A model generated the notes under the pieces. The model ran no database searches and was not told the origin of the DNA. It saw only the letters and a program-made list of their open reading frames with translations. Of a DNA stretch of 64,000 nucleotides, positions 1 to 64,000 are shown one piece after another; position 1 is the stretch's first letter, and every line of letters starts with the position of its first letter. The translations under genes and the position numbers were made by a program. This stretch comes from Clostridia bacterium (GTDB taxonomy: Bacteria; Bacillota; Clostridia; Oscillospirales; Acutalibacteraceae). Where the stretch lies: positions 9,739 to 73,738 of the forward strand of contig JAFVIF010000076.1 of the NCBI GenBank assembly GCA_017474125.1, written 5' to 3'.

Positions 1-1
1 A

Positions 2-214
2 TCGGCGGTCAGCCATTTAGAGGAAATTTTTGTCAGCGAAAAGCAGGCCATACGCTTTTCAAACGGCGGCAAATTAAGCTTTGACCGACTAAACAGGGAA
101 ATTACGCCCGACACACACTATCGTATAAAGTATAAGGATACCTTCATCGGTATCGGCTATGCCGATAAGGAAGAAAGGGAAATTCGCATAAAATGCCTTA
201 TTAATCCTATGTAA
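2..214 (+). CDS. truB: tRNA pseudouridine synthase B, C-terminal fragment (5' end lies outside the window)
   Basis: The frame is open from the window edge to TAA at 212-214. It translates ...AIRFSNGGKLSFDRL...IGIGYADKEEREIRIKCLINPM, which resembles the TruB C-terminal PUA-like region. The classic truB-ribF adjacency supports the call. Confidence 0.55.
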   Translation, partial: SAVSHLEEIFVSEKQAIRFSNGGKLSFDRLNREITPDTHYRIKYKDTFIGIGYADKEEREIRIKCLINPM

Positions 215-230
215 AAAAAGGAGGGAAGCT

Positions 231-1097
231 ATGAATAATACAGCCATTGCCCTTGGCACCTTCGACGGTGTACATTTAGGGCACGTTGCCGTGTTGCGCG
301 CCGCCGCCGAAAGCGGTTTTGAATCGGTTGCCGTTGCTTTCAGAGTTCCTCCAAAGTCTTTTTTTACTACCGACGGAATTATTCTTACCCTTGAAAAGGA
401 AAAAACCCGCCTTATAAAGGAAACGGGCATTAAAAAAATTGATTATATTGACTTTCCCTTGGTAAAGGACGTTTCTCCAAATGATTTTTTTGATTCCTTA
501 GTAGATAAATACTCCCCTGCATTTATAGCTTGCGGCTATGATTATACCTTTGGTAAGGGTGGCAAGGGCGACACAAAGCTACTTGAAGCCTTGTGCTGTG
601 AAAAAGGAATTAAACTAACGGTTATAGACAAGGTTACCCTTGACGGCGAGCCGATTTCAAGCAGTAGAATACGCACACTTTTAAAGAACGGTGACGTAAA
701 AAAAGCCGCCTCCCTTTTGAAAAGAGATTTTTCCGTTGTCTCCGAAGTGCTTCACGGGGACGAGCGCGGCAGAACAATAGGCTTTCCCACCTTTAACCAG
801 CTTTATCCGAAAAACGTTGCCTTAGTAAAATTCGGCGTTTATATGACCAAGGCGGTAATTGACGGTAAAGAATATTTTGGTATGACAAATATTGGTATTC
901 GCCCCACCTTTCCCTTAAATTCTCCCCTTTGCGAAACCAATCTTTTCGACTTCACAGGTGATTTGTACGGAAAAGCCATAAGGCTTTATCTTTTAGATTT
1001 TATAAGAGAAGAAAAGCGTTTTAATTCTGTCAGTGAATTAAAGGAAGCGCTGATAAGGGATAAAAATACAATACTTGAAAAACAAAAAAATCGGTGA
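231..1097 (+). CDS. ribF: Bifunctional riboflavin kinase / FMN adenylyltransferase
   Basis: The N-terminus GTFDGVHLGHVAVL is the nucleotidyltransferase motif. The C-terminal GDERGRTIGFPTFN...GMTNIGIRPTF is the riboflavin kinase signature. A GGAGG RBS lies upstream. Confidence 0.9.
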   Translation: MNNTAIALGTFDGVHLGHVAVLRAAAESGFESVAVAFRVPPKSFFTTDGIILTLEKEKTRLIKETGIKKIDYIDFPLVKDVSPNDFFDSLVDKYSPAFIACGYDYTFGKGGKGDTKLLEALCCEKGIKLTVIDKVTLDGEPISSSRIRTLLKNGDVKKAASLLKRDFSVVSEVLHGDERGRTIGFPTFNQLYPKNVALVKFGVYMTKAVIDGKEYFGMTNIGIRPTFPLNSPLCETNLFDFTGDLYGKAIRLYLLDFIREEKRFNSVSELKEALIRDKNTILEKQKNR

Positions 1098-1113
1098 TAT
1101 CACCGATTTTTTT
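1084..1113. terminator. Perfect 30-nt palindrome, likely a bidirectional intrinsic terminator overlapping the ribF stop codon
   Basis: AAAAAAATCGGTGAT|ATCACCGATTTTTTT, with A-run and T-run flanks. It sits between convergent genes. Confidence 0.7.
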
Positions 1114-1132
1114 ATTATAGTATGATTGCATT

Positions 1133-3265
1133 TTATTCAACGTATTCGTGCTTTTGCATATAAAGGGTAAAGTCGCCCGTTATATTTTCGCCCTTTATGT
1201 AGGTACCGTAAATGGGGTCGTGAACAACCTTAAAGCGGTCGTCTATTGGGGGTGCTATACCGTAATGATTACCTGTAGCACCAACAACGGCATCGTTTTT
1301 GCAGTATTCCTCGGGGAACAGACAAACCGTTGCATTTTCAAGTCCCGAAACGTTTATTTTTCTGCGGTATTTTCTGTTGCCGGGAACGCCTTCTCTTACC
1401 GTAACAATACCCTTTTCCTGCTGAACGTAAACGCGACATTCAAGGTGCTCGCATCTGCCGAAGCGGTATTTTGCCATACCGTTTTCAATAATAGCGTCAC
1501 TTCCTATAAATACGGGCATACCTAAGGGGAATTTAAGGAACATATCAAGGGCGGTGGTTTGGTTATAAAGGGAGAAGAACAACGCGTTATCGCTGTTAGC
1601 AATAGTCATTGTAGTGGTCTTTTTGCCTTGGTGCGGATTATTAAAGTCAATACAATAACCAAATTCCTTTAGCTTTTCTCTAATAACGGTAGGAGCATCC
1701 TTTTCAACGTCCACCTTAATTGCGTTTATATGGGAAGCCGCTTCAATATACTCGCTTGTGCCGTAAAGAATAACTCTGCCGCCATCCTTAATAAAGGCTT
1801 TAAGCTTATCCTCAATTTCCCTTGTTTCGGGAACGGGGGTAACAATAATGCTCTGCTTATAAAGTTCAAGGGGATTTTTAAGGAAAATGTCGGTAGAAAC
1901 AACACAGTTTAAGGGGAAGGAATTGTTAATAGCATCAACAATATACTTATCACCCTTATACATTTGCTTAATTACCCTTTCGTCATAGGCGGTGCTGTAT
2001 TCCCTTACGGGGTATAAAAGCACCAATGGCGCAGGGCGGTCGCCCGCGTTCTTTTTAGCCTTAATAAGGTGCGGCAAGGGTTCATTTACACAGGAATCGG
2101 GCATTTCGCCAAATGAATTATCAATAGACAAAATACTAAGATTATCTGCCGACTGTACCTTGCCCTCCTCGGTGATACGGGTTATAGCCATAGGCAAATA
2201 AATATCAATAGGCTCGCTTCCGTAGCGGTCGTACCAAGGAGAATTTACCCACCAAGGGTCGTGAATGTAGTAACGGAACAGAAAATCGTTTCCCGGCAGC
2301 TCGCAAATTCGGGTAAGGTGTCCCATTATTTCAAGGCCGTAATTGTCGTTGAGAGCGGCCCAAGGGGAATTTGGCGGCGGGTCGATATTAAAGCCGCCCT
2401 TATAAATATCGTAAATGGGCACAGCGTCGGTAGCATAGTCAACTCCTACGGTATTGTTGGTTCCTCTAACCCTTACGGGGAAATCGGGACAGCCCTCTCT
2501 GAAAAACTTCCAAAACTCAAAAACCTTTTTTCTCGTTTCTTTTAATTTTTCGGGGTGGAAGGTTTCACCGTCGTACACCCTGCCCTTAAGGCTCCACGGG
2601 TCGGCGGAAAAGCCGAAGCCGTTAGACAGCCAAACGAAATCCATTCCCATATCGCGTAAAAAGGCGTTACATTGCTTGCCCAAAAACAGACCCAAAGGGG
2701 TGTCCTGCGGAATACCGTTTGGATAAGCGGCGTAGGCTCTGTCGTCGGCATTAAGGGTGGCGGTACAGTCGACAAAGCCTAATTTATCAAGGGTTTGTCC
2801 CGTACAAATTTCGGTATGGCGCTTATACTTAAAGTCGGACTCGGCAAACTCGGGGCCGATATCAAAGGTGTCGCCCACGAGTATTTTTGCATTGGGAAGC
2901 GCCTTTTTACCCTCCTCCTTAAACAGCTCAACAATCCTCTTCATAACGCCGTAGGTTATAACGGGAGGATTTTTTGTATAATGATATTTATACTTATGAG
3001 GGCTTACGGCATCGTCACCCGTAGGATTAAAGGGCAGATTAGCGGTGCCTATATAACGGCACCACTCAATTTGTGCTTCCATATCCTTATTATATTCAAG
3101 AATTTCACTGCCGTCAGCCGCCCAAAACATTATGGACACGGTTTCACAGTTTTTAATTAAAGGCCTCCACTGTTCAAAAACACCTGCGCAAATGCCCCTT
3201 ATAAAATCGTCGTCGGTTTTAATAAAGGGCTTAAAGCTTATTTCAAGAGTTATATGCTTATACAT
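1133..3265 (-). CDS. Hypothetical cytoplasmic protein (710 aa), possibly glycoside-hydrolase-like; co-operonic with the sugar isomerase
   Basis: Long ORF with an ATG start and a GAGGTG RBS, and no signal peptide. It starts 17 nt downstream of the isomerase gene. I do not recognise the family by eye. Confidence 0.6.
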   Translation of the reverse strand: MYKHITLEISFKPFIKTDDDFIRGICAGVFEQWRPLIKNCETVSIMFWAADGSEILEYNKDMEAQIEWCRYIGTANLPFNPTGDDAVSPHKYKYHYTKNPPVITYGVMKRIVELFKEEGKKALPNAKILVGDTFDIGPEFAESDFKYKRHTEICTGQTLDKLGFVDCTATLNADDRAYAAYPNGIPQDTPLGLFLGKQCNAFLRDMGMDFVWLSNGFGFSADPWSLKGRVYDGETFHPEKLKETRKKVFEFWKFFREGCPDFPVRVRGTNNTVGVDYATDAVPIYDIYKGGFNIDPPPNSPWAALNDNYGLEIMGHLTRICELPGNDFLFRYYIHDPWWVNSPWYDRYGSEPIDIYLPMAITRITEEGKVQSADNLSILSIDNSFGEMPDSCVNEPLPHLIKAKKNAGDRPAPLVLLYPVREYSTAYDERVIKQMYKGDKYIVDAINNSFPLNCVVSTDIFLKNPLELYKQSIIVTPVPETREIEDKLKAFIKDGGRVILYGTSEYIEAASHINAIKVDVEKDAPTVIREKLKEFGYCIDFNNPHQGKKTTTMTIANSDNALFFSLYNQTTALDMFLKFPLGMPVFIGSDAIIENGMAKYRFGRCEHLECRVYVQQEKGIVTVREGVPGNRKYRRKINVSGLENATVCLFPEEYCKNDAVVGATGNHYGIAPPIDDRFKVVHDPIYGTYIKGENITGDFTLYMQKHEYVE

Positions 3266-3281
3266 AACCTACACCTCTTTT

Positions 3282-4727
3282 TTATCTTACAATAACAGAC
3301 TCGATACCGAGAACGTCGGCAATTTTCTTAATTGTATCTGCGTGATGGCCTATGCCGAGTGCATAATGATGGGTGGGTCCCTCCATTACCCAACGCTTAA
3401 TAAATTCCTTGGTGGTAGGCTCAAAGAAGCCTCGGGTATTAGTGTTTCCCGTAGGAGGAATGGGGCCCTTTTTGGATTCACCCTCACCGATAACAAACTT
3501 AAAGCCGCCGTCGGCCTTTTGGGTAATACCGAGCATTGTAATAGGGCCTTCCTTGATTTTGAATTCAACGCTTGCGCCGCTTCCCGGCTTGCCGTGGAAT
3601 TTGGTAAGGCTACGTAAAACAGGCTTGCCCTCGGCAATGGCAATATGGTGAGGACCGTCGTGGCCTACCAAAATAAAGTCCTCCTTAAAATCGAAGGGAT
3701 GGAACTCGGCAAAGCTTCCGCCTATACCAAGCTTATCCATAATAAACATTGCTATAAGGGTTTTAATATCAAACTCACCGCACATTGGTGTGCCCTGCGC
3801 GTTAAGAATAGAGTTACCTGCTATAAAGGAGGTGGCAACCTCACGCTGAATGGAGCCTACCTCGCCCTCGTAATAATAGGCAAGACCCGACAGATTATAC
3901 TTTTCAACAAATCTGTCCAGGGCGGCGGCTCCCTTTGAAGCGTGAATCAAATCCTTTTCGGTAAGCTTCATTGTAACGGGGTCGCTTTTGGGGTCGGGCA
4001 TATCGAATTCTTCACAAATAATCTTTTTCTTTGCTTCTATTTCCTCTTCGGTCAAAGCAACGTATTCTCTCACAATATCTTCAATTTCCAAAAGAGGCAC
4101 GTGAACACCGAAGGCGGCGGAAATAGCGGTAGGATCGGCGTGCATATCGTACATTGCTTCAAGCACGTGTCCCATAAGAGCGAATCTCGCGCCCTTAAGT
4201 CCGTTAAGCACCTTAGCAATGTCGCACCATTCGGCAACCTGCTTTTCGGCCTCGGCATCGTTATAAAGACAGCCGATAATAACGTCCTTAACGGGGCGGC
4301 CGAGTCTTATGGCAACACCGGTAAATTCAGGCACCGAGCATATATTGTCGTTTTCAAGCTGCATATAGGTACAGGCCTTAGTATAATCCATAGCCATTAA
4401 GGGCTGTAAGGCAACGAGAACAATAGGTGCCTTGGTGTTCTGTACAATGGGTGCAAATACGCTTGAGGTGGCATAGGTAATCATATTACAGAAAATAACG
4501 TCAATTTTATCCCCTGCAATAAGATCGGCAACCTCAAAGGCGCGGGCATTACTGCCCACAATACCGTAGTCAACAACCTCTACGCCGTTTTTTTCTACAA
4601 GCTTTATTGTATCGGCGTGGTATTTTTTAAGAGAAGCCTCAAGACCCTCAAACTGGTCAAAATAAACTGCGTGCACTACCGAGAAAAATGCTATTCTTCC
4701 CTGACGCTTTACTTTTCTTTCTATCAT
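3282..4727 (-). CDS. L-arabinose/L-fucose isomerase family protein
   Basis: 481 aa. The N-terminal pattern (RIAFFSVVHAVYFDQFEG...DVIFCNMITYATSS...PIVLVALQP) is typical of the AraA/FucI-like isomerase superfamily. Confidence 0.7.
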   Translation of the reverse strand: MIERKVKRQGRIAFFSVVHAVYFDQFEGLEASLKKYHADTIKLVEKNGVEVVDYGIVGSNARAFEVADLIAGDKIDVIFCNMITYATSSVFAPIVQNTKAPIVLVALQPLMAMDYTKACTYMQLENDNICSVPEFTGVAIRLGRPVKDVIIGCLYNDAEAEKQVAEWCDIAKVLNGLKGARFALMGHVLEAMYDMHADPTAISAAFGVHVPLLEIEDIVREYVALTEEEIEAKKKIICEEFDMPDPKSDPVTMKLTEKDLIHASKGAAALDRFVEKYNLSGLAYYYEGEVGSIQREVATSFIAGNSILNAQGTPMCGEFDIKTLIAMFIMDKLGIGGSFAEFHPFDFKEDFILVGHDGPHHIAIAEGKPVLRSLTKFHGKPGSGASVEFKIKEGPITMLGITQKADGGFKFVIGEGESKKGPIPPTGNTNTRGFFEPTTKEFIKRWVMEGPTHHYALGIGHHADTIKKIADVLGIESVIVR

Positions 4728-4822
4728 GGTTATCCATCCTTTCCTCTTGATTTTAGCACAAATTCATAGTATAATCTATCTACATTGTAAAGATAAATTA
4801 GCACAAAATAAAGGTGAATTAT

Positions 4823-5671
4823 ATGAATTTCAGTGAAATTAATCCCTTCGGCAGGTACGTGCGCTATTTGAAAATAACCGAAAACAGCTCCTTTAATACG
4901 GTGCTCCCTCTTGACTGCCGCCTTTTTTACGTTAAAAAGGGCGTAGGTAAAATAAAAATTGATAACGAAATTTTTACTTTACCTATGGGAGCCCTGCTTT
5001 ATATTAATTCCTTCGTGCCGTATACCCTTTTAAAAAGCGACGTAAGGTATTTGGCAATTAATTTCGACTTTACAAATCGGCATTCACATTTAACCACTCC
5101 CCTGCCTCCCATACCCGTAAGCCGAAAGGAGGAGTTTTCCCCTGTAGAATGCGTAACCTTTGAGGATGCGCCCTGCTTTAACCGTTTCCTTTTTTTGGAA
5201 AATGCATCGGCATTACTTGAAGCCTTCGAGGAGGCGGAGGTAGAGTTCACCGAAAAGCCGCCCTTTTACAATTTAAAGAACTCTGCGCAAATAATAAATA
5301 TTTTAACCTTTCTTTTCAGAACAGCCGAGCTTGGCTCTTCAAACGAAAAGGGCTTTGATGCCGAAAAAGTTGCCCAATACATACGCGACCATTTATCGGA
5401 GGAGCTTAACGGTGATACCCTTGCCGAGCATTTTCATTTTCATAAAAACTATATAAGCAATCGCTTTTGCCGTCATTACGGCAAGCCGATTCATTCCTAT
5501 ATTCTTGAAATGCGTATAACCAAGGCAATTTCCCTTTTGGAAAGCGGCAGAAGTAATATCGGTGAAATAGCCGCCAAGGTAGGCTTTTGTGATCGCAACT
5601 ATTTTGCCCGATATTTTAAAAAGGTAACCGGCACCACACCCCGCGCCTATTTACAAAAGCATAAAAAATAA
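4823..5671 (+). CDS. AraC family transcriptional regulator (N-terminal cupin-like sensor, C-terminal HTH)
   Basis: The C-terminus ...IGEIAAKVGFCDRNYFARYFKKVTGTTPRAY is the AraC HTH signature. ATG 4823 is preferred over GTG 4814 because of the AAAGGTGA RBS. The gene is divergent from the isomerase operon. Confidence 0.85.
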   Translation: MNFSEINPFGRYVRYLKITENSSFNTVLPLDCRLFYVKKGVGKIKIDNEIFTLPMGALLYINSFVPYTLLKSDVRYLAINFDFTNRHSHLTTPLPPIPVSRKEEFSPVECVTFEDAPCFNRFLFLENASALLEAFEEAEVEFTEKPPFYNLKNSAQIINILTFLFRTAELGSSNEKGFDAEKVAQYIRDHLSEELNGDTLAEHFHFHKNYISNRFCRHYGKPIHSYILEMRITKAISLLESGRSNIGEIAAKVGFCDRNYFARYFKKVTGTTPRAYLQKHKK

Positions 5672-5712
5672 TAAAAAATGTTACAAATTGTAATTTTTGT
5701 GCATTTTTAACA

Positions 5713-5741
5713 TTGATTATTTGTTTAATATATGTTATTAT
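5713..5741 (+). promoter_or_regulatory. Sigma-A-like promoter for the first dockerin protein gene
   Basis: TTGATT, 17-nt spacer, TGtTATTAT (extended -10), about 40 nt upstream of the TTG start. Confidence 0.45.
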
Positions 5742-5777
5742 AGGACCGTTGAAATAAAAAATTAGGGAGTTTTTGCT

Positions 5778-7547
5778 TTGAAAAAAAGGATTTTTTCAAT
5801 TATTACAGCCGCTTTAATAATTGTTACAATGCTTGTTACCTCTTTGCCTGTTAACGCTTGGGTGCAATGGCTAAAGCCCAGTGACCTGAAGGGCAGTGAC
5901 TTTACCGACGTACCCGCCTTTGCCGCCGCTCTTGACGACGTTTTCGCAGGCGACGTTGATTTATTCACAAGCTCTTCCTTTACCAAGGAGGTTTCCCTTC
6001 CCTTAGGAAGCCGAATGAGTATGAACAACGCTTATCATATGAGAAGTGTAACCCGTAACGTAAAAACCTACGGCTGGACATGTTTTATTTATTCTAACGG
6101 TGCCTTTAACCGTCTTTTCGGTGAATACGTACACCGCGGCACCGGTCTTAAAAACTGTTACATAGCCGTTGGCAAGGGTGCTTCCAAAATGACCTATGAT
6201 CTGCTTGCAAATGCCAACATTAAAACCGGCGCCTATATCCGTACCTCGCCAAAATCCGACGGCTCCTACTACGGAAACGACGGACACTCTATGATTATTT
6301 TGGCCTATGATGAAAAGTATATTACCTACCTTGAGGGTAACGGTGACGGCAAGGGCTTAGTAAGAGTAACCAAGCGTACCTACTCCGAATTCAACTCGGC
6401 TCAGCTTACCGGCAGAGGCAGAAAAATCACACATATTGTTCAACCCACCGACGAATGGTTTAACGAGCTTTACGGCAACAGTCCCGAGGAAAACACCTAC
6501 ACCGTTTCCTACGACGCTAACGGCGGTTTTGGTAATATGGACTCCTGTACCGTACCCTATAACGGCGAAATTTCCCTTGCTTCAAATGGATTTGACCGCA
6601 ACGGCCACATTCTTTCGGGCTGGGCGCTTAAGCGCGATTACGACAACGCTTGGCTCACCGAGAACGGTTGGGTTAAGGAGGAAAGCCTTGGAGAGCTTTC
6701 TCCCACCACCTTTGCCACCGACGGTACAATTCCCCTTGATGCTTCCCTTATTAAGGACACCTACGGCAACGTAGCCTTTACCGCTTACGCCGTTTGGGCT
6801 GATTCTCCAAGACTGGAGCTTGCTTCGGTAACCGTTATTGACGACAGCTTTAAACGGGAATTTTATCCCATTGGCTCTCAAGGCTCTTTAAGCGGCGCAC
6901 AGCTTGAATTTACCTTTACCACCGGCGATAAGGTAAGGGTTACGGTTAATGACAGCTGTAACAACACGCTGCCACAAAGCTTCCGCCTTAAGGGCAACGA
7001 CTACAGCTTTTATATTGACAGCGATATAAAGGCAGAGGGCGACAACCCCTGCTACGTAAGAATAGAAAACTTTAAGGCTACTGTTATAAGCCTTTACGGC
7101 GGTAAATCCGTTAAGTCGGCTCGTATAGTATCCTCCCCTTCTGTTTCAACGGGAGAAAATGCCGAGGTTGAATTAACCTATTCCGACGGCACCACAGAAA
7201 CCATTGTCGCAACCGAATTTATTCCTAACGAAAGCCAAAGCGAGGCAATCGGAGGACTTATGAAAACCAACGGCGGCTTTGCAATAAGCTGGACCTACAG
7301 TGCAAAGGTAACCGATGACACAGTAACGGTAACCTTCCCCTGCGGCTTTACGAAAACGGCAGAAAACGGCGACTTTAATATGGACGGTCATTTCGACACT
7401 ACCGACCTCGCTTCCATTAAGCTGTTGCTTTCCTTCCTTAACGACGACCAGTATAACGCCTACTGTGCCGCCGACTTTAACGGTGACGGCGAGCTTTCTA
7501 CCGTTGACCTTGCAGCCTTAAAGCTTACCCTTGCAGGCGTTTATTAA
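5778..7547 (+). CDS. Secreted papain-like (Cys/His) hydrolase-domain protein with a Listeria-Bacteroides repeat and a C-terminal type I dockerin
   Basis: TTG start with a TAGGGAG RBS and a signal peptide (MKKRIFSIITAALIIVTMLVTSLPVNA). Candidate catalytic Cys (GWTCFIYS) and His (DGHSMIILAY). Flg_new-type repeat YTVSYDANGGFGNM...GHILSGWA. Dockerin Ca-loops DFNMDGHFDTTD and DFNGDGELSTVD. Confidence 0.8.
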   Translation: MKKRIFSIITAALIIVTMLVTSLPVNAWVQWLKPSDLKGSDFTDVPAFAAALDDVFAGDVDLFTSSSFTKEVSLPLGSRMSMNNAYHMRSVTRNVKTYGWTCFIYSNGAFNRLFGEYVHRGTGLKNCYIAVGKGASKMTYDLLANANIKTGAYIRTSPKSDGSYYGNDGHSMIILAYDEKYITYLEGNGDGKGLVRVTKRTYSEFNSAQLTGRGRKITHIVQPTDEWFNELYGNSPEENTYTVSYDANGGFGNMDSCTVPYNGEISLASNGFDRNGHILSGWALKRDYDNAWLTENGWVKEESLGELSPTTFATDGTIPLDASLIKDTYGNVAFTAYAVWADSPRLELASVTVIDDSFKREFYPIGSQGSLSGAQLEFTFTTGDKVRVTVNDSCNNTLPQSFRLKGNDYSFYIDSDIKAEGDNPCYVRIENFKATVISLYGGKSVKSARIVSSPSVSTGENAEVELTYSDGTTETIVATEFIPNESQSEAIGGLMKTNGGFAISWTYSAKVTDDTVTVTFPCGFTKTAENGDFNMDGHFDTTDLASIKLLLSFLNDDQYNAYCAADFNGDGELSTVDLAALKLTLAGVY

Positions 7548-7555
7548 AATCAAAT

Positions 7556-7598
7556 AAAAAATACTGCAGAAGCAAAAACGCTTCTGCAGTATTTTTTT
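7556..7598 (+). terminator. Intrinsic terminator
   Basis: An 18-bp stem, AAAAAATACTGCAGAAGC / GCTTCTGCAGTATTTTTT, followed by a T-run. Confidence 0.85.
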
Positions 7599-7669
7599 GC
7601 ATTTTTAAAAGTGTTTTAAGTTTGTAACCGCTCGTTACCAAATAGTAACCGAATGAAACAAAATCGTAA

Positions 7670-7698
7670 CTTGACAAATTATTTTGGATGTGCTATAA
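7670..7698 (+). promoter_or_regulatory. Sigma-A promoter for the NlpC/P60-dockerin gene
   Basis: TTGACA, 17-nt spacer, TGcTATAAT (consensus -35 and extended -10). Confidence 0.65.
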
Positions 7699-7781
7699 TA
7701 TGTGCACGGCTGTGTACACCTTTCAGCCATAAAACGTTTTTTCGCGCTTTAATGCGCCTTATATTCGGAGGTTTAATTATG

Positions 7782-9026
7782 AAAAAGCTACTCTCTGTAG
7801 CGTTGGCGGTCTTATTGATAATCGGTATAATGCCTATTATTTCTACCGAGGTTTACGCTGCCGACTACAGAATTGAACAGGCTATTGAATGGGCAACCAA
7901 AATAGCCAACGACGATACCCACGGATACAGTATGTCAAGCCGTCACGGCCCCAATTACGACTGCTCCTCCCTTGTGAGCTATGCCTTTAAAAATGCAGGC
8001 TTCGCCATTAAGGGCGTTCCCAACAGCAGCAGTATGATTTCCGCATTCTCCAAGGTAGGCTTTAAGGCCTACAAAACGGGTACGGTAACCCCCCGACGCG
8101 GTGACATTTACGTTCAGCCCGGCAGTCACGTTGAGCTTTACATAGGCAACGACACCTGTATCGGCGCCCACGAAAACACCGACGGCAAAAGCGGTGACTC
8201 CAAGGGCAACGAAATTGATATCAGAAACATTAGCAAATGCTCTTGGTGCAGAAACAAAAAGTACACCTACATATTACGTTATGAGGGTCCCGAAACCTAC
8301 ACCTATTCCTTTGCCTATAACACCCTTGAAAACCAGAATTATATTAACGGGTTTGAAGCTCTTTTAAGCAAGGACTTTACCGTTGACTGTAGTGTAGAGC
8401 GCGAAGGCTACACCCTTTCGGGTTGGACGGTACAGCGCAAGCGTGACAACAAATGGCACACCGAAAACGGCTGGAGTACCGAGGAAGAAATTTTCACAAG
8501 CGAAGGTGCAAAAACCGTTTTCACTAACGGCACCACCCTTACCTTCAGCGAGGAATGGACCTCCTCCTACAGCTGTGATACTCAGTTTGTATTTTACGCC
8601 GTATGGACTCCACATACCTACGAGGTAGCCTTTGATGCATGCGGCGGAAATAACGCTCCTGCACCTCAAATTAAGCTTCACGGCAGCGATATGACGGTTA
8701 CCACCGTTATCCCCACCAAATTTGCAACCCAATTTTTAGGCTGGGCCGAAACCCCGAATGCTACCGTTCCCACCTATTTACCCGGCGCCGCATATTACAC
8801 CAATGCTCCCGCCACCCTTTATGCAGTATGGGGTGAATCTAAGGGCGATATATATGCCGACGGAAAATTAGACACCTCAGACTTTGCATTATTTAAAATT
8901 ATGCTTTCAGGTGTTGCTTCTATAACTGCTGATGAGGAAAGAATTGCCGACGTTAACTTCGACGGCGTTTTCAATACTACCGATATGGCGATTATGAAGC
9001 TTATGCTTGCAGGCATTAACCCTTAA
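7782..9026 (+). CDS. Secreted NlpC/P60-family cell-wall hydrolase with a Listeria-Bacteroides repeat and a C-terminal type I dockerin
   Basis: Start moved to ATG 7782 (GGAGG RBS; signal peptide MKKLLSVALAVLLIIGIMPIISTEVYA). NlpC/P60 signature NYDCSSLVSYAF...GDIYVQPGSHVELYIG. Repeat GYTLSGWT. Dockerin loops DIYADGKLDTSD and DVNFDGVFNTTD. Confidence 0.85.
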   Translation, partial: KKLLSVALAVLLIIGIMPIISTEVYAADYRIEQAIEWATKIANDDTHGYSMSSRHGPNYDCSSLVSYAFKNAGFAIKGVPNSSSMISAFSKVGFKAYKTGTVTPRRGDIYVQPGSHVELYIGNDTCIGAHENTDGKSGDSKGNEIDIRNISKCSWCRNKKYTYILRYEGPETYTYSFAYNTLENQNYINGFEALLSKDFTVDCSVEREGYTLSGWTVQRKRDNKWHTENGWSTEEEIFTSEGAKTVFTNGTTLTFSEEWTSSYSCDTQFVFYAVWTPHTYEVAFDACGGNNAPAPQIKLHGSDMTVTTVIPTKFATQFLGWAETPNATVPTYLPGAAYYTNAPATLYAVWGESKGDIYADGKLDTSDFALFKIMLSGVASITADEERIADVNFDGVFNTTDMAIMKLMLAGINP

Positions 9027-9109
9027 AGGTATAAAAACAACCCCTGCAACGGGAGTTGTTCTTAGGGATAAACCGCCTAAAGAATCAATTTTTTACAGTC
9101 TAATATGTT

Positions 9110-9148
9110 AAAAAGCCGTGGTATGCGTCAGCATTACCACGGCTTTTT
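9110..9148. terminator. Bidirectional intrinsic terminator
   Basis: AAAAAGCCGTGGTA...TACCACGGCTTTTT, a 14-bp stem with A/T runs on both sides, between convergent genes. Confidence 0.8.
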
Positions 9149-9208
9149 GCCTTTTATTTCCACTAATAATTTATCTTTTTAGGTGCCTGCAGTTTTGTGA
9201 ATTTTTGC

Positions 9209-10393
9209 TTATTTTCCGGTATAATCGCGGTCAACCGATATTACGCATACGAAGGTGGGGTTAATCAGCAATGCCCGTTTGGTAATTTCAGCCTTAAAGT
9301 CTTCAACGGTCATATCAGCGCCGTTTGGAAGCACCGCATCAAAAATAAGATTGGTGCGCGTTTCGGCCATAGGGGTCATCCTGAAATCGTGAATGGTCGC
9401 GTCCGGATGAATTTCCTTTACCGCTTCGGCAATTTTCGCTTTGGTTAAGCTAACCTCCTCGCTGTCGGTATCAACGGGGTCGCAGTGAATGGTTAATTCA
9501 ACGCCAAGGCGTTCACATATCAGCTTTTCACACAAATCAATCTGCTCGTGGCAATACACCACGTCGATATTTTGGGGAACCTCTACGTGTACCGAAGCAA
9601 GACACCTTCCCGGTCCGTAGTTATGTACTATGAGGTCGTGAATACCCAAAAAGCAGTTAAAGGCAAAGATATTTTCCTCAAGGCTGCTTATAAGCTCCTT
9701 GCTCGGCGGCTGACCGAGTAATTTGTCAACCGTTTCCTTGGCGGAATTAAAGCCCGTATACAGTATAAACAGGCTCACTCCAATGCCCATAACGGCATCA
9801 AGATTAAAGGGCGGAGCAAAAACAGAGGAAGCTACAGCGGCAACAAGAATAACAATTGTAGCAATGCTGTCGTTAACGCTGTCCTGTGCCGTAGCGGCCA
9901 AGGCATCGGAATCAATTATTTTCGAAAGCCTTTTGTTAAAAACAAAAAGCCAAAGCTTAATTATTACCGAAACAACAAGAATTCCGTAGGTAATATAGGA
10001 ATACTGCGGTGCGGCTTCGCCGTTGACAATAGCCTCTACCGAGCTTTTAAAAAGCTCAAAGCCTACGAGTAAAATAAGTACAGACACAATAAAGGCGGAT
10101 AAGTACTCCATTCTGCCGTGACCGAAGGGGTGGTCCTTATCGGCAGGTCGTGCCGCCATTTTAAAGCCAACGGTTGTAATAATGCCCGAGCCCATATCGG
10201 CAAGGTTATTAAGTCCGTCGGCCAATACCGAAATACTGCCGATAATAAGACCGACGGCAATTTTTATACTGCACAAAATCAGATTACCTATCATTCCCAC
10301 AACACCCGACAGAGTGCCGTAGCGTTCTCGCACTGCAACGTTGCCTACATCGTTTTGGTTTTTAACGAAAAGGCGAATTAAAAGCTGTGTCAT
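9209..10393 (-). CDS. Cation diffusion facilitator (CDF) family metal efflux transporter
   Basis: TM domain with LADGLNNLAD and DKDHPFGHGRMEYL motifs, plus a C-terminal cytoplasmic domain. ATGA overlap with the ddl stop. Confidence 0.85.
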   Translation of the reverse strand: MTQLLIRLFVKNQNDVGNVAVRERYGTLSGVVGMIGNLILCSIKIAVGLIIGSISVLADGLNNLADMGSGIITTVGFKMAARPADKDHPFGHGRMEYLSAFIVSVLILLVGFELFKSSVEAIVNGEAAPQYSYITYGILVVSVIIKLWLFVFNKRLSKIIDSDALAATAQDSVNDSIATIVILVAAVASSVFAPPFNLDAVMGIGVSLFILYTGFNSAKETVDKLLGQPPSKELISSLEENIFAFNCFLGIHDLIVHNYGPGRCLASVHVEVPQNIDVVYCHEQIDLCEKLICERLGVELTIHCDPVDTDSEEVSLTKAKIAEAVKEIHPDATIHDFRMTPMAETRTNLIFDAVLPNGADMTVEDFKAEITKRALLINPTFVCVISVDRDYTGK

Positions 10394-11586
10394 ACCTTGG
10401 CGCCCTTACTTCCCTTCGCACCGCCAAGATTTACACCTGCAAGTATGTTGGTATCAATGGTAAAGGTTAAGTCGTCCTTTTTTCTTTGTCTTCTGAAGGC
10501 AATATCTACCATACGGTCAAGCAGTTCGGTATAGGGTACACCCGTGGGCTTCCACAAATAAAAGGAAAGTGAACCGGGTATAGTATTAATTTCGTTGGCG
10601 TAAACCTTATTAGTATCCTTATCAATAATAAAGTCGATTCTTACGACACCTGCACAGCCCAAGGCCTTAAAGATTTTGCAGGCAAGGCTTCTTATTTCCT
10701 CGGTGCGCTCCTCGTCAAGGTCGGCAGGCACCTTTCTCGAAAGGGAAGCCATTCCCTTACTGCCGCTCTTATTCTTGCCGCCCGAGGTATACTTATCCTC
10801 GTAGGAAAGAATTTCGTCGGTCATAAAGGGCTCCTCGCAAACCGAAGCGTAGCATTCGTCACAGTCTCCCAGCACCGAGCAGTTAATTTCTCTTAAATTG
10901 GTAACGGCTCTTTCAACCAGCACCTTGTCGGCAAAGGTCGTCGCGTTATCAATGGCATCAAGAAGGCCTTCTCTGTCGTTTGCCTTTTTAATGCCTACGC
11001 TGGAGCCTAAATTAATGGGCTTAACAATAGCGGGAAGTCCGATTTTCTCAATAATCTCGTCGGCAATTTTATCCTTATCAAGGGCATATTCCCTTGCATA
11101 AAAGGTTACACAGTCAAGCACGGGCAGGTCAAAGCGGCCAAGCACGTCTTTAAATACCGCCTTATCCATACCAACGGCACTGGAAATAATATCACAGCCA
11201 ACGTAAGGAAGGTTTAAAAACTCAAAGTAGCCCTGAAGGGTACCGTCCTCACAGTTGGTACCGTGAACAATCGGGAAGGCAACGTCGATAACCGTTTCCT
11301 TCGCCTTTTTAAACAGACCTGCCTTAAGCACGGTCATAACCACCTTGCCGTTTTTCCTTATTAGGGTAACGGGTGTGCAACGTGAAATTAAAGCGGGAAT
11401 ATCCTTGTAATTTTCAATGGAAAATAAAGCCTCGCCTGTAACGGTTTCTCCGTTTTTGGTAACGTAAACGGGATGAATATCGTACCTTTCTCTGTTCATA
11501 CTTGCCATTGCCTGAACGGCGGAAATTATAGAAACCTCGTGTTCAACACTTTGGCAACCGAAAAATACCGCTAAACTGATTTTCAT
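10390..11586 (-). CDS. ddl: D-alanine--D-alanine ligase
   Basis: FGCQSVEHEVSIISA N-terminus, ATP-grasp core (KPINLGSSVGI), C-terminal NEINTIPG motif, and an AGGAGG RBS. Confidence 0.9.
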   Translation of the reverse strand: MKISLAVFFGCQSVEHEVSIISAVQAMASMNRERYDIHPVYVTKNGETVTGEALFSIENYKDIPALISRCTPVTLIRKNGKVVMTVLKAGLFKKAKETVIDVAFPIVHGTNCEDGTLQGYFEFLNLPYVGCDIISSAVGMDKAVFKDVLGRFDLPVLDCVTFYAREYALDKDKIADEIIEKIGLPAIVKPINLGSSVGIKKANDREGLLDAIDNATTFADKVLVERAVTNLREINCSVLGDCDECYASVCEEPFMTDEILSYEDKYTSGGKNKSGSKGMASLSRKVPADLDEERTEEIRSLACKIFKALGCAGVVRIDFIIDKDTNKVYANEINTIPGSLSFYLWKPTGVPYTELLDRMVDIAFRRQRKKDDLTFTIDTNILAGVNLGGAKGSKGAKV

Positions 11587-11597
11587 AATAAAGCCTC

Positions 11598-13223
11598 CTA
11601 TTTAAGATAATTGTCGGGCAAATCGTTTTCAATAAGCACAACGGTATTGGCATCTGCAAGCTCTAAATATTTATCATAGGCTTCCTTAAAGCTCGCAGCA
11701 ACGTAAAGATTATTTTCAGAATAGCCCTTAGAAAGAATACCCTCTTTAATGGGCTCGCTTCTTTTTATTCCCACAAGAATAATAAAGTCGGCACATTCTG
11801 CCGCAACCTCGCCGAGCCTTTTATTGTGCATATATTCCTCATCTCCAAGCTCAACAAGTCCCGGAGTAATAAGCACACGCTTCATAGGTGCAAAGTGAGA
11901 AAGCACTCTGCAGGCCTCAAGACAGCCTACGGGGTTAGAGTTATAAGCATCGTCAATAAGGGTTGAGCCGTTGGCATAACGCTTTATTTCAAGGCGATGC
12001 TCAGGCGCGGTAAGGCGGGATACTGCAAATTTAATTTGTGCAGGGCTAACACCAAGAGAATGAGCCACGGCAGAAGCGCCAACGATGTTTTGCACGTTAT
12101 GATTGCCTAAAAGCTTGGTGGTTATTTCTATTTTTTCGCCCTTCAGGTGCAAATCAAAGGTTACCCCACGGGCGGAGCAATTAATATTATCCGCATAATA
12201 GTCGTAATTTGTATCGGTGCCGTAGAAAACAACCTCCCTTTCCCCTACTCTTGTTTTAATATCCTCACAGTCGCCGCAGGTGAAAAGGCTGCCGTTTTTT
12301 TGCTTTACGCTGTCGTAAAGCTCAAATTTAGTATTAAATACCGTATCAACGTCACCGAAGGTATCAAGATGCTGAGGGCCAACGGTGGTTATAAGGCCGC
12401 ACTCGGGATGTACAAGGTCGCATATTTCCTTGATATCACCGCTTCTTTTAGCACCCATTTCGCAAACGAAAATTTCGGTTTGCGGAGTAAAGTGCTGTCG
12501 AACGGTTATTACAACGCCCATTGTGGTATTAAAGTTTTTCGGTGTAGTAAGCACGTTGTACCTTTCCTTAAGCATTGCGGTTAAAATATGCTTGGTGCCT
12601 GTTTTGCCAAAGGAGCCCGTAACACCTATAACCTTAAGCCGTCCTTTATAGGAAGCGATTATTTTTTTAGCATCGTTAATATAATACCTTGTTATCATTT
12701 TTTCTATGGGGTAAAGCAACGCCCATAAAAGCAATACCGTAAAATAAGGAAAAATACAAAGGAGCACGTTTACGCTGAGCGCCCAGTAAGAATCTCCTCC
12801 AAGGAGGAAAAACTGTAAAACAACCATTAAAAGGGTTACGGTGCCGAGAGCGTAGTACATTCTTTTAACCCTTGCCGTAAACTTTAAGGGGATTATTGAT
12901 TTTTTCTGATGTCCTGCCGACAAAACAGCCAAAATAACGGTATAAATAAGCAACGCGGCTGTACATAAAAGTACCCTGATGCCCTTGGCATATTCCATAT
13001 TAAGTAAGGCATAAAGAACGAAAAAAGCCGCCCTGATTATGAATTTGCCCTTTTCATTTTCCTTGAGCCAAGGAATATAACGGCGGGGGAAGTATGAATT
13101 TTGCTGAAACATATGCATTTGCTTTGTAAGTGCAAAAAAGGCCGAAAGACCTGCAAGCAAAGCGGAAAGCGCATAAAAAAAGCTGTTATCCTTAAATATA
13201 AAAGTAATTATTTTACCTAACAA
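11598..13223 (-). CDS. murF: Mur ligase (MurF-like UDP-MurNAc-tripeptide--D-Ala-D-Ala ligase) with a polytopic membrane N-terminal region
   Basis: TTG start with a GGAGG RBS. Residues ~1-180 are hydrophobic helices. They are followed by the P-loop GVTGSFGKTGTKH and a Mur ligase C-terminal domain (DDAYNSNP). The gene lies directly upstream of ddl. Confidence 0.75.
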   Translation of the reverse strand: MLGKIITFIFKDNSFFYALSALLAGLSAFFALTKQMHMFQQNSYFPRRYIPWLKENEKGKFIIRAAFFVLYALLNMEYAKGIRVLLCTAALLIYTVILAVLSAGHQKKSIIPLKFTARVKRMYYALGTVTLLMVVLQFFLLGGDSYWALSVNVLLCIFPYFTVLLLWALLYPIEKMITRYYINDAKKIIASYKGRLKVIGVTGSFGKTGTKHILTAMLKERYNVLTTPKNFNTTMGVVITVRQHFTPQTEIFVCEMGAKRSGDIKEICDLVHPECGLITTVGPQHLDTFGDVDTVFNTKFELYDSVKQKNGSLFTCGDCEDIKTRVGEREVVFYGTDTNYDYYADNINCSARGVTFDLHLKGEKIEITTKLLGNHNVQNIVGASAVAHSLGVSPAQIKFAVSRLTAPEHRLEIKRYANGSTLIDDAYNSNPVGCLEACRVLSHFAPMKRVLITPGLVELGDEEYMHNKRLGEVAAECADFIILVGIKRSEPIKEGILSKGYSENNLYVAASFKEAYDKYLELADANTVVLIENDLPDNYLK

Positions 13224-13225
13224 AA

Positions 13226-13987
13226 TTATACCTCCAAAAAGCTTTTGAGTATTGCGGCGGTTTGCGCGGGATTATTAAGGAAAGAAAAATGTCCCGCGCC
13301 CTTGATTACGCAAAGACCCGCATCGGGGATAAGCTTTTCAATAGTTTGTGCATCCCTTAAGGGGGTATCGGTATCGTTTTCGCCCCAAATCAAAATTGTA
13401 GGGCAGGAAAAGCTTGGCAGTAAATGTCTTAAATCGGTATTTACAACGTTTACCATAGTTTTCCTTAAAACCTCGGGTGCCGATTTGTAATCGGCAGAGC
13501 CGAAATGATTTCGCGCTTTTTCTAAAAGGGGCGCCGAAAAGCTTTTAATAAGGGGAAGTGTAAGCACCCTTTTAATTAACTTAAAGGTGGCAATACGCAC
13601 TTTATTTTTAAAGCTTTTTTTAGGAATAAGACCCGCGCTGTCAAAAAGCACTATTTTTTCGGGGTTAAGCATTTTTTCGCCCACAAGCTTCATAATTACT
13701 CTGCCGCCGTGGGAATGGCCTATAAGTATAGGGTCGCTGATATTAACACCCTTGCAAAATTTAAGTACGAAATCGCAATAATCGTCAACAGTCCAAGGAC
13801 TTAGCATTGTATCACTTTGTCCGCAACCCGGAAAATCAACGGCGATTACGCGGTATTTAAGGCTTAATAAATTTATTATTCCGTTATAGGGCACCGTAGA
13901 GGAGCCCCAGCCGTGAAGCATTAGTATAGGCTCGCCCTCGCCCTTTTCAACGTAATTGATTTTTAAATTATCAATAACAATTTCCAT
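13226..13987 (-). CDS. Alpha/beta-fold hydrolase
   Basis: HGWGSS oxyanion region, nucleophile elbow GHSHGG, C-terminal GAGHF. Stop is 3 nt from the murF start. Confidence 0.8.
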   Translation of the reverse strand: MEIVIDNLKINYVEKGEGEPILMLHGWGSSTVPYNGIINLLSLKYRVIAVDFPGCGQSDTMLSPWTVDDYCDFVLKFCKGVNISDPILIGHSHGGRVIMKLVGEKMLNPEKIVLFDSAGLIPKKSFKNKVRIATFKLIKRVLTLPLIKSFSAPLLEKARNHFGSADYKSAPEVLRKTMVNVVNTDLRHLLPSFSCPTILIWGENDTDTPLRDAQTIEKLIPDAGLCVIKGAGHFSFLNNPAQTAAILKSFLEV

Positions 13988-14003
13988 AAACTCTACCCTT
14001 AAC

Positions 14004-14501
14004 TTAATTTAGCGCTTCGGTGAAGATTTCCCTTGCGAGTGAAGAATTTCTGTACCGCTTATCGCTTGTTACTTCCTTTATAACCTTTAAAAAATCCGGA
14101 ATGACAATTTCTTGCTTTTCGTCACTTAGCTCTATTTCCAAAAAGGCTCTGTCCTGCCAAAAGGGGAAAACGTCAACCTCCAAAAAAAGGCCGCCGCAGG
14201 GAATTATATAACGGGTTTTTGCAATTACGCTGGTTCCCCTTGCAAGGCCTTTTACGCCGTCAAGGTATTCCTCCTCGCTTATTTCCCATTCCTTTTCTTC
14301 CCTTTTAATATCGGTTATATGCTTTTTAACCGTTTTAATAAAATGGGTTTTCCCGTTTTCGGTAATTTTACGCACCCTGCCGCCGCCCTCAAGATAGCAT
14401 TGCTCAAGGTGGGTTATCCTTACCCCGTCAAGGGAGCCGATAACCGATATATCGGGATATTCTATAAGGAATTTTCGCTCAATTTCAAAGCCGTCCTTCA
14501 T
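14004..14501 (-). CDS. CYTH domain protein (CyaB/triphosphatase family)
   Basis: The N-terminal EIERKFL motif is the CYTH signature. Start set at ATG 14501, which has a GGAGGA RBS. The longer ORF would overlap mgtE. Confidence 0.7.
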   Translation of the reverse strand: MKDGFEIERKFLIEYPDISVIGSLDGVRITHLEQCYLEGGGRVRKITENGKTHFIKTVKKHITDIKREEKEWEISEEEYLDGVKGLARGTSVIAKTRYIIPCGGLFLEVDVFPFWQDRAFLEIELSDEKQEIVIPDFLKVIKEVTSDKRYRNSSLAREIFTEALN

Positions 14502-14514
14502 TTTGTCCTCCAAA

Positions 14515-15939
14515 TTAAAGCGCGCCAAGGAGCAATACCCAGGCAAGGCCGTAGTAAATTACCACAGCCACAAGGTCGTTAACAGTTGTAATCAGCGGAC
14601 CCGATGCAACGGCAGGGTCAATACCCAGCCTTTTGAACACAAGAGGAATAAAGGTGCCCGTAAAGCCTGATACCGTCATAGCGGCACACATTGCAAGCCC
14701 TACACAGCCGCTGGTCATAAAGGAATCAGCAAGGGTATAAGCCTTGGTAAAGTAAATGTAAAGTCCTATAACTGCGGCGCTGAGCACACCTAAAAGCACA
14801 CCGTTAAGGAAGCCGATTCTAAGCTCCCTTAACACCTTTTTCATATTATCCTTAAAGGATAATTCATCGCCCGTTAAGGTGCTTATGGTTACCGCAAGGG
14901 ACTGTGTTCCCACGTTACCCGCCATACCCAAAATAAGGGACTGGAAGGCAACTATAAGGGCAAGCTCCTTAACTACGTTTTCAAAAAGTCCTGCTACGGT
15001 GGAAACCACCATACCTAAAACAAGCAGTATCATAAGCCACGGAATACGCTTTTTAATGCTTTCCCTTAAGGGCTCCTTTTGATCCTCCTCGCCGCTAAGA
15101 CCTGCAAGCTTGGCGTAGTCTTCGTTGCTTTCGGTTTCAATGATTTCAACCACGTCAAGAGAGGTGATAACACCGATAAGGCTTTTGTCCTCGGGTGAAA
15201 GCACGGGAAAGGAATCCTCGGAATACTCCCTTAATTGCTCAATGGTTTGTGAAATGCTTTCGTTTGCATATACGTAAGGATATGACGTAACTATTAAAGA
15301 TTCAAGCTGTGTATCCTGACGGGCAAGAATAAGCTCCTTTAATTCAATGGCGCCGTAAAAACGGTTTTCTTCATCTACGGTATAAATGGTAGAAATATTA
15401 TCGTTTTCGGCGGCCTGATTAATAAGCTGGCGCATTGCCTGCTTAACGGTAAGGTCCTTGCTTATGACAATGAAGTTGGTGGTCATTATGCTACCGAATT
15501 CATCCTCGTCATAAGAATCAATAAGCTCAATATCCTCTTTAATTTCAGGGTCGAGCAGTTCAATAATTTCCTGACGCTTTTCTTCCTCCAATTCATCAAG
15601 AACGTCTACCGCGTCGTCGGCATCCATGCTCTCAATAATATCGGCGGCCTCGTCGCTTTCAAGCTCTTCAATGTAGGCATCAACGTCGTCAAGATAGGTA
15701 AATATATCCGATACTGCTTCGGGGCCTAAGGCTTCATAAAGGCTGTCACGCTCTTCGGGTGTTAAAAACTCAAGACATTCGGCAATATCGTTATCGTGGT
15801 AATCCTTTAATTTTTCATAAATTTCCTCGCCGCTTGCTCCGCTTCGTATAACGGCAAGTATTTCCTCGGTATAGTCACGGTTTTCAAGCACCGCTTCCTC
15901 CTCGGGAAGTATTATTTCCTTCTTATCCTTTTCTTCCAT
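14515..15939 (-). CDS. mgtE: Magnesium transporter MgtE
   Basis: Acidic N-domain, tandem CBS region, and a C-terminal TM domain with GNVGTQS and PLITTVNDL motifs. AGGAGGA RBS. Confidence 0.9.
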   Translation of the reverse strand: MEEKDKKEIILPEEEAVLENRDYTEEILAVIRSGASGEEIYEKLKDYHDNDIAECLEFLTPEERDSLYEALGPEAVSDIFTYLDDVDAYIEELESDEAADIIESMDADDAVDVLDELEEEKRQEIIELLDPEIKEDIELIDSYDEDEFGSIMTTNFIVISKDLTVKQAMRQLINQAAENDNISTIYTVDEENRFYGAIELKELILARQDTQLESLIVTSYPYVYANESISQTIEQLREYSEDSFPVLSPEDKSLIGVITSLDVVEIIETESNEDYAKLAGLSGEEDQKEPLRESIKKRIPWLMILLVLGMVVSTVAGLFENVVKELALIVAFQSLILGMAGNVGTQSLAVTISTLTGDELSFKDNMKKVLRELRIGFLNGVLLGVLSAAVIGLYIYFTKAYTLADSFMTSGCVGLAMCAAMTVSGFTGTFIPLVFKRLGIDPAVASGPLITTVNDLVAVVIYYGLAWVLLLGAL

Positions 15940-16066
15940 AATTTCCTCCTTCTGCAGCTACAAAAGGAGGGCATTCTCCTTTGAGCCGCGTTTATTCAAT
16001 TTACTACTTCGGGGATTCGCGCCTGCGTCCACGCAGCTCACCTCACTTTTTATAGATAATCATACA
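15940..16066 (-). promoter_or_regulatory. ~125-nt structured 5' leader of mgtE with a terminator-like hairpin; unclassified
   Basis: Minus-strand leader ...AGTGAGGTGAGCTGCGTGGACGCAGGCGCG...AAAGGAGAATGCCCTCCTTTTGT... lies between a strong promoter and the RBS. The hairpin AAAGGAG/CTCCTTT is followed by TTTTGT. Confidence 0.35.
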
Positions 16067-16072
16067 TAAAAA

Positions 16073-16101
16073 ATTATACCACTAATATTATTATATTTCA
16101 A
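16073..16101 (-). promoter_or_regulatory. Sigma-A promoter driving mgtE
   Basis: On the minus strand: TTGAAA, 17-nt spacer, TGgTATAAT (extended -10). Confidence 0.7.
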
Positions 16102-16183
16102 GAAGCTGTATATTTATTTTTAGTATTTTACAAATAATTATTTTTATGTTACAATATACAAAACGCAAAAAGGAGGGTACGGT

Positions 16184-18244
16184 ATGCTTAAAGAAAATTT
16201 TGCAATGGAGGTTTTGGCTCCCGTAGGCAATACCGAAATGCTTTACGCCGCCGTAAGGTCGGGCGCAAATGCGGTATATTTAGGTGCAAAAAGCTTTAAT
16301 GCACGGCGCAACGCCGATAATTTCGAAATTTACGACCTGAAAGAGGCTGTTGAATACTGCCATATACGTGGTGTTAAGGTATACCTTACCCTTAATATTC
16401 TTATATCTGACGGCGAAATGAAGGATGCCGTAGGCCTTGCGGCAGACGCTTATAATATAGGCATTGACGGTGTTATTATTGCTGATTTAGGCCTTGCCCG
16501 CATTTTAAGGGAAAAGCTTCCCCTTCTTCCCCTTCACGCCTCTACCCAAATGACGGTATGCCATAAGGATTCCCTTTATTTTCTAAAGGAGCTTGGCTTC
16601 AGCCGTGTGGTTGCAGCGCGAGAAATGAGCAAGGCGGAGCTAAATGAGCTTTGCGCAACGGCAAAGGAGCTTAATATAGAGGTTGAGGTTTTCGTTCACG
16701 GAGCGCTTTGTATGTGCCTTTCGGGACAATGCCTGCTTTCCGCTCTGCTTGGCGGACGAAGCGGCAACCGAGGACTTTGTGCAGGCCCCTGCCGTTTACC
16801 CTTTAGTGACCGAAAGGGCAACGATTACGTTTTAAGCCTTAAGGATTTATCCCTTCTACAGCATATTGACGAGCTTTCAAAAATGGGCGTTACCTCCCTG
16901 AAAATTGAAGGCAGAATGAAGCGAAGCGAATACGTTGCCGCCGCTGTCAGCGCCTTTAGAAGTATGGTTGATACGGGAAGCGTGCCTGAGGAATATGAAA
17001 AATGCCTAAAAGACGTTTTCAGCCGCTCGGGCTTTACCGACGGCTACTTTACCGAAAAGCGTTCAAAGGAAATGTTCGGCATTCGCACCAAGGAGGACGC
17101 CGGCGACGCCAAGGGCGCCTATCCCTTTTTACACGAGCTTATCCGTCACGAAAGGCAAAGCGTGGGTATTAGCATTTCTGCAGTAATAAAAGAAAACGAG
17201 CCTGTCACCCTTACTCTTTGCGACAATGAAAACACCGTTACCGTAACAGGGGAGCTTCCCGAAAAAGCCATAAACCGACCGTTAACTAAAGAAGCCGCGG
17301 CGCAGAATCTTTCAAAATTAGGCTCGACACCATATTTTGCCGAAAAGCAGGAAATTATTATTGACGACGGCATTACGGTACGCGCCTCTGCCCTTAACGA
17401 AATGCGCCGAAAGGCCTGTGAATTATTGAGCCTTAAGCGAGCGGAAATTAAAAGGGAAAGGGTAACCGTTTGCCTTTCTGCCCAATACTTAAATCCCCCA
17501 AAAACGGAAAAGGAGCTTTGGGTAAGGGTTAACTCGCCTTGCTTACTGCCCGACGATTTAAGCGGCATTTCGGCGGTGCTCCTCCCCATTGAAGCAGACC
17601 ACGATTTATTAAGGCTTTACGGCAAGGTGCTTTTAATTGCCGAGCTGCCGAGAGCAGGGCTTTACGGCAATGAGCTTAAGGAAAAATTAGAAAAGGCTAA
17701 GAAAAGCGGCTTTACCGCCGCCCTTGTCCAAAACTCGGCGCAGTTAAAGGCCGTAACCGACGTTGGACTCACCCCCATCGGCGGAAACGGGCTTAACGTT
17801 TTTTCCTCTCACACCCTTTCCACCCTAAAGTCCTTTGGCATAAACACCGCCGTTCTGTCACCCGAATTACGGGCCGAGCAAATAAACAGGCTTAATTCAG
17901 AAGTAAAAACCGTTCTTTTTGCCTATGGCAGGCTTCCTCTTATGATAACGAGAAACTGTCCTGCCGCACTTAGCGGCTGTAAGGACTGCAAGGGCGACAG
18001 GGTTATTACCGACCGCATGGGTATATCCTTCCCCGTCAAGTGCCGAAGCGGCTACAGCGAGCTGTTTTGCGACCGCCCCATTTGGCTTGGCGACCGCACT
18101 GATGAATTTAACGTTGACGCGCTTCTGCTTTACTTTACCTTCGAAGAAGGGAATGAAACCGAAAGGGTTATAAAGGCCTATAAAAACGGTGAAAAGAATA
18201 GTGGCGAATACACAAGAGGTATGTATTACAGAGGTGTAGAATAG
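16184..18244 (+). CDS. Peptidase U32 family protein (long form with a C-terminal extension)
   Basis: MEVLAPVGNTEMLYAAVRSGANAVYLG... and E-x-F-x-H-G-A-L-C (VEVFVHGALCMCLSGQC) are the U32 signature. Confidence 0.85.
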   Translation: MLKENFAMEVLAPVGNTEMLYAAVRSGANAVYLGAKSFNARRNADNFEIYDLKEAVEYCHIRGVKVYLTLNILISDGEMKDAVGLAADAYNIGIDGVIIADLGLARILREKLPLLPLHASTQMTVCHKDSLYFLKELGFSRVVAAREMSKAELNELCATAKELNIEVEVFVHGALCMCLSGQCLLSALLGGRSGNRGLCAGPCRLPFSDRKGNDYVLSLKDLSLLQHIDELSKMGVTSLKIEGRMKRSEYVAAAVSAFRSMVDTGSVPEEYEKCLKDVFSRSGFTDGYFTEKRSKEMFGIRTKEDAGDAKGAYPFLHELIRHERQSVGISISAVIKENEPVTLTLCDNENTVTVTGELPEKAINRPLTKEAAAQNLSKLGSTPYFAEKQEIIIDDGITVRASALNEMRRKACELLSLKRAEIKRERVTVCLSAQYLNPPKTEKELWVRVNSPCLLPDDLSGISAVLLPIEADHDLLRLYGKVLLIAELPRAGLYGNELKEKLEKAKKSGFTAALVQNSAQLKAVTDVGLTPIGGNGLNVFSSHTLSTLKSFGINTAVLSPELRAEQINRLNSEVKTVLFAYGRLPLMITRNCPAALSGCKDCKGDRVITDRMGISFPVKCRSGYSELFCDRPIWLGDRTDEFNVDALLLYFTFEEGNETERVIKAYKNGEKNSGEYTRGMYYRGVE

Positions 18245-18245
18245 T

Positions 18246-18279
18246 AAAAAAGACTTGTTCACTTGAACAAGTCTTTTTT
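18246..18279. terminator. Bidirectional intrinsic terminator
   Basis: AAAAAAGACTTGTTCA ct TGAACAAGTCTTTTTT, a 16-bp perfect stem between convergent genes. Confidence 0.85.
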
Positions 18280-18280
18280 G

Positions 18281-19042
18281 TCAGTCTTCATCTTTTTTAA
18301 ACACAAAGGGCTTTATAAGTCCGTAGGTGGCACCTGTAATTATAACCGTTATCATAAGCATAAGCACTATGGTAAGTCCCTTATCGATTACGCTGTCCAG
18401 TATTCTGACAGCATAAAAGGCCATTCGCAAAATAACCGAGGCGGCAAGCCAAAGCTTTTTATCACCGAATTTAAGCACCCTGTAAAAAATAACCGCAAAG
18501 GCAATTTCGGTTATAAACAGCATTAGCATTATGAGTAAATCGTAAAAATGATAAAGGGCGGAGCTGTCGGCAACCTGAGCAACGTTTTCTTCAAAAATCA
18601 CCGAAATACCTTCATTTTGGTTTTTAATATATATTGCCGAAATAATTGCGTTAACCACCGCTGATACACCGTAGCCCAATGCCATAAGACAGGAGGAAAA
18701 GCCTGCTCCCGCCATAATGCCGTCGACGTTTTGCTTTTCCTTTTTCATAACAGCCTTAAACCAAACAAGGTAGCCTACAGCTACGCAAAGAGTTTCGGCG
18801 GCAATGGTTATTCCGCTTTTTACGACGGTGCCCTCCATATCGTCAAATACCCCTGCAACAACCTCTAAATACGCCATAAGCACCGCGTAAATAAGACAGT
18901 AGAAAATTACGTAAACGGCTACGCCGCCGAAAAAGGCCTTTCCCCTTGCCGAGTATTTTCTTTTAAGGTAAATATAGGCGGCGGCAGGTATTATAAACGC
19001 CGTTAAAGCCTTTAATGCAAAAAGAATCAGAGACGAAATCAA
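18281..19042 (-). CDS. Polytopic membrane protein of unknown function (possibly YhfC-like)
   Basis: 253 aa with about 7 hydrophobic helices. The family assignment is uncertain. Confidence 0.5.
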   Translation of the reverse strand: MISSLILFALKALTAFIIPAAAYIYLKRKYSARGKAFFGGVAVYVIFYCLIYAVLMAYLEVVAGVFDDMEGTVVKSGITIAAETLCVAVGYLVWFKAVMKKEKQNVDGIMAGAGFSSCLMALGYGVSAVVNAIISAIYIKNQNEGISVIFEENVAQVADSSALYHFYDLLIMLMLFITEIAFAVIFYRVLKFGDKKLWLAASVILRMAFYAVRILDSVIDKGLTIVLMLMITVIITGATYGLIKPFVFKKDED

Positions 19043-19286
19043 TGCATTTTCCTCCTTTTAATTTTCACTTTATTATACAGCTTTTATAACCGATTGTCAA
19101 TTATTCTGCCTGCGCCTGAATTCAAGAGGCGGTTTGAATTTTTTTGCTTCATAAAGCACCTCTGACATTTTTTTAAAGTTTTAAAGCGCAAATTTAAAGT
19201 TTTCCTTTAATTTCACCCTTACAATAAAAGAAAAGCAAGCCTTTTTACAAAATTACTTTAAAAATATGCCAAACGGAGGAAAGATT

Positions 19287-21974
19287 ATGCAAAGCATTTG
19301 GATTGACGCCGCCGAATTTGAAAATAAGGGCGGATGGAAATTTGAGACTCAATTTGTAAGAAGTGTAGGAAGCGCATATCTTTTAGGACTTGATAAACCC
19401 GGTGTTCCCGTAGAGGCTGCTACCACCACCTTTACGGTAAAAGAAGAGGGAAACTACCGTTTCTTTGTACGCACCAAAAACTGGAAATTCCCCGAAGCCC
19501 CCGGTCAGTTTACTCTTGCCGCAGACGGCAAAGAGCTTCCCAACACTTTAGGTAAAATGCCTACTCATAAGTGGTACTGGGAAATTGCAGGTGACCTTTA
19601 TCTTACAAAGGGGGAGCACACCCTTTCTGCCGTTGATAAAACAGGCTGGCTTGCCCGTTTTGCAAGTGTTGTAATAACCAACGATATGGATTTTACCCCC
19701 TCTCCCGAAACCGAGCGTTTCTTAAAGCAGAGAGCCGAAATAAAAGGTATTTCTCCAAAAACTGCCGAGCTGCATTTTGATTACGTTATTATAGGCGCAG
19801 GCCCTGCAGGCATACCCGCCGCTATTGAAGCCGCAAGAAGCGGTCTTAAAGTCGCTCTTGTTTCGGGCAGACCCGCTATAGGCGGTAACGCAAGTGATGA
19901 AGGCACTATCGGTATGGAGGGTGCCGCTTCCAATAATCTCGGTTCATGGGAAGGCGGTATTTTCGGTGAAGTAAGAGCCTTACATATGCCCGGCGGTCTT
20001 ACCTATCAGGCTGCTTTTGAAACCCTTTGCGCAAGAGAAAAAAATCTTACTGTTTTCGTAAACGAGCTTTGTATTGATGCCGAAAGTGAAAACGGACATT
20101 TGATTTCTGCCACAACCATTAATACCATCACCCTTGAAAAGACGAAATTTACCGCCGATTACTTCTGTGACAGCAGCGGTGACGGTTGGCTGGGTTACTA
20201 TGCAGGCGCAGCCTATCGCGTAGGTCGAGAGGCAAGATGGGAATACAACGAAAGTCTTGCTCCCGAAGTACCCGACACCCTTACAATGAGCGGTTGTATT
20301 TGCGGTTGGCAAGAAGATATGCCCAAAATGAGAAGCTATAAGGCTGTAAAGACCGACCATAAGGTTACCTTTACGGCGCCCGATTGGGCAATTAAGCTTC
20401 CCGAAGGCGAAAAGCTTCACCGCGAACCCGTTCAGATTCATTCGAGCTCTTGGTGGCTTGAAAACTCCAACGACCACGATGATTTATGGGATGACGAATT
20501 CACCCGTGACGAAATGATACGTCTTGCCATTGGATATTTCCATTGGATTAAAAATTCGGCTCCCTTAAAACCCCACTTAGCCGAAGAGGTTGATTATTAC
20601 GAATTGGCGGCTCTTGCTCTTCACAATTCCAAAAGAGAATCCCGCCGTCTTATCGGTGATTACGTATTTAACCAGAATGACTGTAATTCGGACAGAGTTT
20701 ATCCTGATACCGTTTCCTATTGCGGTTGGTGTATCGACGTGCATCACCCGAGAGGAATTTATTCAGGTGAAGAAGGCGAATTCCATGCAAATTTACCGGT
20801 TCCCGTATCTCCTCTGCCCTACAGAATTCTTTATTCCAAAAACATTGATAACCTCTTTATTGCCGGCAGATGCTGTTCCGTTTCTCACCTTGGTCTCGGC
20901 ACAGTTCGCGTAGAAGCTACTTTGGCAACACTCGGTCAGGTAACAGGCGCCGCCGCTTATCTTTGTAAAAAGTACGGAACTACTCCCCGTGGAATTTACG
21001 AAAATCATATTAAAGAGCTTCAGCAGCTTCTTCTCCGCCACGATTTAACAATCCCCGGTGTTATAAACGAGGACGAAAAGGATTTGGCAAGAACTGCTAC
21101 CGACAGCGCTTCAAGCGTTGCAAAAGACGTTTATTTCTGCCGTAATTACGGCACAAAGGATTTGTGGATTCCCTTCGAAACCGTAATTTTTGCAGGTCCC
21201 TACTGTGATTCGGCAAAGCATCCTGCAGAATTTTATAAAGCAGAGCTTAAGAATTTGTCAGACAAAGACGTTACCTTTAAGGCGTACTTATGGCAGTATA
21301 ACGACCGAGAAGATATAAACGAAACTATGGAAAAAATTGCCGAATGTGAGATTTCACTTAAAGCAAACAGTGAAGCTTTGGTTGATTTGCCGTTTAACGC
21401 GCAATCCAAGCCGGCTAACTTCGTTGTTTCCTTTGACGCTAACAAAGATATCGCCTGGAGAAGACGTATTCATCCATATGGCTCAGGTGTTGTTTACTTC
21501 CTTAAGGACGGCAAAATAGTTCAAAGCCCTGATGAAACCATGGAGCTGTTCTTTAGCAGTGCGTTACACTTCACGGTTGACGCTTCACCCGAAAACGTTA
21601 TTAACGGCATTAACCGTCCGTTAAACCAAAAACTAAACGGTTGGGCTTCGGAAAAAGGACTTCCCGCCAGTCTTTACCTTAAGCTTAAAGAGCCTAAAGA
21701 AATAAGTGAGGTTAGAGTTACTACACAGATTGATCTTTCTTACCCCAGATTCAACTTCCACCGCCTTACCTCTTCTGTAGGTACTGCAAACGACGTTACC
21801 ATAAGTATCAGAAACGGTGAAAGCTGGCGTGAAGTTGCGCATATAACCGATAACATTCAAAAGCAGATGGTGGCAAGGTTTACCCCCACTCTTGCCGAAG
21901 AAGTTAAAATCACCGTAAACAAATCTTTATTAGACGATGCGGCGCACATAACCGAAGTCAGAATTTACGAATAA
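19287..21974 (+). CDS. FAD-dependent oxidoreductase (FAD_oxidored-type) with an N-terminal beta-rich domain and a C-terminal F5/8 type C (discoidin)-like domain; paralog 1
   Basis: Start set at ATG 19287 (GGAGGA RBS, matching the paralog start). Dinucleotide fold DYVIIGAGPAGIPAAIEAARSGLKVALVSGRPAIGGNAS. C-terminal ...NGWASEKGLPASLYLKL...ISEVRV...ITEVRIYE. Confidence 0.8.
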   Translation: MQSIWIDAAEFENKGGWKFETQFVRSVGSAYLLGLDKPGVPVEAATTTFTVKEEGNYRFFVRTKNWKFPEAPGQFTLAADGKELPNTLGKMPTHKWYWEIAGDLYLTKGEHTLSAVDKTGWLARFASVVITNDMDFTPSPETERFLKQRAEIKGISPKTAELHFDYVIIGAGPAGIPAAIEAARSGLKVALVSGRPAIGGNASDEGTIGMEGAASNNLGSWEGGIFGEVRALHMPGGLTYQAAFETLCAREKNLTVFVNELCIDAESENGHLISATTINTITLEKTKFTADYFCDSSGDGWLGYYAGAAYRVGREARWEYNESLAPEVPDTLTMSGCICGWQEDMPKMRSYKAVKTDHKVTFTAPDWAIKLPEGEKLHREPVQIHSSSWWLENSNDHDDLWDDEFTRDEMIRLAIGYFHWIKNSAPLKPHLAEEVDYYELAALALHNSKRESRRLIGDYVFNQNDCNSDRVYPDTVSYCGWCIDVHHPRGIYSGEEGEFHANLPVPVSPLPYRILYSKNIDNLFIAGRCCSVSHLGLGTVRVEATLATLGQVTGAAAYLCKKYGTTPRGIYENHIKELQQLLLRHDLTIPGVINEDEKDLARTATDSASSVAKDVYFCRNYGTKDLWIPFETVIFAGPYCDSAKHPAEFYKAELKNLSDKDVTFKAYLWQYNDREDINETMEKIAECEISLKANSEALVDLPFNAQSKPANFVVSFDANKDIAWRRRIHPYGSGVVYFLKDGKIVQSPDETMELFFSSALHFTVDASPENVINGINRPLNQKLNGWASEKGLPASLYLKLKEPKEISEVRVTTQIDLSYPRFNFHRLTSSVGTANDVTISIRNGESWREVAHITDNIQKQMVARFTPTLAEEVKITVNKSLLDDAAHITEVRIYE

Positions 21975-22016
21975 TAAAAATAAACGCGGAAATAGAGTCG
22001 TACTCTTAAGGACAGT

Positions 22017-22055
22017 AAAAAAGAAGCACGAAAATTTCGTGCTTCTTTTACTTTT
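22017..22055. terminator. Intrinsic terminator (bidirectional)
   Basis: AAAAGAAGCACGAAA a TTTCGTGCTTCTTTT, followed by a T-rich tail. Confidence 0.75.
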
Positions 22056-22165
22056 GTCTTATACCGTAACAAGCAGGACATTTTGACGCCCAAATGTCAC
22101 TTGTTAGGAGAACCTAAAACCCTCTATAATAATTATTATATTTCAAACTATTGTAATTATTACTC

Positions 22166-22870
22166 TTATTTGTTAATCTCCGCAAGATAACCCGCCGTAA
22201 TAACACCAGACGGCAATGCAATTATTGCAATGCCAAAAGCAGAAGAGATCATTGTAACAATTCTACCTATTGTTGTTACTGGATAAATATCGCCATAACC
22301 AACAGTTGTTAATGAGATGGTCGCCCAATAAATAGCATCAAAAAATGTCTCAAATGATTCCGGCTCAACATTATATATTACAAGAGCAGAAACCAAAATA
22401 TAAGCAACTGCCATTGTCGCAACTGCGGATAAAACCTTTTTCTGTTTTTTAAACACGCTAGCTATAATATCGAAACTTTTTGAATATCGCAAAAACTTGA
22501 AAACACGCAACACCTTTAATGTCCTTAACAGTCTAAACAGTTTCAACAATCTAAAGCCATTATTCAAGACAGAAATAGAAGGCAATATGGAAACTAAATC
22601 AATAATGGCCATTGGTGTAATCGGATAGATAAAGAAAGAAACCACTGACTTTTTAATTTTGAAATCTGCAGTTATCAATCTCAAAAAGTAGTCTAAGATA
22701 AAAATGCTTACAGTTATGTAGTCTATCCACCGAAAAACGGCATTTGTCTCTTTGAAAGCAAGTGGAACAAGGCTTATAACGATAGTTGTCATCATTATAA
22801 AATCGTAAATATTACTCAACTTACTGCCGTTGTCTACCGGCTCAATCACTGAAAATACTTTCTTCCTCAT
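22166..22870 (-). CDS. Voltage-gated-type (6TM) potassium channel
   Basis: S4-like helix RLLKLFRLLRTLKVLRVFKFLR has a positive charge at every third residue. Pore signature TTVGYGD. There is no RCK/ligand domain. AGGTG RBS. Start is 3 nt after the upstream gene's stop. Confidence 0.85.
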   Translation of the reverse strand: MRKKVFSVIEPVDNGSKLSNIYDFIMMTTIVISLVPLAFKETNAVFRWIDYITVSIFILDYFLRLITADFKIKKSVVSFFIYPITPMAIIDLVSILPSISVLNNGFRLLKLFRLLRTLKVLRVFKFLRYSKSFDIIASVFKKQKKVLSAVATMAVAYILVSALVIYNVEPESFETFFDAIYWATISLTTVGYGDIYPVTTIGRIVTMISSAFGIAIIALPSGVITAGYLAEINK

Positions 22871-22873
22871 AAT

Positions 22874-23230
22874 TTACACCTGTTTTGATTTTATCGTTTT
22901 AAGTGATGAAATTAACATTCTGCGAATCGCTCCGCATTCGTTTTGAACATCATTATAAATATCCTTAGTCATGCAGCCCGTCTCAAAAAGAAGTTCTAAC
23001 CAATATTCAGTTTCATAACACTCTTTTTGGGCTATTTCGAGTTTTGAAATAAAATCTTTAGTTCCTTGTGCATACTGAGCTTCGTGTAAATTTGCTCCAA
23101 TAGAGGTCGCTGAGCGAAGCAACTGATTTATTAAAACGGATTCTTTATGATTTGTTTTCATATCGCGACAAAGAAAAACGGTTTTCTTTGCAAACTCTTT
23201 TGCCTTATCTCTTAAAATACTATCCGCCAT
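22874..23230 (-). CDS. Four-helix-bundle protein (23S rRNA intervening-sequence protein / Avd-like family)
   Basis: Start set at ATG 23230 (GAGGTGA RBS). ...LINQLLRSATSIGANLHEAQYAQGTKDFISKLEIAQKECYETEYWLELL... matches the family hallmark (Q-x-x-RS-x-x-SI-x-AN-x-x-E...DF...A-x-x-E-x-x-E-x-x-YWL). Confidence 0.8.
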   Translation of the reverse strand: MADSILRDKAKEFAKKTVFLCRDMKTNHKESVLINQLLRSATSIGANLHEAQYAQGTKDFISKLEIAQKECYETEYWLELLFETGCMTKDIYNDVQNECGAIRRMLISSLKTIKSKQV

Positions 23231-23280
23231 AGTTATCACCTCTAAATCTATTATACATAAAGGATGATAATCTTTCAAGT

Positions 23281-23455
23281 TATATTCCGCCTTTGTCGGA
23301 GTGATATTATTGCCTTACGTCAATAGTGATATTGAAACCTTGCGGTTTCAGTGGTATTTTATTCGCCAATAACTGCCGAAGGCAATATCACTTGGGCTTT
23401 AATCCAAATATCACTGCGTAGCAATATAACTCGCCGTCAGGCGAATAAAACTGTT
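23281..23455. repeat. Heptamer-punctuated mini-hairpin array, copy A
   Basis: Units of ~23-25 nt. Each is a distinct short stem-loop followed by GTGATAT (23301, 23326; GTGGTAT 23351) and, further right, by the reverse complement ATATCAC (23385, 23408; ATATAAC 23424). Positions 23414-23447 are 33/34 identical to 50294-50327. Confidence 0.7.
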
Positions 23456-24369
23456 TATAGGTCACCCTCATCGGGCTCCAAGTCACAAATGTGAAGCTTT
23501 CTGAATTTTAACGGAGCTGTTCCCGTACTTTTTTTAAAGACAACCGAAAAATAATCGGTATTATAAAAGCCGCAGGAAAAGGCAATATCTTTAATGCTTC
23601 GGTCGGTTTCTATTAAATATCTACAGGCGCGCTCTATTCTTTTTCTGCGTATAGCGCTGGCTATTCCGTCAGAGGAAAATTCTATAAACAAATGCTGCAA
23701 ATACGAAAGGCTTACGTTTACGCGTTTGGCTACACTGAGTGGCGTAATATTTTCACAGCAATGCTTATCTATATGGTCCATTGCCATAAGAAAGTATTTG
23801 CGGCGATTATCAGGAGCATTTTTGTTTGACGTCGGCCTCATAAGCGGCGTGTTTCCCACTATATCGATTATCATATCAGCCACTACACCTAAATAACTTT
23901 TTAGCCTGCAAACGGTAGCTTCATCGGTTTCCCTTAAATGCGCTTGACGGAATTTTTCAAATTCTTCCACACCGGTTTCAGTATGTTTTGCCAGAATTTC
24001 AGTCATTTTTTGGCTTAGTGGTGAGAAAAAACCTGCCGCACAAACTGTACCTATATGCACACCGCTTATAAAAATGGGTATGGTATATTCCGCAACGCCG
24101 CAATAACAAACGCTAAAACCCGCGCAGCCTCTTTTTCTTTCTCTTCTTCTTGTGGCGCGCTTTAGTGCTACACACCTTTTCCAAAGTCTTGGATTCTTCT
24201 TTATTTTCATACAATAAGGATTAGTATGCCATTTTTTGTCCGATAAATATTCACCGATTATTTCATAAGGACGAAGCACCGAATAAAAATCCTCAATTAT
24301 TATATGCCAACCCGTATCCTTTGAAAGCACGTCCAAATAGTTTTTAAGCTTATCTATTTTAGTTTTCAT
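23455..24369 (-). CDS. AraC family transcriptional regulator with an N-terminal PocR-like Cys-rich sensor domain
   Basis: Start set at ATG 24369 (GGAGG RBS). The N-terminal domain has C-x-K...C...CAGFSVCYCGVAEYTIPIFISGVHIGTV, which is PocR-like. C-terminal AraC HTH (IKDIAFSCGFYNTDYFSVVFKKSTGTAP). Divergent from FAD paralog 2. Confidence 0.75.
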   Translation of the reverse strand: MKTKIDKLKNYLDVLSKDTGWHIIIEDFYSVLRPYEIIGEYLSDKKWHTNPYCMKIKKNPRLWKRCVALKRATRRRERKRGCAGFSVCYCGVAEYTIPIFISGVHIGTVCAAGFFSPLSQKMTEILAKHTETGVEEFEKFRQAHLRETDEATVCRLKSYLGVVADMIIDIVGNTPLMRPTSNKNAPDNRRKYFLMAMDHIDKHCCENITPLSVAKRVNVSLSYLQHLFIEFSSDGIASAIRRKRIERACRYLIETDRSIKDIAFSCGFYNTDYFSVVFKKSTGTAPLKFRKLHICDLEPDEGDL

Positions 24370-24498
24370 ACAACCTCCGCAGAAAATCATCGCACAAAAG
24401 CACAAAATCAAAGTTTTTTATTACATTTTAACGTTATAATAGGAAAAATGCAAGTGTTTTTACAAAAACACTTTAAAATAATGCTTGGAGGTTAAATT

Positions 24499-27189
24499 AT
24501 GCAGACCATTTGGATTGACGCCGCCGAATTTGAAAATAAGGGCGGATGGAAATTTGAGACTCAATTTGTAAGAAGTGTAGGAAGCGCATACCTTTTAGGT
24601 CTTAGCAAACCCGGTATACCCGTAGAGGATGCTCAGGCTTCCTTTACCGTAGAGGAAGACGGATACTACCGTTTCTTTGTACGCACCAAAAACTGGAAGT
24701 TCCCCGAGGCTCCCGGTCAGTTTAAGCTTTCTGCCGACGGAGAGGAATTGCCTAATACTTTAGGCAAAATGCCTACTCATAAGTGGTACTGGGAAATTGC
24801 AGGTGACGTTTATCTTACAAAGGGCGAACACACCCTTTCCGCCGTTGATAAAACAGGCTGGCTCGCCCGTTTTGCAAGTGTTGTTATTACCAACGATTTT
24901 GATTTCACCCCCTCCCCCGAAATTGAGCGTTTCTTAAAGCAGAGAGCAGAAATTAAGGGCATTTGCACAAAACCCGAAGAATTACATTTTGATTACGTTG
25001 TTGTAGGTGCAGGCCCTGCCGGTACCCCCGCCGCTATTGAAGCTGCAAGAAACGGCCTTAAGGTTGCCCTTATTTCAGGTAGACCTACCATAGGCGGTAA
25101 CGCAAGTAACGAAGGCACCATCGGTCTTGACGGCGCCGCTTGCCGTAATAAAGGCGCTTGGGAAGGCGGTATCGCCAACGAAATCAGAAATTATCATATG
25201 ACCAAAAAACTCGGTTGGCAGAAATCTATGGAAGCGCTTTGTGAGGAAGAAGAAAATCTTACCGTATTCTGTAGCGAGCTTTGTATAGATGCCGAAAGTG
25301 AAAACGGACATATTATTTCTGCCACCACCGTAAATACCACTACCCTTAAGAGAACAAAGTTTTTTGCAGATTTCTTCTGCGACTGCAGTGGCGATGCTTG
25401 GCTCGGTTATTACGCAGGCGCCGCCTACCGTATGGGCAGAGAAGCAAAATGGGAATATAATGAAGAATTCGCTCCCGAAGTCCCCGACACCCTTACAATG
25501 AGCGGTTGCCTTTGCGACGAGCAGGAGGGTATGCCTCATATGAGAATTTTCCGTGCACGTCCCACAGATAAAGAGGTTGAGTTTACCGCACCCGAATGGG
25601 CTATAAAGCTTCCCGAAGGTGAAAAGCTTCATCGCAAAGTAGCCGGACTTAGCGGTGCTATGTGGTGGCTTGAAAACTCTAACGACCACGACGACCTTTG
25701 GGATGATGAATTTGCCCGTGACGAAATGGTGCGCTTGGGACTCGGCTACTTCCATTGGCTTAAAAATTCCGCACCGCTAAATGATGAACTTGCATCTAAG
25801 GTTAAATACTACGAGCTTTGCGGTATTGCACTTCACAACTCAAAAAGAGAAAACCGCAGACTTATAGGCGACTACGTATTTAATCAGAACGACTGTGTTG
25901 CAGACAGAGTTTATCCCGATACTATCTCTTATTGCGGTTGGTGTATTGACGTACATCATCCGAGAGGAATTTACTCAGGCGCTGAAGGCGCATTCTATTC
26001 CAATGCATGTATACCCTGCTGTCCGCTTCCCTACCGTATTATTTATTCAAAGAACATTGACAACTTATTTATGGCAGGACGTTGCTGTTCCGTTTCTCAT
26101 ATAGGTCTTGGCACCGTAAGAGTTGAATCTACCATTGCTACCTTAGGTCAGGCAACAGGCGCTGCCGCTTATCTGTGCAAAAAGTACGGTACCACCCCGA
26201 GAGGAATTTACGAAAGCCATATTAAAGAGCTTCAGCAGTTACTTGTTCGTCACGATTTAACAATCCCCGGTATAGAAAACGAAGACGAAAAGGATTTGGC
26301 AAGAACCGCTACGGTTACCGCTTCAAGCGTTGCCGACGACCTTTATCTTTTATCGGTTCACGGCACAAAGGACGTATGGGTTCCCCTTACCACCGAAATT
26401 TATTCAGGTCCTTACTGCCACGCCGCCACCTATCCTGCCGAGTTCTACAAGGCTGAGCTTAAGAATTTAAGCGACCAAAAGGTTACCTTGAAGGCTAAGC
26501 TCTGGCAGTATAATCAAAAGGAAGATATCAACGAAACCATTGAGCAAATCGGAGAATGCGAGATTACTATTGAACCCGATTGCGAAACAATTGCAGACCT
26601 TCCCTTCGGCGTTAAATCAAAAATGGATAACTTTGTTGTTTCATTCGAACCTAACGAAAAAATCGCCTGGAGAAGACGTATTTATACCGTTGACGGCTCG
26701 GCTGTAGTTTACTATACCGAAGACGGTAAAATAGTTCAGCATCCAAAAGAAGGTATGGAGCTTTACTTTAACAGCGAAATAAACGTTTTGGCAGACGCTT
26801 CTCCCGAAAACGTTATTAACGGCGCAAACCGTCCCGTTGGCAACACCCTTAACGGCTGGGCTTCAAAGAGAGGACTTCCCGCAAGTCTTACCTTAAAGCT
26901 TAAGGAAGCAAAGGAAATAAGCGAAGTACGTATAACAACTCAGGTTGACCTTTCCTATCCACAGTACTGCTTTACAGGTGACACAAAATCAATAGGCACC
27001 GCAAGTGACGTAACGATAGAGGTTAAAAAAGGCGAAAATTGGTGCGAAGTTGCCCATATTAAAGATAACGTTAAAAAGCAGATGGTGGCCCACTTTACGC
27101 CCACTCTTGCAGAGGAAGTAAGAATCACCGTAAATAAGTCCATATTAGACGATGCGGCTCATATTACCGAAGTAAGAATTTACGAATAA
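24499..27189 (+). CDS. FAD-dependent oxidoreductase with an N-terminal beta-rich domain and a C-terminal discoidin-like domain; paralog 2
   Basis: Same architecture as 19287-21974 and collinear over the full length. DYVVVGAGPAGTPAAIEAARNGLKVALISGRPTIGGNAS. GGAGG RBS. Confidence 0.8.
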   Translation: MQTIWIDAAEFENKGGWKFETQFVRSVGSAYLLGLSKPGIPVEDAQASFTVEEDGYYRFFVRTKNWKFPEAPGQFKLSADGEELPNTLGKMPTHKWYWEIAGDVYLTKGEHTLSAVDKTGWLARFASVVITNDFDFTPSPEIERFLKQRAEIKGICTKPEELHFDYVVVGAGPAGTPAAIEAARNGLKVALISGRPTIGGNASNEGTIGLDGAACRNKGAWEGGIANEIRNYHMTKKLGWQKSMEALCEEEENLTVFCSELCIDAESENGHIISATTVNTTTLKRTKFFADFFCDCSGDAWLGYYAGAAYRMGREAKWEYNEEFAPEVPDTLTMSGCLCDEQEGMPHMRIFRARPTDKEVEFTAPEWAIKLPEGEKLHRKVAGLSGAMWWLENSNDHDDLWDDEFARDEMVRLGLGYFHWLKNSAPLNDELASKVKYYELCGIALHNSKRENRRLIGDYVFNQNDCVADRVYPDTISYCGWCIDVHHPRGIYSGAEGAFYSNACIPCCPLPYRIIYSKNIDNLFMAGRCCSVSHIGLGTVRVESTIATLGQATGAAAYLCKKYGTTPRGIYESHIKELQQLLVRHDLTIPGIENEDEKDLARTATVTASSVADDLYLLSVHGTKDVWVPLTTEIYSGPYCHAATYPAEFYKAELKNLSDQKVTLKAKLWQYNQKEDINETIEQIGECEITIEPDCETIADLPFGVKSKMDNFVVSFEPNEKIAWRRRIYTVDGSAVVYYTEDGKIVQHPKEGMELYFNSEINVLADASPENVINGANRPVGNTLNGWASKRGLPASLTLKLKEAKEISEVRITTQVDLSYPQYCFTGDTKSIGTASDVTIEVKKGENWCEVAHIKDNVKKQMVAHFTPTLAEEVRITVNKSILDDAAHITEVRIYE

Positions 27190-27194
27190 TTTAT

Positions 27195-27232
27195 TCAAGC
27201 CTTCCGAATTTAGGAAGGCTTGATACTTTTTT
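27195..27232 (+). terminator. Intrinsic terminator
   Basis: TCAAGCCTTCC gaattta GGAAGGCTTGA, followed by a T-run. Confidence 0.8.
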
Positions 27233-27233
27233 C

Positions 27234-27262
27234 TTGACAAATCCGCTTTGTCCTTGTATAAT
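27234..27262 (+). promoter_or_regulatory. Sigma-A promoter of the rpsF-ssb-rpsR operon
   Basis: TTGACA, 17-nt spacer, TATAAT (both hexamers consensus). Confidence 0.7.
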
Positions 27263-27348
27263 AGATAGGCTATTGGTGGTATTATGCCAAAAAATAGCTC
27301 CTTGCCGATCTGCGGATCGGACAAATGTCCATAAGGAGGTGCAACGCG

Positions 27349-27630
27349 ATGACTAACAAGTATGAGGCCGCTATGATTTTTTCCGTATTAAACGGCGACG
27401 AAGCTACCAAGGCTTTAGTTGAAAAATTCAATGCCCTTATTGCTGAAAACGGTACCATCGAAGATGTTGCTGATTGGGGCAAGCGCAAGCTCGCTTATCT
27501 TATCAACGACGAAACCGAAGGCTACTATGTTTTCACTACCTTTACAGCAGGCCCTGAATTCCCTGCTGAATTAGAGCGTGTAGCCGGTATTACCGACGGC
27601 GTTCTTCGCGCAATGGTTATTAAGAAGTAA
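27349..27630 (+). CDS. rpsF: 30S ribosomal protein S6
   Basis: MTNKYEAAMIF...WGKRKLAYLINDETEGYYV... AGGAGG RBS 8 nt upstream of ATG 27349. Confidence 0.9.
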   Translation: MTNKYEAAMIFSVLNGDEATKALVEKFNALIAENGTIEDVADWGKRKLAYLINDETEGYYVFTTFTAGPEFPAELERVAGITDGVLRAMVIKK

Positions 27631-27651
27631 TTAAAGAGAGGATGCGTTTTT

Positions 27652-28071
27652 ATGTTTAATCTTGTTGTTCTCACCGGTAGACTTACTGCCGATCCCGAAC
27701 TCAAAACCACACCCAGCGGTGTATCTGTAACCACCTTCTCTATCGCGGTTTCCCGTCGCTATAAGGCAGGAGAAGAAACCCAGGCCGATTTTATTAACAT
27801 CGTTGCTTGGAGACAGACCGCAGAATTCATTACCAAATACTTTAAAAGAGGCAGCATGATTGGTATCGAAGGTTCTATTCAAACCCGTCGTTACGTTGAT
27901 AAGGACGGCAAGAACCGTACCGTATTTGAGGTTATTGCAAATAACGCTCAGTTTGTAGAGTCCAAGCGCGATTCTGCCCCCGGAAGCGAAGCTCCTGCTT
28001 CCTTCTCTAACGCTTCGGCAAATGAATTTACCGAGGTTGCCGGTGAATCCGACGAAGATTTACCGTTCTAA
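27652..28071 (+). CDS. ssb: Single-stranded DNA-binding protein
   Basis: OB fold MFNLVVLTGRLTADPELKTTPSGVSVTTFSIAV and the acidic tail DEDLPF. Confidence 0.9.
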   Translation: MFNLVVLTGRLTADPELKTTPSGVSVTTFSIAVSRRYKAGEETQADFINIVAWRQTAEFITKYFKRGSMIGIEGSIQTRRYVDKDGKNRTVFEVIANNAQFVESKRDSAPGSEAPASFSNASANEFTEVAGESDEDLPF

Positions 28072-28122
28072 TTTAAGCTGTGACCATCGGTCACCCTACA
28101 AAAAATTCAGGAGGTCTTTATA

Positions 28123-28362
28123 ATGGAAAAGATGGAAAGACCTGCACATAGAAAAGTTCGTAAAAAGATTTGTCATTTCTGTGCAGACCGCGTAGAAGAA
28201 ATTGATTACAAGGATATTGCTCGTCTTCGTAAGTTCATTTCCGAGCGCGCTAAAATTCTTCCCCGCCGTGCAACCGGTACCTGTGCTGCTCATCAGCGCA
28301 AGTTAACCATCGCAATTAAGCGTGCACGTCAGATTGCTATTCTTCCTTACGTTAACGACTAA
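28123..28362 (+). CDS. rpsR: 30S ribosomal protein S18
   Basis: [48 protein letters not shown] is the canonical S18 sequence. Confidence 0.9.
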
Positions 28363-28382
28363 GAAGAAATATGTTATAAGTC

Positions 28383-28420
28383 AAAAAACACTCTGCTTTT
28401 AAGCAGAGTGTTTTTGTTTT
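28383..28420 (+). terminator. Intrinsic terminator of rpsR (copy 1 of a duplicated 33-nt element)
   Basis: AAAAAACACTCTGCTTTTAAGCAGAGTGTTTTT. The identical 33-mer recurs at 32541-32573. Confidence 0.85.
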
Positions 28421-28456
28421 ATTCCGGTTGGCTTTATTTTTTCTACTATTTGTGGA

Positions 28457-28485
28457 TTGCTTAAAAAATGGGTAAATGATATAAT
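28457..28485 (+). promoter_or_regulatory. Sigma-A-like promoter for the 933-aa/GNAT cassette
   Basis: TTGCTT, 17-nt spacer, TGaTATAAT (extended -10). Confidence 0.5.
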
Positions 28486-28534
28486 ATTTTTATAAAAAAG
28501 CGGCTTGAGTTTTTATAATAAAGGGAAATGATTT

Positions 28535-31336
28535 ATGAAAAGTTATATAATTTCTTCAGAAAACGGAAAAAGAAAAGTTTTATTCAACCTTAGTGACGAA
28601 GCGTTTGTTATGACCGTTGTCAATAACGGGGAAGAATATACTTTTAACTTTGCTGACGGTTTTTTTACCGAGCATTACTCTAAGGACTGGGGCGCTAAAA
28701 AGAATTATAATCTTTATAACTTTTATCATAATGCCACTAAAGTTACTGTAAACGATAATACTATTGAGTTTGTCTCAAACCCAAAGTTTATAAAAGAAGA
28801 AAAAGAACTTTCTAATATAACCGTTACCAACAGATTTACTCTTTTGGAAAATCAAGCCTCCGTTATACAGGAAACCTTTTTTGAGGTAGATGATGCCTTT
28901 TATGATTGTTGCCACAGGGTAGCAAGGGCGAAAATCGACCTTTCCTCTTTTGAAACTATAGAAAATGAGAAAGCAGGATTTTGTTTTAATATAAGCGATT
29001 TGGAAAGAAGCAATATCGGTTATCCCGAGGAACTTGTTTTAAGGGGCAAAAACCGATATTTAAAGGTAAACGGCGGTTTGGTAACGGTTACCGGCACTAC
29101 ACTTGAAGCCCATTATTATTCTTTTGATTATGATGATACTCCCTCTTATTATAATTCAAAGAATCCTATATACACCGTATATTCCTTTGAAGAGTGCGAA
29201 ACTCCCGAACTTCCCGTAAAGGAAAAGAGCAGTGTAAACGATAACGATATTTTATATTTAAACAGCGGTATTCTCAGTTTAAAGATTAAAAAAAGCGAAA
29301 GAGGAATCGCTTTTATTAACAACGGCAACGAAATGCCCGTCACCGCATTAGCCTTTAAAAATTTAAAAACAAACGAAACACTATACGCCGATACTTTAAG
29401 GGACTTTGAAAAGGTACAAATAAATAAAAACGGAAATTGTACTGAATTTTTACTTTTTAATCCAAGGGGAATTACTGACGTTTGTCTTAAAATAAAAGCG
29501 CAGGCCATAGAGGATAAAAACCGTTTTGAATGGGAAGTAGAAGTTATTAACAACAGTGAAGATTATTCTCTTTTCTGGTGCAACTATCCTCGATTGTACG
29601 TTGAATGCGGCAAAAATTACAATTTATTTATGCCCGAAAACGGTGGTACTGAATTTTGCGGTTTTTCTAACTCGGATTTGCATTATATTTCTTCCTATCC
29701 GGACGGATTTTACGGCACTATGTCATATATGGCGTTATATTCTAAGGAAATAAGCGAAAATAACGGAATTTATTTTGCTATTCACGATTCTCTCGGCAGC
29801 AGAAAAGAATTTAGTGCCGCAGGAACGCAATCAAACAGTTTAAGGTTTAATTGTCGCTTTTATGCCGAAAACATAGGTGAATCCAAAAATTCCAATCGTT
29901 TGCCCGGTAAGGCAATTTTCCAAATCTTTACGGGAGATTGGTTCGATGCCACTGAGCTTTACAGTGAATTTGTTCGTAATGAATGTTATTGGACAAAACG
30001 TAATATCAAAGACAAAAACACACCTCTTTGGATGCAGGATATCCCGTTTTGGATTATGGATTGGGTACCCTATGATAACGACGAAAAAGTACCGACCAAA
30101 TTGCGTACCGATAGTGACGTTATAGGTCCAAACGATTGGTACGAAAAGGCTATAAGACTTCAAAAGGAATTTGGTGTGCCTATCGGATATCACGTTTATA
30201 ATTGGCATAAAATTCCTTTTAATAATGATTATCCTCATTTTATGCCCGCTAAAGAAAAATTTATAAACGGACTTAAAGAATTAAAGAAGTCTGATATCAG
30301 AGTTATGCCGTATATTAACGTGCTTTTGTGGGATACAAAGGATAAAGAAAACGAAGACTTTGAATTTGAAACACTTGGTAAGCCGGGTGCGGTGAAAAAA
30401 GAAGACGGAACACCGCAAACCTTTAGTTTTGAGTCAAAGGAAAAGGATGGTAATCCTGTTGAGTTGGCGGCAATGTGTCCGTCAAGTAAAATTTGGCGCG
30501 AAAAACTAACGAAACTTATCACCGAAATGTTTAATGAGCTGGATATAGACGCTATTTATTTAGACCAGTTGGCTGCAAGAGTACCGCTTCTTTGTATGGA
30601 TAAAACCCATAATCACCCTGCGGGAGGCGGCTCGTGGTGGGCAAAGGAATATAATGATTTGGCCGCCGAGCTCAACGCGCATAAGCCGAAGGACAAAGCC
30701 TTTACAACCGAATGTAATGCCGAAGTTTATGCGGGTCAAATAGATGGATTTTTGTCTTGGACCTGGATGAGAAGCACCAATGAAGTTCCTGCATTTATGC
30801 GCATTTATTACGATATTATTAAAGTGTTTGGCAGAAACACGGGCGGCGCTACGAAACATTGTCATATGCAGTGGAAATATAATTTGGCGCAAAGTCTTTT
30901 GTGCGGTCAGCAAATGGGCTGGGTAAATGCCGACCTTGTTGATATGCCCGACAGACTTGAGTTCACTAAAAAGTTAGTACGTTTCCGTTATGAGAATCGT
31001 GAGTTTTTCCGTAATGCAAGGGTTATGCGTCCACCAACCGTTTTAGCCGATAAATCCCATCGTTTTTACAGCGATATAGCTATGCGACACGTAGGTGTTT
31101 TGATTCAGCCGTATATATGTGTGGGTGCTTTGCAAAACGGCAATAAAAATATGATAATTTTGGTTAATACAGGCAAGGAAAAAATGACCGATGTCGTTAC
31201 CTTTAATTCGGCGGAATACACCATAGCGGACAACCGTAGAGTATATGGCGACGGAAGTATAAAAATGCTGAATAGCGGTAGTTTTGAATGTACAATTGAC
31301 GGAGAAAGTTATATTTGCATTGAATGGAATAGCTGA
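28535..31336 (+). CDS. Large cytoplasmic protein of unknown function (933 aa); the C-terminal half looks like a glycoside-hydrolase-type barrel
   Basis: Uninterrupted 933-codon ORF with no signal peptide. The segment HVYNWHKIPFNNDYPHFMP...MPYINVLLWD...DAIYLDQLA...FTTECNAE resembles GH-like TIM-barrel strand ends. The family was not recognised by eye. Confidence 0.6.
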   Translation: MKSYIISSENGKRKVLFNLSDEAFVMTVVNNGEEYTFNFADGFFTEHYSKDWGAKKNYNLYNFYHNATKVTVNDNTIEFVSNPKFIKEEKELSNITVTNRFTLLENQASVIQETFFEVDDAFYDCCHRVARAKIDLSSFETIENEKAGFCFNISDLERSNIGYPEELVLRGKNRYLKVNGGLVTVTGTTLEAHYYSFDYDDTPSYYNSKNPIYTVYSFEECETPELPVKEKSSVNDNDILYLNSGILSLKIKKSERGIAFINNGNEMPVTALAFKNLKTNETLYADTLRDFEKVQINKNGNCTEFLLFNPRGITDVCLKIKAQAIEDKNRFEWEVEVINNSEDYSLFWCNYPRLYVECGKNYNLFMPENGGTEFCGFSNSDLHYISSYPDGFYGTMSYMALYSKEISENNGIYFAIHDSLGSRKEFSAAGTQSNSLRFNCRFYAENIGESKNSNRLPGKAIFQIFTGDWFDATELYSEFVRNECYWTKRNIKDKNTPLWMQDIPFWIMDWVPYDNDEKVPTKLRTDSDVIGPNDWYEKAIRLQKEFGVPIGYHVYNWHKIPFNNDYPHFMPAKEKFINGLKELKKSDIRVMPYINVLLWDTKDKENEDFEFETLGKPGAVKKEDGTPQTFSFESKEKDGNPVELAAMCPSSKIWREKLTKLITEMFNELDIDAIYLDQLAARVPLLCMDKTHNHPAGGGSWWAKEYNDLAAELNAHKPKDKAFTTECNAEVYAGQIDGFLSWTWMRSTNEVPAFMRIYYDIIKVFGRNTGGATKHCHMQWKYNLAQSLLCGQQMGWVNADLVDMPDRLEFTKKLVRFRYENREFFRNARVMRPPTVLADKSHRFYSDIAMRHVGVLIQPYICVGALQNGNKNMIILVNTGKEKMTDVVTFNSAEYTIADNRRVYGDGSIKMLNSGSFECTIDGESYICIEWNS

Positions 31337-31354
31337 TATTAAGGAGTTATAATT

Positions 31355-32500
31355 ATGAAACCTGAACTGGTAAGACTAAAAAAAGAAGATTTTAAGGAAG
31401 TAGTTAATCTGCTTAATTTTGTTTTTACTGTTCAAAATGGCGCGAAAACGGATTTTGAAAGTCTTTTCCCTCGTATCTTTATCGAAAGCGAAGAAACTAT
31501 GGGTTGGCACGTAGGCGCTAAAATTGACGGAAAACTTTGCGGAATAGCGGCGAGTTACCCGCTTACTTATCGTGTGGGTGGAGTTGACTTAAAGGTTAGC
31601 GCAGGCGGAAACGTGGCTGTAGATTCCAATTTCCGCGGCCAAGGAGTTATGCAAAGCATTTTAAACGAAATTGATAAACAAGACCGAGAAAACGGTTTTG
31701 ACATAAGCTATTTGCACGGTGACAGATTCCGTTACCGCAATTTTGGATATGAACGTTGCGGTATAGAGTGTTCCTTTACCATACTCCGACAAATGGTAGG
31801 CAAAGATTTGCCGAAGCGAAAGATAAGATTTTTGGATTTGCGCTCTCAAAACGAGGCTCTCGTAAAAGACGTTTACAAATTATATAACCAACAGTCGGTG
31901 CTTATTTTCCGTGATTATGATTCTTTTATGTTGTCGCTGACTGCAAAAGGTATGGTGCCGTTTGCCGTGTTAACGGAGGAAGAAAAACTTGTTGGTTACT
32001 TCTGCATTGGTATGAATAATTTTAGCATAAGTGAAATTTTTATAAAAGATACTACGATGTTTAAAGAAATAATTAAAAACTTTATGCAACAGTTTAACAC
32101 CGGCAGAGTAACACTTAGCCTTCCTTATTACGACCCCCTTACCGAACAGGCTTTTTTATATTCCGACCGTTGCAGTATTGTTCAACCTGCCAACTTTAAA
32201 ATTTATAATTTTAAGCGCGTGGTAGAAAGTTTTATGAAAGAAAAAATGCTTCACGAAACGTTACCTGACGGCTGTATCACCTTAGATAGCGAAATTTTTG
32301 GTAAATGGAGTATTAAAAAAATCGGCGAAAAGGTGCAGGTAGAAGAATATAGCGGTCAGGCAGAATACGTGTTACCTGAGTTTACCGTGTATCATTTTCT
32401 TTTTGGTTCGTTAACCTTTAAGGAATACCTGAAAGGCGATAAGGCAAACGTAGTGAAAGCTTGGTTCCCTCTACCGTTATATTGTCCCTATTTAACGTAA
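31355..32500 (+). CDS. Eis-like GNAT family N-acetyltransferase (GNAT plus C-terminal SCP2-like region)
   Basis: Acetyl-CoA motif VAVDSNFRGQGVMQSILNEI, followed by YLHGDRFRYRNFGYERCG. The ~380-aa length is typical of Eis-like enzymes. Starts 18 nt after the upstream stop. Confidence 0.75.
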   Translation: MKPELVRLKKEDFKEVVNLLNFVFTVQNGAKTDFESLFPRIFIESEETMGWHVGAKIDGKLCGIAASYPLTYRVGGVDLKVSAGGNVAVDSNFRGQGVMQSILNEIDKQDRENGFDISYLHGDRFRYRNFGYERCGIECSFTILRQMVGKDLPKRKIRFLDLRSQNEALVKDVYKLYNQQSVLIFRDYDSFMLSLTAKGMVPFAVLTEEEKLVGYFCIGMNNFSISEIFIKDTTMFKEIIKNFMQQFNTGRVTLSLPYYDPLTEQAFLYSDRCSIVQPANFKIYNFKRVVESFMKEKMLHETLPDGCITLDSEIFGKWSIKKIGEKVQVEEYSGQAEYVLPEFTVYHFLFGSLTFKEYLKGDKANVVKAWFPLPLYCPYLT

Positions 32501-32540
32501 GCAAAATTTGCTACGATACAATTTAATCTAACGTATAAAT

Positions 32541-32577
32541 AAAAAACACTCTGCTTTTAAGCAGAGTGTTTTTTTGC
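32541..32577. terminator. Intrinsic terminator (copy 2 of the duplicated 33-nt element)
   Basis: Identical to 28383-28415. It sits between the convergent GNAT and GH3 genes. Confidence 0.85.
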
Positions 32578-32605
32578 GGTAAAAATCGGTCTCACAGATA
32601 TCCGT

Positions 32606-34171
32606 TTATTTTAATTTTACGTCGTAGGTAAGGGTTCCCTTTGCAGTATAAAGACCGGCAAGAATGTCAATGGCTCCATAAACGCTTTCATCACACAAGC
32701 CACCGAGAAGAACTCTGGGAATATGAGGAAGCACACCAAGAACACAGGGATTACCGAAATGTATAAGCGCAGAAACTCTGTCGGTGAACTGCAGTGCGTT
32801 AACAAGGCTTATAACACGGGAGGTAATAGCCTCGGCACCTGCGTATGCAATAAACTCCGAGAAGGTAAGGAAAATTACATCGTCGCAATCTATTGAAGCC
32901 TGAAAAATTTCATAGTTTTGCATACCTGTAGGGAATTCGTGGAAGGTTTTTACTTTGGAATTGGGGAAGACTTCTAATATTTTTTGAGTAACCTTATCGG
33001 GGAAAAGCCAACCGTTAGTAAAGGTATCAACGTCGGGCTTGGTTAAATCTGCTTCGTTTCTTACCATAATGGCAAAAAGGTGTTTGCCGTCTCTTGAAAG
33101 TGTAGGACTGATACCTTGGTCTGTTCTTTGGTAAATTCCTGCTTTGGGAATTTCTTTACAAAGGGCAATTTCTTCGTCGGTCAAAGACTTACATCTATTT
33201 TTATCCAGTTCCATTACCTTATGCTGAGCGGCAAGAACACGCTTAACACAAGCATCGAGCTGCTCGTCGGTAATAACGCCCTTTTCATATGCGGTTTTAA
33301 TTGCTTCACTCTCGAAAACGGGATTGTGAGTAAAAGGTAAAGGCAAATCGTTACCGGCGGCAATGGCAAGACCCAGACTTTCTGCATCGCCAAAGTTTGC
33401 ACGGATACCCATCATATTAAGTGCATCGGTTATGCAAAAGCCCTCAAAGCCTTGGTTTCTGAATACGTCAATAACCTTTTTAGAAAGACTTGCAGGATAT
33501 TTATCGTCGATGTTAGTAAGTCTTATATGGGAGGTCATAACGCCGTCAAGTACGCCCTGCTTCATCATATAAACGTATGCAAAAAGACCGTCGTCAAGTA
33601 GCTGTTCTGCAGTTTGACTTGATACGCTTTCTGCCATGTGAGAGTCTATACTGCGGTCATCTCTTGCACTGGGGTAATGCTTACCAACGGTTAAAACGCC
33701 TGCATCGTGCATACCCTTTGCTTCGGCAGTACCCATTTTTGCTATTACATGTTTATCACAACCAAAGCTACGGGCACCTCCTTTATCGGAAATATCCAAA
33801 ACGGGATTGCATACCACGTTATAGCCTAATTCCTTAGCGGTAAAGCCTACGGTTTTACCGAAAGCATAAGCATATTTTTCATCTCCGGTACAGCTTATGG
33901 GATTGTGACGGCCTATTTTATATTCACCAATTCCGTTTTCGGCATCGGTTATTATAAGGATAGGATAATCGGCGGTTTCCACAACACGCTTCAAATATTC
34001 TTCCCATTTCCATGCACCCCACTGAATCCATACGGCACCGACTGCACGGGCTTTGATACGGTCAAAAATAAATTCTATATCCTCTTCTTTTATACCGCCG
34101 TTTACCTTTATGGTATGAACTAAACCTAATTTTTGGTCAAGGGTCAGCTCTTCAAATTTAAGCTCTTTCAT
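32606..34171 (-). CDS. Glycoside hydrolase family 3 protein (NagZ-like beta-N-acetylhexosaminidase / beta-glucosidase type)
   Basis: GKHYPS...DSHM and ITDALNMMGI correspond to the GH3 motifs KHFPG..DSH and SD.l.M. Start set at ATG 34171 (GGAG RBS) rather than TTG 34195. Confidence 0.75.
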   Translation of the reverse strand: MKELKFEELTLDQKLGLVHTIKVNGGIKEEDIEFIFDRIKARAVGAVWIQWGAWKWEEYLKRVVETADYPILIITDAENGIGEYKIGRHNPISCTGDEKYAYAFGKTVGFTAKELGYNVVCNPVLDISDKGGARSFGCDKHVIAKMGTAEAKGMHDAGVLTVGKHYPSARDDRSIDSHMAESVSSQTAEQLLDDGLFAYVYMMKQGVLDGVMTSHIRLTNIDDKYPASLSKKVIDVFRNQGFEGFCITDALNMMGIRANFGDAESLGLAIAAGNDLPLPFTHNPVFESEAIKTAYEKGVITDEQLDACVKRVLAAQHKVMELDKNRCKSLTDEEIALCKEIPKAGIYQRTDQGISPTLSRDGKHLFAIMVRNEADLTKPDVDTFTNGWLFPDKVTQKILEVFPNSKVKTFHEFPTGMQNYEIFQASIDCDDVIFLTFSEFIAYAGAEAITSRVISLVNALQFTDRVSALIHFGNPCVLGVLPHIPRVLLGGLCDESVYGAIDILAGLYTAKGTLTYDVKLK

Positions 34172-34202
34172 TTCAGTTTCTCCTTTTTCTGACAATTATT
34201 AA

Positions 34203-34240
34203 AAAAAACATTGCTGTTTCATAAGGCTTTAAATTTAAGG
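34203..34240 (-). pseudogene. Relic of the 3' end of a paralog of the 677-aa gene (non-functional fragment)
   Basis: The minus strand reads LNLKPYETAMFF, against the C-terminus LNLKPYETAVFLFN* of the gene ending at 36202. About 32 of 36 nt are identical to 36212-36247. Confidence 0.5.
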
Positions 34241-34269
34241 AAACGATTATCGCCGTTCAGTGAAATCAA

Positions 34270-36177
34270 TTACACTCGTTTAGTAAAATACATTTCAAAA
34301 ATAGTTTTGCAATATTGACTCGCATCACATACGGTATCTATCATTTCTTCATTTTCCTTTGCCAAGGCAATAAACTTTTCTTTAAGCAAATCGGCTGTTT
34401 CTTTATCGTCGCTGTAAAGGGCAATATAAGCGTCGCTTAGAATATCGGTAAGCTCTACGTGAAGCATAAGATACGACCACTCGTCTGACTTATCTTTACA
34501 GCGTTCCATATATTCTTCCTTAAAAGCTTTTATAACCTCTTTTGCTTTTTTATAACCCATAATATAATCTTCTGCTGTAACAAGCTTGGTTCTGTCTTTA
34601 GGATTAAAAAGATTAGAAATCTCCCTTAAATAATTGCTTACTGCCTCTGACTCATCACCGAAAGCGGCAGAGAAATATTCATCCTTTACTTCTTCAAAGC
34701 TACCGTTTTTATCCCAAAGCCCCGAAGCCATGGCATACTGTGACAAGCCCGTTGGAAAAGCAGAGCGAAGACGCTGACAGCTCATCATACCGTTAAGACC
34801 CAATTTATGAAGTGAAATCATATCCCTATATAAAAATTCTGCCACGTTAAAGCCTGCGGGGTCTTTATGATGATTCCACATTAAATGGTAATCGAAATCA
34901 AAAGCATCTTTACCGTCGAAAATTTTGCGCCATTCTAAAAGATACGCAACGTTTGGAGCATCACCGCAACGCAAAAATTCTTTATTACGTTGATATTCGG
35001 GAAGCTCGGGAAGATTTTCCAAATCAATATCTGCATAACTATCCTTATACCAACGGTTTATAGGCGCAAACATTAAAGCAAATCTATCGGGATTTTTAAT
35101 GCGTTCTTTAATGGGCGGAAACAACAAATCCACGTATATAAGGAAAACTATTTTTGTATTAACACCTGCTTTTGTCATTTTTTCATCTAACAAATTAAGC
35201 ATATCTACGTAATAATCCGACGGTCTTTTTTTAACACATTCTTCACATTCGCAGTGGTTCATAGCGTCATCTGCCAACCAAAAATGAAGATAATCCACAT
35301 TAGGATTATTTGCGCAATATTCCGTAATACAATCGGTTATTTTGTTTTGCACGTAAGGGTTAGAATAACAAAGATTAGTATTTTTCGGTTTTCCGCCGTT
35401 GAATTCCCGTTTGCCATTACGCAAAGCAAGAATTTTTTGAACATTTTCGTCTATTTCACCCTCGTATTCATCCCAACCCGAATCATCAAAACCAAAGGGC
35501 TTACAGTTCCAACCGTGACCTACCGCATGGTAAACCAAATCTCTTTTATAAACTTCCTCAAGCAATGATGCAACTATTGCATCTATATCATCATTAGAAA
35601 GTTCATTTCCGAAATCGCGATCGTTAGGATCGTTATAAAACCTTTCATAATACGCTCTGAAGAAAACTCCGGGGGTAAAAAACTGGGTAAAAAATGAGTT
35701 CATTCCCACCTTGGGCAGCCAGTCTATAGTATTATAAACGTGCTCACAGCTTACCGCACCCTCAATACAAATACCTCTGTGCTTATAGCTTGCCGTTTCT
35801 TTAACCTCTGCCTTTAAATCGGCATAGTCAAGTTTTCTCTCAGGAATTTTTTCGCCGTTTTTGCCGGGATATAAATAGCGACAGCCCATTTCCTTCATAA
35901 AGCGGTACGCCGCCATAAGTACGCTTCTTTCATTAGAGCCGCTTATAATACCTGCTCCGTTTTCTACGCTTATATAAATACTGTCCTCGTCACTATTTGC
36001 CTTAACAGAGCCGTCAAGCCCTACCCATAAAGCGTTTTTTACCGAGTTATTCTTTTCTTCGTATTTTCTTATGTCCAGGGTAACGGAGTTATCCATAGCC
36101 TTAATAAGGCGCACAAGCTCCTTTACGGCAAATTTTACCGTTTTATCATTACCTATTTGTGCTAATATAAGTCTCAT
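34270..36177 (-). CDS. DUF4838-like putative glycoside hydrolase (635 aa) with an HCECEEC motif
   Basis: GAGGGA RBS and no signal peptide. The N-terminal pattern and the C-x-C-x-x-C motif (35236-35253) recall DUF4838/GH20-like proteins. This assignment is from memory only. Confidence 0.5.
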   Translation of the reverse strand: MRLILAQIGNDKTVKFAVKELVRLIKAMDNSVTLDIRKYEEKNNSVKNALWVGLDGSVKANSDEDSIYISVENGAGIISGSNERSVLMAAYRFMKEMGCRYLYPGKNGEKIPERKLDYADLKAEVKETASYKHRGICIEGAVSCEHVYNTIDWLPKVGMNSFFTQFFTPGVFFRAYYERFYNDPNDRDFGNELSNDDIDAIVASLLEEVYKRDLVYHAVGHGWNCKPFGFDDSGWDEYEGEIDENVQKILALRNGKREFNGGKPKNTNLCYSNPYVQNKITDCITEYCANNPNVDYLHFWLADDAMNHCECEECVKKRPSDYYVDMLNLLDEKMTKAGVNTKIVFLIYVDLLFPPIKERIKNPDRFALMFAPINRWYKDSYADIDLENLPELPEYQRNKEFLRCGDAPNVAYLLEWRKIFDGKDAFDFDYHLMWNHHKDPAGFNVAEFLYRDMISLHKLGLNGMMSCQRLRSAFPTGLSQYAMASGLWDKNGSFEEVKDEYFSAAFGDESEAVSNYLREISNLFNPKDRTKLVTAEDYIMGYKKAKEVIKAFKEEYMERCKDKSDEWSYLMLHVELTDILSDAYIALYSDDKETADLLKEKFIALAKENEEMIDTVCDASQYCKTIFEMYFTKRV

Positions 36178-36201
36178 AAGTATCCCTCTTAAATAAATGC
36201 T

Positions 36202-38235
36202 TTAATTAAACAAAAACACTGCTGTTTCATAGGGTTTTAAATTAAGATTTACAAATTTACCCGTTCCGCTTTCATTACTGCCGTATTTTTTCCACTTTTT
36301 ATCTTCGCCGAAATCAAGCGTTCCGCAATATTCTTTATCGCTTGCTATAACGGTTAAAAAGCGATTGTCCCCGTAAAGCGTATAATCTGCATCGCAGTAA
36401 ATATGGCAACCTGCCTTTTTAACGATATTTTTAAGCTCTTCAATAGAAATTTTGGGAATGGTGTTCATTATTAAAGTTCTGCCGTCTTCTATTCTTTCGG
36501 CAAAAGAACCCTTTTCGGTTTCGTATAAAACGTTATTGTTAATCTTAACGGTTGGGTACATCTCATTTGTTTTTTCTTCATTGTCACGCAAAGAAAAGCC
36601 TGTTACGTTTTCAATGTTTTTAAAAGAGAACTTACCGTCTGCCACACAACCTGCCATATACTGAAACATAATTGTAGCATTGGAGCTTTCTTTAACGTAG
36701 TTTAGAGTTTCGGTGTTTAAACGGAAATCGTAAGAAAAAACAATAAGCTTATAACGGCTTAAATCAATATTTTTAATATCAGAAGTTCTGAAAATATCAA
36801 CAAGCACGCCGGTACGTTTAAGGTCGAATATAAGGTAGGTAGAATAAGCGTCTAAAGACATACCTGAACATGTAATACCGGCAGAAAGTTCATCTGCAAG
36901 TACTAAAACGTCACTTACTCTTTCGTGAGGTTTTTTTCTGATTAAGTTGTTAAGAGTGTCTAATTCTTCAACCAAATCCAACATTTCGGTAGAATTGTAC
37001 CAACCGTCACCCAAATCCATAAACCAAAAGCCCGAATTGTGAGAAAGGTTTTTTGAAAGTTCACGATAGAGCGCATTTCTTGTTTGCAGCATATTTTTAC
37101 TTGCCCATTTGGGTGGTGTGTCGGCTGCTGCGAGGTGGGTGCGTACGTCACATTCGTCAACCCACACTTTAGTTAAATTTACCGATTGAGTAATACTGTG
37201 TTCACCGCTACTGTCTCCGGGAGCGCAACGGTCATACAGTTTTGGAGCGGCAAAGAAATCAACGTAGGGAGAATCAAGCAATTTTTGTATATGGGTATGA
37301 CCCGTATAGCCTGTTTGAGCAATTCCCATATAATAACCGTAGAAAACGCCCGTTAACTTTGTGGGAGCAATTTCCTTTACAGCCTTGCACAAATATTCTA
37401 TTGCATAGGAATTTATTTCGCCCATAAACTCGTCGTAATAACGCGAAACGGGGTCGTTTGCGCGCATATAATCACTTGCGTTATCTCGTTTATAATAACG
37501 TTGTTCGGGAGAAGCAATTTCAGCCTCTATGCCGTATTTTTCCTTTAAAAAAGCCTTGAATTTTCTTTGGTGATTAATACCGTAATCACCGCAATCGCGC
37601 TTAACTCTACCCCAAAGCAAAGTTTCGCCCGACGTTCCGTACGCTATATGATAACCCAAAATTTTATTGCCGTATTTTTCTTCCAAATGGGTTAAAAGCA
37701 CCTTTAACATTTCTTTGGCATCATGAAGCCATTTGTCAGAAGAAAAACTCTGATTAGAAATTTTACCGCCAACGTTTGGACGGGTATATTTGGGGTTGCC
37801 CATATACATACCACCGGGCGCATCATAGCCAAGTTGGTCGTGCAACGGCGTATCGACAAGAGCGCTGATTTCTTCGGGAGTCTGCGGTCCGCCGTAGTAA
37901 ACAAAAACTTCTTCAGGATTATTTTTGAGCCATTCGTAAGGAGGGTCTAATTTAATTCGTGGGATAAGCATTGCATCCTCGCCAATTTGAACGGCTGCAT
38001 CCATAGTTTTATCGGTGGTGGTAAAGTTATAAACTCCTTCGCCAATCCAACCTGTCTCTAAAATAAAACTGTGTAATTTTATACCGCGTTTATAAAAATC
38101 CTGATGATATTTAAGTTCAGAAAAGGTATCGTTACCGATTACGGGATTTCCGTCTTCGTCCAAAGCCTTATGGCCGATACCTATTCCAAGTCTGGACCAA
38201 AATATAGTTTTGTTTCTTAAAATCTCTCTATTCAT
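36202..38235 (-). CDS. Putative glycoside hydrolase, GH42/beta-galactosidase-like fold (677 aa); paralog of 39750-41525
   Basis: Shares the blocks GYH(I/L)A.G..E, LDSPYVDFFAAP / IDSPYIDFFCSP and ECD(V/I)RT.L with the 591-aa protein. No signal peptide. Confidence 0.5.
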   Translation of the reverse strand: MNREILRNKTIFWSRLGIGIGHKALDEDGNPVIGNDTFSELKYHQDFYKRGIKLHSFILETGWIGEGVYNFTTTDKTMDAAVQIGEDAMLIPRIKLDPPYEWLKNNPEEVFVYYGGPQTPEEISALVDTPLHDQLGYDAPGGMYMGNPKYTRPNVGGKISNQSFSSDKWLHDAKEMLKVLLTHLEEKYGNKILGYHIAYGTSGETLLWGRVKRDCGDYGINHQRKFKAFLKEKYGIEAEIASPEQRYYKRDNASDYMRANDPVSRYYDEFMGEINSYAIEYLCKAVKEIAPTKLTGVFYGYYMGIAQTGYTGHTHIQKLLDSPYVDFFAAPKLYDRCAPGDSSGEHSITQSVNLTKVWVDECDVRTHLAAADTPPKWASKNMLQTRNALYRELSKNLSHNSGFWFMDLGDGWYNSTEMLDLVEELDTLNNLIRKKPHERVSDVLVLADELSAGITCSGMSLDAYSTYLIFDLKRTGVLVDIFRTSDIKNIDLSRYKLIVFSYDFRLNTETLNYVKESSNATIMFQYMAGCVADGKFSFKNIENVTGFSLRDNEEKTNEMYPTVKINNNVLYETEKGSFAERIEDGRTLIMNTIPKISIEELKNIVKKAGCHIYCDADYTLYGDNRFLTVIASDKEYCGTLDFGEDKKWKKYGSNESGTGKFVNLNLKPYETAVFLFN

Positions 38236-38241
38236 AGCTTA

Positions 38242-39708
38242 CTATCCATTTCTTGTAGAAACTACGTAAATCATATTTCTAATGTCGTTACCAAGCCAAG
38301 TCCATCTGCCCTTAATTTCGCTCGACGAATTTTTAAGGGAATGTAAAATATCAAGCACCTCGTTATAATAACCGTCAAGTAAAGCAAGCTTTTGCTCGTT
38401 GCTGTACTCAACTGCCTTATTAAGAAAATCGGGGTCGTCGGTTAATTTTTCAAGAGGCTGATAGGAAAGATGTTTTTTCTTTGCGCGTTCGCCTAACATA
38501 AGCAGACGGCCTTTTATATATAAATCGCGCCATTTTGTAGCCATTGAAGAACCACCGTACAATGGGTCAAGTGTATTTGCGTAAAACTTTTCGATAGACA
38601 GTTCGCTGTTTTCTCTGCCAAGTCCGCAAGCCTCTTCAAAAGCAAGATAATTTGCTTCGTTAGGGGGAGCAACAAAGGATTCTTCACCAAAAATACTAAC
38701 GCCGTTTACGTCGTGTTTTCTTGCCTCAGTTACCAACTGCCAAATAAGCTCAACCGCCCAATCGCCCATACCCATTGCGGAATACTGACTTCCTGCATGA
38801 ACTCGTAAAATATTATCAGCCTTTGGTGTGTAAATATCGTCGGGCCAATAATCGGTTGCATAGCCGCCTATAGCCTTATCAGCTGCCCACTGAAGAATGG
38901 AGCCTTCGGGCAAAGCCGACAGCAATTTTCTGTCTTCATTTGGCATAGATTGCCAGTTGCCGTCAACAAATTCCGCCTTTGGTGAAGTGAAACCTGAATA
39001 GGTTTCGCAAAGAACCCAAGCGTCCTTCTTTTTGGACTTTGAAACCTCGACTGCAGCGGTATATGTATTTAACATATCTTCAACCGAGTAATCGCGTTTG
39101 ATATTTCTGCCTTTTCTGCGTTCTTCGCAAAGAGGACAATGGCAAACGCTGTAGTCACCCACCTCAACCTGAATTCCGTCAATATCAAATTCGTCATAAA
39201 GCCAAGCAAGGGCTTCCTTAAACCACTGTAAATTTTCAGGCCTTGAAGGACAAGCGAGAACGTTCATAGGGCCAAAGGGATAAGGCTTGCCATTCTCATC
39301 TACCGACATATATTCAGGGTGTTCATTAAGCCAGGTATTAAGGGAATATTTATGTGTTCCGAACTTGCGGTCAATACCCAGAGAAGCGGTAGTTGAAGGG
39401 TCGTAGAAAACACCGCCGTAGCTAAAGGCGCTTATACCGGGCATAATTCTTACACCCTTTTCTCTGCCGTATTTTACAAGCTCCTTAAACTGCTGCAGAC
39501 CGTTATTATGAGCGCGAAGCGCACCCCAAATAACTATTCCGTTAAAATGATGCGCGCTCGCATAATCAACCATTCTTTTATAGTCGTTTAAAAAGGCTTC
39601 GCGTCTGAAATTTTTACCCGAGCAGCCGTTTATTTTATTGCCGACGGATATATCCCAATTGGAGCCTAAATCCCACGTCCAAAGCACACGGTATTTTGGT
39701 GTATTCAT
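38242..39708 (-). CDS. Putative glycoside-hydrolase-like TIM-barrel protein (488 aa) with a CHCPLCEERRKG motif
   Basis: AGGAGGA RBS. NGIVIWGA...GVRIMPGI... barrel-like pattern. C-x-C-x-x-C at 39127-39144, as in the 635-aa protein. Confidence 0.5.
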   Translation of the reverse strand: MNTPKYRVLWTWDLGSNWDISVGNKINGCSGKNFRREAFLNDYKRMVDYASAHHFNGIVIWGALRAHNNGLQQFKELVKYGREKGVRIMPGISAFSYGGVFYDPSTTASLGIDRKFGTHKYSLNTWLNEHPEYMSVDENGKPYPFGPMNVLACPSRPENLQWFKEALAWLYDEFDIDGIQVEVGDYSVCHCPLCEERRKGRNIKRDYSVEDMLNTYTAAVEVSKSKKKDAWVLCETYSGFTSPKAEFVDGNWQSMPNEDRKLLSALPEGSILQWAADKAIGGYATDYWPDDIYTPKADNILRVHAGSQYSAMGMGDWAVELIWQLVTEARKHDVNGVSIFGEESFVAPPNEANYLAFEEACGLGRENSELSIEKFYANTLDPLYGGSSMATKWRDLYIKGRLLMLGERAKKKHLSYQPLEKLTDDPDFLNKAVEYSNEQKLALLDGYYNEVLDILHSLKNSSSEIKGRWTWLGNDIRNMIYVVSTRNG

Positions 39709-39749
39709 AACCTTTTCCTCCTGAAAAATACGGTTTTAATAGTTATACG

Positions 39750-41525
39750 TTAATCTTTTAAAGTAAAAATAAGGGTTTGATGTTTTCTCATTTTTACGGT
39801 TATTTCATCCGCCCTAAAGGGCGCTTTATTTGAGCAAATATTTTTAACGGTTGCGGTTTTGGGAAGTTTAATCTTCTTTTCTCCGCCGGAAGCGGCGTGA
39901 ATAGACAGTAAGCTGTTGCCACAGCAAATTACGTCGTTGGTATCAATAAAAATATGCACCTTTGCCGATTTTGCAAAATCGCGCAGCTCGCAAGAAGTAA
40001 AGGTATACTTTTTAAAATCAGCGCAAAGCATCGGTATTCCCGCTTCCCTGCACAGTTTTTTTGCTTTTTCGAGTTCCTTTGAAGATATAGCGGCAGGGAA
40101 AATAATTGCTTTATAGTCTTTATACCGTGCCTTAAAGTCACCCAGCAAATATAGGTCATATGGTATTCCGCTGTTGCCTAAGCTGTTTCTTATACTGTTT
40201 TGTGACCAGCAAGACCGATGTGCCATTCCCTGACGCATATAAAGAGCTCCGTCAACAAAAACGGCAATTTCCGATTTATAATTATACTGACTATAGTTAT
40301 GCTTTTCAAAAAGCTTCTTGCAACGCTTTGCCTCCAGCATATATCGGGGATTATTATACCAGCCTCCCCACATATCAAACCACCAAAGGCTGTTACCTCT
40401 GGTAATTTGATGAGTATAGGCTTTACGCATTGCCGAAACCGAGCCTTCAACCGTTTTTGGGCCGAGCCAAATTTCACCGTAGTAGCTGTTGTTTTTATCA
40501 GCACCTGCTCGGCAATTATTTATAAAATCGGATAGTGAAGTACGAATATCGCACTCCGAAAAATATATTTTGTTATGTTCTCTGAGAGAAGCAGAGGGTA
40601 AAATATCGCCCCAATCCATTCCGAGGGTTCGGTTTTTTATATAAGAGTTGGGCGAGCAAAAGAAATCAATATATGGGCTATCTATTATATGATGGAGCGC
40701 TAAATCACCGCAAAGAGGATTGCAAACCTCCATAATATATCCATAAAAGGTTCCTACTGTCTGGGCATAACCCGTAGCCTCTTTAACCGCTTTTGCAAAA
40801 TGTATTATACTGTCGGCAACCGATATGTTGCTGAATTCCAAATAACGAGTAAAGAGTTTATCTTGTATTTCCCCCGCAACGTTTAAGCTTTTTACGTCGG
40901 GAAGTGTTCGCGGCAGGTCTTCATCGGGGTATTTTTCGTCTAAGAAACGGAAAAAATACTTTTTTGCGTTTTCGCAAATTGCGCCGTCTTTACCGTAGTG
41001 AAACCATTCCTCTGCACATCCGCTCGCCAAATGATAACCGATAATATTTTCGGCGTAAGACTGCTTTTTAACGTGGTTTATAAGACATTTAAGCATTTTT
41101 GTTCCCTCTGCTCTGAAAGCGTCAGAGAAAAGCATTTCACGCTTTTCTCCGCAAGGGGTATCTACCACCTCTTCGGGATTCTGCTCACACCACCACTCCG
41201 GCATGGTTATTAATACGCGGGGGAATATATAGGCGTTAGGGTTCGCTTTGAGAACCCTTTCTACAGCCTTATCCACTATAGAAAAATCGGGCTCATTTTC
41301 TTTATCGAATATGCCCTTTTCATAAGGAGTAAAGCCCGTAAAGCTGTTAAGGGCTCGAGAAGCAAAAGCAAACGTAACAGAATAAAGCCGATAGCCTGCC
41401 TTACTAAAAGCTTCATAACAGTTTCGCTCATCAAAATAAGTAGTATACGCACAGGAAGGGACTTGCTCTTCGTTTATAAACAGCCTTACTGTGCCGTTTA
41501 CCTTTTTTACATAGCTTTCAGCCAC
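39750..41525 (-). CDS. Putative glycoside hydrolase, GH42/beta-galactosidase-like fold (591 aa); paralog of 36202-38235
   Basis: GTG start with an AGGTGG RBS. Conserved blocks are shared with the 677-aa protein. Confidence 0.5.
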   Translation of the reverse strand: MAESYVKKVNGTVRLFINEEQVPSCAYTTYFDERNCYEAFSKAGYRLYSVTFAFASRALNSFTGFTPYEKGIFDKENEPDFSIVDKAVERVLKANPNAYIFPRVLITMPEWWCEQNPEEVVDTPCGEKREMLFSDAFRAEGTKMLKCLINHVKKQSYAENIIGYHLASGCAEEWFHYGKDGAICENAKKYFFRFLDEKYPDEDLPRTLPDVKSLNVAGEIQDKLFTRYLEFSNISVADSIIHFAKAVKEATGYAQTVGTFYGYIMEVCNPLCGDLALHHIIDSPYIDFFCSPNSYIKNRTLGMDWGDILPSASLREHNKIYFSECDIRTSLSDFINNCRAGADKNNSYYGEIWLGPKTVEGSVSAMRKAYTHQITRGNSLWWFDMWGGWYNNPRYMLEAKRCKKLFEKHNYSQYNYKSEIAVFVDGALYMRQGMAHRSCWSQNSIRNSLGNSGIPYDLYLLGDFKARYKDYKAIIFPAAISSKELEKAKKLCREAGIPMLCADFKKYTFTSCELRDFAKSAKVHIFIDTNDVICCGNSLLSIHAASGGEKKIKLPKTATVKNICSNKAPFRADEITVKMRKHQTLIFTLKD

Positions 41526-41553
41526 TTAAACCACCTGCTTATTTAAACATATA

Positions 41554-42810
41554 TCAATATACCACAGCACCGTTTTCCGTAAGCATTTTCTGTAACGCCT
41601 TTACGTCCAAGGTGTGTGTATTTGTATTTGTATTTTTAGCAATGCCTATAGCCGTTCCTGCGGCTTCGCCGAGACAAGCGCATATAGGCATAATTCGTAC
41701 CGACGACTGCGCTTCGTGGGTGGCAGAAATACATCTGCCTGCTACCAGAAGATTATCGTATTCCTTGGGAAGAAGACTGCGATAAGGTATACTGTAGAAT
41801 TTTCGTCTGTCAAACCGTTTCATTACGGTGCCCGTACCTGAAGGGCTGTGAATATCCACGTCGTAATTTCCAAGCGCTATACTGTCTTCAAAAGCAACGC
41901 AATCAAAAAGCTCTTCGGAGGTGAGAATATGCTCACCCTTTAGCTTTCTTGATTCACGAACACCTATCTGGGAGGCAACCGATGAAATAACGGCATTTTT
42001 AAACGCAACGGAATTTTTCTTTAAAAAATCCACCATTTCAAAAATCTGTTTTCTTGCATTAACCTCCGCAACGCTTATATCCATAGGATTGGTTGGGTCC
42101 ATTTTAACGATTCTGGTAGTATTAAAATGGAGCATTCCGTCAGGAAGTCCGCCGAAAATCAAAATATTTTCCCTTGGGTTTTTGATTTTTCCTTCATGAA
42201 CGTATTTTTTATAAAGCTCCTGAAGGCCTTCTATTTCTTCCTTGTATTTTTCCATATCAATTCCGCAAAGGCGAAAACAGGTAGTCATGGGTTGGCAAAG
42301 ATTATCCTCTTCCCTACCCAAAAGATAGTCACACCCTGCAAGGTAGAAAACGTCTCCGTCACCGGTGGTATCAATAAAGAAATCAGCCTCAATTTCCGTA
42401 CTGCCCGCTTTTGTGGCAACCATAACGCTTTTTACGTTTCTTTCGCTGCCCTTTACGTCATAAACAATAGCGTGCAAAAGCAAATCAATATTAGCTTCTG
42501 TAACTATATCGTCAAGAACAAATTTAAAATATTCGGTATCAAAATTTATATCTACCGTTTCACCTGTTTTTTCGGCGTAGCGTTCTCTCATCTCGGTAAA
42601 AAGACCGCCCGATAAAAGCTTTGCGGGTTTTTCTTCTGTTTTCCAAGTCTTATAAGGACAAAAGGGAAACACCAATGCAGACGAAAGTGCACCGCCAAGG
42701 CTGTTGGTTTTTTCAATAAGTAAAACCTTTAAATTCTGTCTTGCGGCGGCAACTGCGGCGCCAACACCTGAAAGTCCTCCGCCTACAACAACCAAATCGT
42801 ATTTTTTCAT
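41554..42810 (-). CDS. FAD-dependent oxidoreductase (FAD_oxidored-type, 418 aa)
   Basis: MKKYDLVVVGGGLSGVGAAVAAARQNLKVLLIEKTNSLGG dinucleotide fold. C-terminal ...LLVAGRCISATHEAQSSVR parallels ...FIAGRCCSVSHLGLGTVR of the ~900-aa paralogs. Confidence 0.8.
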   Translation of the reverse strand: MKKYDLVVVGGGLSGVGAAVAAARQNLKVLLIEKTNSLGGALSSALVFPFCPYKTWKTEEKPAKLLSGGLFTEMRERYAEKTGETVDINFDTEYFKFVLDDIVTEANIDLLLHAIVYDVKGSERNVKSVMVATKAGSTEIEADFFIDTTGDGDVFYLAGCDYLLGREEDNLCQPMTTCFRLCGIDMEKYKEEIEGLQELYKKYVHEGKIKNPRENILIFGGLPDGMLHFNTTRIVKMDPTNPMDISVAEVNARKQIFEMVDFLKKNSVAFKNAVISSVASQIGVRESRKLKGEHILTSEELFDCVAFEDSIALGNYDVDIHSPSGTGTVMKRFDRRKFYSIPYRSLLPKEYDNLLVAGRCISATHEAQSSVRIMPICACLGEAAGTAIGIAKNTNTNTHTLDVKALQKMLTENGAVVY

Positions 42811-42904
42811 ACTGCTTCCTCTTCGCTTTTCTAATGGTTACAATGGTTAGCAGAGGCTATCTGCTAACCATTATATAAATTTGCCTACTTAAAAGGGGTG
42901 ATAA

Positions 42905-43270
42905 TTAAAATCCGTAACCTGCGGGGCTGTAATAAGCCATATTTGTCTGTCTTACGTCAAGTCTGCCAAAGCAAGCGCAAACAGGTACGTTTGAAATAAC
43001 GTGAATTGCGTACTGACCGTAGGGAATTTGATACCCTTCTTTTCCTATAGGCTTATCTAAACGCAGGCAGGTTGTTCTTTCTGCATTAAGGTCTATTGTT
43101 ATTTTATCATAAGCCGGCTTATCTTCAAACAAAATTTTTATGCGAATATGAGCATCTTTTTTACCCACGTTTGTAATCATAAGCGCTTCGTGGCCGGGGA
43201 AATCGGGATTATCGCCCTTAGGAGGTAAATCTCCGTCACAAAATACCCAGTTCTTTTTTCCGTATTTCAT
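42905..43270 (-). CDS. Sensory rhodopsin transducer (ASRT) family protein
   Basis: The 121-aa protein W.F.DGDLPPKG....PGHEALMITNVGKKDAHIRIKILFEDK...ERTTCLRLD...IPYGQYAIHVISNVPV...GRLDVRQ is collinear with my recollection of Anabaena ASRT (W..AEGYIPPYG...SHE...ILN...DAHV.I.I....RR....R......IP....FA.VI.SNVP....RLD.RQ). Confidence 0.7.
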   Translation of the reverse strand: MKYGKKNWVFCDGDLPPKGDNPDFPGHEALMITNVGKKDAHIRIKILFEDKPAYDKITIDLNAERTTCLRLDKPIGKEGYQIPYGQYAIHVISNVPVCACFGRLDVRQTNMAYYSPAGYGF

Positions 43271-43282
43271 TTTTCTTCCTCC

Positions 43283-44455
43283 TTATTTTACGTAGTTGAA
43301 AAGCTCTTCTTCAAATTCGGGGCAAAGAGGTTCTGCGCCGTTTTCGGTAATTACGTAGCAGGTTTCAACTCTAAGACCGTTAAGGGTAGGATGACCGAAG
43401 AAGCTTACGTCTACGTTTACTATCATATTCTTTTCTAACTTATCGTCACTGTTGGGGCCAAAGAAAGGAGCCTCTGCTTCCATAAGTCCCATTGTATGAG
43501 CAAAGGGGCAAACAATATACTTTAAGTAACCGCCCTTTTCGTAGAGAACTCTGCCTGCGGCGTCTATCTCACGTCCGCTGTTACCGATTTTAAGCATATT
43601 TTTAACGTCACGCATAACTTCAATCATATCAATAAGGCATTTTCTCTGTTCGGGGGTGTATTCACCGCTAACGGGAACGGTATGACCAAAGGTGCCTGCA
43701 TAGCCGTTAATACGGGGAGCAATACCAAGCATAACCATTTCGCCGTTTTCCATAACCTTGTTTGTAGCGGTAGGTACTACTGCATTGGAACGAACACCGC
43801 TGCCTACAATAGTCTGATAAGCAAAGCTGTTTGCTCCGTTTGCGCGGCATACTGCTTCACCTGCTGCGGCAACCTCGTATTCCTTGTTTCCTGCCTTTAC
43901 CTTTTCCATCATTGCTTTGTAAGCATCATAGCAAAGCATAGTAGCCTTACGTGCCTGCTCAACCTCCCAATCGCTCTTTACGTATCTGAACTTAAGATAA
44001 TCGTCGGTAAGGTCTACAATTTCACAGCCTGCAAAGCCGCTTACCAAATCCTGATGAACAAGATAAGGCATATCGTTTGTACCGATAAGGCCAACCTTTT
44101 TAATTGGGAATTTTTTATTAAGCTCTTCAAAAAGCTCTTCAAAGCCTATAATTGTTGCAAGAGGATATTCCTCGTCGGGCACCATAAATACCTTAAAGCA
44201 TCTGGTATCATGAATAGCCGAAGACTGCTTTGCAAAGGGTTCACTTTCAGGGCCGCCCAAAAGCATTGTAGTGCCGTCTCTTCCAACCAAAACGGCACCC
44301 TTTTCAAACTGGCCTACCCAGCCTGTTAAGTACCAGCCGTTAGCAACGTTTAATTCGTCGAAGTAGATAACGGCAATATCGGTGTCTTTTTCGTTTAAAA
44401 GATTCACCACTTTCTGAATTCTTTTTTCTGTTTCCTGCGCATTGTAGTATGACAT
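43283..44455 (-). CDS. M24-fold (creatinase/prolidase-like) protein, apparently lacking the two Asp metal ligands
   Basis: Creatinase-like N-domain plus pita-bread C-domain. VMLGIAPRINGYAGTFGHTV aligns with the prolidase motif I.IDAG...NGYA.D.TRT, with D->G and D->T at the ligand positions. Confidence 0.7.
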   Translation of the reverse strand: MSYYNAQETEKRIQKVVNLLNEKDTDIAVIYFDELNVANGWYLTGWVGQFEKGAVLVGRDGTTMLLGGPESEPFAKQSSAIHDTRCFKVFMVPDEEYPLATIIGFEELFEELNKKFPIKKVGLIGTNDMPYLVHQDLVSGFAGCEIVDLTDDYLKFRYVKSDWEVEQARKATMLCYDAYKAMMEKVKAGNKEYEVAAAGEAVCRANGANSFAYQTIVGSGVRSNAVVPTATNKVMENGEMVMLGIAPRINGYAGTFGHTVPVSGEYTPEQRKCLIDMIEVMRDVKNMLKIGNSGREIDAAGRVLYEKGGYLKYIVCPFAHTMGLMEAEAPFFGPNSDDKLEKNMIVNVDVSFFGHPTLNGLRVETCYVITENGAEPLCPEFEEELFNYVK

Positions 44456-44487
44456 TTTTATTCCTCCTAAATATTATTTATATATCA

Positions 44488-45879
44488 TCAGGCTTCCCAC
44501 TCGAATTCGTCAAGCGGGTACATAGGCCTGATAATTTTCTTAAGACCGAGCTTTTCAAGCTCCACACAGCTGGCTCCCATTGAGAGAGCAAAGATTTCTC
44601 TGTCGGCGAAGGGCTTAAGCTCCTGGAACAAATAACCCAGCTTTACGGTAACAACCTCGTAAGAAAGCAAATCAACCCTTGCTTCGTCGAAATTACGTTT
44701 TTCTATAAAGGCGCAACGTTTTTCTGCAAAAACGGCGTCAATATTCCCAAAGCTAAGGCACAAGCTTCTGCCTATAAGCTCTTTTCCCCAGCCCAGAATA
44801 TTACCGTGGGACTTGACGGTCGCCTTTTTACCGAATTTATCGACAAAAACCTCTTCTCCGTCCTTTTTATCCCAAAAAGCTTCTACAAGCTCAGGGTCGG
44901 TAATACCGGCAACACAAATTCGCTTTTCGGAGTTGCTTTTAAGGAAAAGCTCTAACATTTCGGTGCTTTCCCCTTCTGCGCCGGCCGTCGTGTTATCGCC
45001 GCTGTCGGTAACAAAAATTCGGTTTTCCTTACCCATTAAAGCCAGCTCTACGGATTTCTCTACACTTTCGGCTTCAATTTTAAACCTATATATTTTACGT
45101 GTTGCCCAAAGCTTATTTGCAAGATTCTTTGCAACACTCTCGGCCTCTTCTCGGCTTTTAGCGCAAACCACCGTTGAAGCGGAGGTGTTTTTTGCATCTA
45201 TCCAGCAGTGACCCAAAAAAAGATTTGCAGAATAAATGCTTTCCTGCTGTTCAAGCTGTAAGGTTTCTTCTATAAGCGTTTTAAGCGGTTCTTCACGTGT
45301 TAAAAGGGTGTCGTTCTTTAAAAGGAAGGGCACTCTTTGAATATACATAATCGGTTTTTCTCCGCTTTTTAACGCTCTTATTAAGCAGTTGGCGGCACGA
45401 AGCTGACTTTCCGCTTGGTCGGTATGAGGAACTGTTTTAAAGCCGCACACAATATCAGCATAGCTGCACAGCTCGTCGGTTATATTGGCATGAGCATCCA
45501 TAGTCAAAGAAATCACGCATTTTTCCGAAACTATTTTACGTATTTCCTTTAAAAGATAAAGCTCACCGCTGCCAATTTCCTCTACCTCCATACTTCCGTG
45601 GAAGAAAATATAAACTCCGTCAGCATCCAAGTTTTCTTTTACTGTTTCAATAATCTCTTCCGCATAGTGAAAGTATATATCCTTTTCAACCGTTCCTGCA
45701 GGAAGGGCAACCGCATAAATTGCGGGGACAACCTCATAACCCGCCTTTTCAAAAACGTCTTTTACAACAAGCTTTTTGAAAATATCTTCGCCCTTAAAAT
45801 ACTCAAAATCATACTTTTGAGGGTGGGTTTTTGCGCGGCTGTTGGACTCGCATTGAAATGATGCACAAATGATTTTCAT
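44488..45879 (-). CDS. M81 family (MlrC-like) metallopeptidase-fold protein
   Basis: Start set at ATG 45879 (GGAGTGAG RBS). The N-terminus MKIICASFQCESNS matches the MlrC-type start (hxESN). The 121-codon upstream extension in the ORF track is AT-rich promoter sequence. Confidence 0.65.
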   Translation of the reverse strand: MKIICASFQCESNSRAKTHPQKYDFEYFKGEDIFKKLVVKDVFEKAGYEVVPAIYAVALPAGTVEKDIYFHYAEEIIETVKENLDADGVYIFFHGSMEVEEIGSGELYLLKEIRKIVSEKCVISLTMDAHANITDELCSYADIVCGFKTVPHTDQAESQLRAANCLIRALKSGEKPIMYIQRVPFLLKNDTLLTREEPLKTLIEETLQLEQQESIYSANLFLGHCWIDAKNTSASTVVCAKSREEAESVAKNLANKLWATRKIYRFKIEAESVEKSVELALMGKENRIFVTDSGDNTTAGAEGESTEMLELFLKSNSEKRICVAGITDPELVEAFWDKKDGEEVFVDKFGKKATVKSHGNILGWGKELIGRSLCLSFGNIDAVFAEKRCAFIEKRNFDEARVDLLSYEVVTVKLGYLFQELKPFADREIFALSMGASCVELEKLGLKKIIRPMYPLDEFEWEA

Positions 45880-46011
45880 AATGGTCTCACTCCTTATATA
45901 AACATTATAACAGTTAGCATTTTCATTAGCAGTAGATGAAATAAAACAAAAAGTGTAAAAAATAAAACAAATATTTTTAATATTGACTTTTTTACATCTG
46001 TATGCTACCAT

Positions 46012-46875
46012 ATGGCTATGAAAAAATACTATACTTATACCGTAAAAAAGCTTATAACCGTTCAACAGCTCGTAACCATAGAGTATCTTCAGGTAGAAAA
46101 GGATTTCTTTTATCCGGAAGAATCTCATGACTTTTACGAATTTGTTTGCGTGGAAAAGGGCAGTATAATCTGTAAGACTGAAAACGAGGAGGTTTTTTTG
46201 CAAAAAAAGGATTTTTTCCTTATTCCGCCTAACCTTTCCCACTCTTACTGCGTAAAAGACACCGACGCTGCCACCGTTATTACGGTCGTTTGCTTTAAAA
46301 GTAAATCCAATATAATTTCAATTATCGACGGAATAAAGCATCTGGACGAAGACACCGTCGAGCTGGTCAAGAAAATTTTGAAGGAAGCCGCAGAAACCTT
46401 TGTGTTTCCCTTTGACAAAAAGCTTGCTCTTAATTCTCACCCTCGCCTCGGTTCTCAGCAATTAATAGAAAATTATATTGAAGAGCTTTTAATAAAGCTT
46501 GTTCAGCTTACCACATATAACAATCAAAGCTTCCGCATTGCCACAAACAGCTTTGACGTAAAAAAATCAATCACCAACGAAATTGTTAAAATGCTTAAAA
46601 GCAATATTTACGGAAAAATCACCCTTACGGATATATGCAACCGTATGTTTTACAGTAAAACCTTTTTAAATTCGGTTTTCAAAGAAAACAAGGGTGTTAC
46701 CATAATGCAATATTATCAGGCGCTTAAAATTGACGAAGCAAAATCACTTTTAAAGAAAAAGGAAAGTATAACCTCGGTTTCGGAAAAGCTTTGCTTTGAA
46801 AGCCCTCAATATTTTGCTAAGGTTTTTAAAGCAAAAGTGGGAGAAACCCCAACAAAGTACAAAAAAAACACATAA
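46012..46875 (+). CDS. AraC family transcriptional regulator (cupin + HTH), divergent from the nine-gene operon
   Basis: The C-terminus ITSVSEKLCFESPQYFAKVFKAKVGETPTKY is the AraC HTH signature. The start could be ATG 46012 or 46018. Confidence 0.85.
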   Translation: MAMKKYYTYTVKKLITVQQLVTIEYLQVEKDFFYPEESHDFYEFVCVEKGSIICKTENEEVFLQKKDFFLIPPNLSHSYCVKDTDAATVITVVCFKSKSNIISIIDGIKHLDEDTVELVKKILKEAAETFVFPFDKKLALNSHPRLGSQQLIENYIEELLIKLVQLTTYNNQSFRIATNSFDVKKSITNEIVKMLKSNIYGKITLTDICNRMFYSKTFLNSVFKENKGVTIMQYYQALKIDEAKSLLKKKESITSVSEKLCFESPQYFAKVFKAKVGETPTKYKKNT

Positions 46876-46900
46876 ACCTTGCGTTTATGTGTTTTTCTTT
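46866..46900. terminator. Intrinsic terminator overlapping the AraC stop codon
   Basis: AACACATAAAC cttgc GTTTATGTGTT plus a T-run, between convergent genes. Confidence 0.7.
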
Positions 46901-48193
46901 TTAGTTATCCATTCCAAAGCTCGAAATATAATCACTTACCGATTCTACCGTTTTATTCCTGCGCGATTTTTCGGCAGCAAAGCCTATTAAATGGTTTTTA
47001 GTAGAAATTTCAATGTTTGCGGCTTTATATCCGTCGTATTCGTCATTGATGTATTCGTAAAGTTCTCTTATAATTCCGATATCTCCGCCACCGTGACCGC
47101 CGTTGATGTCTTCCTGTGTTTCGGTAACGGGAACGTTGATTGTTTTTTTGCCTTCGAAAATTGAAAGGGTTATTTCTTTATCGGACATATTGGCGTAAAG
47201 TTCGCCCTTTGTGCCGAAAATACGTATGTATCTGCCGCCTAAATTAAAAGCGTTCATCGTGAGACTTGCCGTTACTCCACCCTCAAATTCCATATTAACA
47301 ACCTGATGGTCAACAACGTCGTTGTTGGCATGGAAAACGCACAGACCGTAATCGGTGGTTTTTAAAGCCTCTAACACTTCTTCGTCGGTAGGCTTTTCGC
47401 CCTTTGCGTTGTATCCTGCGGCGGCACCGCGGAACCAATCGCTCTTTGAATGGTAATAAAGCTTCATACAGTTGTATTCACAGGTATCTTTAATGGGACA
47501 AGTACCGTCTACACAGCGAACGGGCGCTCCTTCGGGCGCGTAGTCGGGCGTAAAGTAGGTAAGACTTCCGAAAGATTGAACGTTTTTGCAGGGCTTATCA
47601 ATAAGCCACTGAATAATATCCAAATCGTGACAACACTTTGCAAGAAGCATAGGTGTAGTTTCTTCTTCGCTGTGCCAGTTTCCTCTGACGTAGCTGTGAG
47701 ACTGATGAATGTTTCCAACACCTTCAACCTGAATAACCGACACAATGTCACCAATTTTTCCGTCCATAACAATCTCTTTGATTCTGTCATAGAAGGGGGT
47801 ATATCTCAGCACGTGGCATACTAACACTTTAACGCCTTTTTTCTTGGCGGCTAATGCAATATCGGCACACTCTTTAGCAGTTTGCGCGATAGGCTTTTCC
47901 AAAAGTATATTATAGCCAAGTTCAATTGCCTTTAAAGCAGGTTCGTAATGCATATCGTCAAGCATAGATATAATAGCAAGATCTGCCATTTTAGGTCTGT
48001 CTAATATTTCATCCCATGAATGATAACAGTTTTCTTCGGGAATGTTGTGCATTTTTTTGATTTTGTCGCGACGGCTTTGCGAAGGCTCTGCAATACCGAC
48101 AACGCGATATTTTTCTCCTAATTTCGTCATTTGGTACGCATAGGTGGTTCCTCTGCTTCCGCAACCCATTATAATAGCTGTTAAAGTTTTCAT
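46901..48193 (-). CDS. Gfo/Idh/MocA family oxidoreductase
   Basis: N-terminal Rossmann fold IIMGCGSRGTTYA and the EKP motif (LLEKPIA). GGAGGA RBS. Confidence 0.85.
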   Translation of the reverse strand: MKTLTAIIMGCGSRGTTYAYQMTKLGEKYRVVGIAEPSQSRRDKIKKMHNIPEENCYHSWDEILDRPKMADLAIISMLDDMHYEPALKAIELGYNILLEKPIAQTAKECADIALAAKKKGVKVLVCHVLRYTPFYDRIKEIVMDGKIGDIVSVIQVEGVGNIHQSHSYVRGNWHSEEETTPMLLAKCCHDLDIIQWLIDKPCKNVQSFGSLTYFTPDYAPEGAPVRCVDGTCPIKDTCEYNCMKLYYHSKSDWFRGAAAGYNAKGEKPTDEEVLEALKTTDYGLCVFHANNDVVDHQVVNMEFEGGVTASLTMNAFNLGGRYIRIFGTKGELYANMSDKEITLSIFEGKKTINVPVTETQEDINGGHGGGDIGIIRELYEYINDEYDGYKAANIEISTKNHLIGFAAEKSRRNKTVESVSDYISSFGMDN

Positions 48194-48303
48194 AATTAGT
48201 CCTCCATTGACTTTTGTATATGTTTATGGTAACATACTTTTGTATAAAATAATAGGATAATACTGTCAGAGTATTAGCACAATTTTGATATTTTGGTGAT
48301 TGT

Positions 48304-49134
48304 ATGAAAAAGTATGAGGAAGAACTTGCGCCGGTCAAATACGGAGCGAATGCCATAAGAACCGCATCGTATAAAATAGGAAAAGGTCAAAATGCTATTC
48401 CAATGCACTGGCACGACCGAATGGAGCTGATATATCTTAAAAGCGGTAAACTGAAAATTGGATATGAAGAAAATATTCAAGCTTTACATAGCGGCGAAAT
48501 ATATATAATTCCGCCAAAAACACCCCATTGGGCAATGTGTTTAAGTGAAAAAGCCCACTGGGACGTTTTAATGTTTGATATTCGCTATTTTTATAACACC
48601 GTACCCTTAAGCTGTGACATACTTCCCACTATTTTCGACGGCAGAGCAAAATTCAAAATGACTTTAAAAAGCGACGAAACGGCAGAATGCTACCAAAGAC
48701 TTATAGAAGCCGCAAACAAAAACACCTTTGAAAGCGTTGCACTTATTTACCGTTTAATTGATTTGCTATTTAAAAATGCACTTCTGGAAGTGCAGGAAAA
48801 CGTAACGAAAGGTAAATACGTAATAGAAGAAGCACTGGAATTTATTAAAGAAAATTTAGATAAAGATCTTAATACAAAATTTCTTGCAGAAAAGTTTAAC
48901 TATTCCGAAGAGCATTTTTGCCGCCTTTTTAAAGAGTCCACCAAAGTCACCCCTACCAACTATATAAAAATCAACAGATTAAACAAGGCCGCCAACCTGC
49001 TAAAAGGCTGTAACCACAGCATAAGCGAGGTTTCCGCGCTTTGCGGCTTTAACGACCATAATTACTTTACTCGTTGCTTTAAGGCGCATTATGGAATAAC
49101 CCCTACGGAATATATAAAACGCGAAAAGCTTTAA
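48304..49134 (+). CDS. AraC family transcriptional regulator (cupin + HTH)
   Basis: The C-terminus ISEVSALCGFNDHNYFTRCFKAHYGITPTEY is the AraC HTH signature. Divergent from the Gfo/Idh/MocA gene. Confidence 0.85.
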   Translation: MKKYEEELAPVKYGANAIRTASYKIGKGQNAIPMHWHDRMELIYLKSGKLKIGYEENIQALHSGEIYIIPPKTPHWAMCLSEKAHWDVLMFDIRYFYNTVPLSCDILPTIFDGRAKFKMTLKSDETAECYQRLIEAANKNTFESVALIYRLIDLLFKNALLEVQENVTKGKYVIEEALEFIKENLDKDLNTKFLAEKFNYSEEHFCRLFKESTKVTPTNYIKINRLNKAANLLKGCNHSISEVSALCGFNDHNYFTRCFKAHYGITPTEYIKREKL

Positions 49135-49228
49135 AAATTGTATCGAAAATGTTAAAATTTATCGTTTTTACCATTGAATTTTTATAAAAAAATGAATACA
49201 ATTAACTAAAAAAACGGAGGGTTATATT

Positions 49229-49996
49229 ATGGATTTCACGAATAAAACAGCAATATCAACAGGCGCCGCAAGCGGTATGGGACTTCTTTTTGCGCAAAAT
49301 TTCGCCGACCTTTACGGAAACGTAGTTATGTGCGACATAAATGAAGAAGTGCTTAACGAAAAGGTTAAAGAAATTAACGCAAAGGGTAAAGGAAAAGCCG
49401 TTGGCGTAGTTTGTGACGTGCGTGATTATAATCAGGTTTGCGCCGCAAGAGATAAAGCTGTAACCGAATTCGGCAGTATTGACGTTATGGCAAACTTTGC
49501 AGGCGGATATGCGCTCAGAATGCTGAAGGTTGATACACAGCAGTATCCCGAATTTCCCGACGTGCCCATTGAGGTTTTCGATTGGGGACTTGACGTAAAC
49601 CTAAAGGGTCCCTTCTATTTTGCTCACGCTGTACTCAGCCAAATGAGAGAGCAGAAAAGCGGACTCATTATAAATATAGGTTCAATTTCAGGCGCCGAGG
49701 GCAGCTCGTTTGGAATGGAATACCCCACCGCCAAAGCGGGACTTATGTACGGACTTACAAAGTCTATTGCACAGTACGGCTCAAAGCACGGAATAAGATG
49801 TGTTTGTGTTTCCCCCGGACCTGTGCTCACCCGTGAAGCTATGGCGAATATGAAAACCCTTATGGGCAGAGCCGCCGAGCCGCAGGAAATAATTGATTTA
49901 TGCTTATTCATAGCATCTGATAAAGGACAGTTTATTAACGGCGAAAACATTATGATTGACGGCGGACGAAACGCCGCACCGCGCTGGTGCCGATAA
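49229..49996 (+). CDS. SDR family oxidoreductase
   Basis: TGAASGMG cofactor motif, a catalytic Y-x-x-x-K (YPTAKAG), and a PGPV motif. Confidence 0.85.
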   Translation: MDFTNKTAISTGAASGMGLLFAQNFADLYGNVVMCDINEEVLNEKVKEINAKGKGKAVGVVCDVRDYNQVCAARDKAVTEFGSIDVMANFAGGYALRMLKVDTQQYPEFPDVPIEVFDWGLDVNLKGPFYFAHAVLSQMREQKSGLIINIGSISGAEGSSFGMEYPTAKAGLMYGLTKSIAQYGSKHGIRCVCVSPGPVLTREAMANMKTLMGRAAEPQEIIDLCLFIASDKGQFINGENIMIDGGRNAAPRWCR

Positions 49997-50112
49997 AAGT
50001 GCGTTGTTCTTATCGGAGAAAATAGAATTCTTTTAAATTCAGCTAAGAACCGGCAAGTGCATTTGTAAGTACAAATGCATTTGGGCAGTAGCCCAAACCC
50101 ACTAACAACAGA

Positions 50113-50154
50113 AAAGAGAAGATTCGTATCATAACGAGTCTTCTCTTTCTTTTT
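50113..50154 (+). terminator. Intrinsic terminator, 117 nt downstream of the SDR gene
   Basis: AAAGAGAAGA ... TCTTCTCTTT followed by CTTTTTG. Confidence 0.7.
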
Positions 50155-50163
50155 GTCTGATAA

Positions 50164-50360
50164 GTGATATGCTGACTAAAGTCAGCGTGATATTTTCGCT
50201 TTGCGAAAGTGATATGAAACCTATCGGTTTCGTGATATTCTATTCGCCCATAAACTTGCGAAGCAAATATCACTCGGCGTAAGCCGAATAACACTGCGTT
50301 GCAATATAACTCGCCGTCAGGCGAATAGAGTTGCGTGATACTCTTAACGGAGTATCACGC
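50164..50360. repeat. Heptamer-punctuated mini-hairpin array, copy B
   Basis: GTGATAT at 50164, 50187, 50209 and 50232 (spacing 22-23 nt). Each is followed by a different perfect hairpin (GCTGAC-taaa-GTCAGC, TTTCGC-ttt-GCGAAA, GAAACC-tatc-GGTTTC). Further right come ATATCAC (50267), ATAACAC (50288) and ATATAAC (50304). The element ends in an 11-bp hairpin, GCGTGATACTC/GAGTATCACGC. Confidence 0.7.
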
Positions 50361-50382
50361 CAAGCCGGCAAGGGGTTTTTCT

Positions 50383-51960
50383 TTAGCCGAGAGACTGTTT
50401 TTTGCTTGTAACAACCTCGTGGTCGTAGCATTCAAATTTTTCATCAACCTTTTCGGGGAGAGTTTTCTGAGTCAGCAAGCTGACAATGGGGACTAAAATT
50501 AAACCGCCCACCATTGCGAATACACCCGAATAAAGGGAATTTGTAAATATAAAGCTGATTACGGGTATGCCTGCAGCCTTTATCCAGCCAAGGCTTACAC
50601 AAAGCTGAATTATTTCAAGACCTACGCCGAAAATAAAGCTTGCGGCAACCGCGGCCTTGGTAGTCTTTTTCCAGTAAAGACCGTACATAAAGGGGGCGAG
50701 GAAGGCGCCTGCAAGGGCACCCCACGAAACACCCATCATTTGAGCAATAAACATATTGTTCGACCAAACAGAATCCTTAAGAATGGCGATAATTGCGGAA
50801 ACGGCGATAAAGAATACTATAAAGAGTCGCATAATAAGTACGCTTCTTTTTTCGCTGATTTCCTTTTTTAAGCTCGGCTTTACAACATCAAGGGTAATGG
50901 TAGAAGCGGAGGTAAGCACGAGGGAGGAAAGAGTAGACATTGATGCCGACAGCACAAGCACTATAACGAGAGCAACGATAACGGGAGCTAATTCGCCGAG
51001 CATGGTAGGAACAACCTTATCGAAAAGGACCTTGCCGCCGTTTATAAAGCCGCTTGATACCATTTTATCTTCATATAAACGACCGAAGCCGCCGAGGAAA
51101 TAGCAACCGCCTGCAACTATAATAGCAAACAGGGTGGAAATTACGGTGCCCTTTTTAATGGAGGCCTCATCCTTTATAGAGTAGAACTTACCTACCATTT
51201 GAGGCAGTCCCCAGGTACCGAGCGAGGTAAGCATTACGACAAAGAAAAGGAATACGGGGTTGGGGCCGAACATAGCGGTATACTGCGTTCCTGCGCTAAC
51301 TCCCAAGGCTTCAACTGCGGCGTTAAAGCCGCCGTTTTCCATTAATACAGAGGCAATAACGGCAATGATACCCACAAGCATTATAACGCCCTGAATAAAA
51401 TCGTTAACGGCGGTAGCCATATAGCCGCCGAAAATTACGTAGATACCCGTAAGGATTGACATAACCACAACTATTACCCAGTAATCAACGGCAAAAACGT
51501 TATTGAAGAGAGAGGATAGTCCGTTATAGAGGGATGCGGTATAGGGAATGAGGAATATGAAGGTTATAAAGGAAGCCACTACCTTTAAGGTTTTGGAATC
51601 AAAACGCTTTTCAAAAAAGTCGGGCATTGTTTTACTGCCTAAGTGCTGTGTCATAACTCTTGTTCTTCTGCCCAGCACGCTCCAAGCAAGCAAGGAGCCG
51701 ATAAAGGCGTTACCTAAGCCAATCCAGGTGGAGGCAAGACCGAAGTTCCAGCCGAACTGCCCTGCATAGCCTACGAAGATAACAGCCGAAAAATAAGAGG
51801 TGCCGAAGGCGAAGGCGGTAAGCCACGGGCCTACGTTTCTGCCGCCCAGCACAAAGCCGTCAACACTTACCGCATTCCTTCTGCAATAAAATCCAACCCC
51901 TATCATAAGGCCGAAAAAGCAGAGTAGCAACGGTATTGTAATAATTACTGTAGTTGTCAT
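50383..51960 (-). CDS. Sodium:solute symporter (SSS) family transporter
   Basis: 525 aa with about 13 TM helices and an SSS-like pattern (GGRNVGPWLTAFAFGTSYFSA...). GAAAGGG RBS. Confidence 0.8.
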   Translation of the reverse strand: MTTTVIITIPLLLCFFGLMIGVGFYCRRNAVSVDGFVLGGRNVGPWLTAFAFGTSYFSAVIFVGYAGQFGWNFGLASTWIGLGNAFIGSLLAWSVLGRRTRVMTQHLGSKTMPDFFEKRFDSKTLKVVASFITFIFLIPYTASLYNGLSSLFNNVFAVDYWVIVVVMSILTGIYVIFGGYMATAVNDFIQGVIMLVGIIAVIASVLMENGGFNAAVEALGVSAGTQYTAMFGPNPVFLFFVVMLTSLGTWGLPQMVGKFYSIKDEASIKKGTVISTLFAIIVAGGCYFLGGFGRLYEDKMVSSGFINGGKVLFDKVVPTMLGELAPVIVALVIVLVLSASMSTLSSLVLTSASTITLDVVKPSLKKEISEKRSVLIMRLFIVFFIAVSAIIAILKDSVWSNNMFIAQMMGVSWGALAGAFLAPFMYGLYWKKTTKAAVAASFIFGVGLEIIQLCVSLGWIKAAGIPVISFIFTNSLYSGVFAMVGGLILVPIVSLLTQKTLPEKVDEKFECYDHEVVTSKKQSLG

Positions 51961-52013
51961 AAAACCAACCCTTTCACATTTTAGTGGTTTAAAGCGTTAA
52001 ACTGTATGAATAC

Positions 52014-52042
52014 ACTTTAGCACTTTAAAGCGTGTTTGTCAA
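52014..52042 (-). promoter_or_regulatory. Sigma-A promoter for the symporter gene (mirror copy)
   Basis: Minus strand: TTGACA aacaCGCTTTAAAGTGC TAAAGT (17-nt spacer). Confidence 0.6.
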
Positions 52043-52080
52043 CACCTTTTTTTAATTTTTTTCCAAAAAGCCGATTTTTG

Positions 52081-52109
52081 TTGACATTTTCGCTTTAAAG
52101 TGCTAAAGT
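52081..52109 (+). promoter_or_regulatory. Sigma-A promoter for the acyl-CoA synthetase-iorAB operon (mirror copy)
   Basis: TTGACA ttttCGCTTTAAAGTGC TAAAGT (17-nt spacer). The spacer core and -10 are the same as in the divergent promoter. Confidence 0.6.
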
Positions 52110-52147
52110 ATTATTGGTAGATTTTTATCATTTTGAGGTTGTTTATT

Positions 52148-53782
52148 ATGACTATTGTTCACCTACTTGAAAAAAACGCAAAGGAATTTGCAAACGACAC
52201 CGCGTTGGTGGAGATTAATCCCGACCAGCCCGAAACCCGTAAGCTTACATGGCACGAGTACGAGCTTGTTCAGCCCACCAACAAAAAGCACTACAGGAGA
52301 GAAATCACCTGGCAGGTGTTTGACGAAAAAGCAAACCGCCTTGCAAATATGCTTGCTCATAACGGTATAGGCAAGGGCAAAAAGGTTGCCATTCTTTTAA
52401 TGAACTGTATTGATTGGCTTCCTATTTATTTTGGTATATTAAAGACGGGCGCTCTTGCAGTTCCCCTTAACTTCCGCTATTCGTCGGATGAAATTGACTA
52501 CTGTCTTGACTTGGCCGAAGCCGACGTGCTTATTTTCGGTAACGAGTTCGTAGGCCGTGTTGAAGCGGTAGCCGAAAAAATCAGCAAAAAATGCACCCTT
52601 ATATATTTAGGAGGAAGCTGTCCCGATTTTGCCGACGACTACAATGACCTTATCAGCGAGTTTTCGGGTATTTTCCCCGAATGTACCTTGACTGAGGAGG
52701 ACGACGCCGCCATTTATTTTTCTTCGGGTACCACGGGCTTCCCCAAGGCTATTTTACATAAGCACAGAAGCCTTATTCACTCCTGCCGAGTTGAACAGGC
52801 GCACCACGGCCAAACCAAGGACGATTGCTTTTTGTGTATTCCTCCCCTGTATCATACGGGAGCAAAAATGCACTGGTTCGGCAGTCTCTTAGTAGGCGGT
52901 AAGGCTGTTATTTTAAAGGGCACCGCTTCAAAGAGTATTCTTGAAGCCGCAAGCAGTGAAAAATGCTCTATAGTATGGCTGCTTGTTCCTTGGGCTCAGG
53001 ATATTTTAAACGCTATTGAGCGCGGAGAAATCGACCTTAAGGATTATGATTTATCCAATTGGCGCCTTATGCATATAGGCGCACAGCCCGTTCCTCAAAG
53101 CCTTATCAAGCGTTGGCTGGAGGTTTTCCCCAACCACGATTACGACACAAACTACGGTCTTAGCGAATCTATAGGACCGGGCGCCGTCCACTTGGGTATT
53201 GAAAACGTTCACAAGGTTGGCGCTATCGGTATACCCGGCTACGGCTGGGAGGTTAAAATAGTAGACCCGAATGGCAACACCGTTAATAAGGGAGACGTTG
53301 GTGAGCTTTGCCTTAAGGGCCCCGGTGTTATGACCTGCTACTACAGAGACGAAAAGGCTACTGCCGACTCCCTTAAAGACGGTTGGCTTTACACAGGCGA
53401 TATGGCTATGCAGGACCCTGACGGCTTTATTTACCTTGTTGACCGTAAGAAGGACGTTATTATTACGGGCGGCGAAAACCTTTACCCCGTACAAATTGAA
53501 AACTTCCTGTCTGCTCACGAAAAAATCAAGGATGTCGCCGTTATCGGTCTTCCCGACACCCGACTTGGCGAAATTGCTACCGCTATTATCGAGCTTAAAA
53601 AGGGTATGACCTGCACCGAGGAGGAAATTAATCAGTTCTGCCTTGACCTTCCCCGCTACAAGCGTCCCCGTAAAATTATTTTTGCCGACGTTCCTCGTAA
53701 TCCAACGGGTAAAATCGAAAAGCCCAAGCTTCGTAAAATTTACGGTGCCGAGGGTCTTGTTGCTTCTCAGAACAAATCGTAA
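52148..53782 (+). CDS. AMP-dependent acyl-CoA synthetase/ligase (class I adenylate-forming enzyme)
   Basis: AMP-binding motif IYFSSGTTGFPKAI, then YHTGA, GDMA...DGF.YLVDRKKD and PRNPTGKI. ATG 52148 has a TGAGGT RBS. Confidence 0.85.
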   Translation: MTIVHLLEKNAKEFANDTALVEINPDQPETRKLTWHEYELVQPTNKKHYRREITWQVFDEKANRLANMLAHNGIGKGKKVAILLMNCIDWLPIYFGILKTGALAVPLNFRYSSDEIDYCLDLAEADVLIFGNEFVGRVEAVAEKISKKCTLIYLGGSCPDFADDYNDLISEFSGIFPECTLTEEDDAAIYFSSGTTGFPKAILHKHRSLIHSCRVEQAHHGQTKDDCFLCIPPLYHTGAKMHWFGSLLVGGKAVILKGTASKSILEAASSEKCSIVWLLVPWAQDILNAIERGEIDLKDYDLSNWRLMHIGAQPVPQSLIKRWLEVFPNHDYDTNYGLSESIGPGAVHLGIENVHKVGAIGIPGYGWEVKIVDPNGNTVNKGDVGELCLKGPGVMTCYYRDEKATADSLKDGWLYTGDMAMQDPDGFIYLVDRKKDVIITGGENLYPVQIENFLSAHEKIKDVAVIGLPDTRLGEIATAIIELKKGMTCTEEEINQFCLDLPRYKRPRKIIFADVPRNPTGKIEKPKLRKIYGAEGLVASQNKS

Positions 53783-53800
53783 GGAAAGGAATTTATACAT

Positions 53801-55525
53801 ATGAAAAAGCTTATGATAGGTAATGCCGCAGTTGCCGCAGGTCTTCACGACGGCGGACTTGGCGTAGTTTCCAGCTACCCCGGCACACCCTCTACCGAAA
53901 TTACCGAATTTTTATCTAAATACGACGATTTACATTCCGAATGGGCGCCTAACGAAAAGGTTGCCTGCGAGGTTGCCTTTGGCGCAAGCCTTGCAGGTGC
54001 CCGAAGCGCCTGCGCTATGAAGCACGTTGGCTTAAACGTAGCTGCCGACCCCCTTTTCACCCTTTCCTATACGGGTGTTAACGGCGGTATGGTTATTTGC
54101 GTTGCCGACGACCCTGCTATGCATTCCTCGCAAAACGAGCAGGACTCCCGCCATTACGCTATTGCTTCCAAGGTTCCTATGCTGGAGCCCAGCGATTCCC
54201 AAGAAGCCTACGATTTTGCAAAAACAGCCTTTGAGCTTTCGGAAAAATTCGACACCCCCGTACTGCTTCGTATGTGCACCCGTATTGCACACAGTCAGTC
54301 GGTGGTAGAGGCAGGCGAGGCCGTTCCCGCCGTTTTAAAGGATTATACGAAAAATCCTCAAAAGTATATTATGATGCCCGGTAACGCAATTCGCCGCCAC
54401 CCCTTCGTTGAGCAAAGAACCGCCGATTTGGCTGAATTTGCCAACGACTGTATGTATAATAAGGTAGAAATGAACAGTAGCGAAATAGGTATTATCACCT
54501 CGGGCTGCTCCTACCTTTACGTTAAAGAGGTTATGGGAGACTCGGCCAGCATACTTAAAATCGGTATGCCCAATCCCCTGCCCGACAAATTAATAAAGGA
54601 ATTTGCAAAAAAGGTTAAAAAGCTTTACGTTATTGAAGAGCTTGACCCCGTTATTGAAAGTCACGTTAAGGCTTTGGGCATTGACTGTATCGGCAAGGAG
54701 TTGTTTTCCCTTTTGGGCGAATTTTCTCAGGGCACTATTGCAAAGGCCTTCGGCAAGGAGGACAAATACAGCGTAACCGCCGACAGCGTTATTCCTCCCC
54801 GTCCTCCCATGATGTGTGCAGGCTGTCCTCACAGAGGTATGTTCTACACCCTTTCCAAAAATAAAATTACCGTTATGGGTGATATCGGCTGTTACACTCT
54901 TGGCGCCGTTGCCCCCCTTAACGCACTTGATTCTACCCTTTGTATGGGTGCCTCGGTTTCGGGTCTTCACGGCTTTAACGCCGCAAGAGGCAATGAGACC
55001 GAAAAGAAGAGCGTTGCCGTTATCGGTGACTCTACCTTTATGCATTCGGGTATGACGGGACTTGTAAACATTGCCTATAACGCTACCAATTCCACCGTTA
55101 TTATCCTTGATAACTCCATTACGGGTATGACGGGACATCAGCAAAACCCCACCACAGGCTATAACATTAAGGGTGACCCTGCCGCGAAGGTTGATTTGGA
55201 AGCACTTTGCAAGGCTCTCGGTATTAACCGAGTAAGGGTTGTCGACCCCTACGATTTAAAGGCCTGCGAAACCGCCGTTAAGGAGGAGCTGGCGATAGAC
55301 GAGCCGTCGGTAATTATTTCAAGACGTCCCTGCGTATTACTTAAAACCGTTAAGCACGCTCCCTCGCTAAAGGTTGAAAGCGACAAGTGCAGGTCCTGCA
55401 AGCGCTGTATGGGTCTCGGCTGTCCCGCTATTAGTCTTAAGGACGGAAAAGCAAAAATCGACAATACACTTTGCGTTGGCTGTGGCGTATGCAAACAGCT
55501 TTGCGCATTTGACGCTATAGTTTAA
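53801..55525 (+). CDS. iorA: Indolepyruvate:ferredoxin oxidoreductase, alpha subunit
   Basis: N-terminal GNAAVAAGL..GG..VVSSYPGTPSTEI, a TPP motif region (GDSTFMHSGMTG), and two C-terminal 4Fe-4S motifs (CRSCKRCMGLGCP, CVGCGVCKQLC). Confidence 0.85.
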   Translation: MKKLMIGNAAVAAGLHDGGLGVVSSYPGTPSTEITEFLSKYDDLHSEWAPNEKVACEVAFGASLAGARSACAMKHVGLNVAADPLFTLSYTGVNGGMVICVADDPAMHSSQNEQDSRHYAIASKVPMLEPSDSQEAYDFAKTAFELSEKFDTPVLLRMCTRIAHSQSVVEAGEAVPAVLKDYTKNPQKYIMMPGNAIRRHPFVEQRTADLAEFANDCMYNKVEMNSSEIGIITSGCSYLYVKEVMGDSASILKIGMPNPLPDKLIKEFAKKVKKLYVIEELDPVIESHVKALGIDCIGKELFSLLGEFSQGTIAKAFGKEDKYSVTADSVIPPRPPMMCAGCPHRGMFYTLSKNKITVMGDIGCYTLGAVAPLNALDSTLCMGASVSGLHGFNAARGNETEKKSVAVIGDSTFMHSGMTGLVNIAYNATNSTVIILDNSITGMTGHQQNPTTGYNIKGDPAAKVDLEALCKALGINRVRVVDPYDLKACETAVKEELAIDEPSVIISRRPCVLLKTVKHAPSLKVESDKCRSCKRCMGLGCPAISLKDGKAKIDNTLCVGCGVCKQLCAFDAIV

Positions 55526-55538
55526 GGAGGAAGCAGTA

Positions 55539-56108
55539 ATGACAAAAAGTGTTATGATAGTAGGCGTAGGCGGACAGGGCAGTCTCCTTGCCTCCAAATT
55601 ACTCGGCCGACTTCTTATGGACGAGGGCTTTGACGTTAAGGTTAGCGAGGTACACGGTATGAGCCAGCGCGGCGGCAGCGTTGTTACCTACGTGCGCTAC
55701 GGCGAGCAGGTTTATTCACCCATTATTACCGAGGGTGAAGCCGATATTATTATATCCTTTGAAAAGCTGGAGGCCGCGCGCTATGCCGCCTTCCTTAAAA
55801 AGGATGGAAAAATTGTGGTTAATACCCAGCAAATTGACCCTATGCCCGTTATTATCGGCGCTGCTGAGTACCCCGAAAAGGTGCTTAACGAATTAACCGA
55901 TAAGGGTTGCTGTGTTGAAGCCTTAGACGCACTGAGTCTTGCCGAAAAGGCAGGCAGCAGTAAGGCGGTAAACATTGTGCTTATGGGCAAGGCCGCAAAG
56001 TATTTCCATATTCCTTACGACAAATGGATTGCGGCTATTGAAAATACCGTTGCTCCAAAATTTGTGGAAATGAACAAAATAGCTTTCGATTTAGGCTATA
56101 ACGCATAA
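55539..56108 (+). CDS. iorB: Indolepyruvate:ferredoxin oxidoreductase, beta subunit
   Basis: IVGVGGQGSLLASKLLG...HGMSQRGGSV is the gamma-type subunit signature. The gene directly follows iorA. Confidence 0.85.
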   Translation: MTKSVMIVGVGGQGSLLASKLLGRLLMDEGFDVKVSEVHGMSQRGGSVVTYVRYGEQVYSPIITEGEADIIISFEKLEAARYAAFLKKDGKIVVNTQQIDPMPVIIGAAEYPEKVLNELTDKGCCVEALDALSLAEKAGSSKAVNIVLMGKAAKYFHIPYDKWIAAIENTVAPKFVEMNKIAFDLGYNA

Positions 56109-56138
56109 GCCCGAAAAATCAACTTTTTTATAAAAGTG

Positions 56139-56167
56139 TTGACAATTAAATTTTACCGTGTTAAAAT
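56139..56167 (+). promoter_or_regulatory. Sigma-A promoter of the T-box leader
   Basis: TTGACA, 17-nt spacer, TGtTAAAAT (extended -10). Confidence 0.7.
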
Positions 56168-56203
56168 ATTTCTTGTCTTAAAGACGTTTTAAATGCGATG
56201 ATC

Positions 56204-56470
56204 AGAAAGTAGTAAATTCGGAAAAGCTTTTAAGAGAGTTGTCGTTCGGTGCGAGACAATAGGCAAGTACGTTTTGAATTCATTCTGTTAGCAGTGCACT
56301 GAACTAAGCTTTGCTTAAAGTAGGCTGCAACGGGTGTTCCCGTAACAGAACTAAGGTATGTTAGTACCTGAAAAGGCCGTTACCGTGAGATAACGGCGAA
56401 CTGAGGTGGTACCACGGGATTTCGATTTTCTCGTCCTCTGTATTCTTATCGGAATGCAGAGGATTTTTTT
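56204..56470 (+). promoter_or_regulatory. T-box riboswitch leader with a UUC (Phe) specifier, controlling paaK-ACT
   Basis: Stem I spans 56204-56293 (TGC-GATGAT-CAGAA-AGTAG ... GAA-TTC-A-TTCTG-TTA-GCA). AGAGAG box and GGTGCGAGAC distal loop are present. T-box sequence AACTGAGGTGGTACCACGGG lies at 56399-56418. A terminator stem at 56435-56462 is followed by T7. Confidence 0.85.
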
Positions 56471-56526
56471 ATTTCCTTTCATTCCGCGGTTTGTACCAAA
56501 CAAAATAAACAGAAAGGATGATTACA

Positions 56527-57834
56527 ATGGCACAAAACTACTATCAAAAAGAAATCGAAACCATGCCGGTTGAGGAAATTAAAAAGCTTCAATCGGAAAA
56601 ACTGAAAAAGCAGGTAAAGCACGTATATGAAAACGTTGCCTATTACCGCGATTTAATGGACAAAAAAGGCGTTAAACCCGAAGATATCAACGGTATTGAG
56701 GATTTACATAAGCTCCCCTTTTTATCCAAGGCAGATTTAAGAGAAGCTTACCCCTACGGTCTTCTTGCAAAGCCCCTTAAGGACTGTGTACGTATCCACT
56801 CTACCTCGGGTACTACAGGTAAGCGCGTAGTTGCTTTTTATACTCAGAACGACGTTGATTTATGGGAGGATTGCTGTGCGCGAGCTATCGTTGCCGCAGG
56901 CGGCACCAACGAGGACGTTTGTCAGGTTGCTTACGGCTACGGCCTCTTTACAGGCGGCGCAGGTCTTCACGGCGGCTCACACAAGGTAGGCTGTCTTACC
57001 CTTCCTATGTCTTCAGGCTTTACCGAAAGACAAATTCAGTTTATGAATGACCTTTCCGCTACAATTCTTTGCTGTACTCCCTCTTATGCCGCATATATTG
57101 CCGAATCCTTAAAGGAAATGGGCTACACTCCCGACCAAATTCCCCTTAAAGCAGGTATTTTCGGCGCCGAGCCCTGGACAGAAGAAATGAGACGCGGTAT
57201 TGAAAAAGATTTAGGCATTAAGGCTTACGATATTTACGGTCTTACCGAAACCAGCGGCCCCGGTGTAGCTTTTGAATGCTGTGAGCAAACGGGTATGCAC
57301 GTTAACGAGGACCACTTCCTTGCCGAAATTATCGACCCCGATACGGGCGAGGTTCTTCCCGAGGGCGAAAAGGGTGAGCTTGTATTCACCGCTTTAGATA
57401 AGGAAGCCTTCCCCCTGCTCCGCTACAGAACACGTGATATTTGCGTTCTTTCACGCAAAAAATGCTCCTGCGGCAGAACTCTCATTAAAATGGCTAAGCC
57501 TATGGGCAGAACCGACGATATGCTGATTATCCGCGGCGTAAACGTCTTCCCCAGCCAAATCGAAACCGTTCTTTTAAACGATGGCTATCAGCCTAACTAT
57601 CAGATTATCGTTGACAGAGTAGGCAACAACGACACCTTCGACATTAACGTTGAAATGAATCCCGAGCAGTTTACCGACACCGTTAGCGGTATTACCGCTC
57701 TTGAAAAGGCTCTTGCAAACTCTATGAAGGTTATGCTCGGCATTAACCCTGCAGTTCATCTTGTTCCGCCCAAGTCAATTACCCGAAGCGAGGGCAAGGC
57801 TGTGCGCGTAATTGATAAGCGCAAGCTTCATTAA
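56527..57834 (+). CDS. paaK: Phenylacetate--CoA ligase
   Basis: HSTSGTTGKRVV, IFGAEPW, YGLTETSGPGVAFEC and RTDDMLIIRGVNVFPSQIE are PaaK-type adenylate-forming motifs. ATG 56527 is preferred over 56518 on RBS spacing. Confidence 0.85.
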   Translation: MAQNYYQKEIETMPVEEIKKLQSEKLKKQVKHVYENVAYYRDLMDKKGVKPEDINGIEDLHKLPFLSKADLREAYPYGLLAKPLKDCVRIHSTSGTTGKRVVAFYTQNDVDLWEDCCARAIVAAGGTNEDVCQVAYGYGLFTGGAGLHGGSHKVGCLTLPMSSGFTERQIQFMNDLSATILCCTPSYAAYIAESLKEMGYTPDQIPLKAGIFGAEPWTEEMRRGIEKDLGIKAYDIYGLTETSGPGVAFECCEQTGMHVNEDHFLAEIIDPDTGEVLPEGEKGELVFTALDKEAFPLLRYRTRDICVLSRKKCSCGRTLIKMAKPMGRTDDMLIIRGVNVFPSQIETVLLNDGYQPNYQIIVDRVGNNDTFDINVEMNPEQFTDTVSGITALEKALANSMKVMLGINPAVHLVPPKSITRSEGKAVRVIDKRKLH

Positions 57835-57849
57835 GAAAGGAGAATAGCT

Positions 57850-58281
57850 ATGTCTTTAAAACAACTTACCGTTTTCGTTCAGAATCATCAGGGCTCTCTC
57901 GTTGCAATTACCGATACTCTTGCAAAGCATAACGTGAACATTCGCGCTCTTTCTATTGCCGACACCGAGGATTTCGGTATTCTGCGCCTTATCGTTAACG
58001 ATACAGCCCTTGCAGGCAAAACCCTTGCCGAGGAAGGCTATCTCCTTAAAACCACCGACGTTGTGGGTGTTAAAATCGGTGATGCCCCCGGAAAGCTCTC
58101 CGAAGCCTTAAAGGTTTTAGACGAAAACCATATTAATATGGAATACCTTTACGCCTTTATGACCAGAACCGAAAAGCACGCATATATGGTTATGCGCGTT
58201 GCCGATAACCAAAAGGCCGAAGCCGCTCTTACAGGCGCAGGCTTCCATATTATTACCGACAGCGACGTAGAAAAGCTGTAA
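57850..58281 (+). CDS. ACT domain-containing protein
   Basis: 143 aa with tandem ACT-like beta-alpha-beta-beta-alpha-beta segments (LTVFVQNHQGSLVAITDTLAKHNVNIRALS). Small ACT proteins commonly follow paaK in anaerobes. Confidence 0.75.
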   Translation: MSLKQLTVFVQNHQGSLVAITDTLAKHNVNIRALSIADTEDFGILRLIVNDTALAGKTLAEEGYLLKTTDVVGVKIGDAPGKLSEALKVLDENHINMEYLYAFMTRTEKHAYMVMRVADNQKAEAALTGAGFHIITDSDVEKL

Positions 58282-58295
58282 ATTTTAAAACAAAC

Positions 58296-58333
58296 AAAAA
58301 GCGAAGGCAGTTTATTAACAGCCTTCGCTTTTT
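58296..58333 (+). terminator. Intrinsic terminator
   Basis: AAAAAGCGAAGGC ... GCCTTCGCTTTTT. Confidence 0.8.
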
Positions 58334-58444
58334 ATTATGCTAACGCCTACGGGTGATGACAAACCGAAAAGTGCCGAAAGAATGCCGTTTTAGGCAGGTT
58401 AGGATTATTCGTGTTTGCTTACGGTATGATGTAGGCATCATACC

Positions 58445-58759
58445 CTACGATTTATTTGAATTAAGGGCGCGTATCATTTGTAATACTACCTGCTTTTGTT
58501 CGGTTGTCAAATTCACCCAAGAATTAAAAAGCTCTTTAATTTCAGGTGTCATTTCAATCATATCCCCCTGTGCAAAAAACTGAGATATGGTAATACCAAA
58601 GCCCTTACAAATTGCTTCAAGCGTGCTTATAGACGGCAAGGTATTTCTTTTGAAAATATTTGCAATGGTTGACTCCGACAATCCGCATTCCTTAGACAAA
58701 CGGTATTCAGTCCATCCACGTTCATCCAATAATTGCCTAAGTCTTTGATGTGTGTCCAT
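58445..58759 (-). CDS. XRE family helix-turn-helix transcriptional regulator
   Basis: RLRQLLDERGWTEYRLSKECGLSESTIANIFKRNTLPSISTLEAICKGFGITISQFF is an HTH_3 domain. Confidence 0.8.
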   Translation of the reverse strand: MDTHQRLRQLLDERGWTEYRLSKECGLSESTIANIFKRNTLPSISTLEAICKGFGITISQFFAQGDMIEMTPEIKELFNSWVNLTTEQKQVVLQMIRALNSNKS

Positions 58760-58908
58760 AATCTCACCCTTTCACATCTGTATTTTACCGCTAAATTTAA
58801 CGGTTTTATACACAATACTTGTAATGTTTTTACCGTTATGTTAAACTGTAATGTATATTCAGGTTGAAAGGTAGCGGTGCTTAATGCTTAAATAACAAAG
58901 AATATTAT

Positions 58909-59121
58909 TTGAAATACTACGACGAAATTACCCTTTCCGAAAGAGCAGCCCTTTCCCACCCCAAGGCCGCCTTAGAGGAACGTAACCGCGAAATGGTAGA
59001 CAGGGCAGATTTAATTATCTGCTACGTTAACCGTGAATTCGGCGGTGCCTACAAAGCAATGAAGTACGCAGAAAAGCGCCAAAAGCCAATTATCAATTTG
59101 GCAAAGGATATTTGCTCATAG
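58909..59121 (+). pseudogene. C-terminal remnant of a SLOG/DUF1273-family protein
   Basis: The 70-aa ORF has a TTG start and no RBS. ...RNREMVDRADLIICYVNREFGGAYKAMKYAEKRQKPIINL matches only the C-terminal third of ~180-aa DUF1273 proteins. Confidence 0.4.
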
Positions 59122-59234
59122 CTTTTATACCGAAATAAACCTTTTCCGTAATTTTACAAACGCAGTAGTTATTTATTGCATTTTCTTAAAAAATGTGCAA
59201 TAATAAGGTATATTCTTTGAAAGGTTTGAGACAA

Positions 59235-60590
59235 ATGAGTGAAAAACGCAGTAATTTCTCCAGTAAAATCGGCTTTGTTCTTGCCACCGCCGGTTCTGCT
59301 GTAGGTCTTGGTAACATTTGGCGCTTCCCCTACCTTGCGGCAAAGCACGGCGGCGGTATGTTCCTTCTTGTTTACCTTATTTTAGTATTAACCTTCGGCT
59401 TTGCTTTAGCGGCCGCCGAAATTCTTATCGGTAGAAAAACAGGCCAAAGCGCCATCAATGCCTTTGGAGCGCTTAGCAAAAAATGGTCCTTTATCGGTTG
59501 GCTTGCGGCCCTTGTACCCGTTATTATCCTTCCCTATTATTCTGTAATAGGCGGCTGGATTTTTAAGTATCTTGTTGCCTTTATCGGCGGTCAGGCAAAT
59601 GCCGCCGCAGGAGACGATTACTTCACAGGCTTTATCGGTAAGGTTGGCGAGCCTATCGGTTGGTTTATGCTCTTTATCGGCATAACTGCCTTAATCGTTC
59701 TTTTCGGTGTTGAAAAGGGCGTTGAAAAGGCAAGTAAAATAATGATGCCCATTCTTGTTGTCATTACTATTTTTATTGCTATATACTCGGCGTGTATGCC
59801 GGGCGCTTTTGAGGGTGTGCTTTACTACATAACACCCAACTTTGAGCACTTCTCGGTTACCACCGTACTTGCCGCTTTGGGTCAGCTTTTCTACTCAATG
59901 AGCCTTGCAATGGGTATTATGATTACCTACGGCTCCTATATGAAAAAGGACGTTAACGTTTCCTCCTCAATTCATCAGGTTGAAATTTTCGATACAGGCA
60001 TTGCTTTCCTTGCGGGTCTTATGATTGTGCCCGCCGTATTCTCTTTCTCGGGCGGTAGCGAGGAAGCCTTAGGCAAGGGTCCCTCTCTTATGTTTATTAC
60101 TCTGCCCAAGGTATTCCAAAGTATGCCCGGCGGTACTGTTATAGGTATTATTTTCTTCCTTATGGTGCTTTTTGCCGCACTTACCTCCTCCATTTCCCTT
60201 ATGGAAACGGTTGTTTCGGTAATTCAGGATAAGTTTAAGCTTAACCGTAAAATCACCTGCCTTATAGTATTTATCGGATGTGTTGCTTTAGGTCTGCCGT
60301 CATCTCTCGGCAACGGCGCTTGGGCAGGTGTTAAGATTTTAGGCTTCGCCTTCCTCGACTTCTTCGACTTCATAAGCAACAGCGTGCTTATGCCAATAGT
60401 CGCTCTGCTCACCTGCATTTTCGTTGGCTACGTTATTAAACCCAAATCGCTTATTGAGGAAGCTGAGCTTTCTGCGCAGTTTAAAGCCAAAACGCTTTTC
60501 AGTGTAATTATCCGTTACGTTGCCCCCGTTTTAATCGTTCTTATCCTCGGCTTCTCGGTACTCGAAGCCTTCGGTATAGTAAAGGTTTAA
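59235..60590 (+). CDS. Neurotransmitter:sodium symporter (NSS/SNF) family transporter
   Basis: GFVLATAGSAVGLGNIWRFPYLAAKHGGG is the NSS signature. The start is ATG 59235; ATG 59193 cannot be excluded. Confidence 0.85.
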   Translation: MSEKRSNFSSKIGFVLATAGSAVGLGNIWRFPYLAAKHGGGMFLLVYLILVLTFGFALAAAEILIGRKTGQSAINAFGALSKKWSFIGWLAALVPVIILPYYSVIGGWIFKYLVAFIGGQANAAAGDDYFTGFIGKVGEPIGWFMLFIGITALIVLFGVEKGVEKASKIMMPILVVITIFIAIYSACMPGAFEGVLYYITPNFEHFSVTTVLAALGQLFYSMSLAMGIMITYGSYMKKDVNVSSSIHQVEIFDTGIAFLAGLMIVPAVFSFSGGSEEALGKGPSLMFITLPKVFQSMPGGTVIGIIFFLMVLFAALTSSISLMETVVSVIQDKFKLNRKITCLIVFIGCVALGLPSSLGNGAWAGVKILGFAFLDFFDFISNSVLMPIVALLTCIFVGYVIKPKSLIEEAELSAQFKAKTLFSVIIRYVAPVLIVLILGFSVLEAFGIVKV

Positions 60591-60597
60591 ATAAAAC

Positions 60598-60654
60598 AAA
60601 AAAACGGTCGCTTAGGAGTTGGTCTTAAGAACAACTCCCCAGCGACCGTTTTTT
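60598..60654. terminator. Bidirectional intrinsic terminator (nested stems)
   Basis: AAAAAACGGTCGCT..GGAGTTG...CAACTCC..AGCGACCGTTTTTT. It overlaps the 3' end of the minus-strand membrane protein ORF. Confidence 0.75.
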
Positions 60655-61308
60655 ATTTAGCCGAAAATTCAGTTTAAAAAACAGCTTGAAGGACAGTATA
60701 AGAAGTACAAAAAGGGCTATATAATATATGGGCAGAATCCACGCACCGAACAGCCTTAAAGGTAAATACGCAAACAGTAATTCATAAATAAAAATCCCCC
60801 TGCCGCCGTTAAAAAGTCCGTAAAGCATAAGGGTGCGAAGTCCCACAAGGCTTAAGGCTGTGACAAGCAACCAGCAGGATTTTTCACAAAAGCGGCTTTG
60901 CTCGGTTATGAAAAGGGATAAAAGCAATAATATGCCGTGGCAAAAATATGCTGCGGCTATTCTTTCATTCGTATAATGAACGTACGCCCATTTACCGAAG
61001 GCAATTACCGACAAAAAATAACCGCCCCCTGCAAGCAGTCCCGAGTATGCTGCCCAAACGTAAAGCCCTTTAACCTTAAAAAGCAGTATAAGCGGCACAA
61101 AAAAATAGGCAAGAGCCGAAAACTCTACGGGAGGGCGTATTATCCCCGATACCACCCATTGGCTTATATAACGGTATATATTGAAAATAAGAAGAGTCAG
61201 CGCAAAAAGCTTTTGCAAAAGCTCCTTATTTCTATTATTTAAAACAGAAAAGCGGCGGTAGGCAAGGATTAAAACCAAAGCCAAAGCCGCCGCTAATATA
61301 TTAATCAC
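60625..61308 (-). CDS. Polytopic membrane protein of unknown function
   Basis: 227 aa with about 7 hydrophobic helices. No recognisable motif. Confidence 0.5.
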   Translation of the reverse strand: MINILAAALALVLILAYRRFSVLNNRNKELLQKLFALTLLIFNIYRYISQWVVSGIIRPPVEFSALAYFFVPLILLFKVKGLYVWAAYSGLLAGGGYFLSVIAFGKWAYVHYTNERIAAAYFCHGILLLLSLFITEQSRFCEKSCWLLVTALSLVGLRTLMLYGLFNGGRGIFIYELLFAYLPLRLFGAWILPIYYIALFVLLILSFKLFFKLNFRLNKKRSLGSCS

Positions 61309-61421
61309 TTTATCGGCTCACCTCAAGGATAGTATTATCACTTTATTCCTTGATATGAGCTTAAGCAAACACAAATAATCCGGACCTGATTTTAAAGGCT
61401 CAATTTTCGTCTTTGCTTATT

Positions 61422-63071
61422 TTAGTTTATTTCTACCGCCGATACGGTAACACCCATACTGTCGCTTGAATAGGTTAAGGTAACGGTGTCGCCTGCGCCT
61501 ACAAAGGGAAGCTTATCAGAAAGGGTGACGGGCACGGTAAACACCGTGTCGTTGTCCTTTAGCATAATATAGTAGCAGGTATTACCGTCAACTACCGCGC
61601 TGCTTATTTTTTCAACAGTACCGCTAATAGACTGCTTTTCGCTTACCGAGGTATCAACATCTTCCTTTTTAAGCTTGTTAAGGTAGTCGATTCTGCTTTC
61701 CTCTACCGTGCTGCCCGTACCGACAATCTGATACTGCTGTACGTCAACGAAGGCGTACATTTTAACAAGCCCTGCCGAATCCTTAAGAGCCATAAAATAG
61801 CTGGGACGGTCGGCAACGTTTAAAAGCAAGGGGAAGGTTGCTGTGTAGGAAAGATGCTGTACCTGACCCTCTGCCGAGCTCATAGCCGAAAATTCCTCGG
61901 CACCGGGTACGGGATAGTAACGGGTTTCCTTAGTACGCAAATTAGTAAGCACAAAGCCAACGTTAGATTCATCGCTTGTTACCGAGGTAATACCCGTATA
62001 AAGCCATACGTCGTCGTTTATTGCAAGGTAATTATAGCCGTCGGTGGGCTGAAGCACGCCCTTTTGACCGAACACCGAGTTTAACCAGCCCGAGCGATAC
62101 TTACCGTTATAGGCAAGCTGAGTCAGTACCAAATCAGCGCTGTAAACCTGATCAACCCAAGTGGGGATATCTTTAATATCGTAATAAACGCTTTCTCCCG
62201 TTTGTGCGTTAAGCAGCACCGCGCCTCCGATATCGGTACCGCTGAACAGTCCTATACGGTACTCCACCGTGGAAGCAACCCAGAATGGCGTTCCGTTATC
62301 GTCGATTTCAAAGGTAATATCATCGAAAATTTTGGTGGGATAGGCAAATCGGAGCTTTCTCATAAGGTCGCGCATAAAATATTCGCTTTCGGAATACTTA
62401 ATGCCCTCGTTAAGGCGAACAAGGGTTGTATCCTGAGTGGTCATATCCACCATAATATAAGCAGGTATACCCTCAGCTCTGTTGCCAAGCCACTTAATAG
62501 CATCGCCGTAGCGCAAGGGAGTTACGCGCACAGGTCTGCCCTTAAAGTTAATCTGAGTATAATGAGCATCAATTTCAAACTGCGAAACAAGGTCAGCCAT
62601 TTCGCCAAGCTTTCTTTGTCCAAGCCTTGAAGCGGTATCCTTGTCAACTACGGGAATCTGCTCCTTGCCGATTTCACTAACCTCGGTTACAAAATCGCCG
62701 TTTTGCATAGTCATAAGGGTATTGTAGCTTGAAGCGTTGAAAATCTGCGCGCCGATAACGGTGCCTACAAGCATAACGACTATAACGAGCAGTATGGCGC
62801 AAACCGAAATTTTAAACGGTGTTTTGAGCCGCTTAAATTTATCTACCGCCGCCTTTATAGAATTTCGGTCGTTTGCGTCGTTTACCTCTTTTAAAGACTT
62901 AAACACACTGCCAAAGCCGAAAACCACCGTAACGGCAATAATCACAAAAATCATAAAGCCGTAAAGCTCGGTGCTGCGAAGATTTAAGGGCGGAAGCATT
63001 ATCCAATACCCTGCAAAAATCACCGCGGCGCTTATAAGCGCTTTAATTAAAATAGCCAGTGTTTTCTTCAT
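61422..63071 (-). CDS. Membrane-anchored protein of unknown function (N-terminal TM helices, large extracytoplasmic domain)
   Basis: Start set at ATG 63071 (GGAAAGG RBS 9 nt upstream) rather than GTG 63113. Three N-terminal hydrophobic helices. Confidence 0.6.
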   Translation of the reverse strand: MKKTLAILIKALISAAVIFAGYWIMLPPLNLRSTELYGFMIFVIIAVTVVFGFGSVFKSLKEVNDANDRNSIKAAVDKFKRLKTPFKISVCAILLVIVVMLVGTVIGAQIFNASSYNTLMTMQNGDFVTEVSEIGKEQIPVVDKDTASRLGQRKLGEMADLVSQFEIDAHYTQINFKGRPVRVTPLRYGDAIKWLGNRAEGIPAYIMVDMTTQDTTLVRLNEGIKYSESEYFMRDLMRKLRFAYPTKIFDDITFEIDDNGTPFWVASTVEYRIGLFSGTDIGGAVLLNAQTGESVYYDIKDIPTWVDQVYSADLVLTQLAYNGKYRSGWLNSVFGQKGVLQPTDGYNYLAINDDVWLYTGITSVTSDESNVGFVLTNLRTKETRYYPVPGAEEFSAMSSAEGQVQHLSYTATFPLLLNVADRPSYFMALKDSAGLVKMYAFVDVQQYQIVGTGSTVEESRIDYLNKLKKEDVDTSVSEKQSISGTVEKISSAVVDGNTCYYIMLKDNDTVFTVPVTLSDKLPFVGAGDTVTLTYSSDSMGVTVSAVEIN

Positions 63072-64000
63072 CGTTTTCATCCTTTCCGTATTCAGGTCGG
63101 CCTGCCTTTTCACGCTTTTTACGTATTTTTTCCTTGTGCAAAAGCTCCTTTTCCTCGTCGTAAGGAATATACCTTACCTTTCGAGTCTTCTTTTTGCCCT
63201 TAGAATTAATATACGCAACGTAAGCCACAAAGCAAAGCACCGACAAAATAAGCAATATAAATATAACCGTAAAGGCGGTTGAAGTAACTATTCTTCTGAT
63301 AAAGTCAAAGAAAACCAGCATTGCATTGCTGTCTATGTCCTGCCCCGCCACAAGGTTAACGGTACCTATTACCTGCTCGGCGTAAACCACCTCCGCCGTA
63401 CCGAGCACGTCACCCTTTTTAACGGGCGCGTTAACCGATTTATAGCTTAGGGTAGGCTTTATTATTATGGTGGAATTATCGGCTTCGTTAGGCAAAATGG
63501 AGGTAAGCTGCTTTTCGGGATACAGCGCAACGTGGTCGTATTCCATAGAAAGTCGCACAGGCATTTCGGCTACGGGCGAGGCCGTATCGAGAATAGCCTT
63601 ATACTCAAAGCCGTTAAAGGCCCAACGGAACATTTGACGCGCCGTAGAAAACTCTATTCTGGTACTGCCGCTCGGACAGTTCATAAGCACCGCCAAATAT
63701 TTATAGCCGTTGTAGGAGGCAGTAGCGGTAAGGCATCTGCCCGCTTCATCGGTGTAGCCTGTTTTGGTGCCCGTACAGTAGGTGTAATAATAATTTGTGC
63801 CCGTATCAACCATATAGTTGGTGGTAACTATGGTACGCTCATCCCTCATATTGGTTGCCGCCATTTTATAACGTGATTTAGCGGTAAGCTCGGAAAAAAC
63901 GGGATGCTTTTCTATAGCGTAGCTTGTAAGGGTTATTATATCCCTGACGGTGGTGTAGTTATTATTGTCGTGAAGGCCTATAGGGTTTGTAAAGTGCGTA
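63043..64000 (-). CDS. D-alanyl-D-alanine carboxypeptidase (PBP5/DacB-like), 5' end outside the window
   Basis: The frame stays open upstream of the listed Met to the window edge (THFTNPIGLHDNNNYTTVRDIITL...). KTGYTDEAGRC (KTG motif), a C-terminal TM anchor and a basic/acidic tail. Confidence 0.8.
   Translation of the reverse strand, partial: THFTNPIGLHDNNNYTTVRDIITLTSYAIEKHPVFSELTAKSRYKMAATNMRDERTIVTTNYMVDTGTNYYYTYCTGTKTGYTDEAGRCLTATASYNGYKYLAVLMNCPSGSTRIEFSTARQMFRWAFNGFEYKAILDTASPVAEMPVRLSMEYDHVALYPEKQLTSILPNEADNSTIIIKPTLSYKSVNAPVKKGDVLGTAEVVYAEQVIGTVNLVAGQDIDSNAMLVFFDFIRRIVTSTAFTVIFILLILSVLCFVAYVAYINSKGKKKTRKVRYIPYDEEKELLHKEKIRKKREKAGRPEYGKDENDEENTGYFN

Follow-up and report, generated by a model that had tools for sequence, protein, structure and literature searches.

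Between two FAD oxidoreductase genes, paralogs of 75% identity, the window (the whole 64,000-nucleotide stretch of Clostridia DNA that was analysed) contains the following features.

21976..21992, unstranded: the one arm left of the palindromic host terminator (AAAAATAAACGCGGAAA) that separates the first FAD gene from the AraC gene, recognised from the empty site in G071, a genome of the same genus.
21994..23453, minus strand: the whole inserted unit, a probable cassette of 1,460 bp, delimited by the G071 empty site and by the homology limits at 14 other loci; on the right-hand side the limit may be 21993 or 21994, an ambiguity of 1 nt.
22019..22123, minus strand: cassette tail, made of a long imperfect hairpin (22069-22106) and a two-way terminator hairpin (22019-22049).
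22124..22880, minus strand: exchangeable cargo module of 757 bp, with the channel leader, the channel gene and a 42-nt tail.
22166..22870, minus strand: minimal six-helix voltage-sensor K+ channel gene, 234 aa (ORF and profile matches), the genome's single copy.
22874..23230, minus strand: four-helix-bundle gene (PF05635/TIGR02436), 118 aa, with its ATG start at 23230 (ORF and profile matches).
23242-23237, minus strand: ribosome-binding site GAGGTG of the bundle gene, 3' of the promoter.
23250..23278, minus strand: cassette promoter TTGAAA-17 nt-TATAAT, straight after the last linker, with 11/12 consensus positions.
23279..23453, minus strand: mirror hairpin array, a near-match to Gut-1 with compensatory changes.
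24411..23455: PocR/AraC regulator gene, likewise between the two FAD paralogs.

The gene content given by the initial annotation, a 118-aa bundle gene 3 nt ahead of a 234-aa channel gene, is borne out by the ORFs and the family profiles. The bundle protein matches PF05635 with 93.2 bits (cut-off 33.8) over profile positions 4-105 of 106, TIGR02436 with 104.7 bits (cut-off 24) and PDB 2RLD at E 1e-28. It is one of six PF05635 matches in the source genome of 2.0 Mb. The junction of the two genes reads TAA-att-ATG, and a Shine-Dalgarno sequence of the channel's own (AGGTG, 22881-22877) lies within the final codons of the bundle gene. A longer, TTG-start version of the bundle ORF (from 23278) runs into the promoter, which is the best site of the region.

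As for the channel, Ion_trans is matched with 91.3 bits (residues 20-227) and Ion_trans_2 with 60.8 bits, and residues 16-232 align with the six-helix core of Kv7.2 (E 2e-22). No residues are left over for a cytoplasmic domain, as had been proposed. The S4 helix carries R or K at every third position from R107 to K131; nine such residues are found instead of the eight first counted, and the TTVGYGD pore, read correctly at the outset, begins at residue 188. Among 39 channel relatives R113, R116, R122, K125 and R128 are invariant, and so are the filter residues, save the nearly invariant V190. With six helices, a charged S4 and a T-x-G-Y-G-D filter, the protein is predicted to be a Kv-type channel, and it would function without help from the bundle, as an ordinary tetrameric voltage-gated K+ channel. 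It shares six helices, the S4 spacing and TTVGYGD with KvAP/MVP-type channels and the eukaryotic Kv core. Unlike the KvAP/MVP type, it has no cytoplasmic domain, stays below the Methanocaldococcus MVP cut-off (48.8 against the 300 bits of the NCBIfam equivalog NF040645, hyperpolarisation-activated MVP K+ channel) and is found both in the lysogeny modules of phages and as part of mobile cassettes.

In terms of composition, the pair is indeed AT-richer than the flanking FAD genes, with a GC of 0.345 (bundle) and 0.343 (channel) against 0.452 and 0.455; the AraC gene has 0.393 and the genome 0.42. The pair also lies between two paralogs, as first described, but the claim that it interrupts a tandem duplication as such does not hold: the regulator stands between the paralogs as well, and a same-genus genome keeps the paralog-regulator-paralog order without the pair. 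What was interrupted is therefore the terminator and not the duplication. The corresponding flanks of G071 (96% and 93% identity) abut across an intact palindromic terminator that separates the two converging genes (FAD oxidoreductase and AraC), and the empty site reads AAAAATAAACGCGGAAA|TTTCCGCGTTTATTTTT. The 1,460 bp of the window occupy the exact centre of this palindrome. A 17-nt host palindrome brackets the insertion, with one arm now deleted. The bundle-proximal end of the cassette is truncated: its terminal H0 hairpin and the second arm of the host terminator are missing.

At 14 loci in other species the unit recurs with 83-99% nucleotide identity from the start of the array to the end of the tail, and copies are found in both orientations. 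One other species has, at a different locus, a 100% identical channel protein inside a unit of 99.5% nucleotide identity. The 23 comparable flanks gave no similarity (at least 150 nt at E 1e-10 or better), and no FAD or AraC homolog was found at any of 80 channel loci. Both ends are present in 16 copies, and in 15 of these the flanks just outside can pair with each other over 8-16 nt, an A-run lying on one flank and a T-run on the opposite one. These flanks differ from locus to locus, being arms of host terminators and not inverted repeats of the element, and they show the sister cassette copies to occupy the loops of other terminators. The two ends of the cassette are different hairpins and the junctions in the window show no direct target-site duplication, which is not the layout of a MITE or a classical transposon.

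An ordinary operon of the core genome, vertically inherited and flanked by hairpins that are unrelated intergenic repeats, would account for two intact genes with a good promoter and good ribosome-binding sites. It has next to no chance of being right, given the GC of 0.345 in a genome of 0.42, the near-identical unit in another species and the fact that, of 60 other genera in the family, only 18 yielded PF05635. Such an operon is already contradicted by the empty site and by the other-species copies with unrelated flanks.

The content of the unit also varies. Cassette copies without cargo pick up again at 22123, loci with the channel only show homology only from 22881 onward, and one contig of run X17 connects 22881 to 22123, the letters between them not being known. 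C56 has the cassette head and tail only, while in C58 an HTH_3 gene is the cargo behind an identical cassette promoter; copies of the tail at C58:6891-7004 and C56:14852-14967 adjoin an array with zero genes between. At least six gene-less full copies (~420 nt) are present in the source genome.

We consider it likely that 21994-23453 represents a mobile gene cassette of the non-autonomous kind, with a fixed chassis and a channel passenger. The chassis would comprise a Gut-1-type mirror array, a strong promoter, the PF05635 bundle gene and a tail of long hairpin and terminator. The channel, with its own RBS, would be a 757-bp passenger spliced in right behind the bundle gene. The cassette landed in the loop of the palindromic terminator, at its exact centre. 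The initial annotation had suggested, among other speculative possibilities, a selfish two-gene module. Carriage on a mobile unit is supported by the empty site and the 14 other species, and the pair can be called foreign and AT-rich, and selfish inasmuch as it rides such a unit; the specific functional link between bundle and channel found no such support.

The cassette contains no transposase. Neither excised nor newly inserted copies were seen, so the case for mobility comes from genome comparison alone. In the source genome (86% complete) there is no IS110 match. For comparison with integron gene cassettes (attC end, cassette array, integron integrase close by), the six tyrosine-recombinase matches all lie off the window's contig, and cassettes occur singly. 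One weak Y1 transposase-like gene (Y1_Tnp) is present and is flanked by its own REP-like palindromes, different from that of the cassette. Like the window's element, REP/BIME/REPIN and IS200/IS605-derived palindrome-associated elements are dispersed extragenic hairpin repeats with hairpins at both ends; they have no inverted terminal repeats or target duplications, and are non-autonomous and presumably moved in trans. Unlike them, the element of the window has a linker-hairpin mirror architecture, a promoter with cargo genes, and insertion into terminator loops.

The cassette promoter would transcribe both genes, and the transcripts would stop at the cassette terminator. RNA-library contigs (three recorded RNA runs and one guessed, with small shares) cover parts of both genes with 88-99% likeness. 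The stretch 22870-22874 is spanned by none of them, and data of this kind reveal neither the strand nor the ends of transcripts.

The hairpin array on one side (23279-23453) and the long imperfect hairpin on the other had both been noted before and are both there, the latter together with a terminator (22019-22123). The array had then been treated merely as a border. It consists of short hairpins of free sequence, with the linkers AGTKATATT in its first half and AATATCACT in its second. Its mirror symmetry gives the two strands the same fold, and compensatory changes are seen in 17 of 50 predicted pairs. The source genome has 17 array matches, and relatives have between 0 and 15 each. Array detectors based on exact 7-mers and on perfect stems of at least 5 bp missed even known arrays and were dropped.

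The first 74 nt of the array (23380-23453) match Rfam Gut-1 (RF01706) over model positions 1-77 of 77 with 46.2 bits (E 1.7e-7), below the gathering cut-off of 50, and L014 and L017 reach 45.7 and 45.8. By its sequence, the window's array is a close relative of Gut-1 and no formal member. According to the available text of Weinberg et al. 2010 (PMC2864571), which assigns it no function, Gut-1 is likely a stand-alone non-coding RNA known from environmental sequence only, its source being uncultured gut bacteria; it has three hairpins, and like the window's array it combines short hairpins with a constant GUGAAAU-like linker. Unlike Gut-1, the motif of the window is half of a longer mirror array that heads a gene cassette.

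The first proposal of Gut-1 as a non-coding RNA (PMC2864571, in the text available) speaks for the array being a transcribed RNA element, a leader or small RNA, in a unit that is not self-mobile and spreads passively on phages or by repeat recombination. The compensatory changes that maintain the hairpins point the same way, as do the RNA-library contigs that also cover the array and a record labelled unverified phage scaffold, in which an array and a bundle gene stand behind a tRNA gene. We find this rather improbable. The array stands upstream of the cassette's own promoter, its mirror symmetry makes both strands fold alike, and the contigs may be contaminating DNA. Furthermore, repeat recombination fails to explain both orientations, terminator loops, exact junctions and flanks without homology.

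Across the gene neighbourhoods compared, the constant neighbour of the bundle is the hairpin array and not the channel. A mirror-motif score of at least 5 is reached in 21 of 33 bundle upstream regions versus 45 of 1,265 control upstreams, and among 25 relatives PF05635 is present in 14 of 15 with arrays versus 2 of 10 without. In a quick FastTree tree the linker type (for other bundles, ACATCGTT in C31 and TGTAATC in L078) tracks the bundle clade and the cargo does not; this agreement of array type and bundle clade could be a matter of joint inheritance alone. G072, a 99% complete genome, lacks PF05635 genes and contains 10 arrays, so arrays persist without the bundle; G064 and G079 are the opposite exceptions, having a bundle and no A-type arrays. 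As for the mobile cassette, the bundle protein would act on its own array, binding the linker-hairpin units in folded form, whether of DNA or of RNA. Such binding would aid movement of the cassette into extruded hairpins, through an unknown enzyme supplied in trans, or else would control the adjacent promoter.

The protein family is shared with the 23S rRNA intervening sequences (IVS) that carry an S23p/PF05635 ORF, as in Coxiella and Leptospira. In the available text of PMC4990558 these elements lie in the loop of a host hairpin, are regarded as selfish and have short tandem repeats upstream of the ORF. The element of the window likewise sits in a host hairpin loop. It was rejected as a 23S IVS itself, its host site being a terminator between FAD oxidoreductase and AraC genes and not rRNA helix 25 or 45. 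Unlike an IVS, it has its own promoter, terminator and passenger gene, and nothing here shows RNase III excision. Six further bundle genes show the complete IVS layout, in which long inverted repeats (21-41 nt) enclose the ORF: five are in the family sample and one, between dnaK and dnaJ, is in the source genome.

The channel is shown by its neighbourhoods to be an exchangeable passenger whose family also travels alone. Bundle and channel adjoin at 16 of 71 informative channel loci (14 of one cassette type, 2 of a second). Among the bundle-less channel loci whose upstream was read by eye, 7 of 18 lie behind a tRNA gene and its terminator. All six phage copies are within lysogeny modules, without the bundle. 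Elsewhere the channel's own leader is the sequence that here holds the last codon and the stop codon of the bundle gene, and the join looks like a capture junction. In a second bundle lineage (C-type) the channel is directly downstream with a 23-nt gap, and this association falls in a separate clade of the channel tree (a quick tree). A-type and C-type bundles are 38% identical and their channels 79%. Two unrelated array/bundle lineages each carry the channel, so the channel was captured at least twice.

A true two-gene functional module, selected as a pair, would make the bundle a cytoplasmic partner, assembly factor or antidote of a membrane-depolarising channel, for example in a defence or addiction module. 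The 3-nt stop-start spacing retained in all 14 sister copies fits such a module, as does the second, 38% identical lineage with its channel directly downstream; this uptake by two lineages and the tight junction could reflect selection for the pair. Temperate-phage channel relatives adjoin repressor and integrase, and exclusion genes are often found beside these two. We nevertheless judge it very unlikely that the two genes form a selected pair. The neighbourhood survey went against a specific link: the bundle is missing at 55 of the 71 loci and in the six phage copies, and the genes downstream of 17 other family bundles are all different, with channels at 0/17. In the source genome they include GNAT, NUDIX and dnaJ, and bundles of the window's own clade precede unrelated small ORFs. 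Among the anti-phage defence models of PADLOC-DB v2 neither protein matches any family at E 0.01 or better, and the junction itself resembles one of capture. A complex prediction for channel (39-row alignment) and bundle (27-row alignment) gave 0.00 twice against a mark of 0.32 and, having no controls, counts neither way.

With the cassette reading, orphan Gut-1 (unexplained since 2010) and function-less PF05635 can be placed in a defined context that is open to test, namely a cassette that carries cargo, has exact ends and an empty site, and prefers one target, the terminator loop. The comparison also shows that gut Clostridia and their phages trade a textbook voltage-gated K+ channel horizontally, as an accessory gene, which raises the question of what selects for a mobile voltage sensor. 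For annotation, tight pairs of a bundle gene and some other gene are not to be taken as functional operons. New points are the phage link, the carriage of the channel as cargo, and insertion into a terminator loop for which an empty site is known. The literature searched, which left out most subscription journals, held no account of hairpin-array cassettes with PF05635, of terminator-loop insertion in Clostridia or of a link between phage K+ channels and exclusion.

A wider reading, which we offer tentatively and as unlikely to hold in full, joins two parts: PF05635 proteins as specificity factors, encoded by the elements themselves, of a large and so far undescribed class of mobile elements that home to hairpins, and the Kv-type channel as an exclusion gene expressed in lysogens. 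The proteins of each bundle clade may pick out the linker-hairpin array of their own element when it is folded as single-stranded DNA, and may guide a host enzyme that would put the element into extruded hairpin loops (terminators, tRNA-flank terminators, operon spacers, rRNA helices). The S4 of the channel could sense the membrane depolarisation of phage entry and respond with K+ loss. If true, hairpin homing would tie together the Gut-1 motif, the 23S intervening sequences and the Avd proteins of diversity-generating retroelements (DGR).

DGR Avd and the window's bundle belong to a homologous four-helix-bundle fold family, and Avd works with structured nucleic acid and a polymerase (both from the available text of PMC10053308). 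Avd sits with a reverse transcriptase and with template and variable repeats; the ORF and profile search found no reverse transcriptase at the window's locus (no such ORF in 17000-29000), and the bundle was rejected as a DGR Avd. The genome's only reverse transcriptase match (RVT_1) is a 352-aa stand-alone gene on the same contig, ~14 kb past the end of the window. With a structured non-coding region upstream, it looks retron-like.

The bundle and channel genes lie in a 1,460-bp cassette (window 21994-23453), which was inserted with exact ends into a terminator loop and recurs at unrelated sites in many species. The empty site is seen in a genome of the same genus (G071), where the terminal part of the first FAD gene (96% identity) adjoins the AraC gene and the second FAD gene (93%) with no cassette between them. 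What stands there is an intact palindromic terminator alone, AAAAATAAACGCGGAAA followed by TTTCCGCGTTTATTTTT, and in the window the cassette occupies the centre of this palindrome. Since then the window copy has lost the cassette's first hairpin and the terminator's second arm.

Features of the gene pair and its signals (window positions)
23278..23250, promoter TTGAAA-17-TATAAT, immediately 5' of the bundle gene; 11/12 match, top promoter score of the region
23230..22874, minus strand, bundle ORF, 118 aa, stop TAA
22870..22166, minus strand, channel ORF, 234 aa, start 3 bases after the bundle stop
22019-22049, two-way terminator, 3' of the channel gene

Profile matches, coordinates and the 3-base spacing confirm the gene pair of the initial annotation. 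The bundle protein scores 93.2 bits with PF05635 and 104.7 bits with TIGR02436, both well over the cut-offs, and its nearest solved structure is 2RLD. The channel is complete, six-helix and Kv-type, with Ion_trans spanning residues 20-227 in the profile search, the selectivity-filter motif TTVGYGD at residue 188 and an alignment with the Kv7.2 core (E 2e-22). Its S4 is the charged helix with R/K at every third position that had been annotated, but the count is nine (R107 to K131) and not eight. The pair is also AT-richer than the flanking FAD genes, as first noted, with a GC of ~0.345 for each gene against 0.45 for the FAD genes and 0.42 for the genome. These FAD paralogs are 75% identical and do flank the pair, but a PocR/AraC regulator gene also sits between them.

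The channel search, in which each species was represented by one genome, yielded 251 relatives, and the best 80 were retained as loci. In 14 of these 80, nucleotide homology of 83-99% runs from the array's first base to the last hairpin past the terminator and ends there; at one sister locus the channel protein is 100% identical and the unit 99.5% identical in nucleotides. No resemblance was found among any of the 23 available flanks of the sister loci, and none of the best 80 channel loci has a FAD or AraC homolog. The unit has thus inserted at separate locations in separate species. In sister loci and gene-less copies of the window's own genome, the bases outside both ends are mutually reverse-complementary, unlike in sequence from locus to locus, with an A-run before one arm and a T-run after the other. 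Complementary runs reach 8-16 nt in 15 of the 16 copies possessing both ends, against a mean of 6.3 and a maximum of 12 for mismatched pairs, a control whose values are inflated by the runs of A and T. The empty site of G071 is thus the stronger proof that the arms are host terminators.

The cassette family begins with a hairpin, H0, which has a conserved loop and a freely variable stem. Next comes a mirror array of short hairpins, whose linkers read AGTKATATT in the first half and AATATCACT in the second. The array's initial 74 nt align with the full length of the Rfam Gut-1 model at 46.2 bits, slightly under the cut-off of 50, making it a near-member by score. Pairing is kept via two-sided changes in 17 of 50 predicted pairs across 18 aligned copies. 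Array matches number 17 in the own genome and 0-15 per genome across 25 relatives, and full gene-less units of ~420 nt are present in at least 6 copies in the own genome. Contig C56 has a window-type head and tail with nothing in between, while contig C58 shares the window's head and promoter, followed by a 296-aa HTH_3 gene and the same tail. A second Gut-1-type hairpin array was seen at window 50181-50327, minus strand (G000:C71:59919-60065), with a different tail and without bundle or cargo gene.

Three lines of sequence evidence agree on a passenger of 757 bp, from 22124 to 22880. Homology of channel-only loci to the window is confined to 22881 onward, and cargo-less cassette copies pick up again at 22123. 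A single contig of RNA-library run X17 joins 22881, the end of the bundle gene, to 22123 in the tail, skipping the 757-bp channel module, with the letters between not known, which points to a version of the same cassette that has the bundle only. The last codon and stop codon of the bundle fall within the channel's own leader of other loci (GGTGTAAAT-ATG), and this overlap reads as a capture junction.

Nine of the best 80 channel loci have too little upstream sequence, leaving 71 informative. A bundle is directly 5' of the channel in 16 of them and absent in 55. Upstream genes are heterogeneous at the bundle-less loci, and in 7 of the 18 whose upstream sequence was inspected the channel is preceded by a tRNA gene with its terminator. 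Loci L078 and L079, both among the 16 with a bundle, have a third type of array (TGTAATC and GATTACA as linkers) behind a tRNA gene, with a bundle 38% and a channel 79% identical to those of the window. A quick channel tree puts them among bundle-less channels, in a supported, separate clade, so the channel was taken up by the array and bundle chassis at least twice. At L078:4960-5030, 3' of the tRNA-flank cassette with bundle and channel, the tRNA gene 3' end is repeated and a second terminator follows, which resembles a duplicated attachment site.

The channel also travels on its own. Relatives with 57-61% identity were found in five viral contigs (L150-L154, two near-identical to each other), and one further relative in a complete temperate phage genome (L155, Dulem virus 33, PP511792.1). 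These six channels have an integrase or serine recombinase within ~1.5 kb, directly adjacent in 4 of the 5 contigs; an HTH_3 repressor-like gene is just upstream in 4/6, and no bundle is beside any of the six. They sit in temperate-phage lysogeny modules, positions that often house exclusion genes.

The 2.0-Mb own genome has 6 PF05635 matches, probably 5 genes with one split across two contig ends. Genes 3' of these bundles are the channel, GNAT (twice), NUDIX and dnaJ, and two copies sit behind a second array type with linkers ACATCGTT and AACGATGT. The dnaK-dnaJ copy (L008:4993-5361; G000:C35:46492-46860) has a 37-nt run of a GGATTTA heptamer on each side, in inverted orientation, arranged as in a 23S intervening sequence, inside the heat-shock operon (compare PMC4990558). 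On C58 (L010:1564-5400), ~1.1 kb 3' of another bundle-NUDIX pair, we observed a protein of 1,279 aa that has a TIR domain at its N terminus and a SecA_DEAD-like domain, an architecture that looks defence-like.

PF05635 is present in 18 of 60 other family genera (one genome per genus). The upstream survey pooled 28 loci from those 18 genomes with the 5 own copies. A mirror-motif score of at least 5 was found in 21/33 bundle upstream regions versus 45/1,265 control gene upstreams, and of at least 6 in 16/33 versus 12/1,265. Five of the other family loci are bracketed by inverted repeats of 21-41 nt. None of the 17 downstream genes scanned is a channel; they include class II tRNA synthetase, aminotransferase, HNH, OMP decarboxylase, GT2, GNAT, deaminase, Phd/YefM, YcxB, ASCH, AAA_21 ATPase, DUF1294 and APH. 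Where a downstream ORF is present (22 loci), there is a 4-nt overlap with the bundle stop in six and a 38-nt overlap in one more. Tight coupling to any following gene is a habit of the bundle gene.

A quick bundle tree places IVS-type, heptamer-type and hairpin-array-type copies in successive groups, where linker type tracks the clade but cargo does not. Among the 25 relatives, PF05635 is present in 14/15 genomes with the window-type array versus 2/10 without, and outside the genus in 3/3 versus 1/7, counts that are descriptive because the relatives are mutually related. The exception is G072, with 10 arrays and no bundle. The array and the bundle stay together, whereas the cargo varies.

The pair had been proposed as a selfish two-gene module. 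This holds for the cassette as an exact-ended insertion at unrelated sites, but a functional tie between bundle and channel is not supported, with 55/71 channel loci lacking a bundle and 0/17 channels downstream of other bundles. A single transcript would run from cassette promoter to cassette terminator, with the channel translated from its own ribosome-binding site and probably functioning, without reliance on the bundle, as a tetrameric voltage-gated K+ channel. The bundle may act on its own array, in cassette movement or maintenance or in control of the adjoining promoter. Avd, of the same fold family, acts on structured nucleic acid together with a polymerase, according to PMC10053308; the window locus has no retroelement, and the analogy is a lead only. 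No known defence model matches either the bundle or the channel.

The 23S intervening sequences with S23p have the same protein lodged in the same way in a hairpin, but their host site differs from that of the cassette. Together with Gut-1, Avd and REP/REPIN-type repeats, they are the nearest described systems. No description of this cassette was found in the literature searched. New here are the empty site with its terminator-loop target, the finding that the channel is a passenger captured twice, the test of array-bundle co-occurrence and its exception, and the channel homologs in phage lysogeny modules.

Elsewhere in the genome is a single IS200-like Y1 transposase-type ORF (L143:1426-1908, contig C61 of G000; 23.4 bits), with palindromes of its own, of the type GGGACGATG...CATCGTCCC, on either side and within it. 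It looks like a REP-associated transposase gene and has no sequence relationship to the window array. About 14 kb past the window end (L157:1267-2325, contig C71 of G000) is a 352-aa stand-alone reverse transcriptase with a structured non-coding stretch upstream, which looks retron-like. Just beyond this gene, at L157:2440-2560, a hairpin array with GTGAAAT linkers lies beside tRNA genes.

Follow-up and report, generated by a model that had tools for sequence, protein, structure and literature searches.

A Gut-1 motif in a Clostridia contig forms half of a larger, polar palindrome upstream of a PF05635 four-helix-bundle gene

Introduction

The spacer that separates a PocR/AraC regulator gene from the gene for a small four-helix-bundle (4HB) protein raises the question of what this DNA is and what might act upon it. 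We analyzed it within a 64,000-nt stretch of a Clostridia contig, referred to here as the window. In the original prediction the spacer was an array of different mini-hairpins set off by conserved heptamers, which formed a quasi-palindrome, belonged to a dispersed family, and fitted nothing catalogued. The spacer is a copy of the catalogued Gut-1 motif, which here makes up half of a larger palindrome. Gut-1 was reported in 2010 as a gut-metagenome motif with no known function, a probable non-coding RNA unaffiliated with mRNAs (Weinberg 2010, PMC2864571), and its Rfam entry (RF01706) is of type 'Gene; sRNA'.

Results

Anatomy of the spacer element

The element, copy A, begins 2 nt past the AraC stop codon and contains the following features.

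23279-23453, minus strand: full composite element (copy A); on the minus ('G') strand, 5' to 3', short arm, box X, long arm
23380-23453, minus strand: portion of the short arm modelled by Rfam as Gut-1 (cmscan, RF01706)
23431-23444, 23415-23423 and 23392-23407: short-arm hairpins, namely hairpin X', tgcgtagca and ttgggctttaatccaa
23357-23367: box X, TTTTATTCGCC on the plus strand
23440-23450: box X', GGCGAATAAAA on the plus strand; pairs with box X
23279-23357, minus strand: long arm, with hairpins at 23286-23300, 23308-23325 and 23333-23350
23279, 23301, 23326 and 23351, plus strand: long-arm heptamers GTTATAT, GTGATAT, GTGATAT and GTGGTAT

The 175-nt spacer element of the original prediction proved real, with its limits corrected from 23281-23455 to 23279-23453. 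It consists of perfect mini-hairpins of variable sequence, with GTGATAT as the punctuation of one arm and ATATCAC as that of the other, the quasi-palindrome that had been described. All of the heptamers listed there were found (GTGATAT at 23301 and 23326, GTGGTAT at 23351, ATATCAC at 23385 and 23408, ATATAAC at 23424), as were its six named stems; to these we add a degenerate GTTATAT at 23279 and the stem tGCGTAGCa at 23415-23423. On the minus strand, GTTATAT or GTGATAT lies between the hairpins of the short arm, and the long-arm heptamers are of the ATATCAC type. Copy A scored 119.9 bits against an nhmmer profile of 38 full elements, over profile positions 8-185. Box X and 23440-23450 form an 11-nt inverted repeat (I2) with 100% complementarity. 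Box X' is also the outer strand of hairpin X', and on the G strand its pairing with box X closes the short arm as a helix, P1, which competes with the local hairpin. The equivalent of the box X/X' pairing in 39 relatives was 99.1% paired, with both sides changed in 7 of 9 pairs.

On the strand that runs in the direction of the upstream gene, the short arm contains 3-4 hairpins of 9-16 nt with GUGAUAU before each, box X pairs with the 5' end of the element, and the long arm contains three hairpins of 15-18 nt with AUAUCAC between them. Conserved 7-nt punctuation with variable self-complementary inserts, as predicted for copy A, was found across the elements.

A second, solo copy in the window

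The original prediction matched 23414-23447 to 50294-50327 at 33 of 34 positions and placed the spacer in a dispersed family. The identity was exact as given, and the family was borne out by many relatives and by a complete second copy that includes 50294-50327.

50165-50335, minus strand: complete ORF-less ('solo') element (copy B), nhmmer 105.8 bits
50333-50360: GCGTGATACTC/GAGTATCACGC, an additional hairpin bordering B on its 5' (G-strand) side
50105-50156: hairpin with flanking A and T runs (inverted repeat I1)

Copy B has the architecture of copy A and would be a solo derivative of the cassette to which A is proposed to belong. It lies between the stop codon of a sodium:solute symporter gene (50383-51960, minus strand) and a shared terminator; loci L029 and L095 have the same element with the same flank. 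The GCGTGATACTC/GAGTATCACGC hairpin (inverted repeat I3, 11 nt, 100% complementary), also found in L029, occupies the place that a terminator-like hairpin holds in most relatives. The hairpin at 50105-50156 terminates the convergent SDR gene (49229-49996, plus strand) and would also end minus-strand transcripts that have run through B. GTGATAT occurred 16 times in the window compared to 4.2 expected (maximum of 8 in 100 shuffles), and 9 of the 16 copies were inside the two elements.

Relationship to Gut-1

Membership in Gut-1 is set by a curated gathering score of 50 bits, and B exceeded it on the plus strand (50162-50243, 51.7 bits). Under that threshold were B on the minus strand (50262-50333, 45.5 bits) and the short arm of A on the minus strand (cmscan, 46.2 bits, E=3.8e-8, model positions 1-77 of 77); the long arm of A gave a weak plus-strand match of 27.6 bits. 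The short arms of homologous elements from 20 loci scored 54-88 bits, and alignments to the model spanned positions 1-77. The original prediction had named a match to an Rfam RNA as grounds for refutation, and with both copies matching RF01706 its claim of novelty therefore fails. New here is the full element: short arm, box X, and long arm together make up a polar palindrome that covaries strongly.

Like Gut-1, the element has three short hairpins of free sequence, single-stranded linkers of the GUGAAAU type and covariation support; the alignment of the window arms extends over all 77 nt of the model, and the relatives we found are from Clostridia of the gut and rumen. Unlike the stand-alone sRNA of Rfam, known from metagenomes only and modelled on the short arm alone, the conserved unit is about 175 nt, has an inverted long arm and a long-range helix, and combines a fixed place after genes or tRNAs with a constant protein-coding partner. 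The linker in the window is GUGAUAU rather than GUGAAAU. The motif does not look like an independent non-coding RNA gene: no promoter was found before it, a stop codon, the end of a tRNA, or a T-run directly precedes it, and it always lies within the larger unit, which is tied in cis to a protein gene.

The adjacent 4HB gene and its module

22874-23230, minus strand: 4HB gene, 118 aa, start ATG at 23230
23237-23242, minus strand: RBS GAGGTG of the 4HB gene
23250-23278, minus strand: sigma-A-type promoter TTGAAA-N17-TATAAT (promoter scan, 11/12 matches)
22874-23453, minus strand: discrete conserved module of element, promoter and 4HB ORF, about 580 nt

The promoter abuts the last long-arm heptamer of A and reads into the 4HB gene; 23231-23278 consists of this consensus promoter and the ribosome-binding site, and a TTG at 23278 was rejected as the start in favor of the ATG at 23230. 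The 4HB protein matched PF05635 (23S_rRNA_IVP, 93.8 bits) and TIGR02436 (105.3 bits), the family of both the 23S-rRNA intervening-sequence (IVS) ORF and the DGR accessory protein Avd. The closest solved structure was PDB 2RLD (E=9.7e-29, 5 chains). The neighbors of the 4HB gene in the window are the PocR/AraC regulator gene and an ion-transport gene (22166-22870) whose ATG lies 3 nt past the 4HB stop codon. When the region was compared by blastn to all fetched loci, homology began at 23453 and ended at 22879-22896 (L243, L016, L045, L014, L272, and others), and the flanks of the homologous modules were unrelated (different tRNAs, GroEL, AraC). No conserved partner gene was found downstream of the 4HB gene among the fetched loci, the neighbors there being diverse. 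Membership in a known anti-phage defense system was rejected; PADLOC assigned 0 families to three 4HB proteins at E<=0.01.

Linkage, polarity, and genomic context

A metagenome scan with the 4HB alignment yielded 80 loci, 65 of which matched the element profile, nearly always just upstream of the 4HB gene and on the same strand; a few of these matches were weak or cut by a contig end. The other 15 comprised nine with less than 150 nt of upstream sequence, five with the same architecture but other heptamers, and one rearranged inside the long arm. Close 4HB homologues with enough upstream sequence thus have the element just upstream in essentially every case. Among genome loci, 9 of 12 4HB genes directly followed an element, and in the genome sample ORF-less copies outnumbered 4HB-linked ones by about 6:1. 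Operons of unrelated kinds, among them macA|macB, RND pumps, and cas loci, were found to contain PF05635 genes.

The element is polar with respect to its surroundings. Of its upstream neighbors, 35 were co-directional, including 17 tRNAs, and 2 were divergent, and 19 of the 65 elements began 24-39 nt past a same-strand tRNA gene. The Gut-1 strand is co-directional with the upstream gene, and often both a tRNA gene and a terminator-like hairpin precede it. By inspection of alignment A2 and of printed flanks, a hairpin resembling an intrinsic terminator, with its T-run, was counted just before the element in 28 of the 39 aligned relatives. A promoter abutting the element, as in A, was present in 24 of 86 relatives compared to 4 in shuffles, and none was found for the opposite strand (0/86). 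The remaining 62 copies are without a downstream promoter, including B between its convergent genes. Eight loci (L087, L244, L297, L306, L294, L284, L292, L302) have only an RBS and ATG after the last heptamer, and in L294 a promoter was found only upstream of the tRNA. L030, L109, L069, and L083 share a conserved stretch with promoter and RBS, after which the coding sequences differ.

L038, L074, and L094 each contain near-identical duplicate elements separated by a few kb, with no flanking direct repeat or target-site duplication around the duplicated copies of L038 and L074. In about 30 of 120 pattern-hit loci, no more than about 200 nt separated the array from a true contig end. Hairpin 'alleles' are position-specific and common to several species. 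No transposase, HUH, or recombinase gene was linked in any locus inspected.

Several other identities were considered and rejected. With regard to a plasmid origin, oriT, or sso, copy A had no match in 72,556 plasmids at E<=0.01. With regard to a phage element, there was one weak match among 50,697 phage records, and just 5 out of 120 pattern hits on viral contigs proved to be true elements. Some long arms are followed by T-arm-like GGTTCGAA fragments, which neither ARAGORN nor Rfam called as tRNAs, and a tRNA-derived element was not adopted. Nor was an att-site duplication, the tRNA 3' end not being consistently repeated. L278 and L272 differ exactly at the tRNA CCA; homology between them continues 3.1 kb downstream, indicating a rearrangement at the tRNA and not an element boundary. 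Non-Clostridial pattern hits (L009, L018, L035, L041, L054, L061, L076, L106, L118) were ordinary tandem repeats.

Covariation of hairpins and heptamers

The original prediction proposed covariation as a check on the hairpins, and it was strong in 39 relatives. Across 28 predicted pairs in these relatives, 93.0% of cells held standard pairs, compared to 58.4% in shuffles and 33-46% with the partners slid. The covariation score was 0.813 versus 0.215, none of 500 shuffles scored as high, and both sides had changed in 26 of the 28 pairs. The 253 unique spacer hairpins were about 95% Watson-Crick, and folding z-scores were -4.3, -4.1, and -6.0. Stem wobbles on the G strand were without RNA-type asymmetry (18 G.T versus 16 A.C in about 1170 pairs); this symmetry favors neither strand as the transcribed one, and it counts against a simple RNA reading. 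In each arm the loops on the ATWTCAC strand are of the GNA/GNRA type, some of them in literal GCGAAGC mini-hairpins, and the GNA triloops are closed by C-G on that strand. Such loops are better explained by selection acting on DNA, or on both strands, than by a one-strand RNA.

The heptamers of the two arms also co-vary, in the pairs GTGAAAT/ATTTCAC, GTGATAT/ATATCAC, ATGAAAT/ATTTCAT, ATGATAT/ATATCAT, GTGATGT/ACATCAC, GTGAAGT/ACTTCAC, GTTATGA/TCATAAC, GTTAAGA/TCTTAAC, and GCTAAAT/ATTTAGC. A single variant was used throughout in 123 of 126 elements. Heptamers are spaced at 16-26 bp, unphased with the DNA helix. Heptamer type correlates with protein clade, a correlation that could reflect shared descent, and the pattern may be compatible with sequence-specific recognition by a protein and with simple arm-to-arm complementarity alike.

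Comparison with known repeat and cassette systems

The original prediction also held that the spacer is neither a CRISPR array nor a plain terminator, with which we agree: in place of the 23-47-nt direct repeats and unique spacers of CRISPR, the repeats are 7 nt, the 'spacers' are palindromic, the arrays are inverted, and there is no cas gene among the six ORFs adjoining the two copies. REP, BIME, and REPIN elements, as in E. coli and Pseudomonas, are likewise extragenic and multi-copy, with palindromic units in inverted pairs, short conserved flanking motifs, repeats flanking a cognate protein gene, and room for several repeat types per genome. The sequence of a REP palindrome is conserved, however, whereas here conservation is confined to the 7-nt linker and the palindromes vary freely, the 253 different hairpins showing no conserved palindrome with a 5' GTAG-type tetranucleotide. 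The REP partner is a Y1 HUH transposase (RAYT), whereas the partner here is a 118-aa helical bundle; no RAYT gene lay beside any element in the fetched loci, where the flanked gene encodes the 4HB protein. A MITE would combine terminal inverted repeats with a target-site duplication; the arms here are inverted repeats, and no direct repeat flanks the duplicated copies in L038 and L074. Integron attC sites share palindromes conserved in structure and variable in sequence, bounded by 7-nt core and inverse-core sites, and single-gene cassettes inserted in the host's orientation. In contrast to attC, the heptamers depart from GTTRRRY, each site has several hairpins, and no integrase or attI was present in the loci examined.

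Intervening sequences of 23S rRNA with an S23p/PF05635 ORF were reportedly described by Ralph and McClelland in 1993. In Coxiella, the IVS has a 28-bp terminal stem around the S23p ORF, cut by RNase III (PMC4990558). The window encodes a protein of the same PF05635/S23p family (22874-23230, minus strand), ORF-containing and ORF-less versions coexist, there is an association with stable-RNA genes, and the inverted repeats are able to form a long stem, which encloses the ORF in L289 and in Ignavibacteria-like cassettes. Distant homologues have inverted GT[GC]AAAn heptamer arrays that flank the ORF, and in L289 the ORF is flanked by the two arms. ORF-enclosing inverted repeats of 24-73 nt were found in 9 of 10 distant or arm-flanked cassettes (L289 and 8 of 9 distant ones), with alignment scores of 13-26 compared to shuffle maxima of 10-14.5; in L336 the terminal stem was present in both the MFE and centroid folds. 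Unlike an IVS, the element lies not inside a 23S rRNA helix but outside rRNA genes, after tRNA or protein genes or inside operons, and Rfam gave no rRNA hit in the window, where it found only a T-box and Gut-1. Both window arms are upstream of the ORF rather than enclosing it, and instead of a simple stem they form periodic arrays of heptamers with hairpins in between. RNase III excises the IVS from its precursor, and for the element cleavage by a double-strand-specific RNase is a proposal.

The Avd pentamer of DGRs binds an 11-bp stem-loop via all five protomers (bioRxiv 10.1101/2023.10.23.563531). In both systems a homologous pentameric 4HB protein is encoded beside a conserved stem-loop of free sequence and kept structure, with binding known in DGRs and only inferred for the window element, which has many hairpins instead of one. 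The immediate 4HB neighbors in the window are not a reverse transcriptase, those of the homologues are diverse, and no template/variable repeat pair was seen in the sequence read around the element.

Discussion

We see an even chance that the element is an ORF-less, IVS-like hairpin scaffold that serves as the cis partner of a pentameric, Avd-like 4HB protein. Copy A would be the palindromic hairpin scaffold of a small gene cassette that encodes a single protein, the neighboring 4HB protein of PF05635/TIGR02436. A strand can form a rod because the heptamers of its two arms are complementary; it would fold into 7-bp heptamer helices with the variable hairpins branching off, and P1, in which box X' with box X closes the short arm, would be an alternative fold. 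By analogy, the rod may be the counterpart of the terminal inverted-repeat stem of an IVS, with distant 4HB cassettes having the same kind of stem. The folded nucleic acid would be what the cell acts on, most likely as RNA from transcription running on from an upstream gene or tRNA. The loci with only an RBS and ATG after the last heptamer, the position of A after the AraC stop codon and that of B before a terminator are signs of transcription through the element. We infer that RNA would be the active form, bound by protein and processed: the first likely actor would be the pentameric 4HB protein, in the way that Avd grips a stem-loop with flipped-out bases, and the second a double-strand-specific RNase that would separate the cassette from the host transcript.

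Against this scaffold reading stand the lack of wobble asymmetry and a loop pattern better suited to selection on DNA or both strands. Most copies lie just past a terminator-like hairpin and T-run, and between roughly a quarter and a third immediately precede a consensus promoter; in the latter loci the spacer that holds the element would be poorly transcribed. Seven-bp helices with junctions, moreover, are not classical RNase III substrates. Near-perfect Watson-Crick stems, G.T wobbles equal to A.C, and GNA triloops would instead favor a DNA-level repeat of the REP/REPIN or MITE kind, with hairpins formed in single-stranded or cruciform DNA. The heptamers would then be recognition or nicking sites of a mobilizing enzyme encoded elsewhere, the 4HB gene a passenger or accessory, and solo copies such as B non-autonomous derivatives. 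The multi-copy occurrence, the many contexts with sharp homology boundaries, the near-identical duplicates, the 6:1 excess of ORF-less copies, the many copies between a terminator and a promoter, and the number of loci near contig ends, as expected of assembly-breaking repeats, all agree with such a repeat. We nonetheless consider it unlikely. No mobilizing gene is linked in the loci inspected, the sole constant neighbor is a 118-aa protein without a known catalytic fold, and no target-site duplication is visible around the duplicated copies. The position-specific alleles, with B in place in L029 and L095, look like conserved paralogues and not recent copy-paste; the 35 to 2 polarity is not expected of a near-palindromic MITE, and plasmids and viral contigs gave no match and few true hits, respectively.

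The frequent order of terminator-like hairpin, element, and promoter, with the -35 abutting the last heptamer, and the retention of promoter and RBS before differing coding sequences suggest a boundary module of transcription units that acts as double-stranded DNA, consisting of a terminator, a structured or protein-bound insulator, and an outward promoter. Its heptamers would be operators that allow the 4HB protein, or some other factor, to regulate the promoter they abut. This is improbable, as it leaves the compensatory changes in the hairpin spacers unexplained, heptamer spacing is out of phase with the DNA helix, 62 of 86 copies including B are without a downstream promoter, and several 4HB genes follow the element with an RBS only. 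Still less credible, and in our judgment very improbable, is a free-standing, trans-acting small RNA with its own promoter and other targets. The Rfam label, the 2010 classification by Weinberg as a probable non-coding RNA, and the structural covariation speak for it, and a hairpin found at one end, with an A-run and a T-run, could stop a transcript of the opposite strand. Yet the Gut-1 arm directly follows a T-run or stop codon with no promoter before it, there is no consistent opposite-strand promoter, the Rfam model is half of the conserved unit, the near-obligate linkage in cis is to one gene family, and there is no G-U excess.

Somewhat short of even, and so tentative, is our view that PF05635 4HB genes and inverted GTGAAA-type heptamer arrays, plain or hairpin-intercalated, make up one kind of cassette, selfish or domesticated, that is widespread and previously unrecognized. 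The IVS would be its rRNA-resident form and Gut-1 its ORF-less, tRNA-linked form in gut Clostridia, with the pentamer recognizing its own and solo scaffolds; recognition could then control processing, expression, or spread. The linkage to the element helps explain PF05635 genes inside unrelated operons, and the element is a repeat class that fragments assemblies of gut Clostridia. The Rfam Gut-1 model covers half of the unit and gives it the wrong gene type. To our knowledge, Gut-1 has stood in Rfam since 2010 without a function or known organism, and we know of no function for PF05635/S23p outside DGRs since the IVS ORFs were described in 1993. Two orphan families, Gut-1 and the PF05635/Avd-like 4HB proteins, are thereby brought into one testable system. 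If they are partners, both questions would come down to a single partnership between a 118-aa protein and a 175-nt nucleic acid, for which the heptamers would provide natural specificity variants.

Architecture of the two copies

The original prediction described a 175-nt intergenic array of hairpins punctuated by GTGATAT-type and ATATCAC-type heptamers, and the sequence of copy A (window 23279–23453) reads as described. Its features, and the four-helix-bundle (4HB) gene that follows it, are listed below.

Features of copy A and the adjacent 4HB gene
23279, plus strand: left heptamer GTTATAT, before a hairpin
23301 and 23326, plus strand: left heptamers GTGATAT, each before a hairpin
23351, plus strand: left heptamer GTGGTAT, before a hairpin
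23286–23300, 23308–23325 and 23333–23350, plus strand: left hairpins, perfect or near-perfect
23357–23367, plus strand: centre, TTTTATTCGCC
23374–84, 23392–407, 23415–23 and 23431–44, plus strand: right hairpins, after the centre
23385 and 23408, plus strand: right heptamers ATATCAC, between hairpins
23424, plus strand: right heptamer ATATAAC, between hairpins
22874–23230, minus strand: 4HB ORF after copy A, 118 aa; PF05635 23S_rRNA_IVP, TIGR02436 'four helix bundle protein'

A second occurrence had been noticed as a 34-nt match; it is real and extends beyond that match, window 50165–50335 being an entire copy B with the same architecture. The window contains 16 exact GTGATAT heptamers versus 4.2 expected, nine of them within two 175-nt stretches, and both copies fold far better than shuffled sequences (z −4.1 to −6.0). 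A profile of 38 full elements detects two full-length copies only, A and B, in the window. Window 1085–1112 holds aaaaaaatcgGTGATATCACcgattttttt, a symmetric terminator-like hairpin in whose stem the heptamer and its complement are fused into a 10-nt palindrome. A T-box leader (RF00230) at 56189–56441 on the plus strand (119.9 bits, gathering score 93) is unrelated to the element.

Relationship to Gut-1 RNA

The array had been thought to fit no known family. This was refuted by cmscan, which matched Gut-1 RNA (RF01706) on both arms of A and B, with scores of 51.7 bits for B on the plus strand (threshold 50), 45.5 for B minus, 46.2 for A minus and 27.6 for A plus. Gut-1 was reported from 43 representatives, in human gut metagenomes only, and called a probable ncRNA, with nothing further stated about it (Weinberg et al. 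2010; PMC2864571); no later papers on Gut-1 were found in the literature searched. The Rfam entry is an unexplained half-motif, only part of a composite element, and neither this composite, its polarity nor its near-obligate tie to an orphan protein family was found in the searchable literature. We rate the element as Gut-1/IVS-like (IVS, intervening sequence). The G strand is defined here as the one carrying GTGAWAT in the short arm; this is the Rfam orientation, and the minus strand for both A and B.

Conserved anatomy and covariation

On the G strand the element is usually preceded by an A-run, a hairpin and a T-run, with at least four T at the start in 28 of the 39 aligned sequences, and opens with CAAC or CAGT and a degenerate heptamer. 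The short arm consists of a hairpin, X', followed by two or three hairpins of 9–16 nt, with GTGAWAT before each. Next comes box X, whose sequence complements the 5' strand of X', and the long arm then contains three hairpins of 15–18 nt with ATWTCAC between them. RNAalifold, applied to the 39 elements, selects the long-range X'/X helix together with the local hairpins. That helix has nine pairs, is 99% paired, and shows changes on both sides at seven pairs. Overall, 93.0% of cells are paired, compared to 58.4% in shuffles and 33–46% with the pairing partners slid, and the covariation score is 0.813 versus 0.215, a value as high being obtained in 0 of 500 shuffles. The heptamer itself differs between elements, one arm always carrying the reverse complement of the other; nine such pairs were recorded, with a single pure variant in 123 of 126 elements, and two variants may occur on one contig (L109, L305).

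Distribution

A scan for three GTGAWAT heptamers at 14–19-nt spacing, run on one genome from each species, identified at least 120 loci, most of them in MAGs of gut and rumen Clostridia; Oscillospiraceae, Acutalibacteraceae, Ruminococcaceae and Christensenellaceae are among the matches listed. These matches and the window together contain 65 full-length copies by the 38-element profile. In about 30 of 120 loci listed the array is no more than about 200 nt from a true contig end, and near-identical duplicates occur a few kb apart on some contigs (L038, L074, L094), both of which fit a multi-copy repeat.

Pattern matches in other phyla were mostly ordinary tandem repeats, which were rejected as family members. 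A long GTGAAAT + AGYCC array of 12–13-nt period in a Scytonematopsis MAG (L035, 5399–5635) lacks hairpins and is probably an unrelated cyanobacterial short tandem repeat. An Akkermansia MAG (L003, 2250–3400 and 5750–6100) carries a tandem duplication of a unit of about 480 nt. Within this unit are two direct hairpin arrays, the first punctuated by GTGAAAT and the second by RCGAGAT; another array of hairpins, inverted and with GATATAA/TTATATC heptamers, is found separately, upstream of a 4HB gene (6162–6518). In L005 (3440–3900) a unit present twice has an ATTTCAC-punctuated hairpin array and then a second punctuated by ATGATGC, arranged directly, not inverted.

Genomic position and polarity

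In 19 of 65 copies the element starts 24–39 nt beyond a tRNA gene's 3' end and is invariably on the tRNA's strand, the tRNAs being of many different identities. Once protein genes are included, 35 upstream neighbors are co-directional and 2 divergent. Copy A begins 2 nt past the stop codon of an AraC-family gene; copy B lies between a symporter stop codon and a terminator shared with a convergent SDR gene. A promoter with at least 9/12 matches abuts the last heptamer on the G strand in 24 of 86 non-identical elements (controls: 0 on the opposite strand, 4 in shuffles), that of copy A being TTGAAA-N17-TATAAT.

Past the long arm, four loci (L030, L109, L069, L083) keep a promoter and RBS stretch (…TCTTGCACCTCC…TTTTATGCTATACT…AGGCGGTGA), and the first codons of the ORFs downstream differ; from these sequences, an outward promoter may travel with the element. 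Beyond the long arm, six loci (L026, L034, L037, L048, L111, L074) contain T-arm-like, GGTTCGAA-containing fragments, some of which precede a CCA and a terminator; no tRNA was called in them by ARAGORN or by Rfam. L278 and L272 are 98% identical over 3.1 kb downstream and diverge exactly at a tRNA-Tyr CCA end (~2239), which suggests that the tRNA 3' end, adjoining the element, was the site of a rearrangement or of an island insertion.

Association with the 4HB gene

Among genome loci, the element directly precedes 9 of 12 4HB genes. For the reverse test, metagenomes were scanned with an alignment of the 4HB proteins alone, yielding 80 loci, many of which are one locus sampled repeatedly, with at least a dozen distinct contexts. 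The element profile matched in 65 of the 80, nearly all on the gene's strand and immediately upstream of it, and the gene before the element was usually tRNA-Arg, Tyr, Gln, Asn, Cys, Val or Ser. Nine of the 15 loci lacking a match have less than 150 nt of upstream sequence, five have the same architecture with heptamers that the profile missed, and one is rearranged within the long arm. The nearest solved structure to the window protein is 2RLD, with five chains.

The element is modular: blastn homology between loci is limited to the element, sometimes the promoter, and the ORF, and in the window extends from 23453 to about 22880 with unrelated flanks. Cassette variants explain the architecture. 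The short arm lies before the ORF and the long arm after it in L289, full elements flank the ORF on both sides in L297, and in L292, L294 and L308 an extra arm after the ORF leads directly into the next gene's RBS. Several loci have only an RBS and ATG after the last heptamer, and a search of L294 found no promoter except upstream of the tRNA.

In the window, an ion-transport gene (22166–22870, PF00520) starts 3 nt past the 4HB stop codon (22870–22876). Its Shine-Dalgarno sequence (AGGTG) falls within the final codons of the 4HB gene; by this overlap, the cassette and the host gene appear to be coupled in translation. L267 carries the 4HB module of L245 with the upstream sequence swapped for coding sequence (~1000); the breakpoint is inside the long arm, adjoining a heptamer, and reflects either rearrangement or chimeric assembly at the repeat.

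Distant homologues and rRNA intervening sequences

Distant, Ignavibacteria-like homologues (16% identical to the window protein in the 4HB alignment) occur singly, each lodged between two genes of the same operon: macA|macB twice, RND|RND, 3-hydroxyacyl-CoA dehydrogenase|acyl-CoA dehydrogenase, and isocitrate dehydrogenase|aconitase. Their cassettes have 4–7 plain tandem heptamers GT[GC]AAAn upstream and the reverse complements downstream, with significant inverted repeats of 24–40 nt in 8 of 9; the terminal stem of L336 is present in both MFE and centroid folds. The 23S rRNA IVS of Coxiella and Leptospira are likewise organized as a terminal stem around an ORF. There, the S23p ORF lies inside a 28-bp terminal stem that RNase III cuts, with no origin or function assigned (PMC4990558). 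PF05635 genes are also recorded inside cas operons and CPR rRNA insertions, with no function given. On the environmental contig L336, two PF05635 genes (1001–1354 and 2167–2354) lie either side of one CTP_transf_3 gene in one operon.

Proposed role of the element

A DNA-level, REPIN-like element is a serious if rather unlikely rival to the scaffold reading given below, retained because three features do not fit the latter. Stems are nearly without wobble pairs, G.T (18) being about as frequent as A.C (16) in approximately 1170 pairs. GNA/GNRA loops, literal GCGAAGC included, lie on the ATWTCAC strand of each arm, the mark of selection acting on DNA or on both strands. In addition, the majority of copies have a terminator-like hairpin on one side and frequently a promoter on the other. 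The two remaining rivals, a stand-alone sRNA and a boundary/operator module, are judged less probable.

The evidence best supports a reading of copy A as an ORF-less, IVS-like hairpin scaffold that serves the neighboring 4HB cassette, and of copy B as a solo copy. This reading is based on the anatomy, polarity, 4HB linkage, cassette variants and distant homologues, and on the precedent of Avd, the only family member with known activity. The Avd pentamer grips an 11-bp DGR RNA stem-loop via all five protomers and flipped-out bases (bioRxiv 10.1101/2023.10.23.563531). Anatomy, covariation, polarity, linkage and modularity are directly observed; transcription, 4HB binding and cleavage of the scaffold are inferences. 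The complementary heptamer arrays would pair into a branched rod or, in an alternative fold, the X'/X helix would close the short arm; the folded strand would then be bound by a 4HB oligomer, cut out of the host transcript, or both.

Follow-up and report, generated by a model that had tools for sequence, protein, structure and literature searches.

Gut-1 (RF01706) was found by Weinberg et al. in 2010 in gut metagenomes (PMC2864571), where it was graded 'Y' for RNA from covariation and was not assigned a function. Rfam gives its type as 'Gene; sRNA', and in the literature that we searched it is mentioned only by the 2010 discovery paper. Other described systems share features with the locus presented here. 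In the 23S rRNA IVS of Coxiella burnetii, an S23p (PF05635) ORF lies in the helix-45 loop and is preceded by variable-number tandem heptamers (PMC4990558). The Avd pentamer clamps an 11-bp stem-loop with flipped-out bases, employing all five protomers (bioRxiv 10.1101/2023.10.23.563531), and the SPRITE repeats of Streptococcus pneumoniae are terminator-like and may function as terminators (PMC3049150).

The sequence analyzed here is a stretch of 64,000 nucleotides from a Clostridia bacterium (contig JAFVIF010000076.1; hereafter the window), in which an original prediction had described two hairpin arrays, copy A and the longer copy B. The two copies are 27 kb apart. In copy B, all of the predicted array features were present, far above chance. 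GTGATAT heptamers were re-found at 50164, 50187, 50209 and 50232 on the forward strand, ATATCAC at 50267-50273, and the reversed heptamers ATAACAC and ATATAAC at 50288 and 50304; the whole window holds 16 heptamer matches versus 4.2 expected, and 5 matches to the pattern heptamer-N13-19-heptamer versus 0.02 expected from shuffles. Three perfect and mutually different hairpins (stem/loop GCTGAC/taaa, TTTCGC/ttt and GAAACC/tatc) lie between the heptamers and read as had been described, as does the GAAACC-ttgc-GGTTTC unit of copy A. The regular heptamer spacing of 22-23 nt holds for the left arm only; family-wide, the spacing ranges from ~16 to 29 nt.

The array is composed of two arms. Arm 2 (50162-50243, forward strand) comprises the four heptamers and the three perfect hairpins, and reads in element orientation as ATATCAC plus hairpin. 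Arm 1 (50262-50333, reverse strand) consists of GT[GT]NTAT heptamers with a short hairpin after each, and is the arm in the orientation of the Weinberg/Rfam Gut-1 seed. A central hairpin closed by GTGATAT/ATATCAC (50232-50273; 50232-50247 with 50258-50273) connects the arms, and the left-end (LE) terminal hairpin on the reverse strand, GCGTGATACTC-cgttaa-GAGTATCACGC, forms 11 bp (50333-50360; 50333-50343 with 50350-50360). Both had been predicted and were recovered. Arm 1 lies inside a long-range helix, formed by TCTATTCGCC (50239-50248) with GGCGAATAGA (50320-50329), which competes with a local hairpin, TCGCC-gtca-GGCGA. The description of the region as fully structured, for which folding of both strands had been proposed as a check, was borne out, since each strand folds far below shuffles both as RNA (z = -12.8 and -11.3) and as DNA (z = -9.8 and -10.2). 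A heptamer-heptamer 'ladder' between the arms was considered and rejected, being absent from the predicted minimum-free-energy folds.

The covariance model RF01706 matches arm 2 (50162-50243) on the forward strand with 51.7 bits, above the gathering score of 50, and arm 1 on the reverse strand with 45.5 bits. Homologues of arm 1 in nine relatives reach 56-65 bits, and the double array of copy A scores 46.2 bits on the reverse and 27.6 bits on the forward strand. Three consecutive hairpins, GUGA[A/U]AU linkers and covarying stems, the traits by which Gut-1 is recognized, are all found. The copy B array is Rfam Gut-1 (RF01706) and is not a new family; the novelty that the original prediction implied, with the reservation that the family might prove to be a known element, falls because of this identity.

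Conservation extends beyond the array. An alignment of 15 copies from different MAGs delimits copy B as a gene-less 'family I' element of ~367 nt (49998-50364, reverse strand), to which conservation is confined with a sharp stop at each end; within the extent first proposed (50040-50360) the array itself stands, and the conserved unit is larger, from ~49998 to 50364. Copy B is 92% identical to one relative, L221, over 366 nt. It fills the convergent intergenic region between the stop codons of an SDR gene (49994-49996) and a symporter gene (50383-50385). The element ends in ...AACGCACTTT at 49998; from this end inward come a long imperfect right-end hairpin, GTTCTTATCGGA...TCAGCTAAGAAC (50006-50050), tail hairpins consisting of the palindrome TGCATTTGTA/TACAAATGCA and TTTGGGC-agta-GCCCAAA (50054-50096), and an internal, bidirectional intrinsic terminator (50105-50156). 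The three hairpins that had been described upstream of the array were re-found (palindrome at 50054-50067 with 50070-50083, terminator at 50113-50148), and, together with the terminator, they fall within the ~367-nt repeat that also contains the array.

Copy A is a module of 1.46 kb (21992-23453, reverse strand) made up of array, promoter, four-helix-bundle (4HB) gene, K+ channel gene and terminator. Its double hairpin array (23279-23453, reverse strand), which matches Gut-1 on both strands, is separated from the 4HB gene by a sigma-70-like promoter, TTGAAA-17-TATAAT (23250-23278, reverse strand; 11/12 matches). The 118-aa product of the 4HB gene (22874-23230, reverse strand) belongs to PF05635 (23S_rRNA_IVP) and TIGR02436, with matches at 1.4e-26 to the Pfam family, 105 bits to TIGR02436 and 1e-28 to PDB 2RLD, and the cargo gene (22166-22870, reverse strand) is Ion_trans_2 / K+ channel-like. 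In L191 (99.5%) and L171 (95.8%) the module is found again between the same two boundaries, and L196 (79% identity) has the same layout with another cargo gene. The promoter of the 4HB gene is conserved in L329, L338 and L340. Copy A is without the LE hairpin, which is present in L191, L171 and L332.

Close homologues of the 4HB protein number in the thousands and lie mostly on short contigs; all three of those sampled, from unrelated host contexts, have the full double array and the promoter upstream. A 4HB subfamily with 45% identity carries a double array of another kind, based on TGATGATAT/ATATCATCA, in at least three contexts. Sampled in ~8 independent contexts, the genomic neighborhoods show a linkage of array and 4HB gene that spans two protein subfamilies with different repeat words. 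No reverse transcriptase was present among the called neighbors in 8 contexts. A reading of these loci as a DGR was rejected, as there is no reverse transcriptase nearby and a TR/VR repeat pair is not in the listed gene neighborhoods.

The relationship between the two forms is seen in L340, where the copy B arrays align to 2295-2475, the copy B tail aligns to 2873-2927, and the 4HB gene (2501-2872) lies between these two segments. The tail hairpins of copy B are homologous to sequence directly 3' of the 4HB stop codon in L340-L342, and its internal terminator stands where full-length elements have the promoter and the 4HB gene. Because relatives carry promoter and 4HB gene downstream of the same double array, these alignments show copy B to be a derivative of a gene-carrying element through gene loss, with a terminator in place of promoter and gene. 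Copies A and B are the gene-carrying and gene-less forms of one putatively mobile element family.

Elements of the copy B type occur at >90% identity in >12 gut Clostridia MAGs, with unrelated flanks. The 18-mer TATTCGCCTGACGGCGAG is found in at least 119 stretches, with ~60 species-level gut Clostridia MAGs among the matches listed; many of the matches are at contig ends, and contigs with the SDR gene of the window break within the element. Another non-coding repeat, of ~0.4 kb, accounts for the 'contig-end' family SIG642. On viral contigs the general heptamer pattern was too noisy, matching mostly coding tandem repeats, and the 18-mer was used instead; there were 0 matches for plasmid carriage, one partial match for phage and 1 match among IMG/VR contigs.

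Among 27 full gene-less copies of families I and II, 20 have flanks that are complementary in inverted orientation and contain A and T runs, as compared to 0/27 for control flanks taken 40 nt farther out; in these 20 copies, the two flanks are the left and right half of one bidirectional terminator of the host. Insertion into a hairpin loop, with the host stem closing the element, is seen in these 20 copies and in L171, L191 and L340. The relatives of copy A sit in differing terminator hairpins (AAAAAACTCCCGTGGC and GCCACGGGTGTTTTTG in L191; AAAGACGGATGG and CCCATCCGTCTTT in L171), and L340, an element of 2 kb, is flanked by AAAACCACCCTTAGCG and CGCTAAGGGTGGTTTT. L338 and L343 are without clear hairpin flanks, and neither window copy shows evident host-hairpin flanks; those of copy B are without clean terminator halves (TGCCG/CGGCA only), and its right end lies directly next to the stop codon of the SDR gene. 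Target-site duplications were absent from the 20 junction pairs, and the left junction has no conserved target tetranucleotide. Terminal inverted repeats of family I, copy B included, are not significant (299/2000 and 941/2000 shuffles score as well), and the ends of family II are similar to each other (1/2000 shuffles score as well) and form hairpin inverted repeats.

None of the insertions could be matched to an empty site, exact-protein look-ups with the SDR, symporter and channel proteins having returned filled or broken sites only, so that mobility is deduced from common boundaries and unrelated flanks. The 80 metagenomic SDR orthologues (73-88% identity) have other neighbors and permit no comparison of filled with empty sites. 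An exact-protein look-up of the AraC protein gave no record. Taken together, dispersal with sharp boundaries, terminator-half flanks of the relatives and family membership are shown by the genome comparisons to be traits of what is presumably a mobile element. Copy B has the properties of a MITE in that it is small, non-coding and multi-copy, and a longer relative that carries genes has the same ends. MITEs would also be expected to have terminal inverted repeats and target-site duplications; both are lacking in its family, and so is an autonomous partner that codes for a transposase, the linked gene being of PF05635/TIGR02436 and without a catalytic domain. No transposase was present among the listed neighbor genes. 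An autonomous long form with a transposase was rejected: no family I copy had its ends split apart by a gene, the arrays of L124 and L227 have housekeeping genes next to them, and the inter-array regions of L178 and L184 hold no transposase.

We thus favor, with moderate confidence, an explanation in which a small mobile DNA element, whose arrays serve a 4HB protein, gave rise to copy B as a gene-less, MITE-like form. Such elements would inhabit gut Clostridia (Oscillospiraceae, Acutalibacteraceae, Christensenellaceae), and their full-length form would consist of LE hairpin, double array (Gut-1), promoter, 4HB gene, optional cargo, terminator and right end, the double array being two inverted arms of modules that each join a GT[GT]NTAT heptamer to a short variable hairpin. 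They would reside, without target duplication, in the loops of host Rho-independent (bidirectional) terminator hairpins, and since the element carries its own terminator, flanking transcription would still end. The heptamer-hairpin modules may be cis sites recognized by the 4HB protein, which is probably pentameric and would be supplied in trans to gene-less copies; the 4HB protein is the candidate trans-acting partner of the arrays. Recognition would involve extruded or single-stranded DNA hairpins on either strand, and the element may depend on the interaction between 4HB protein and modules in order to propagate or to be maintained. Neither a transposase nor a recombinase is encoded, a helical bundle of 118 aa such as this is not known to have catalytic activity, and therefore a separate factor would have to perform the DNA chemistry. 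An observation that runs against a DNA ligand for the 4HB protein is that the known ligand of Avd is RNA.

Selection on the structure of the array, at which the original prediction had hinted, is confirmed across the family. Hairpins occur in 181 of the 187 unique inter-heptamer segments and are perfect in 149 of those, and the long-range helix exhibits all four Watson-Crick pair types: the pair adjacent to it is Watson-Crick in 29/31 unique copies, with C-G, A-T, T-A and G-C all seen, as compared to a mean of 9.5 and a maximum of 18 for the same covariation in shuffles. The same asymmetric unit is found in each arm, on opposite strands. A likeness to integron attC sites (GTTRRRY/RYYYAAC) was examined and rejected, as the GTT/AAC order is reversed and the units are flanked by direct, not inverted, repeats.

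Such structure could also belong to an RNA, and the alternative that survives best is that Gut-1 functions as RNA: a structured, non-coding sRNA or 3'-UTR product that acts as a stabilizer or as a protein-binding platform, possibly for the Avd-like 4HB protein. Read-through transcripts of the symporter gene would cover the LE hairpin and both arms of copy B and end at the internal terminator, which in element orientation lies directly after the arrays; indeed, with the host terminator split by an insertion, transcription should be expected to continue into the arrays. The RNA grade given by Weinberg et al. and the binding of an RNA stem-loop by Avd argue in the same direction. Elements are found in either orientation relative to the neighboring genes, with a bias in tandem-gene contexts, where 22 are co-oriented with the upstream gene versus 11 that are anti-oriented. 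This 2:1 bias would fit a transcribed RNA; the anti-orientation in one third of these contexts does not. Against an RNA product stand, in addition, the position of the arrays upstream of the promoter in full elements, the lack of any promoter ahead of the arrays and of a promoter-like site upstream of or inside copy B, and the fact that the covariance model matches either strand. The stems are nearly all Watson-Crick, with 9 G.T versus 10 A.C in ~1070 pairs on the Rfam strand, and thus show no G-U excess on that strand. Wobble-compatible mismatches exceed A.C (14 versus 5) only when the arms are each read on their ATATCAC strand, an arrangement that no single transcript fits. Finally, the terminal hairpin loops occur as exact reverse-complement pairs (TTAACG/CGTTAA, AAGC/GCTT): the copy B LE loop cgttaa ('flop') is the exact reverse complement of TTAACG ('flip') in 13 other copies, and in L145 the entire terminal hairpin is flipped, including the bulge. 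Such a flip-flop is a DNA event. Since the stems have no G-U excess and the loops exist in flip and flop forms, the data point to an action on DNA, and we consider a functional RNA unlikely.

It is improbable, in our judgment, that the arrays are double-stranded operator or iteron sites, at which a regulator, possibly the 4HB protein, binds phased heptamers to control the adjacent promoter, or which act as an origin or partition site, the hairpins being incidental. The 22-23 bp spacing in the left arm of copy B corresponds to about two helical turns, and in full elements the -35 box of the 4HB promoter directly adjoins the arrays, as this reading would predict; with a unit spacing of ~16-29 nt, however, helical phasing is not conserved. 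The segments between heptamers differ in sequence yet remain perfectly self-complementary, which argues for selection on hairpins rather than on duplex sequence, and gene-less copies without a promoter retain the arrays and are widespread. Unlike iteron arrays, these have variable spacing and belong to a chromosomal, dispersed element.

A mechanism of the REP/BIME or IS200/IS605 type, in which a RAYT-like Y1 (HUH) transposase, encoded elsewhere in the genome, uses the modules as substrates and the 4HB gene is a passenger, seems to us very improbable. It would account for the absence of target duplication, the (sub)terminal hairpins and the conserved word 5' of each hairpin, for the clustering of alternating arms and the location at gene 3' ends (cf. 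PMC3333891, PMC2817692), and for the hairpin inverted repeats at family II ends. In tblastn searches of 1.16 Mb of flanking sequence, however, nothing was found below E = 1 for a Y1 transposase, a weak test with an approximate IS200 TnpA query, and the missing target tetranucleotide at the left junction does not fit either. A passenger gene is a poor explanation for array-4HB linkage in two subfamilies whose repeat words co-vary.

That the 83-aa ORF (50043-50294, reverse strand) encodes a genuine small protein is hardly credible, even if 5/7 full copies keep a stop-free stretch there, because it has no Pfam family, 1- and 2-nt indels among the copies place its C-terminal half in differing frames, its internal ATG lies within the variable terminator loop and is missing from several copies, and its N-terminal part is a mere translation of the repeat, all of which upholds its initial dismissal as a repeat artefact.

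The preferred reading, that of a mobile DNA element whose arrays serve a 4HB protein, may have a wider form that we put forward tentatively, as a possibility that we hold to be some way short of even. The PF05635/TIGR02436 4HB protein could be the recognition subunit, for both sequence and structure, of widespread cassettes that invade hairpin loops without a canonical transposase, 23S rRNA IVSs and terminator-loop elements being special cases; each subfamily would read its own word and hairpin modules (GTGATAT; TGATGATAT), and Gut-1 would be the recognition array. Within such a scheme the flip-flop of the terminal hairpins would suggest a hairpin-based DNA intermediate.

Gut-1, in Rfam since 2010 as an orphan metagenome 'sRNA', is now placed in identifiable organisms and tied, as the inferred cis array of a mobile element, to the abundant family PF05635 (23S rRNA IVS protein, Avd-like). 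This suggests that IVS-like selfish elements extend beyond rRNA helices and have colonized terminator loops too. These loops would be a low-cost niche, since each element comes with a terminator. Metagenome assemblies break at the repeats, which also mark rearrangement junctions, and Rfam-based annotation will call them sRNA genes on both strands.

Among the closest known systems, Gut-1 itself (PMC2864571) is the same sequence family, with at least three short hairpins with GUGA[A/U]AU linkers between them, from gut metagenomes; the ATATCAC arm is already visible in the 3' flanks of the published seed rows. The Rfam entry is a stand-alone sRNA of 77 nt from metagenomes only, whereas it corresponds here to one arm of a two-armed array. 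Unlike the entry, the array described here lies inside a DNA element of 0.37-2 kb in named MAG lineages, with model matches on each strand, and it is found upstream of a promoter, PF05635-linked and within terminator loops. The 23S rRNA IVSs with an S23p ORF (Coxiella burnetii, PMC4990558; CPR, bioRxiv 10.1101/2024.02.27.582315) are also selfish and lodged in a host-hairpin loop, and share the long bounding stem, the PF05635 four-helix-bundle ORF and the existence of ORF-less versions. The S23p/PF05635 ORF or its ORF-less derivative is thus present here, and the location in 23S helix 25/45 is not: the host hairpin is an intrinsic terminator between protein genes rather than rRNA helix 25/45. 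Moreover, a promoter and a terminator belong to the element itself, as do cargo genes in many cases; heptamers and hairpins alternate along its two inverted arms, and RNase III excision is not implied.

Avd from DGRs has the same fold family, a PF05635-like pentameric barrel, and offers a precedent for the recognition of a hairpin together with single-stranded bases; it differs in that the 4HB neighborhoods here are without a reverse transcriptase or TR/VR pair and that the putative ligand is a multi-module array. The BOX/SPRITE repeats of Streptococcus pneumoniae (PMC3049150) are likewise interspersed and composite, with internal tandem modules (boxB) that vary in number, and are strongly folded and commoner downstream of genes. 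BOX elements, however, have terminal inverted repeats, are thought to be mobilized by an IS transposase and are without a linked four-helix-bundle gene, and terminator-loop insertion is not described for them. REP/BIME-RAYT and IS200/IS605 repeats (PMC2817692, PMC3333891) are short palindromes with a conserved 5' word in alternating orientation, which are also extragenic, at gene 3' ends and without target duplication, and for which recognition of single-stranded hairpins is plausible as it is here; in contrast, the hairpins within one element here all differ, and the linked gene encodes a four-helix-bundle protein.

The gap between the convergent SDR gene (49229-49996, + strand) and the Na+/solute symporter gene (50383-51960, - strand) holds a gene-less hairpin array, copy B, whose components were all recovered as claimed in the original prediction. 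These include the heptamer GTGATAT at 50164, 50187, 50209 and 50232 and its reverse complement ATATCAC at 50267, the three perfect, mutually different hairpins that follow the heptamers, the central hairpin, the 11-bp terminal hairpin, the palindrome, the TTTGGGC hairpin and the terminator. The heptamer occurs 16 times in the window versus 4.2 expected, with five pairs at a distance of 13-19 nt versus 0.02 expected, and both strands of the 367-nt stretch fold far better than shuffled sequences (z = -12.8 and -11.3 as RNA, -9.8 and -10.2 as DNA). The 83-aa ORF, already suspected to be a product of the repeat, is indeed an artefact: a Pfam search returned zero matches, 1- and 2-nt indels place its C-terminal half in differing frames from copy to copy, it is interrupted in one copy, and its internal ATG lies inside the variable terminator loop. 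Elsewhere in the window, the perfect palindrome GTGATATCAC stands alone at 1094-1103, distant from all arrays and probably by chance, and a T-box leader (RF00230, 119.9 bits) at 56189-56441 (+) bears no relation to the element.

The suggestion that the family was an unknown element had to be abandoned. The array belongs to Rfam Gut-1 (RF01706), which matches copy B at 50162-50243 (+) with 51.7 bits versus a gathering score of 50 in a scan at gathering thresholds, and again at 50262-50333 on the other strand (45.5 bits, E-value thresholds). Copy A, a gene-carrying relative at 21992-23453 (-), is matched at 23380-23453 (-; 46.2 bits) and 23239-23337 (+; 27.6 bits). Gut-1 was first described from 43 human-gut metagenome sequences and graded a likely non-coding RNA, with neither organism nor function given (Weinberg et al. 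2010, PMC2864571); the literature searched held no later mention of it. The second, ATATCAC-type arm was left outside the published motif and is already visible in the 3' flanks of published seed rows. The motif was thus already known, and the nature of the element, its protein partner and its niche in terminator loops appear to be new.

The 18-mer TATTCGCCTGACGGCGAG, scanned in one genome per species, was found in at least 119 stretches. Among the matches listed, the carriers are nearly all gut Clostridia MAGs of human and ruminant sources (Oscillospiraceae, Acutalibacteraceae, Christensenellaceae and Faecousia), several MAGs hold multiple matches and many matches lie at contig ends; the few in unrelated taxa fall within genes and are due to chance. 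Alignment of the copies that carry the terminal hairpin of copy B demonstrated dispersal with sharp boundaries, with >90% identity across a single unit corresponding to 49998-50364 (-) and unrelated flanks outside it (copy B and L221, one of the retrieved stretches, are 92% identical). Since the conserved unit spans 49998-50364, the three extra hairpins and the terminator that had been noted upstream are part of the array's repeat unit. The number of units per arm differs from copy to copy. In three other samples, contigs with the window's SDR gene end inside the element, and no element-free site was recovered.

A further sample has the same SDR and symporter proteins, encoded on one contig each (L241:3770-4783, L326:4079-4591). 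Both contigs pass through a variant array, with TGAAGCCGCAAGGCTTCA as its third hairpin, and continue into different sequence, reflecting either rearrangement at the element or repeat-induced chimeric assembly. Truncated elements with copy B's ends also form tandem composite repeats of ~350 nt (L231:1700-2900, L126:6400-7000), fused to another GC-rich repeat (GGGGAGGATTCC...GGGACGCCCCTCCCGGGGCGTCC). Among phage records, a single human-faecal one shows similarity (MT835815.1:5074-5168, 79% identical along the Gut-1 arm), and the 18-mer is present in just one of 2.9 million viral contigs (L327, IMG/VR), so that phages are not its principal carriers.

Pairing within the inter-heptamer segments is under strong selection, as the original prediction had surmised: 181 of the 187 unique segments form hairpins, 149 of them perfect. 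On the Rfam strand, non-Watson-Crick pairs are scarce and symmetric (9 G.T versus 10 A.C in ~1070 pairs). When each arm is read on its ATATCAC strand, G.T pairs, which are wobble-compatible, number 14 and A.C pairs 5, with loops of a GNA- or GNRA-like type; both arms are thus the same asymmetric unit on opposite strands, and a single transcript cannot satisfy both. Arm 1 is surrounded by an 11-bp long-range helix in which TT-N-TATTCGCC pairs with GGCGAATA-N'-AA; its variable position takes all four Watson-Crick pair types and is paired in 29 of 31 copies (shuffle mean 9.5, maximum 18). The loop of the terminal hairpin exists in exact reverse-complement forms (TTAACG in 13 copies and CGTTAA in the window; AAGC in five copies and GCTT in one), and in one copy of family II, whose members have another terminal hairpin and tail, the entire imperfect hairpin is flipped, bulge included. 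A flip-flop of this kind arises from palindromes at the DNA level. Neither copy B nor the sequence upstream of it has a promoter-like site, and relative to neighbouring genes 22 copies are tandem co-oriented, 11 tandem anti-oriented, 13 convergent and 5 divergent. Taken together, pairing, wobble, flip-flop, promoter and orientation favour a DNA-level element, whose arrays may sometimes be transcribed by read-through.

Flanks were analyzed for 27 full-length copies from two subfamilies, family I (copies with copy B's ends) and family II. In 20 of them the sequences just beyond the left and right ends, 325-400 nt apart, are reverse complements of each other, an A run on one flank being matched by a T run on the opposite one; of 27 control segments taken 40 nt farther away, none showed this complementarity. 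The flanks resemble the split halves of normal bidirectional intrinsic terminators, and intact terminators of the same type adjoin SDR orthologues. The junctions retain just 3-5 loop nucleotides, with no target duplication. The element's own bidirectional terminator (50105-50156) would let transcription from both neighbours still end. Residence in terminator loops could be established in the relatives; their clean flanks are absent from both window copies, and copy B is an exception, with flank pairing limited to TGCCG/CGGCA and a right end that abuts the SDR stop codon.

Directly downstream of the copy A array lies a near-consensus promoter (TTGAAA-17-TATAAT, 23278-23250, -) that drives a gene (-) for a 118-aa four-helix-bundle (4HB) protein related to PDB 2RLD (PF05635, 23S_rRNA_IVP, 1.4e-26; TIGR02436, 'four helix bundle protein', 105 bits), followed by a K+ channel-like gene and a terminator. 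This 1.46-kb module (23453 to 21992) has exactly equal boundaries in L191 (Oscillospiraceae MAG, 99.5%) and L171 (Acutalibacteraceae MAG, 95.8%), and the complementary terminator halves that enclose it differ between the two. The terminal hairpin that opens both modules was lost in the window's lineage, where the stop codon of an AraC gene abuts the array, and is kept in the sister strain L332. A further stretch, L196 (79% protein identity), combines array and 4HB gene with another downstream gene.

Two paralogous genes for ~900-aa FAD-dependent oxidoreductase-like proteins (19266-21974 and 24499-27189, both +) lie on either side of the AraC gene plus copy A module, which suggests a local duplication around the insertion. 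Comparison of copy A orthologues (window 23385-23414 versus L329 and L332; also L171 and L196) revealed compensatory changes in the left-end hairpin (GGCGTTG/CAACGCC, GGGGTTG/CAACCCC, TTGCGT/ACGCAA) and decay of a unit hairpin (TTGGAC/GTCCAA, perfect in L332, with two non-Watson-Crick pairs in the window). The ribosome-binding region of 4HB genes holds the heptamer or a near copy (GAGGTGATAAC, window 23232-23250; GAGGAAGTGATATTATG in a second subfamily, L345:1980-2000), which may be an extended Shine-Dalgarno sequence or an autoregulation site.

Close homologues of the window's 4HB protein number in the thousands, mostly on short contigs. All three that we looked up are solo genes amid unrelated host genes, and each is preceded by a complete double array and promoter; one, L340, is a 2-kb element with flanks AAAACCACCCTTAGCG and CGCTAAGGGTGGTTTT. 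The second 4HB subfamily, 45% identical and likewise very abundant, repeats this architecture with another word: ATATCATCA is present in three units and TGATGATAT in three to four, with a period of 23-25 nt, in at least three contexts with varied downstream genes. Across the small sample of about eight 4HB contexts, repeat word and 4HB protein change together.

The genes downstream are very diverse and often overlap the 4HB gene by 4 nt (L345-L359, L239:221-700, L196, window 22166-22870), encoding a K+ channel, AAA_15/AAA_21 ATPase, 149-aa family-less protein, lipoprotein-like protein or Zn-ribbon-like 86-aa protein; array, promoter and 4HB gene behave like a portable leader for varied cargo. 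At two loci of the second subfamily (L355:1750-2000, L359:170-420) the element starts directly behind the CCA terminus of a tRNA-like sequence, a different one in each case; a terminator hairpin common to both loci, AAAAATACTGCAGAAAA...TTTTCTGCAGTATTTTTTT, comes next.

The copy B arrays align to L340 2295-2475, immediately 5' of the 4HB promoter and gene, and its tail (TTTGGGC hairpin and TGCATTTGTA palindrome) aligns to L340 2873-2927, beginning at the 4HB stop codon. The interval separating the two blocks is taken up in L340 by promoter and gene (~400 nt) and in copy B by the bidirectional terminator, formed by ~60 nt. Because its array and tail blocks flank the L340 gene, copy B is a gene-less derivative of a 4HB-encoding element, and the window has, 27 kb from it, a gene-carrying member that shares its heptamer. 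The neighbouring genes include no transposase, recombinase or reverse transcriptase, the search for a Y1 transposase being a weak test. S23p/Avd-type proteins are positively charged pentameric barrels, and all five Avd protomers clamp an 11-bp stem-loop with flipped-out bases (bioRxiv 10.1101/2023.10.23.563531). We propose that the heptamer-hairpin modules are putative cis sites of the 4HB protein; gene-less copies would keep their arrays since these are needed in cis for propagation, and not for regulating a promoter that such copies have lost.

The closest known system is that of the S23p-carrying 23S rRNA IVSs, which share hairpin-loop residence and the gene family with the element. They are selfish insertions in the helix 45 loop with a variable number of tandem heptamers upstream of an S23p ORF, for which a role in mobility is an old proposal (PMC4990558), and rRNA insertions of CPR bacteria also hold PF05635 ORFs (bioRxiv 10.1101/2024.02.27.582315). 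A strict IVS is located in rRNA, whereas our element is not. Next come the modular interspersed BOX and SPRITE repeats of pneumococci (PMC3049150), alongside REP/BIME-RAYT systems. A classical MITE does not fit, family I having no terminal inverted repeats, target duplication or transposase, nor do DGRs, which would require a reverse transcriptase, or iterons, given the element's variable phasing. What a MITE shares with copy B is its mode of descent: it derives from an IS as copy B derives from a 4HB-encoding element.
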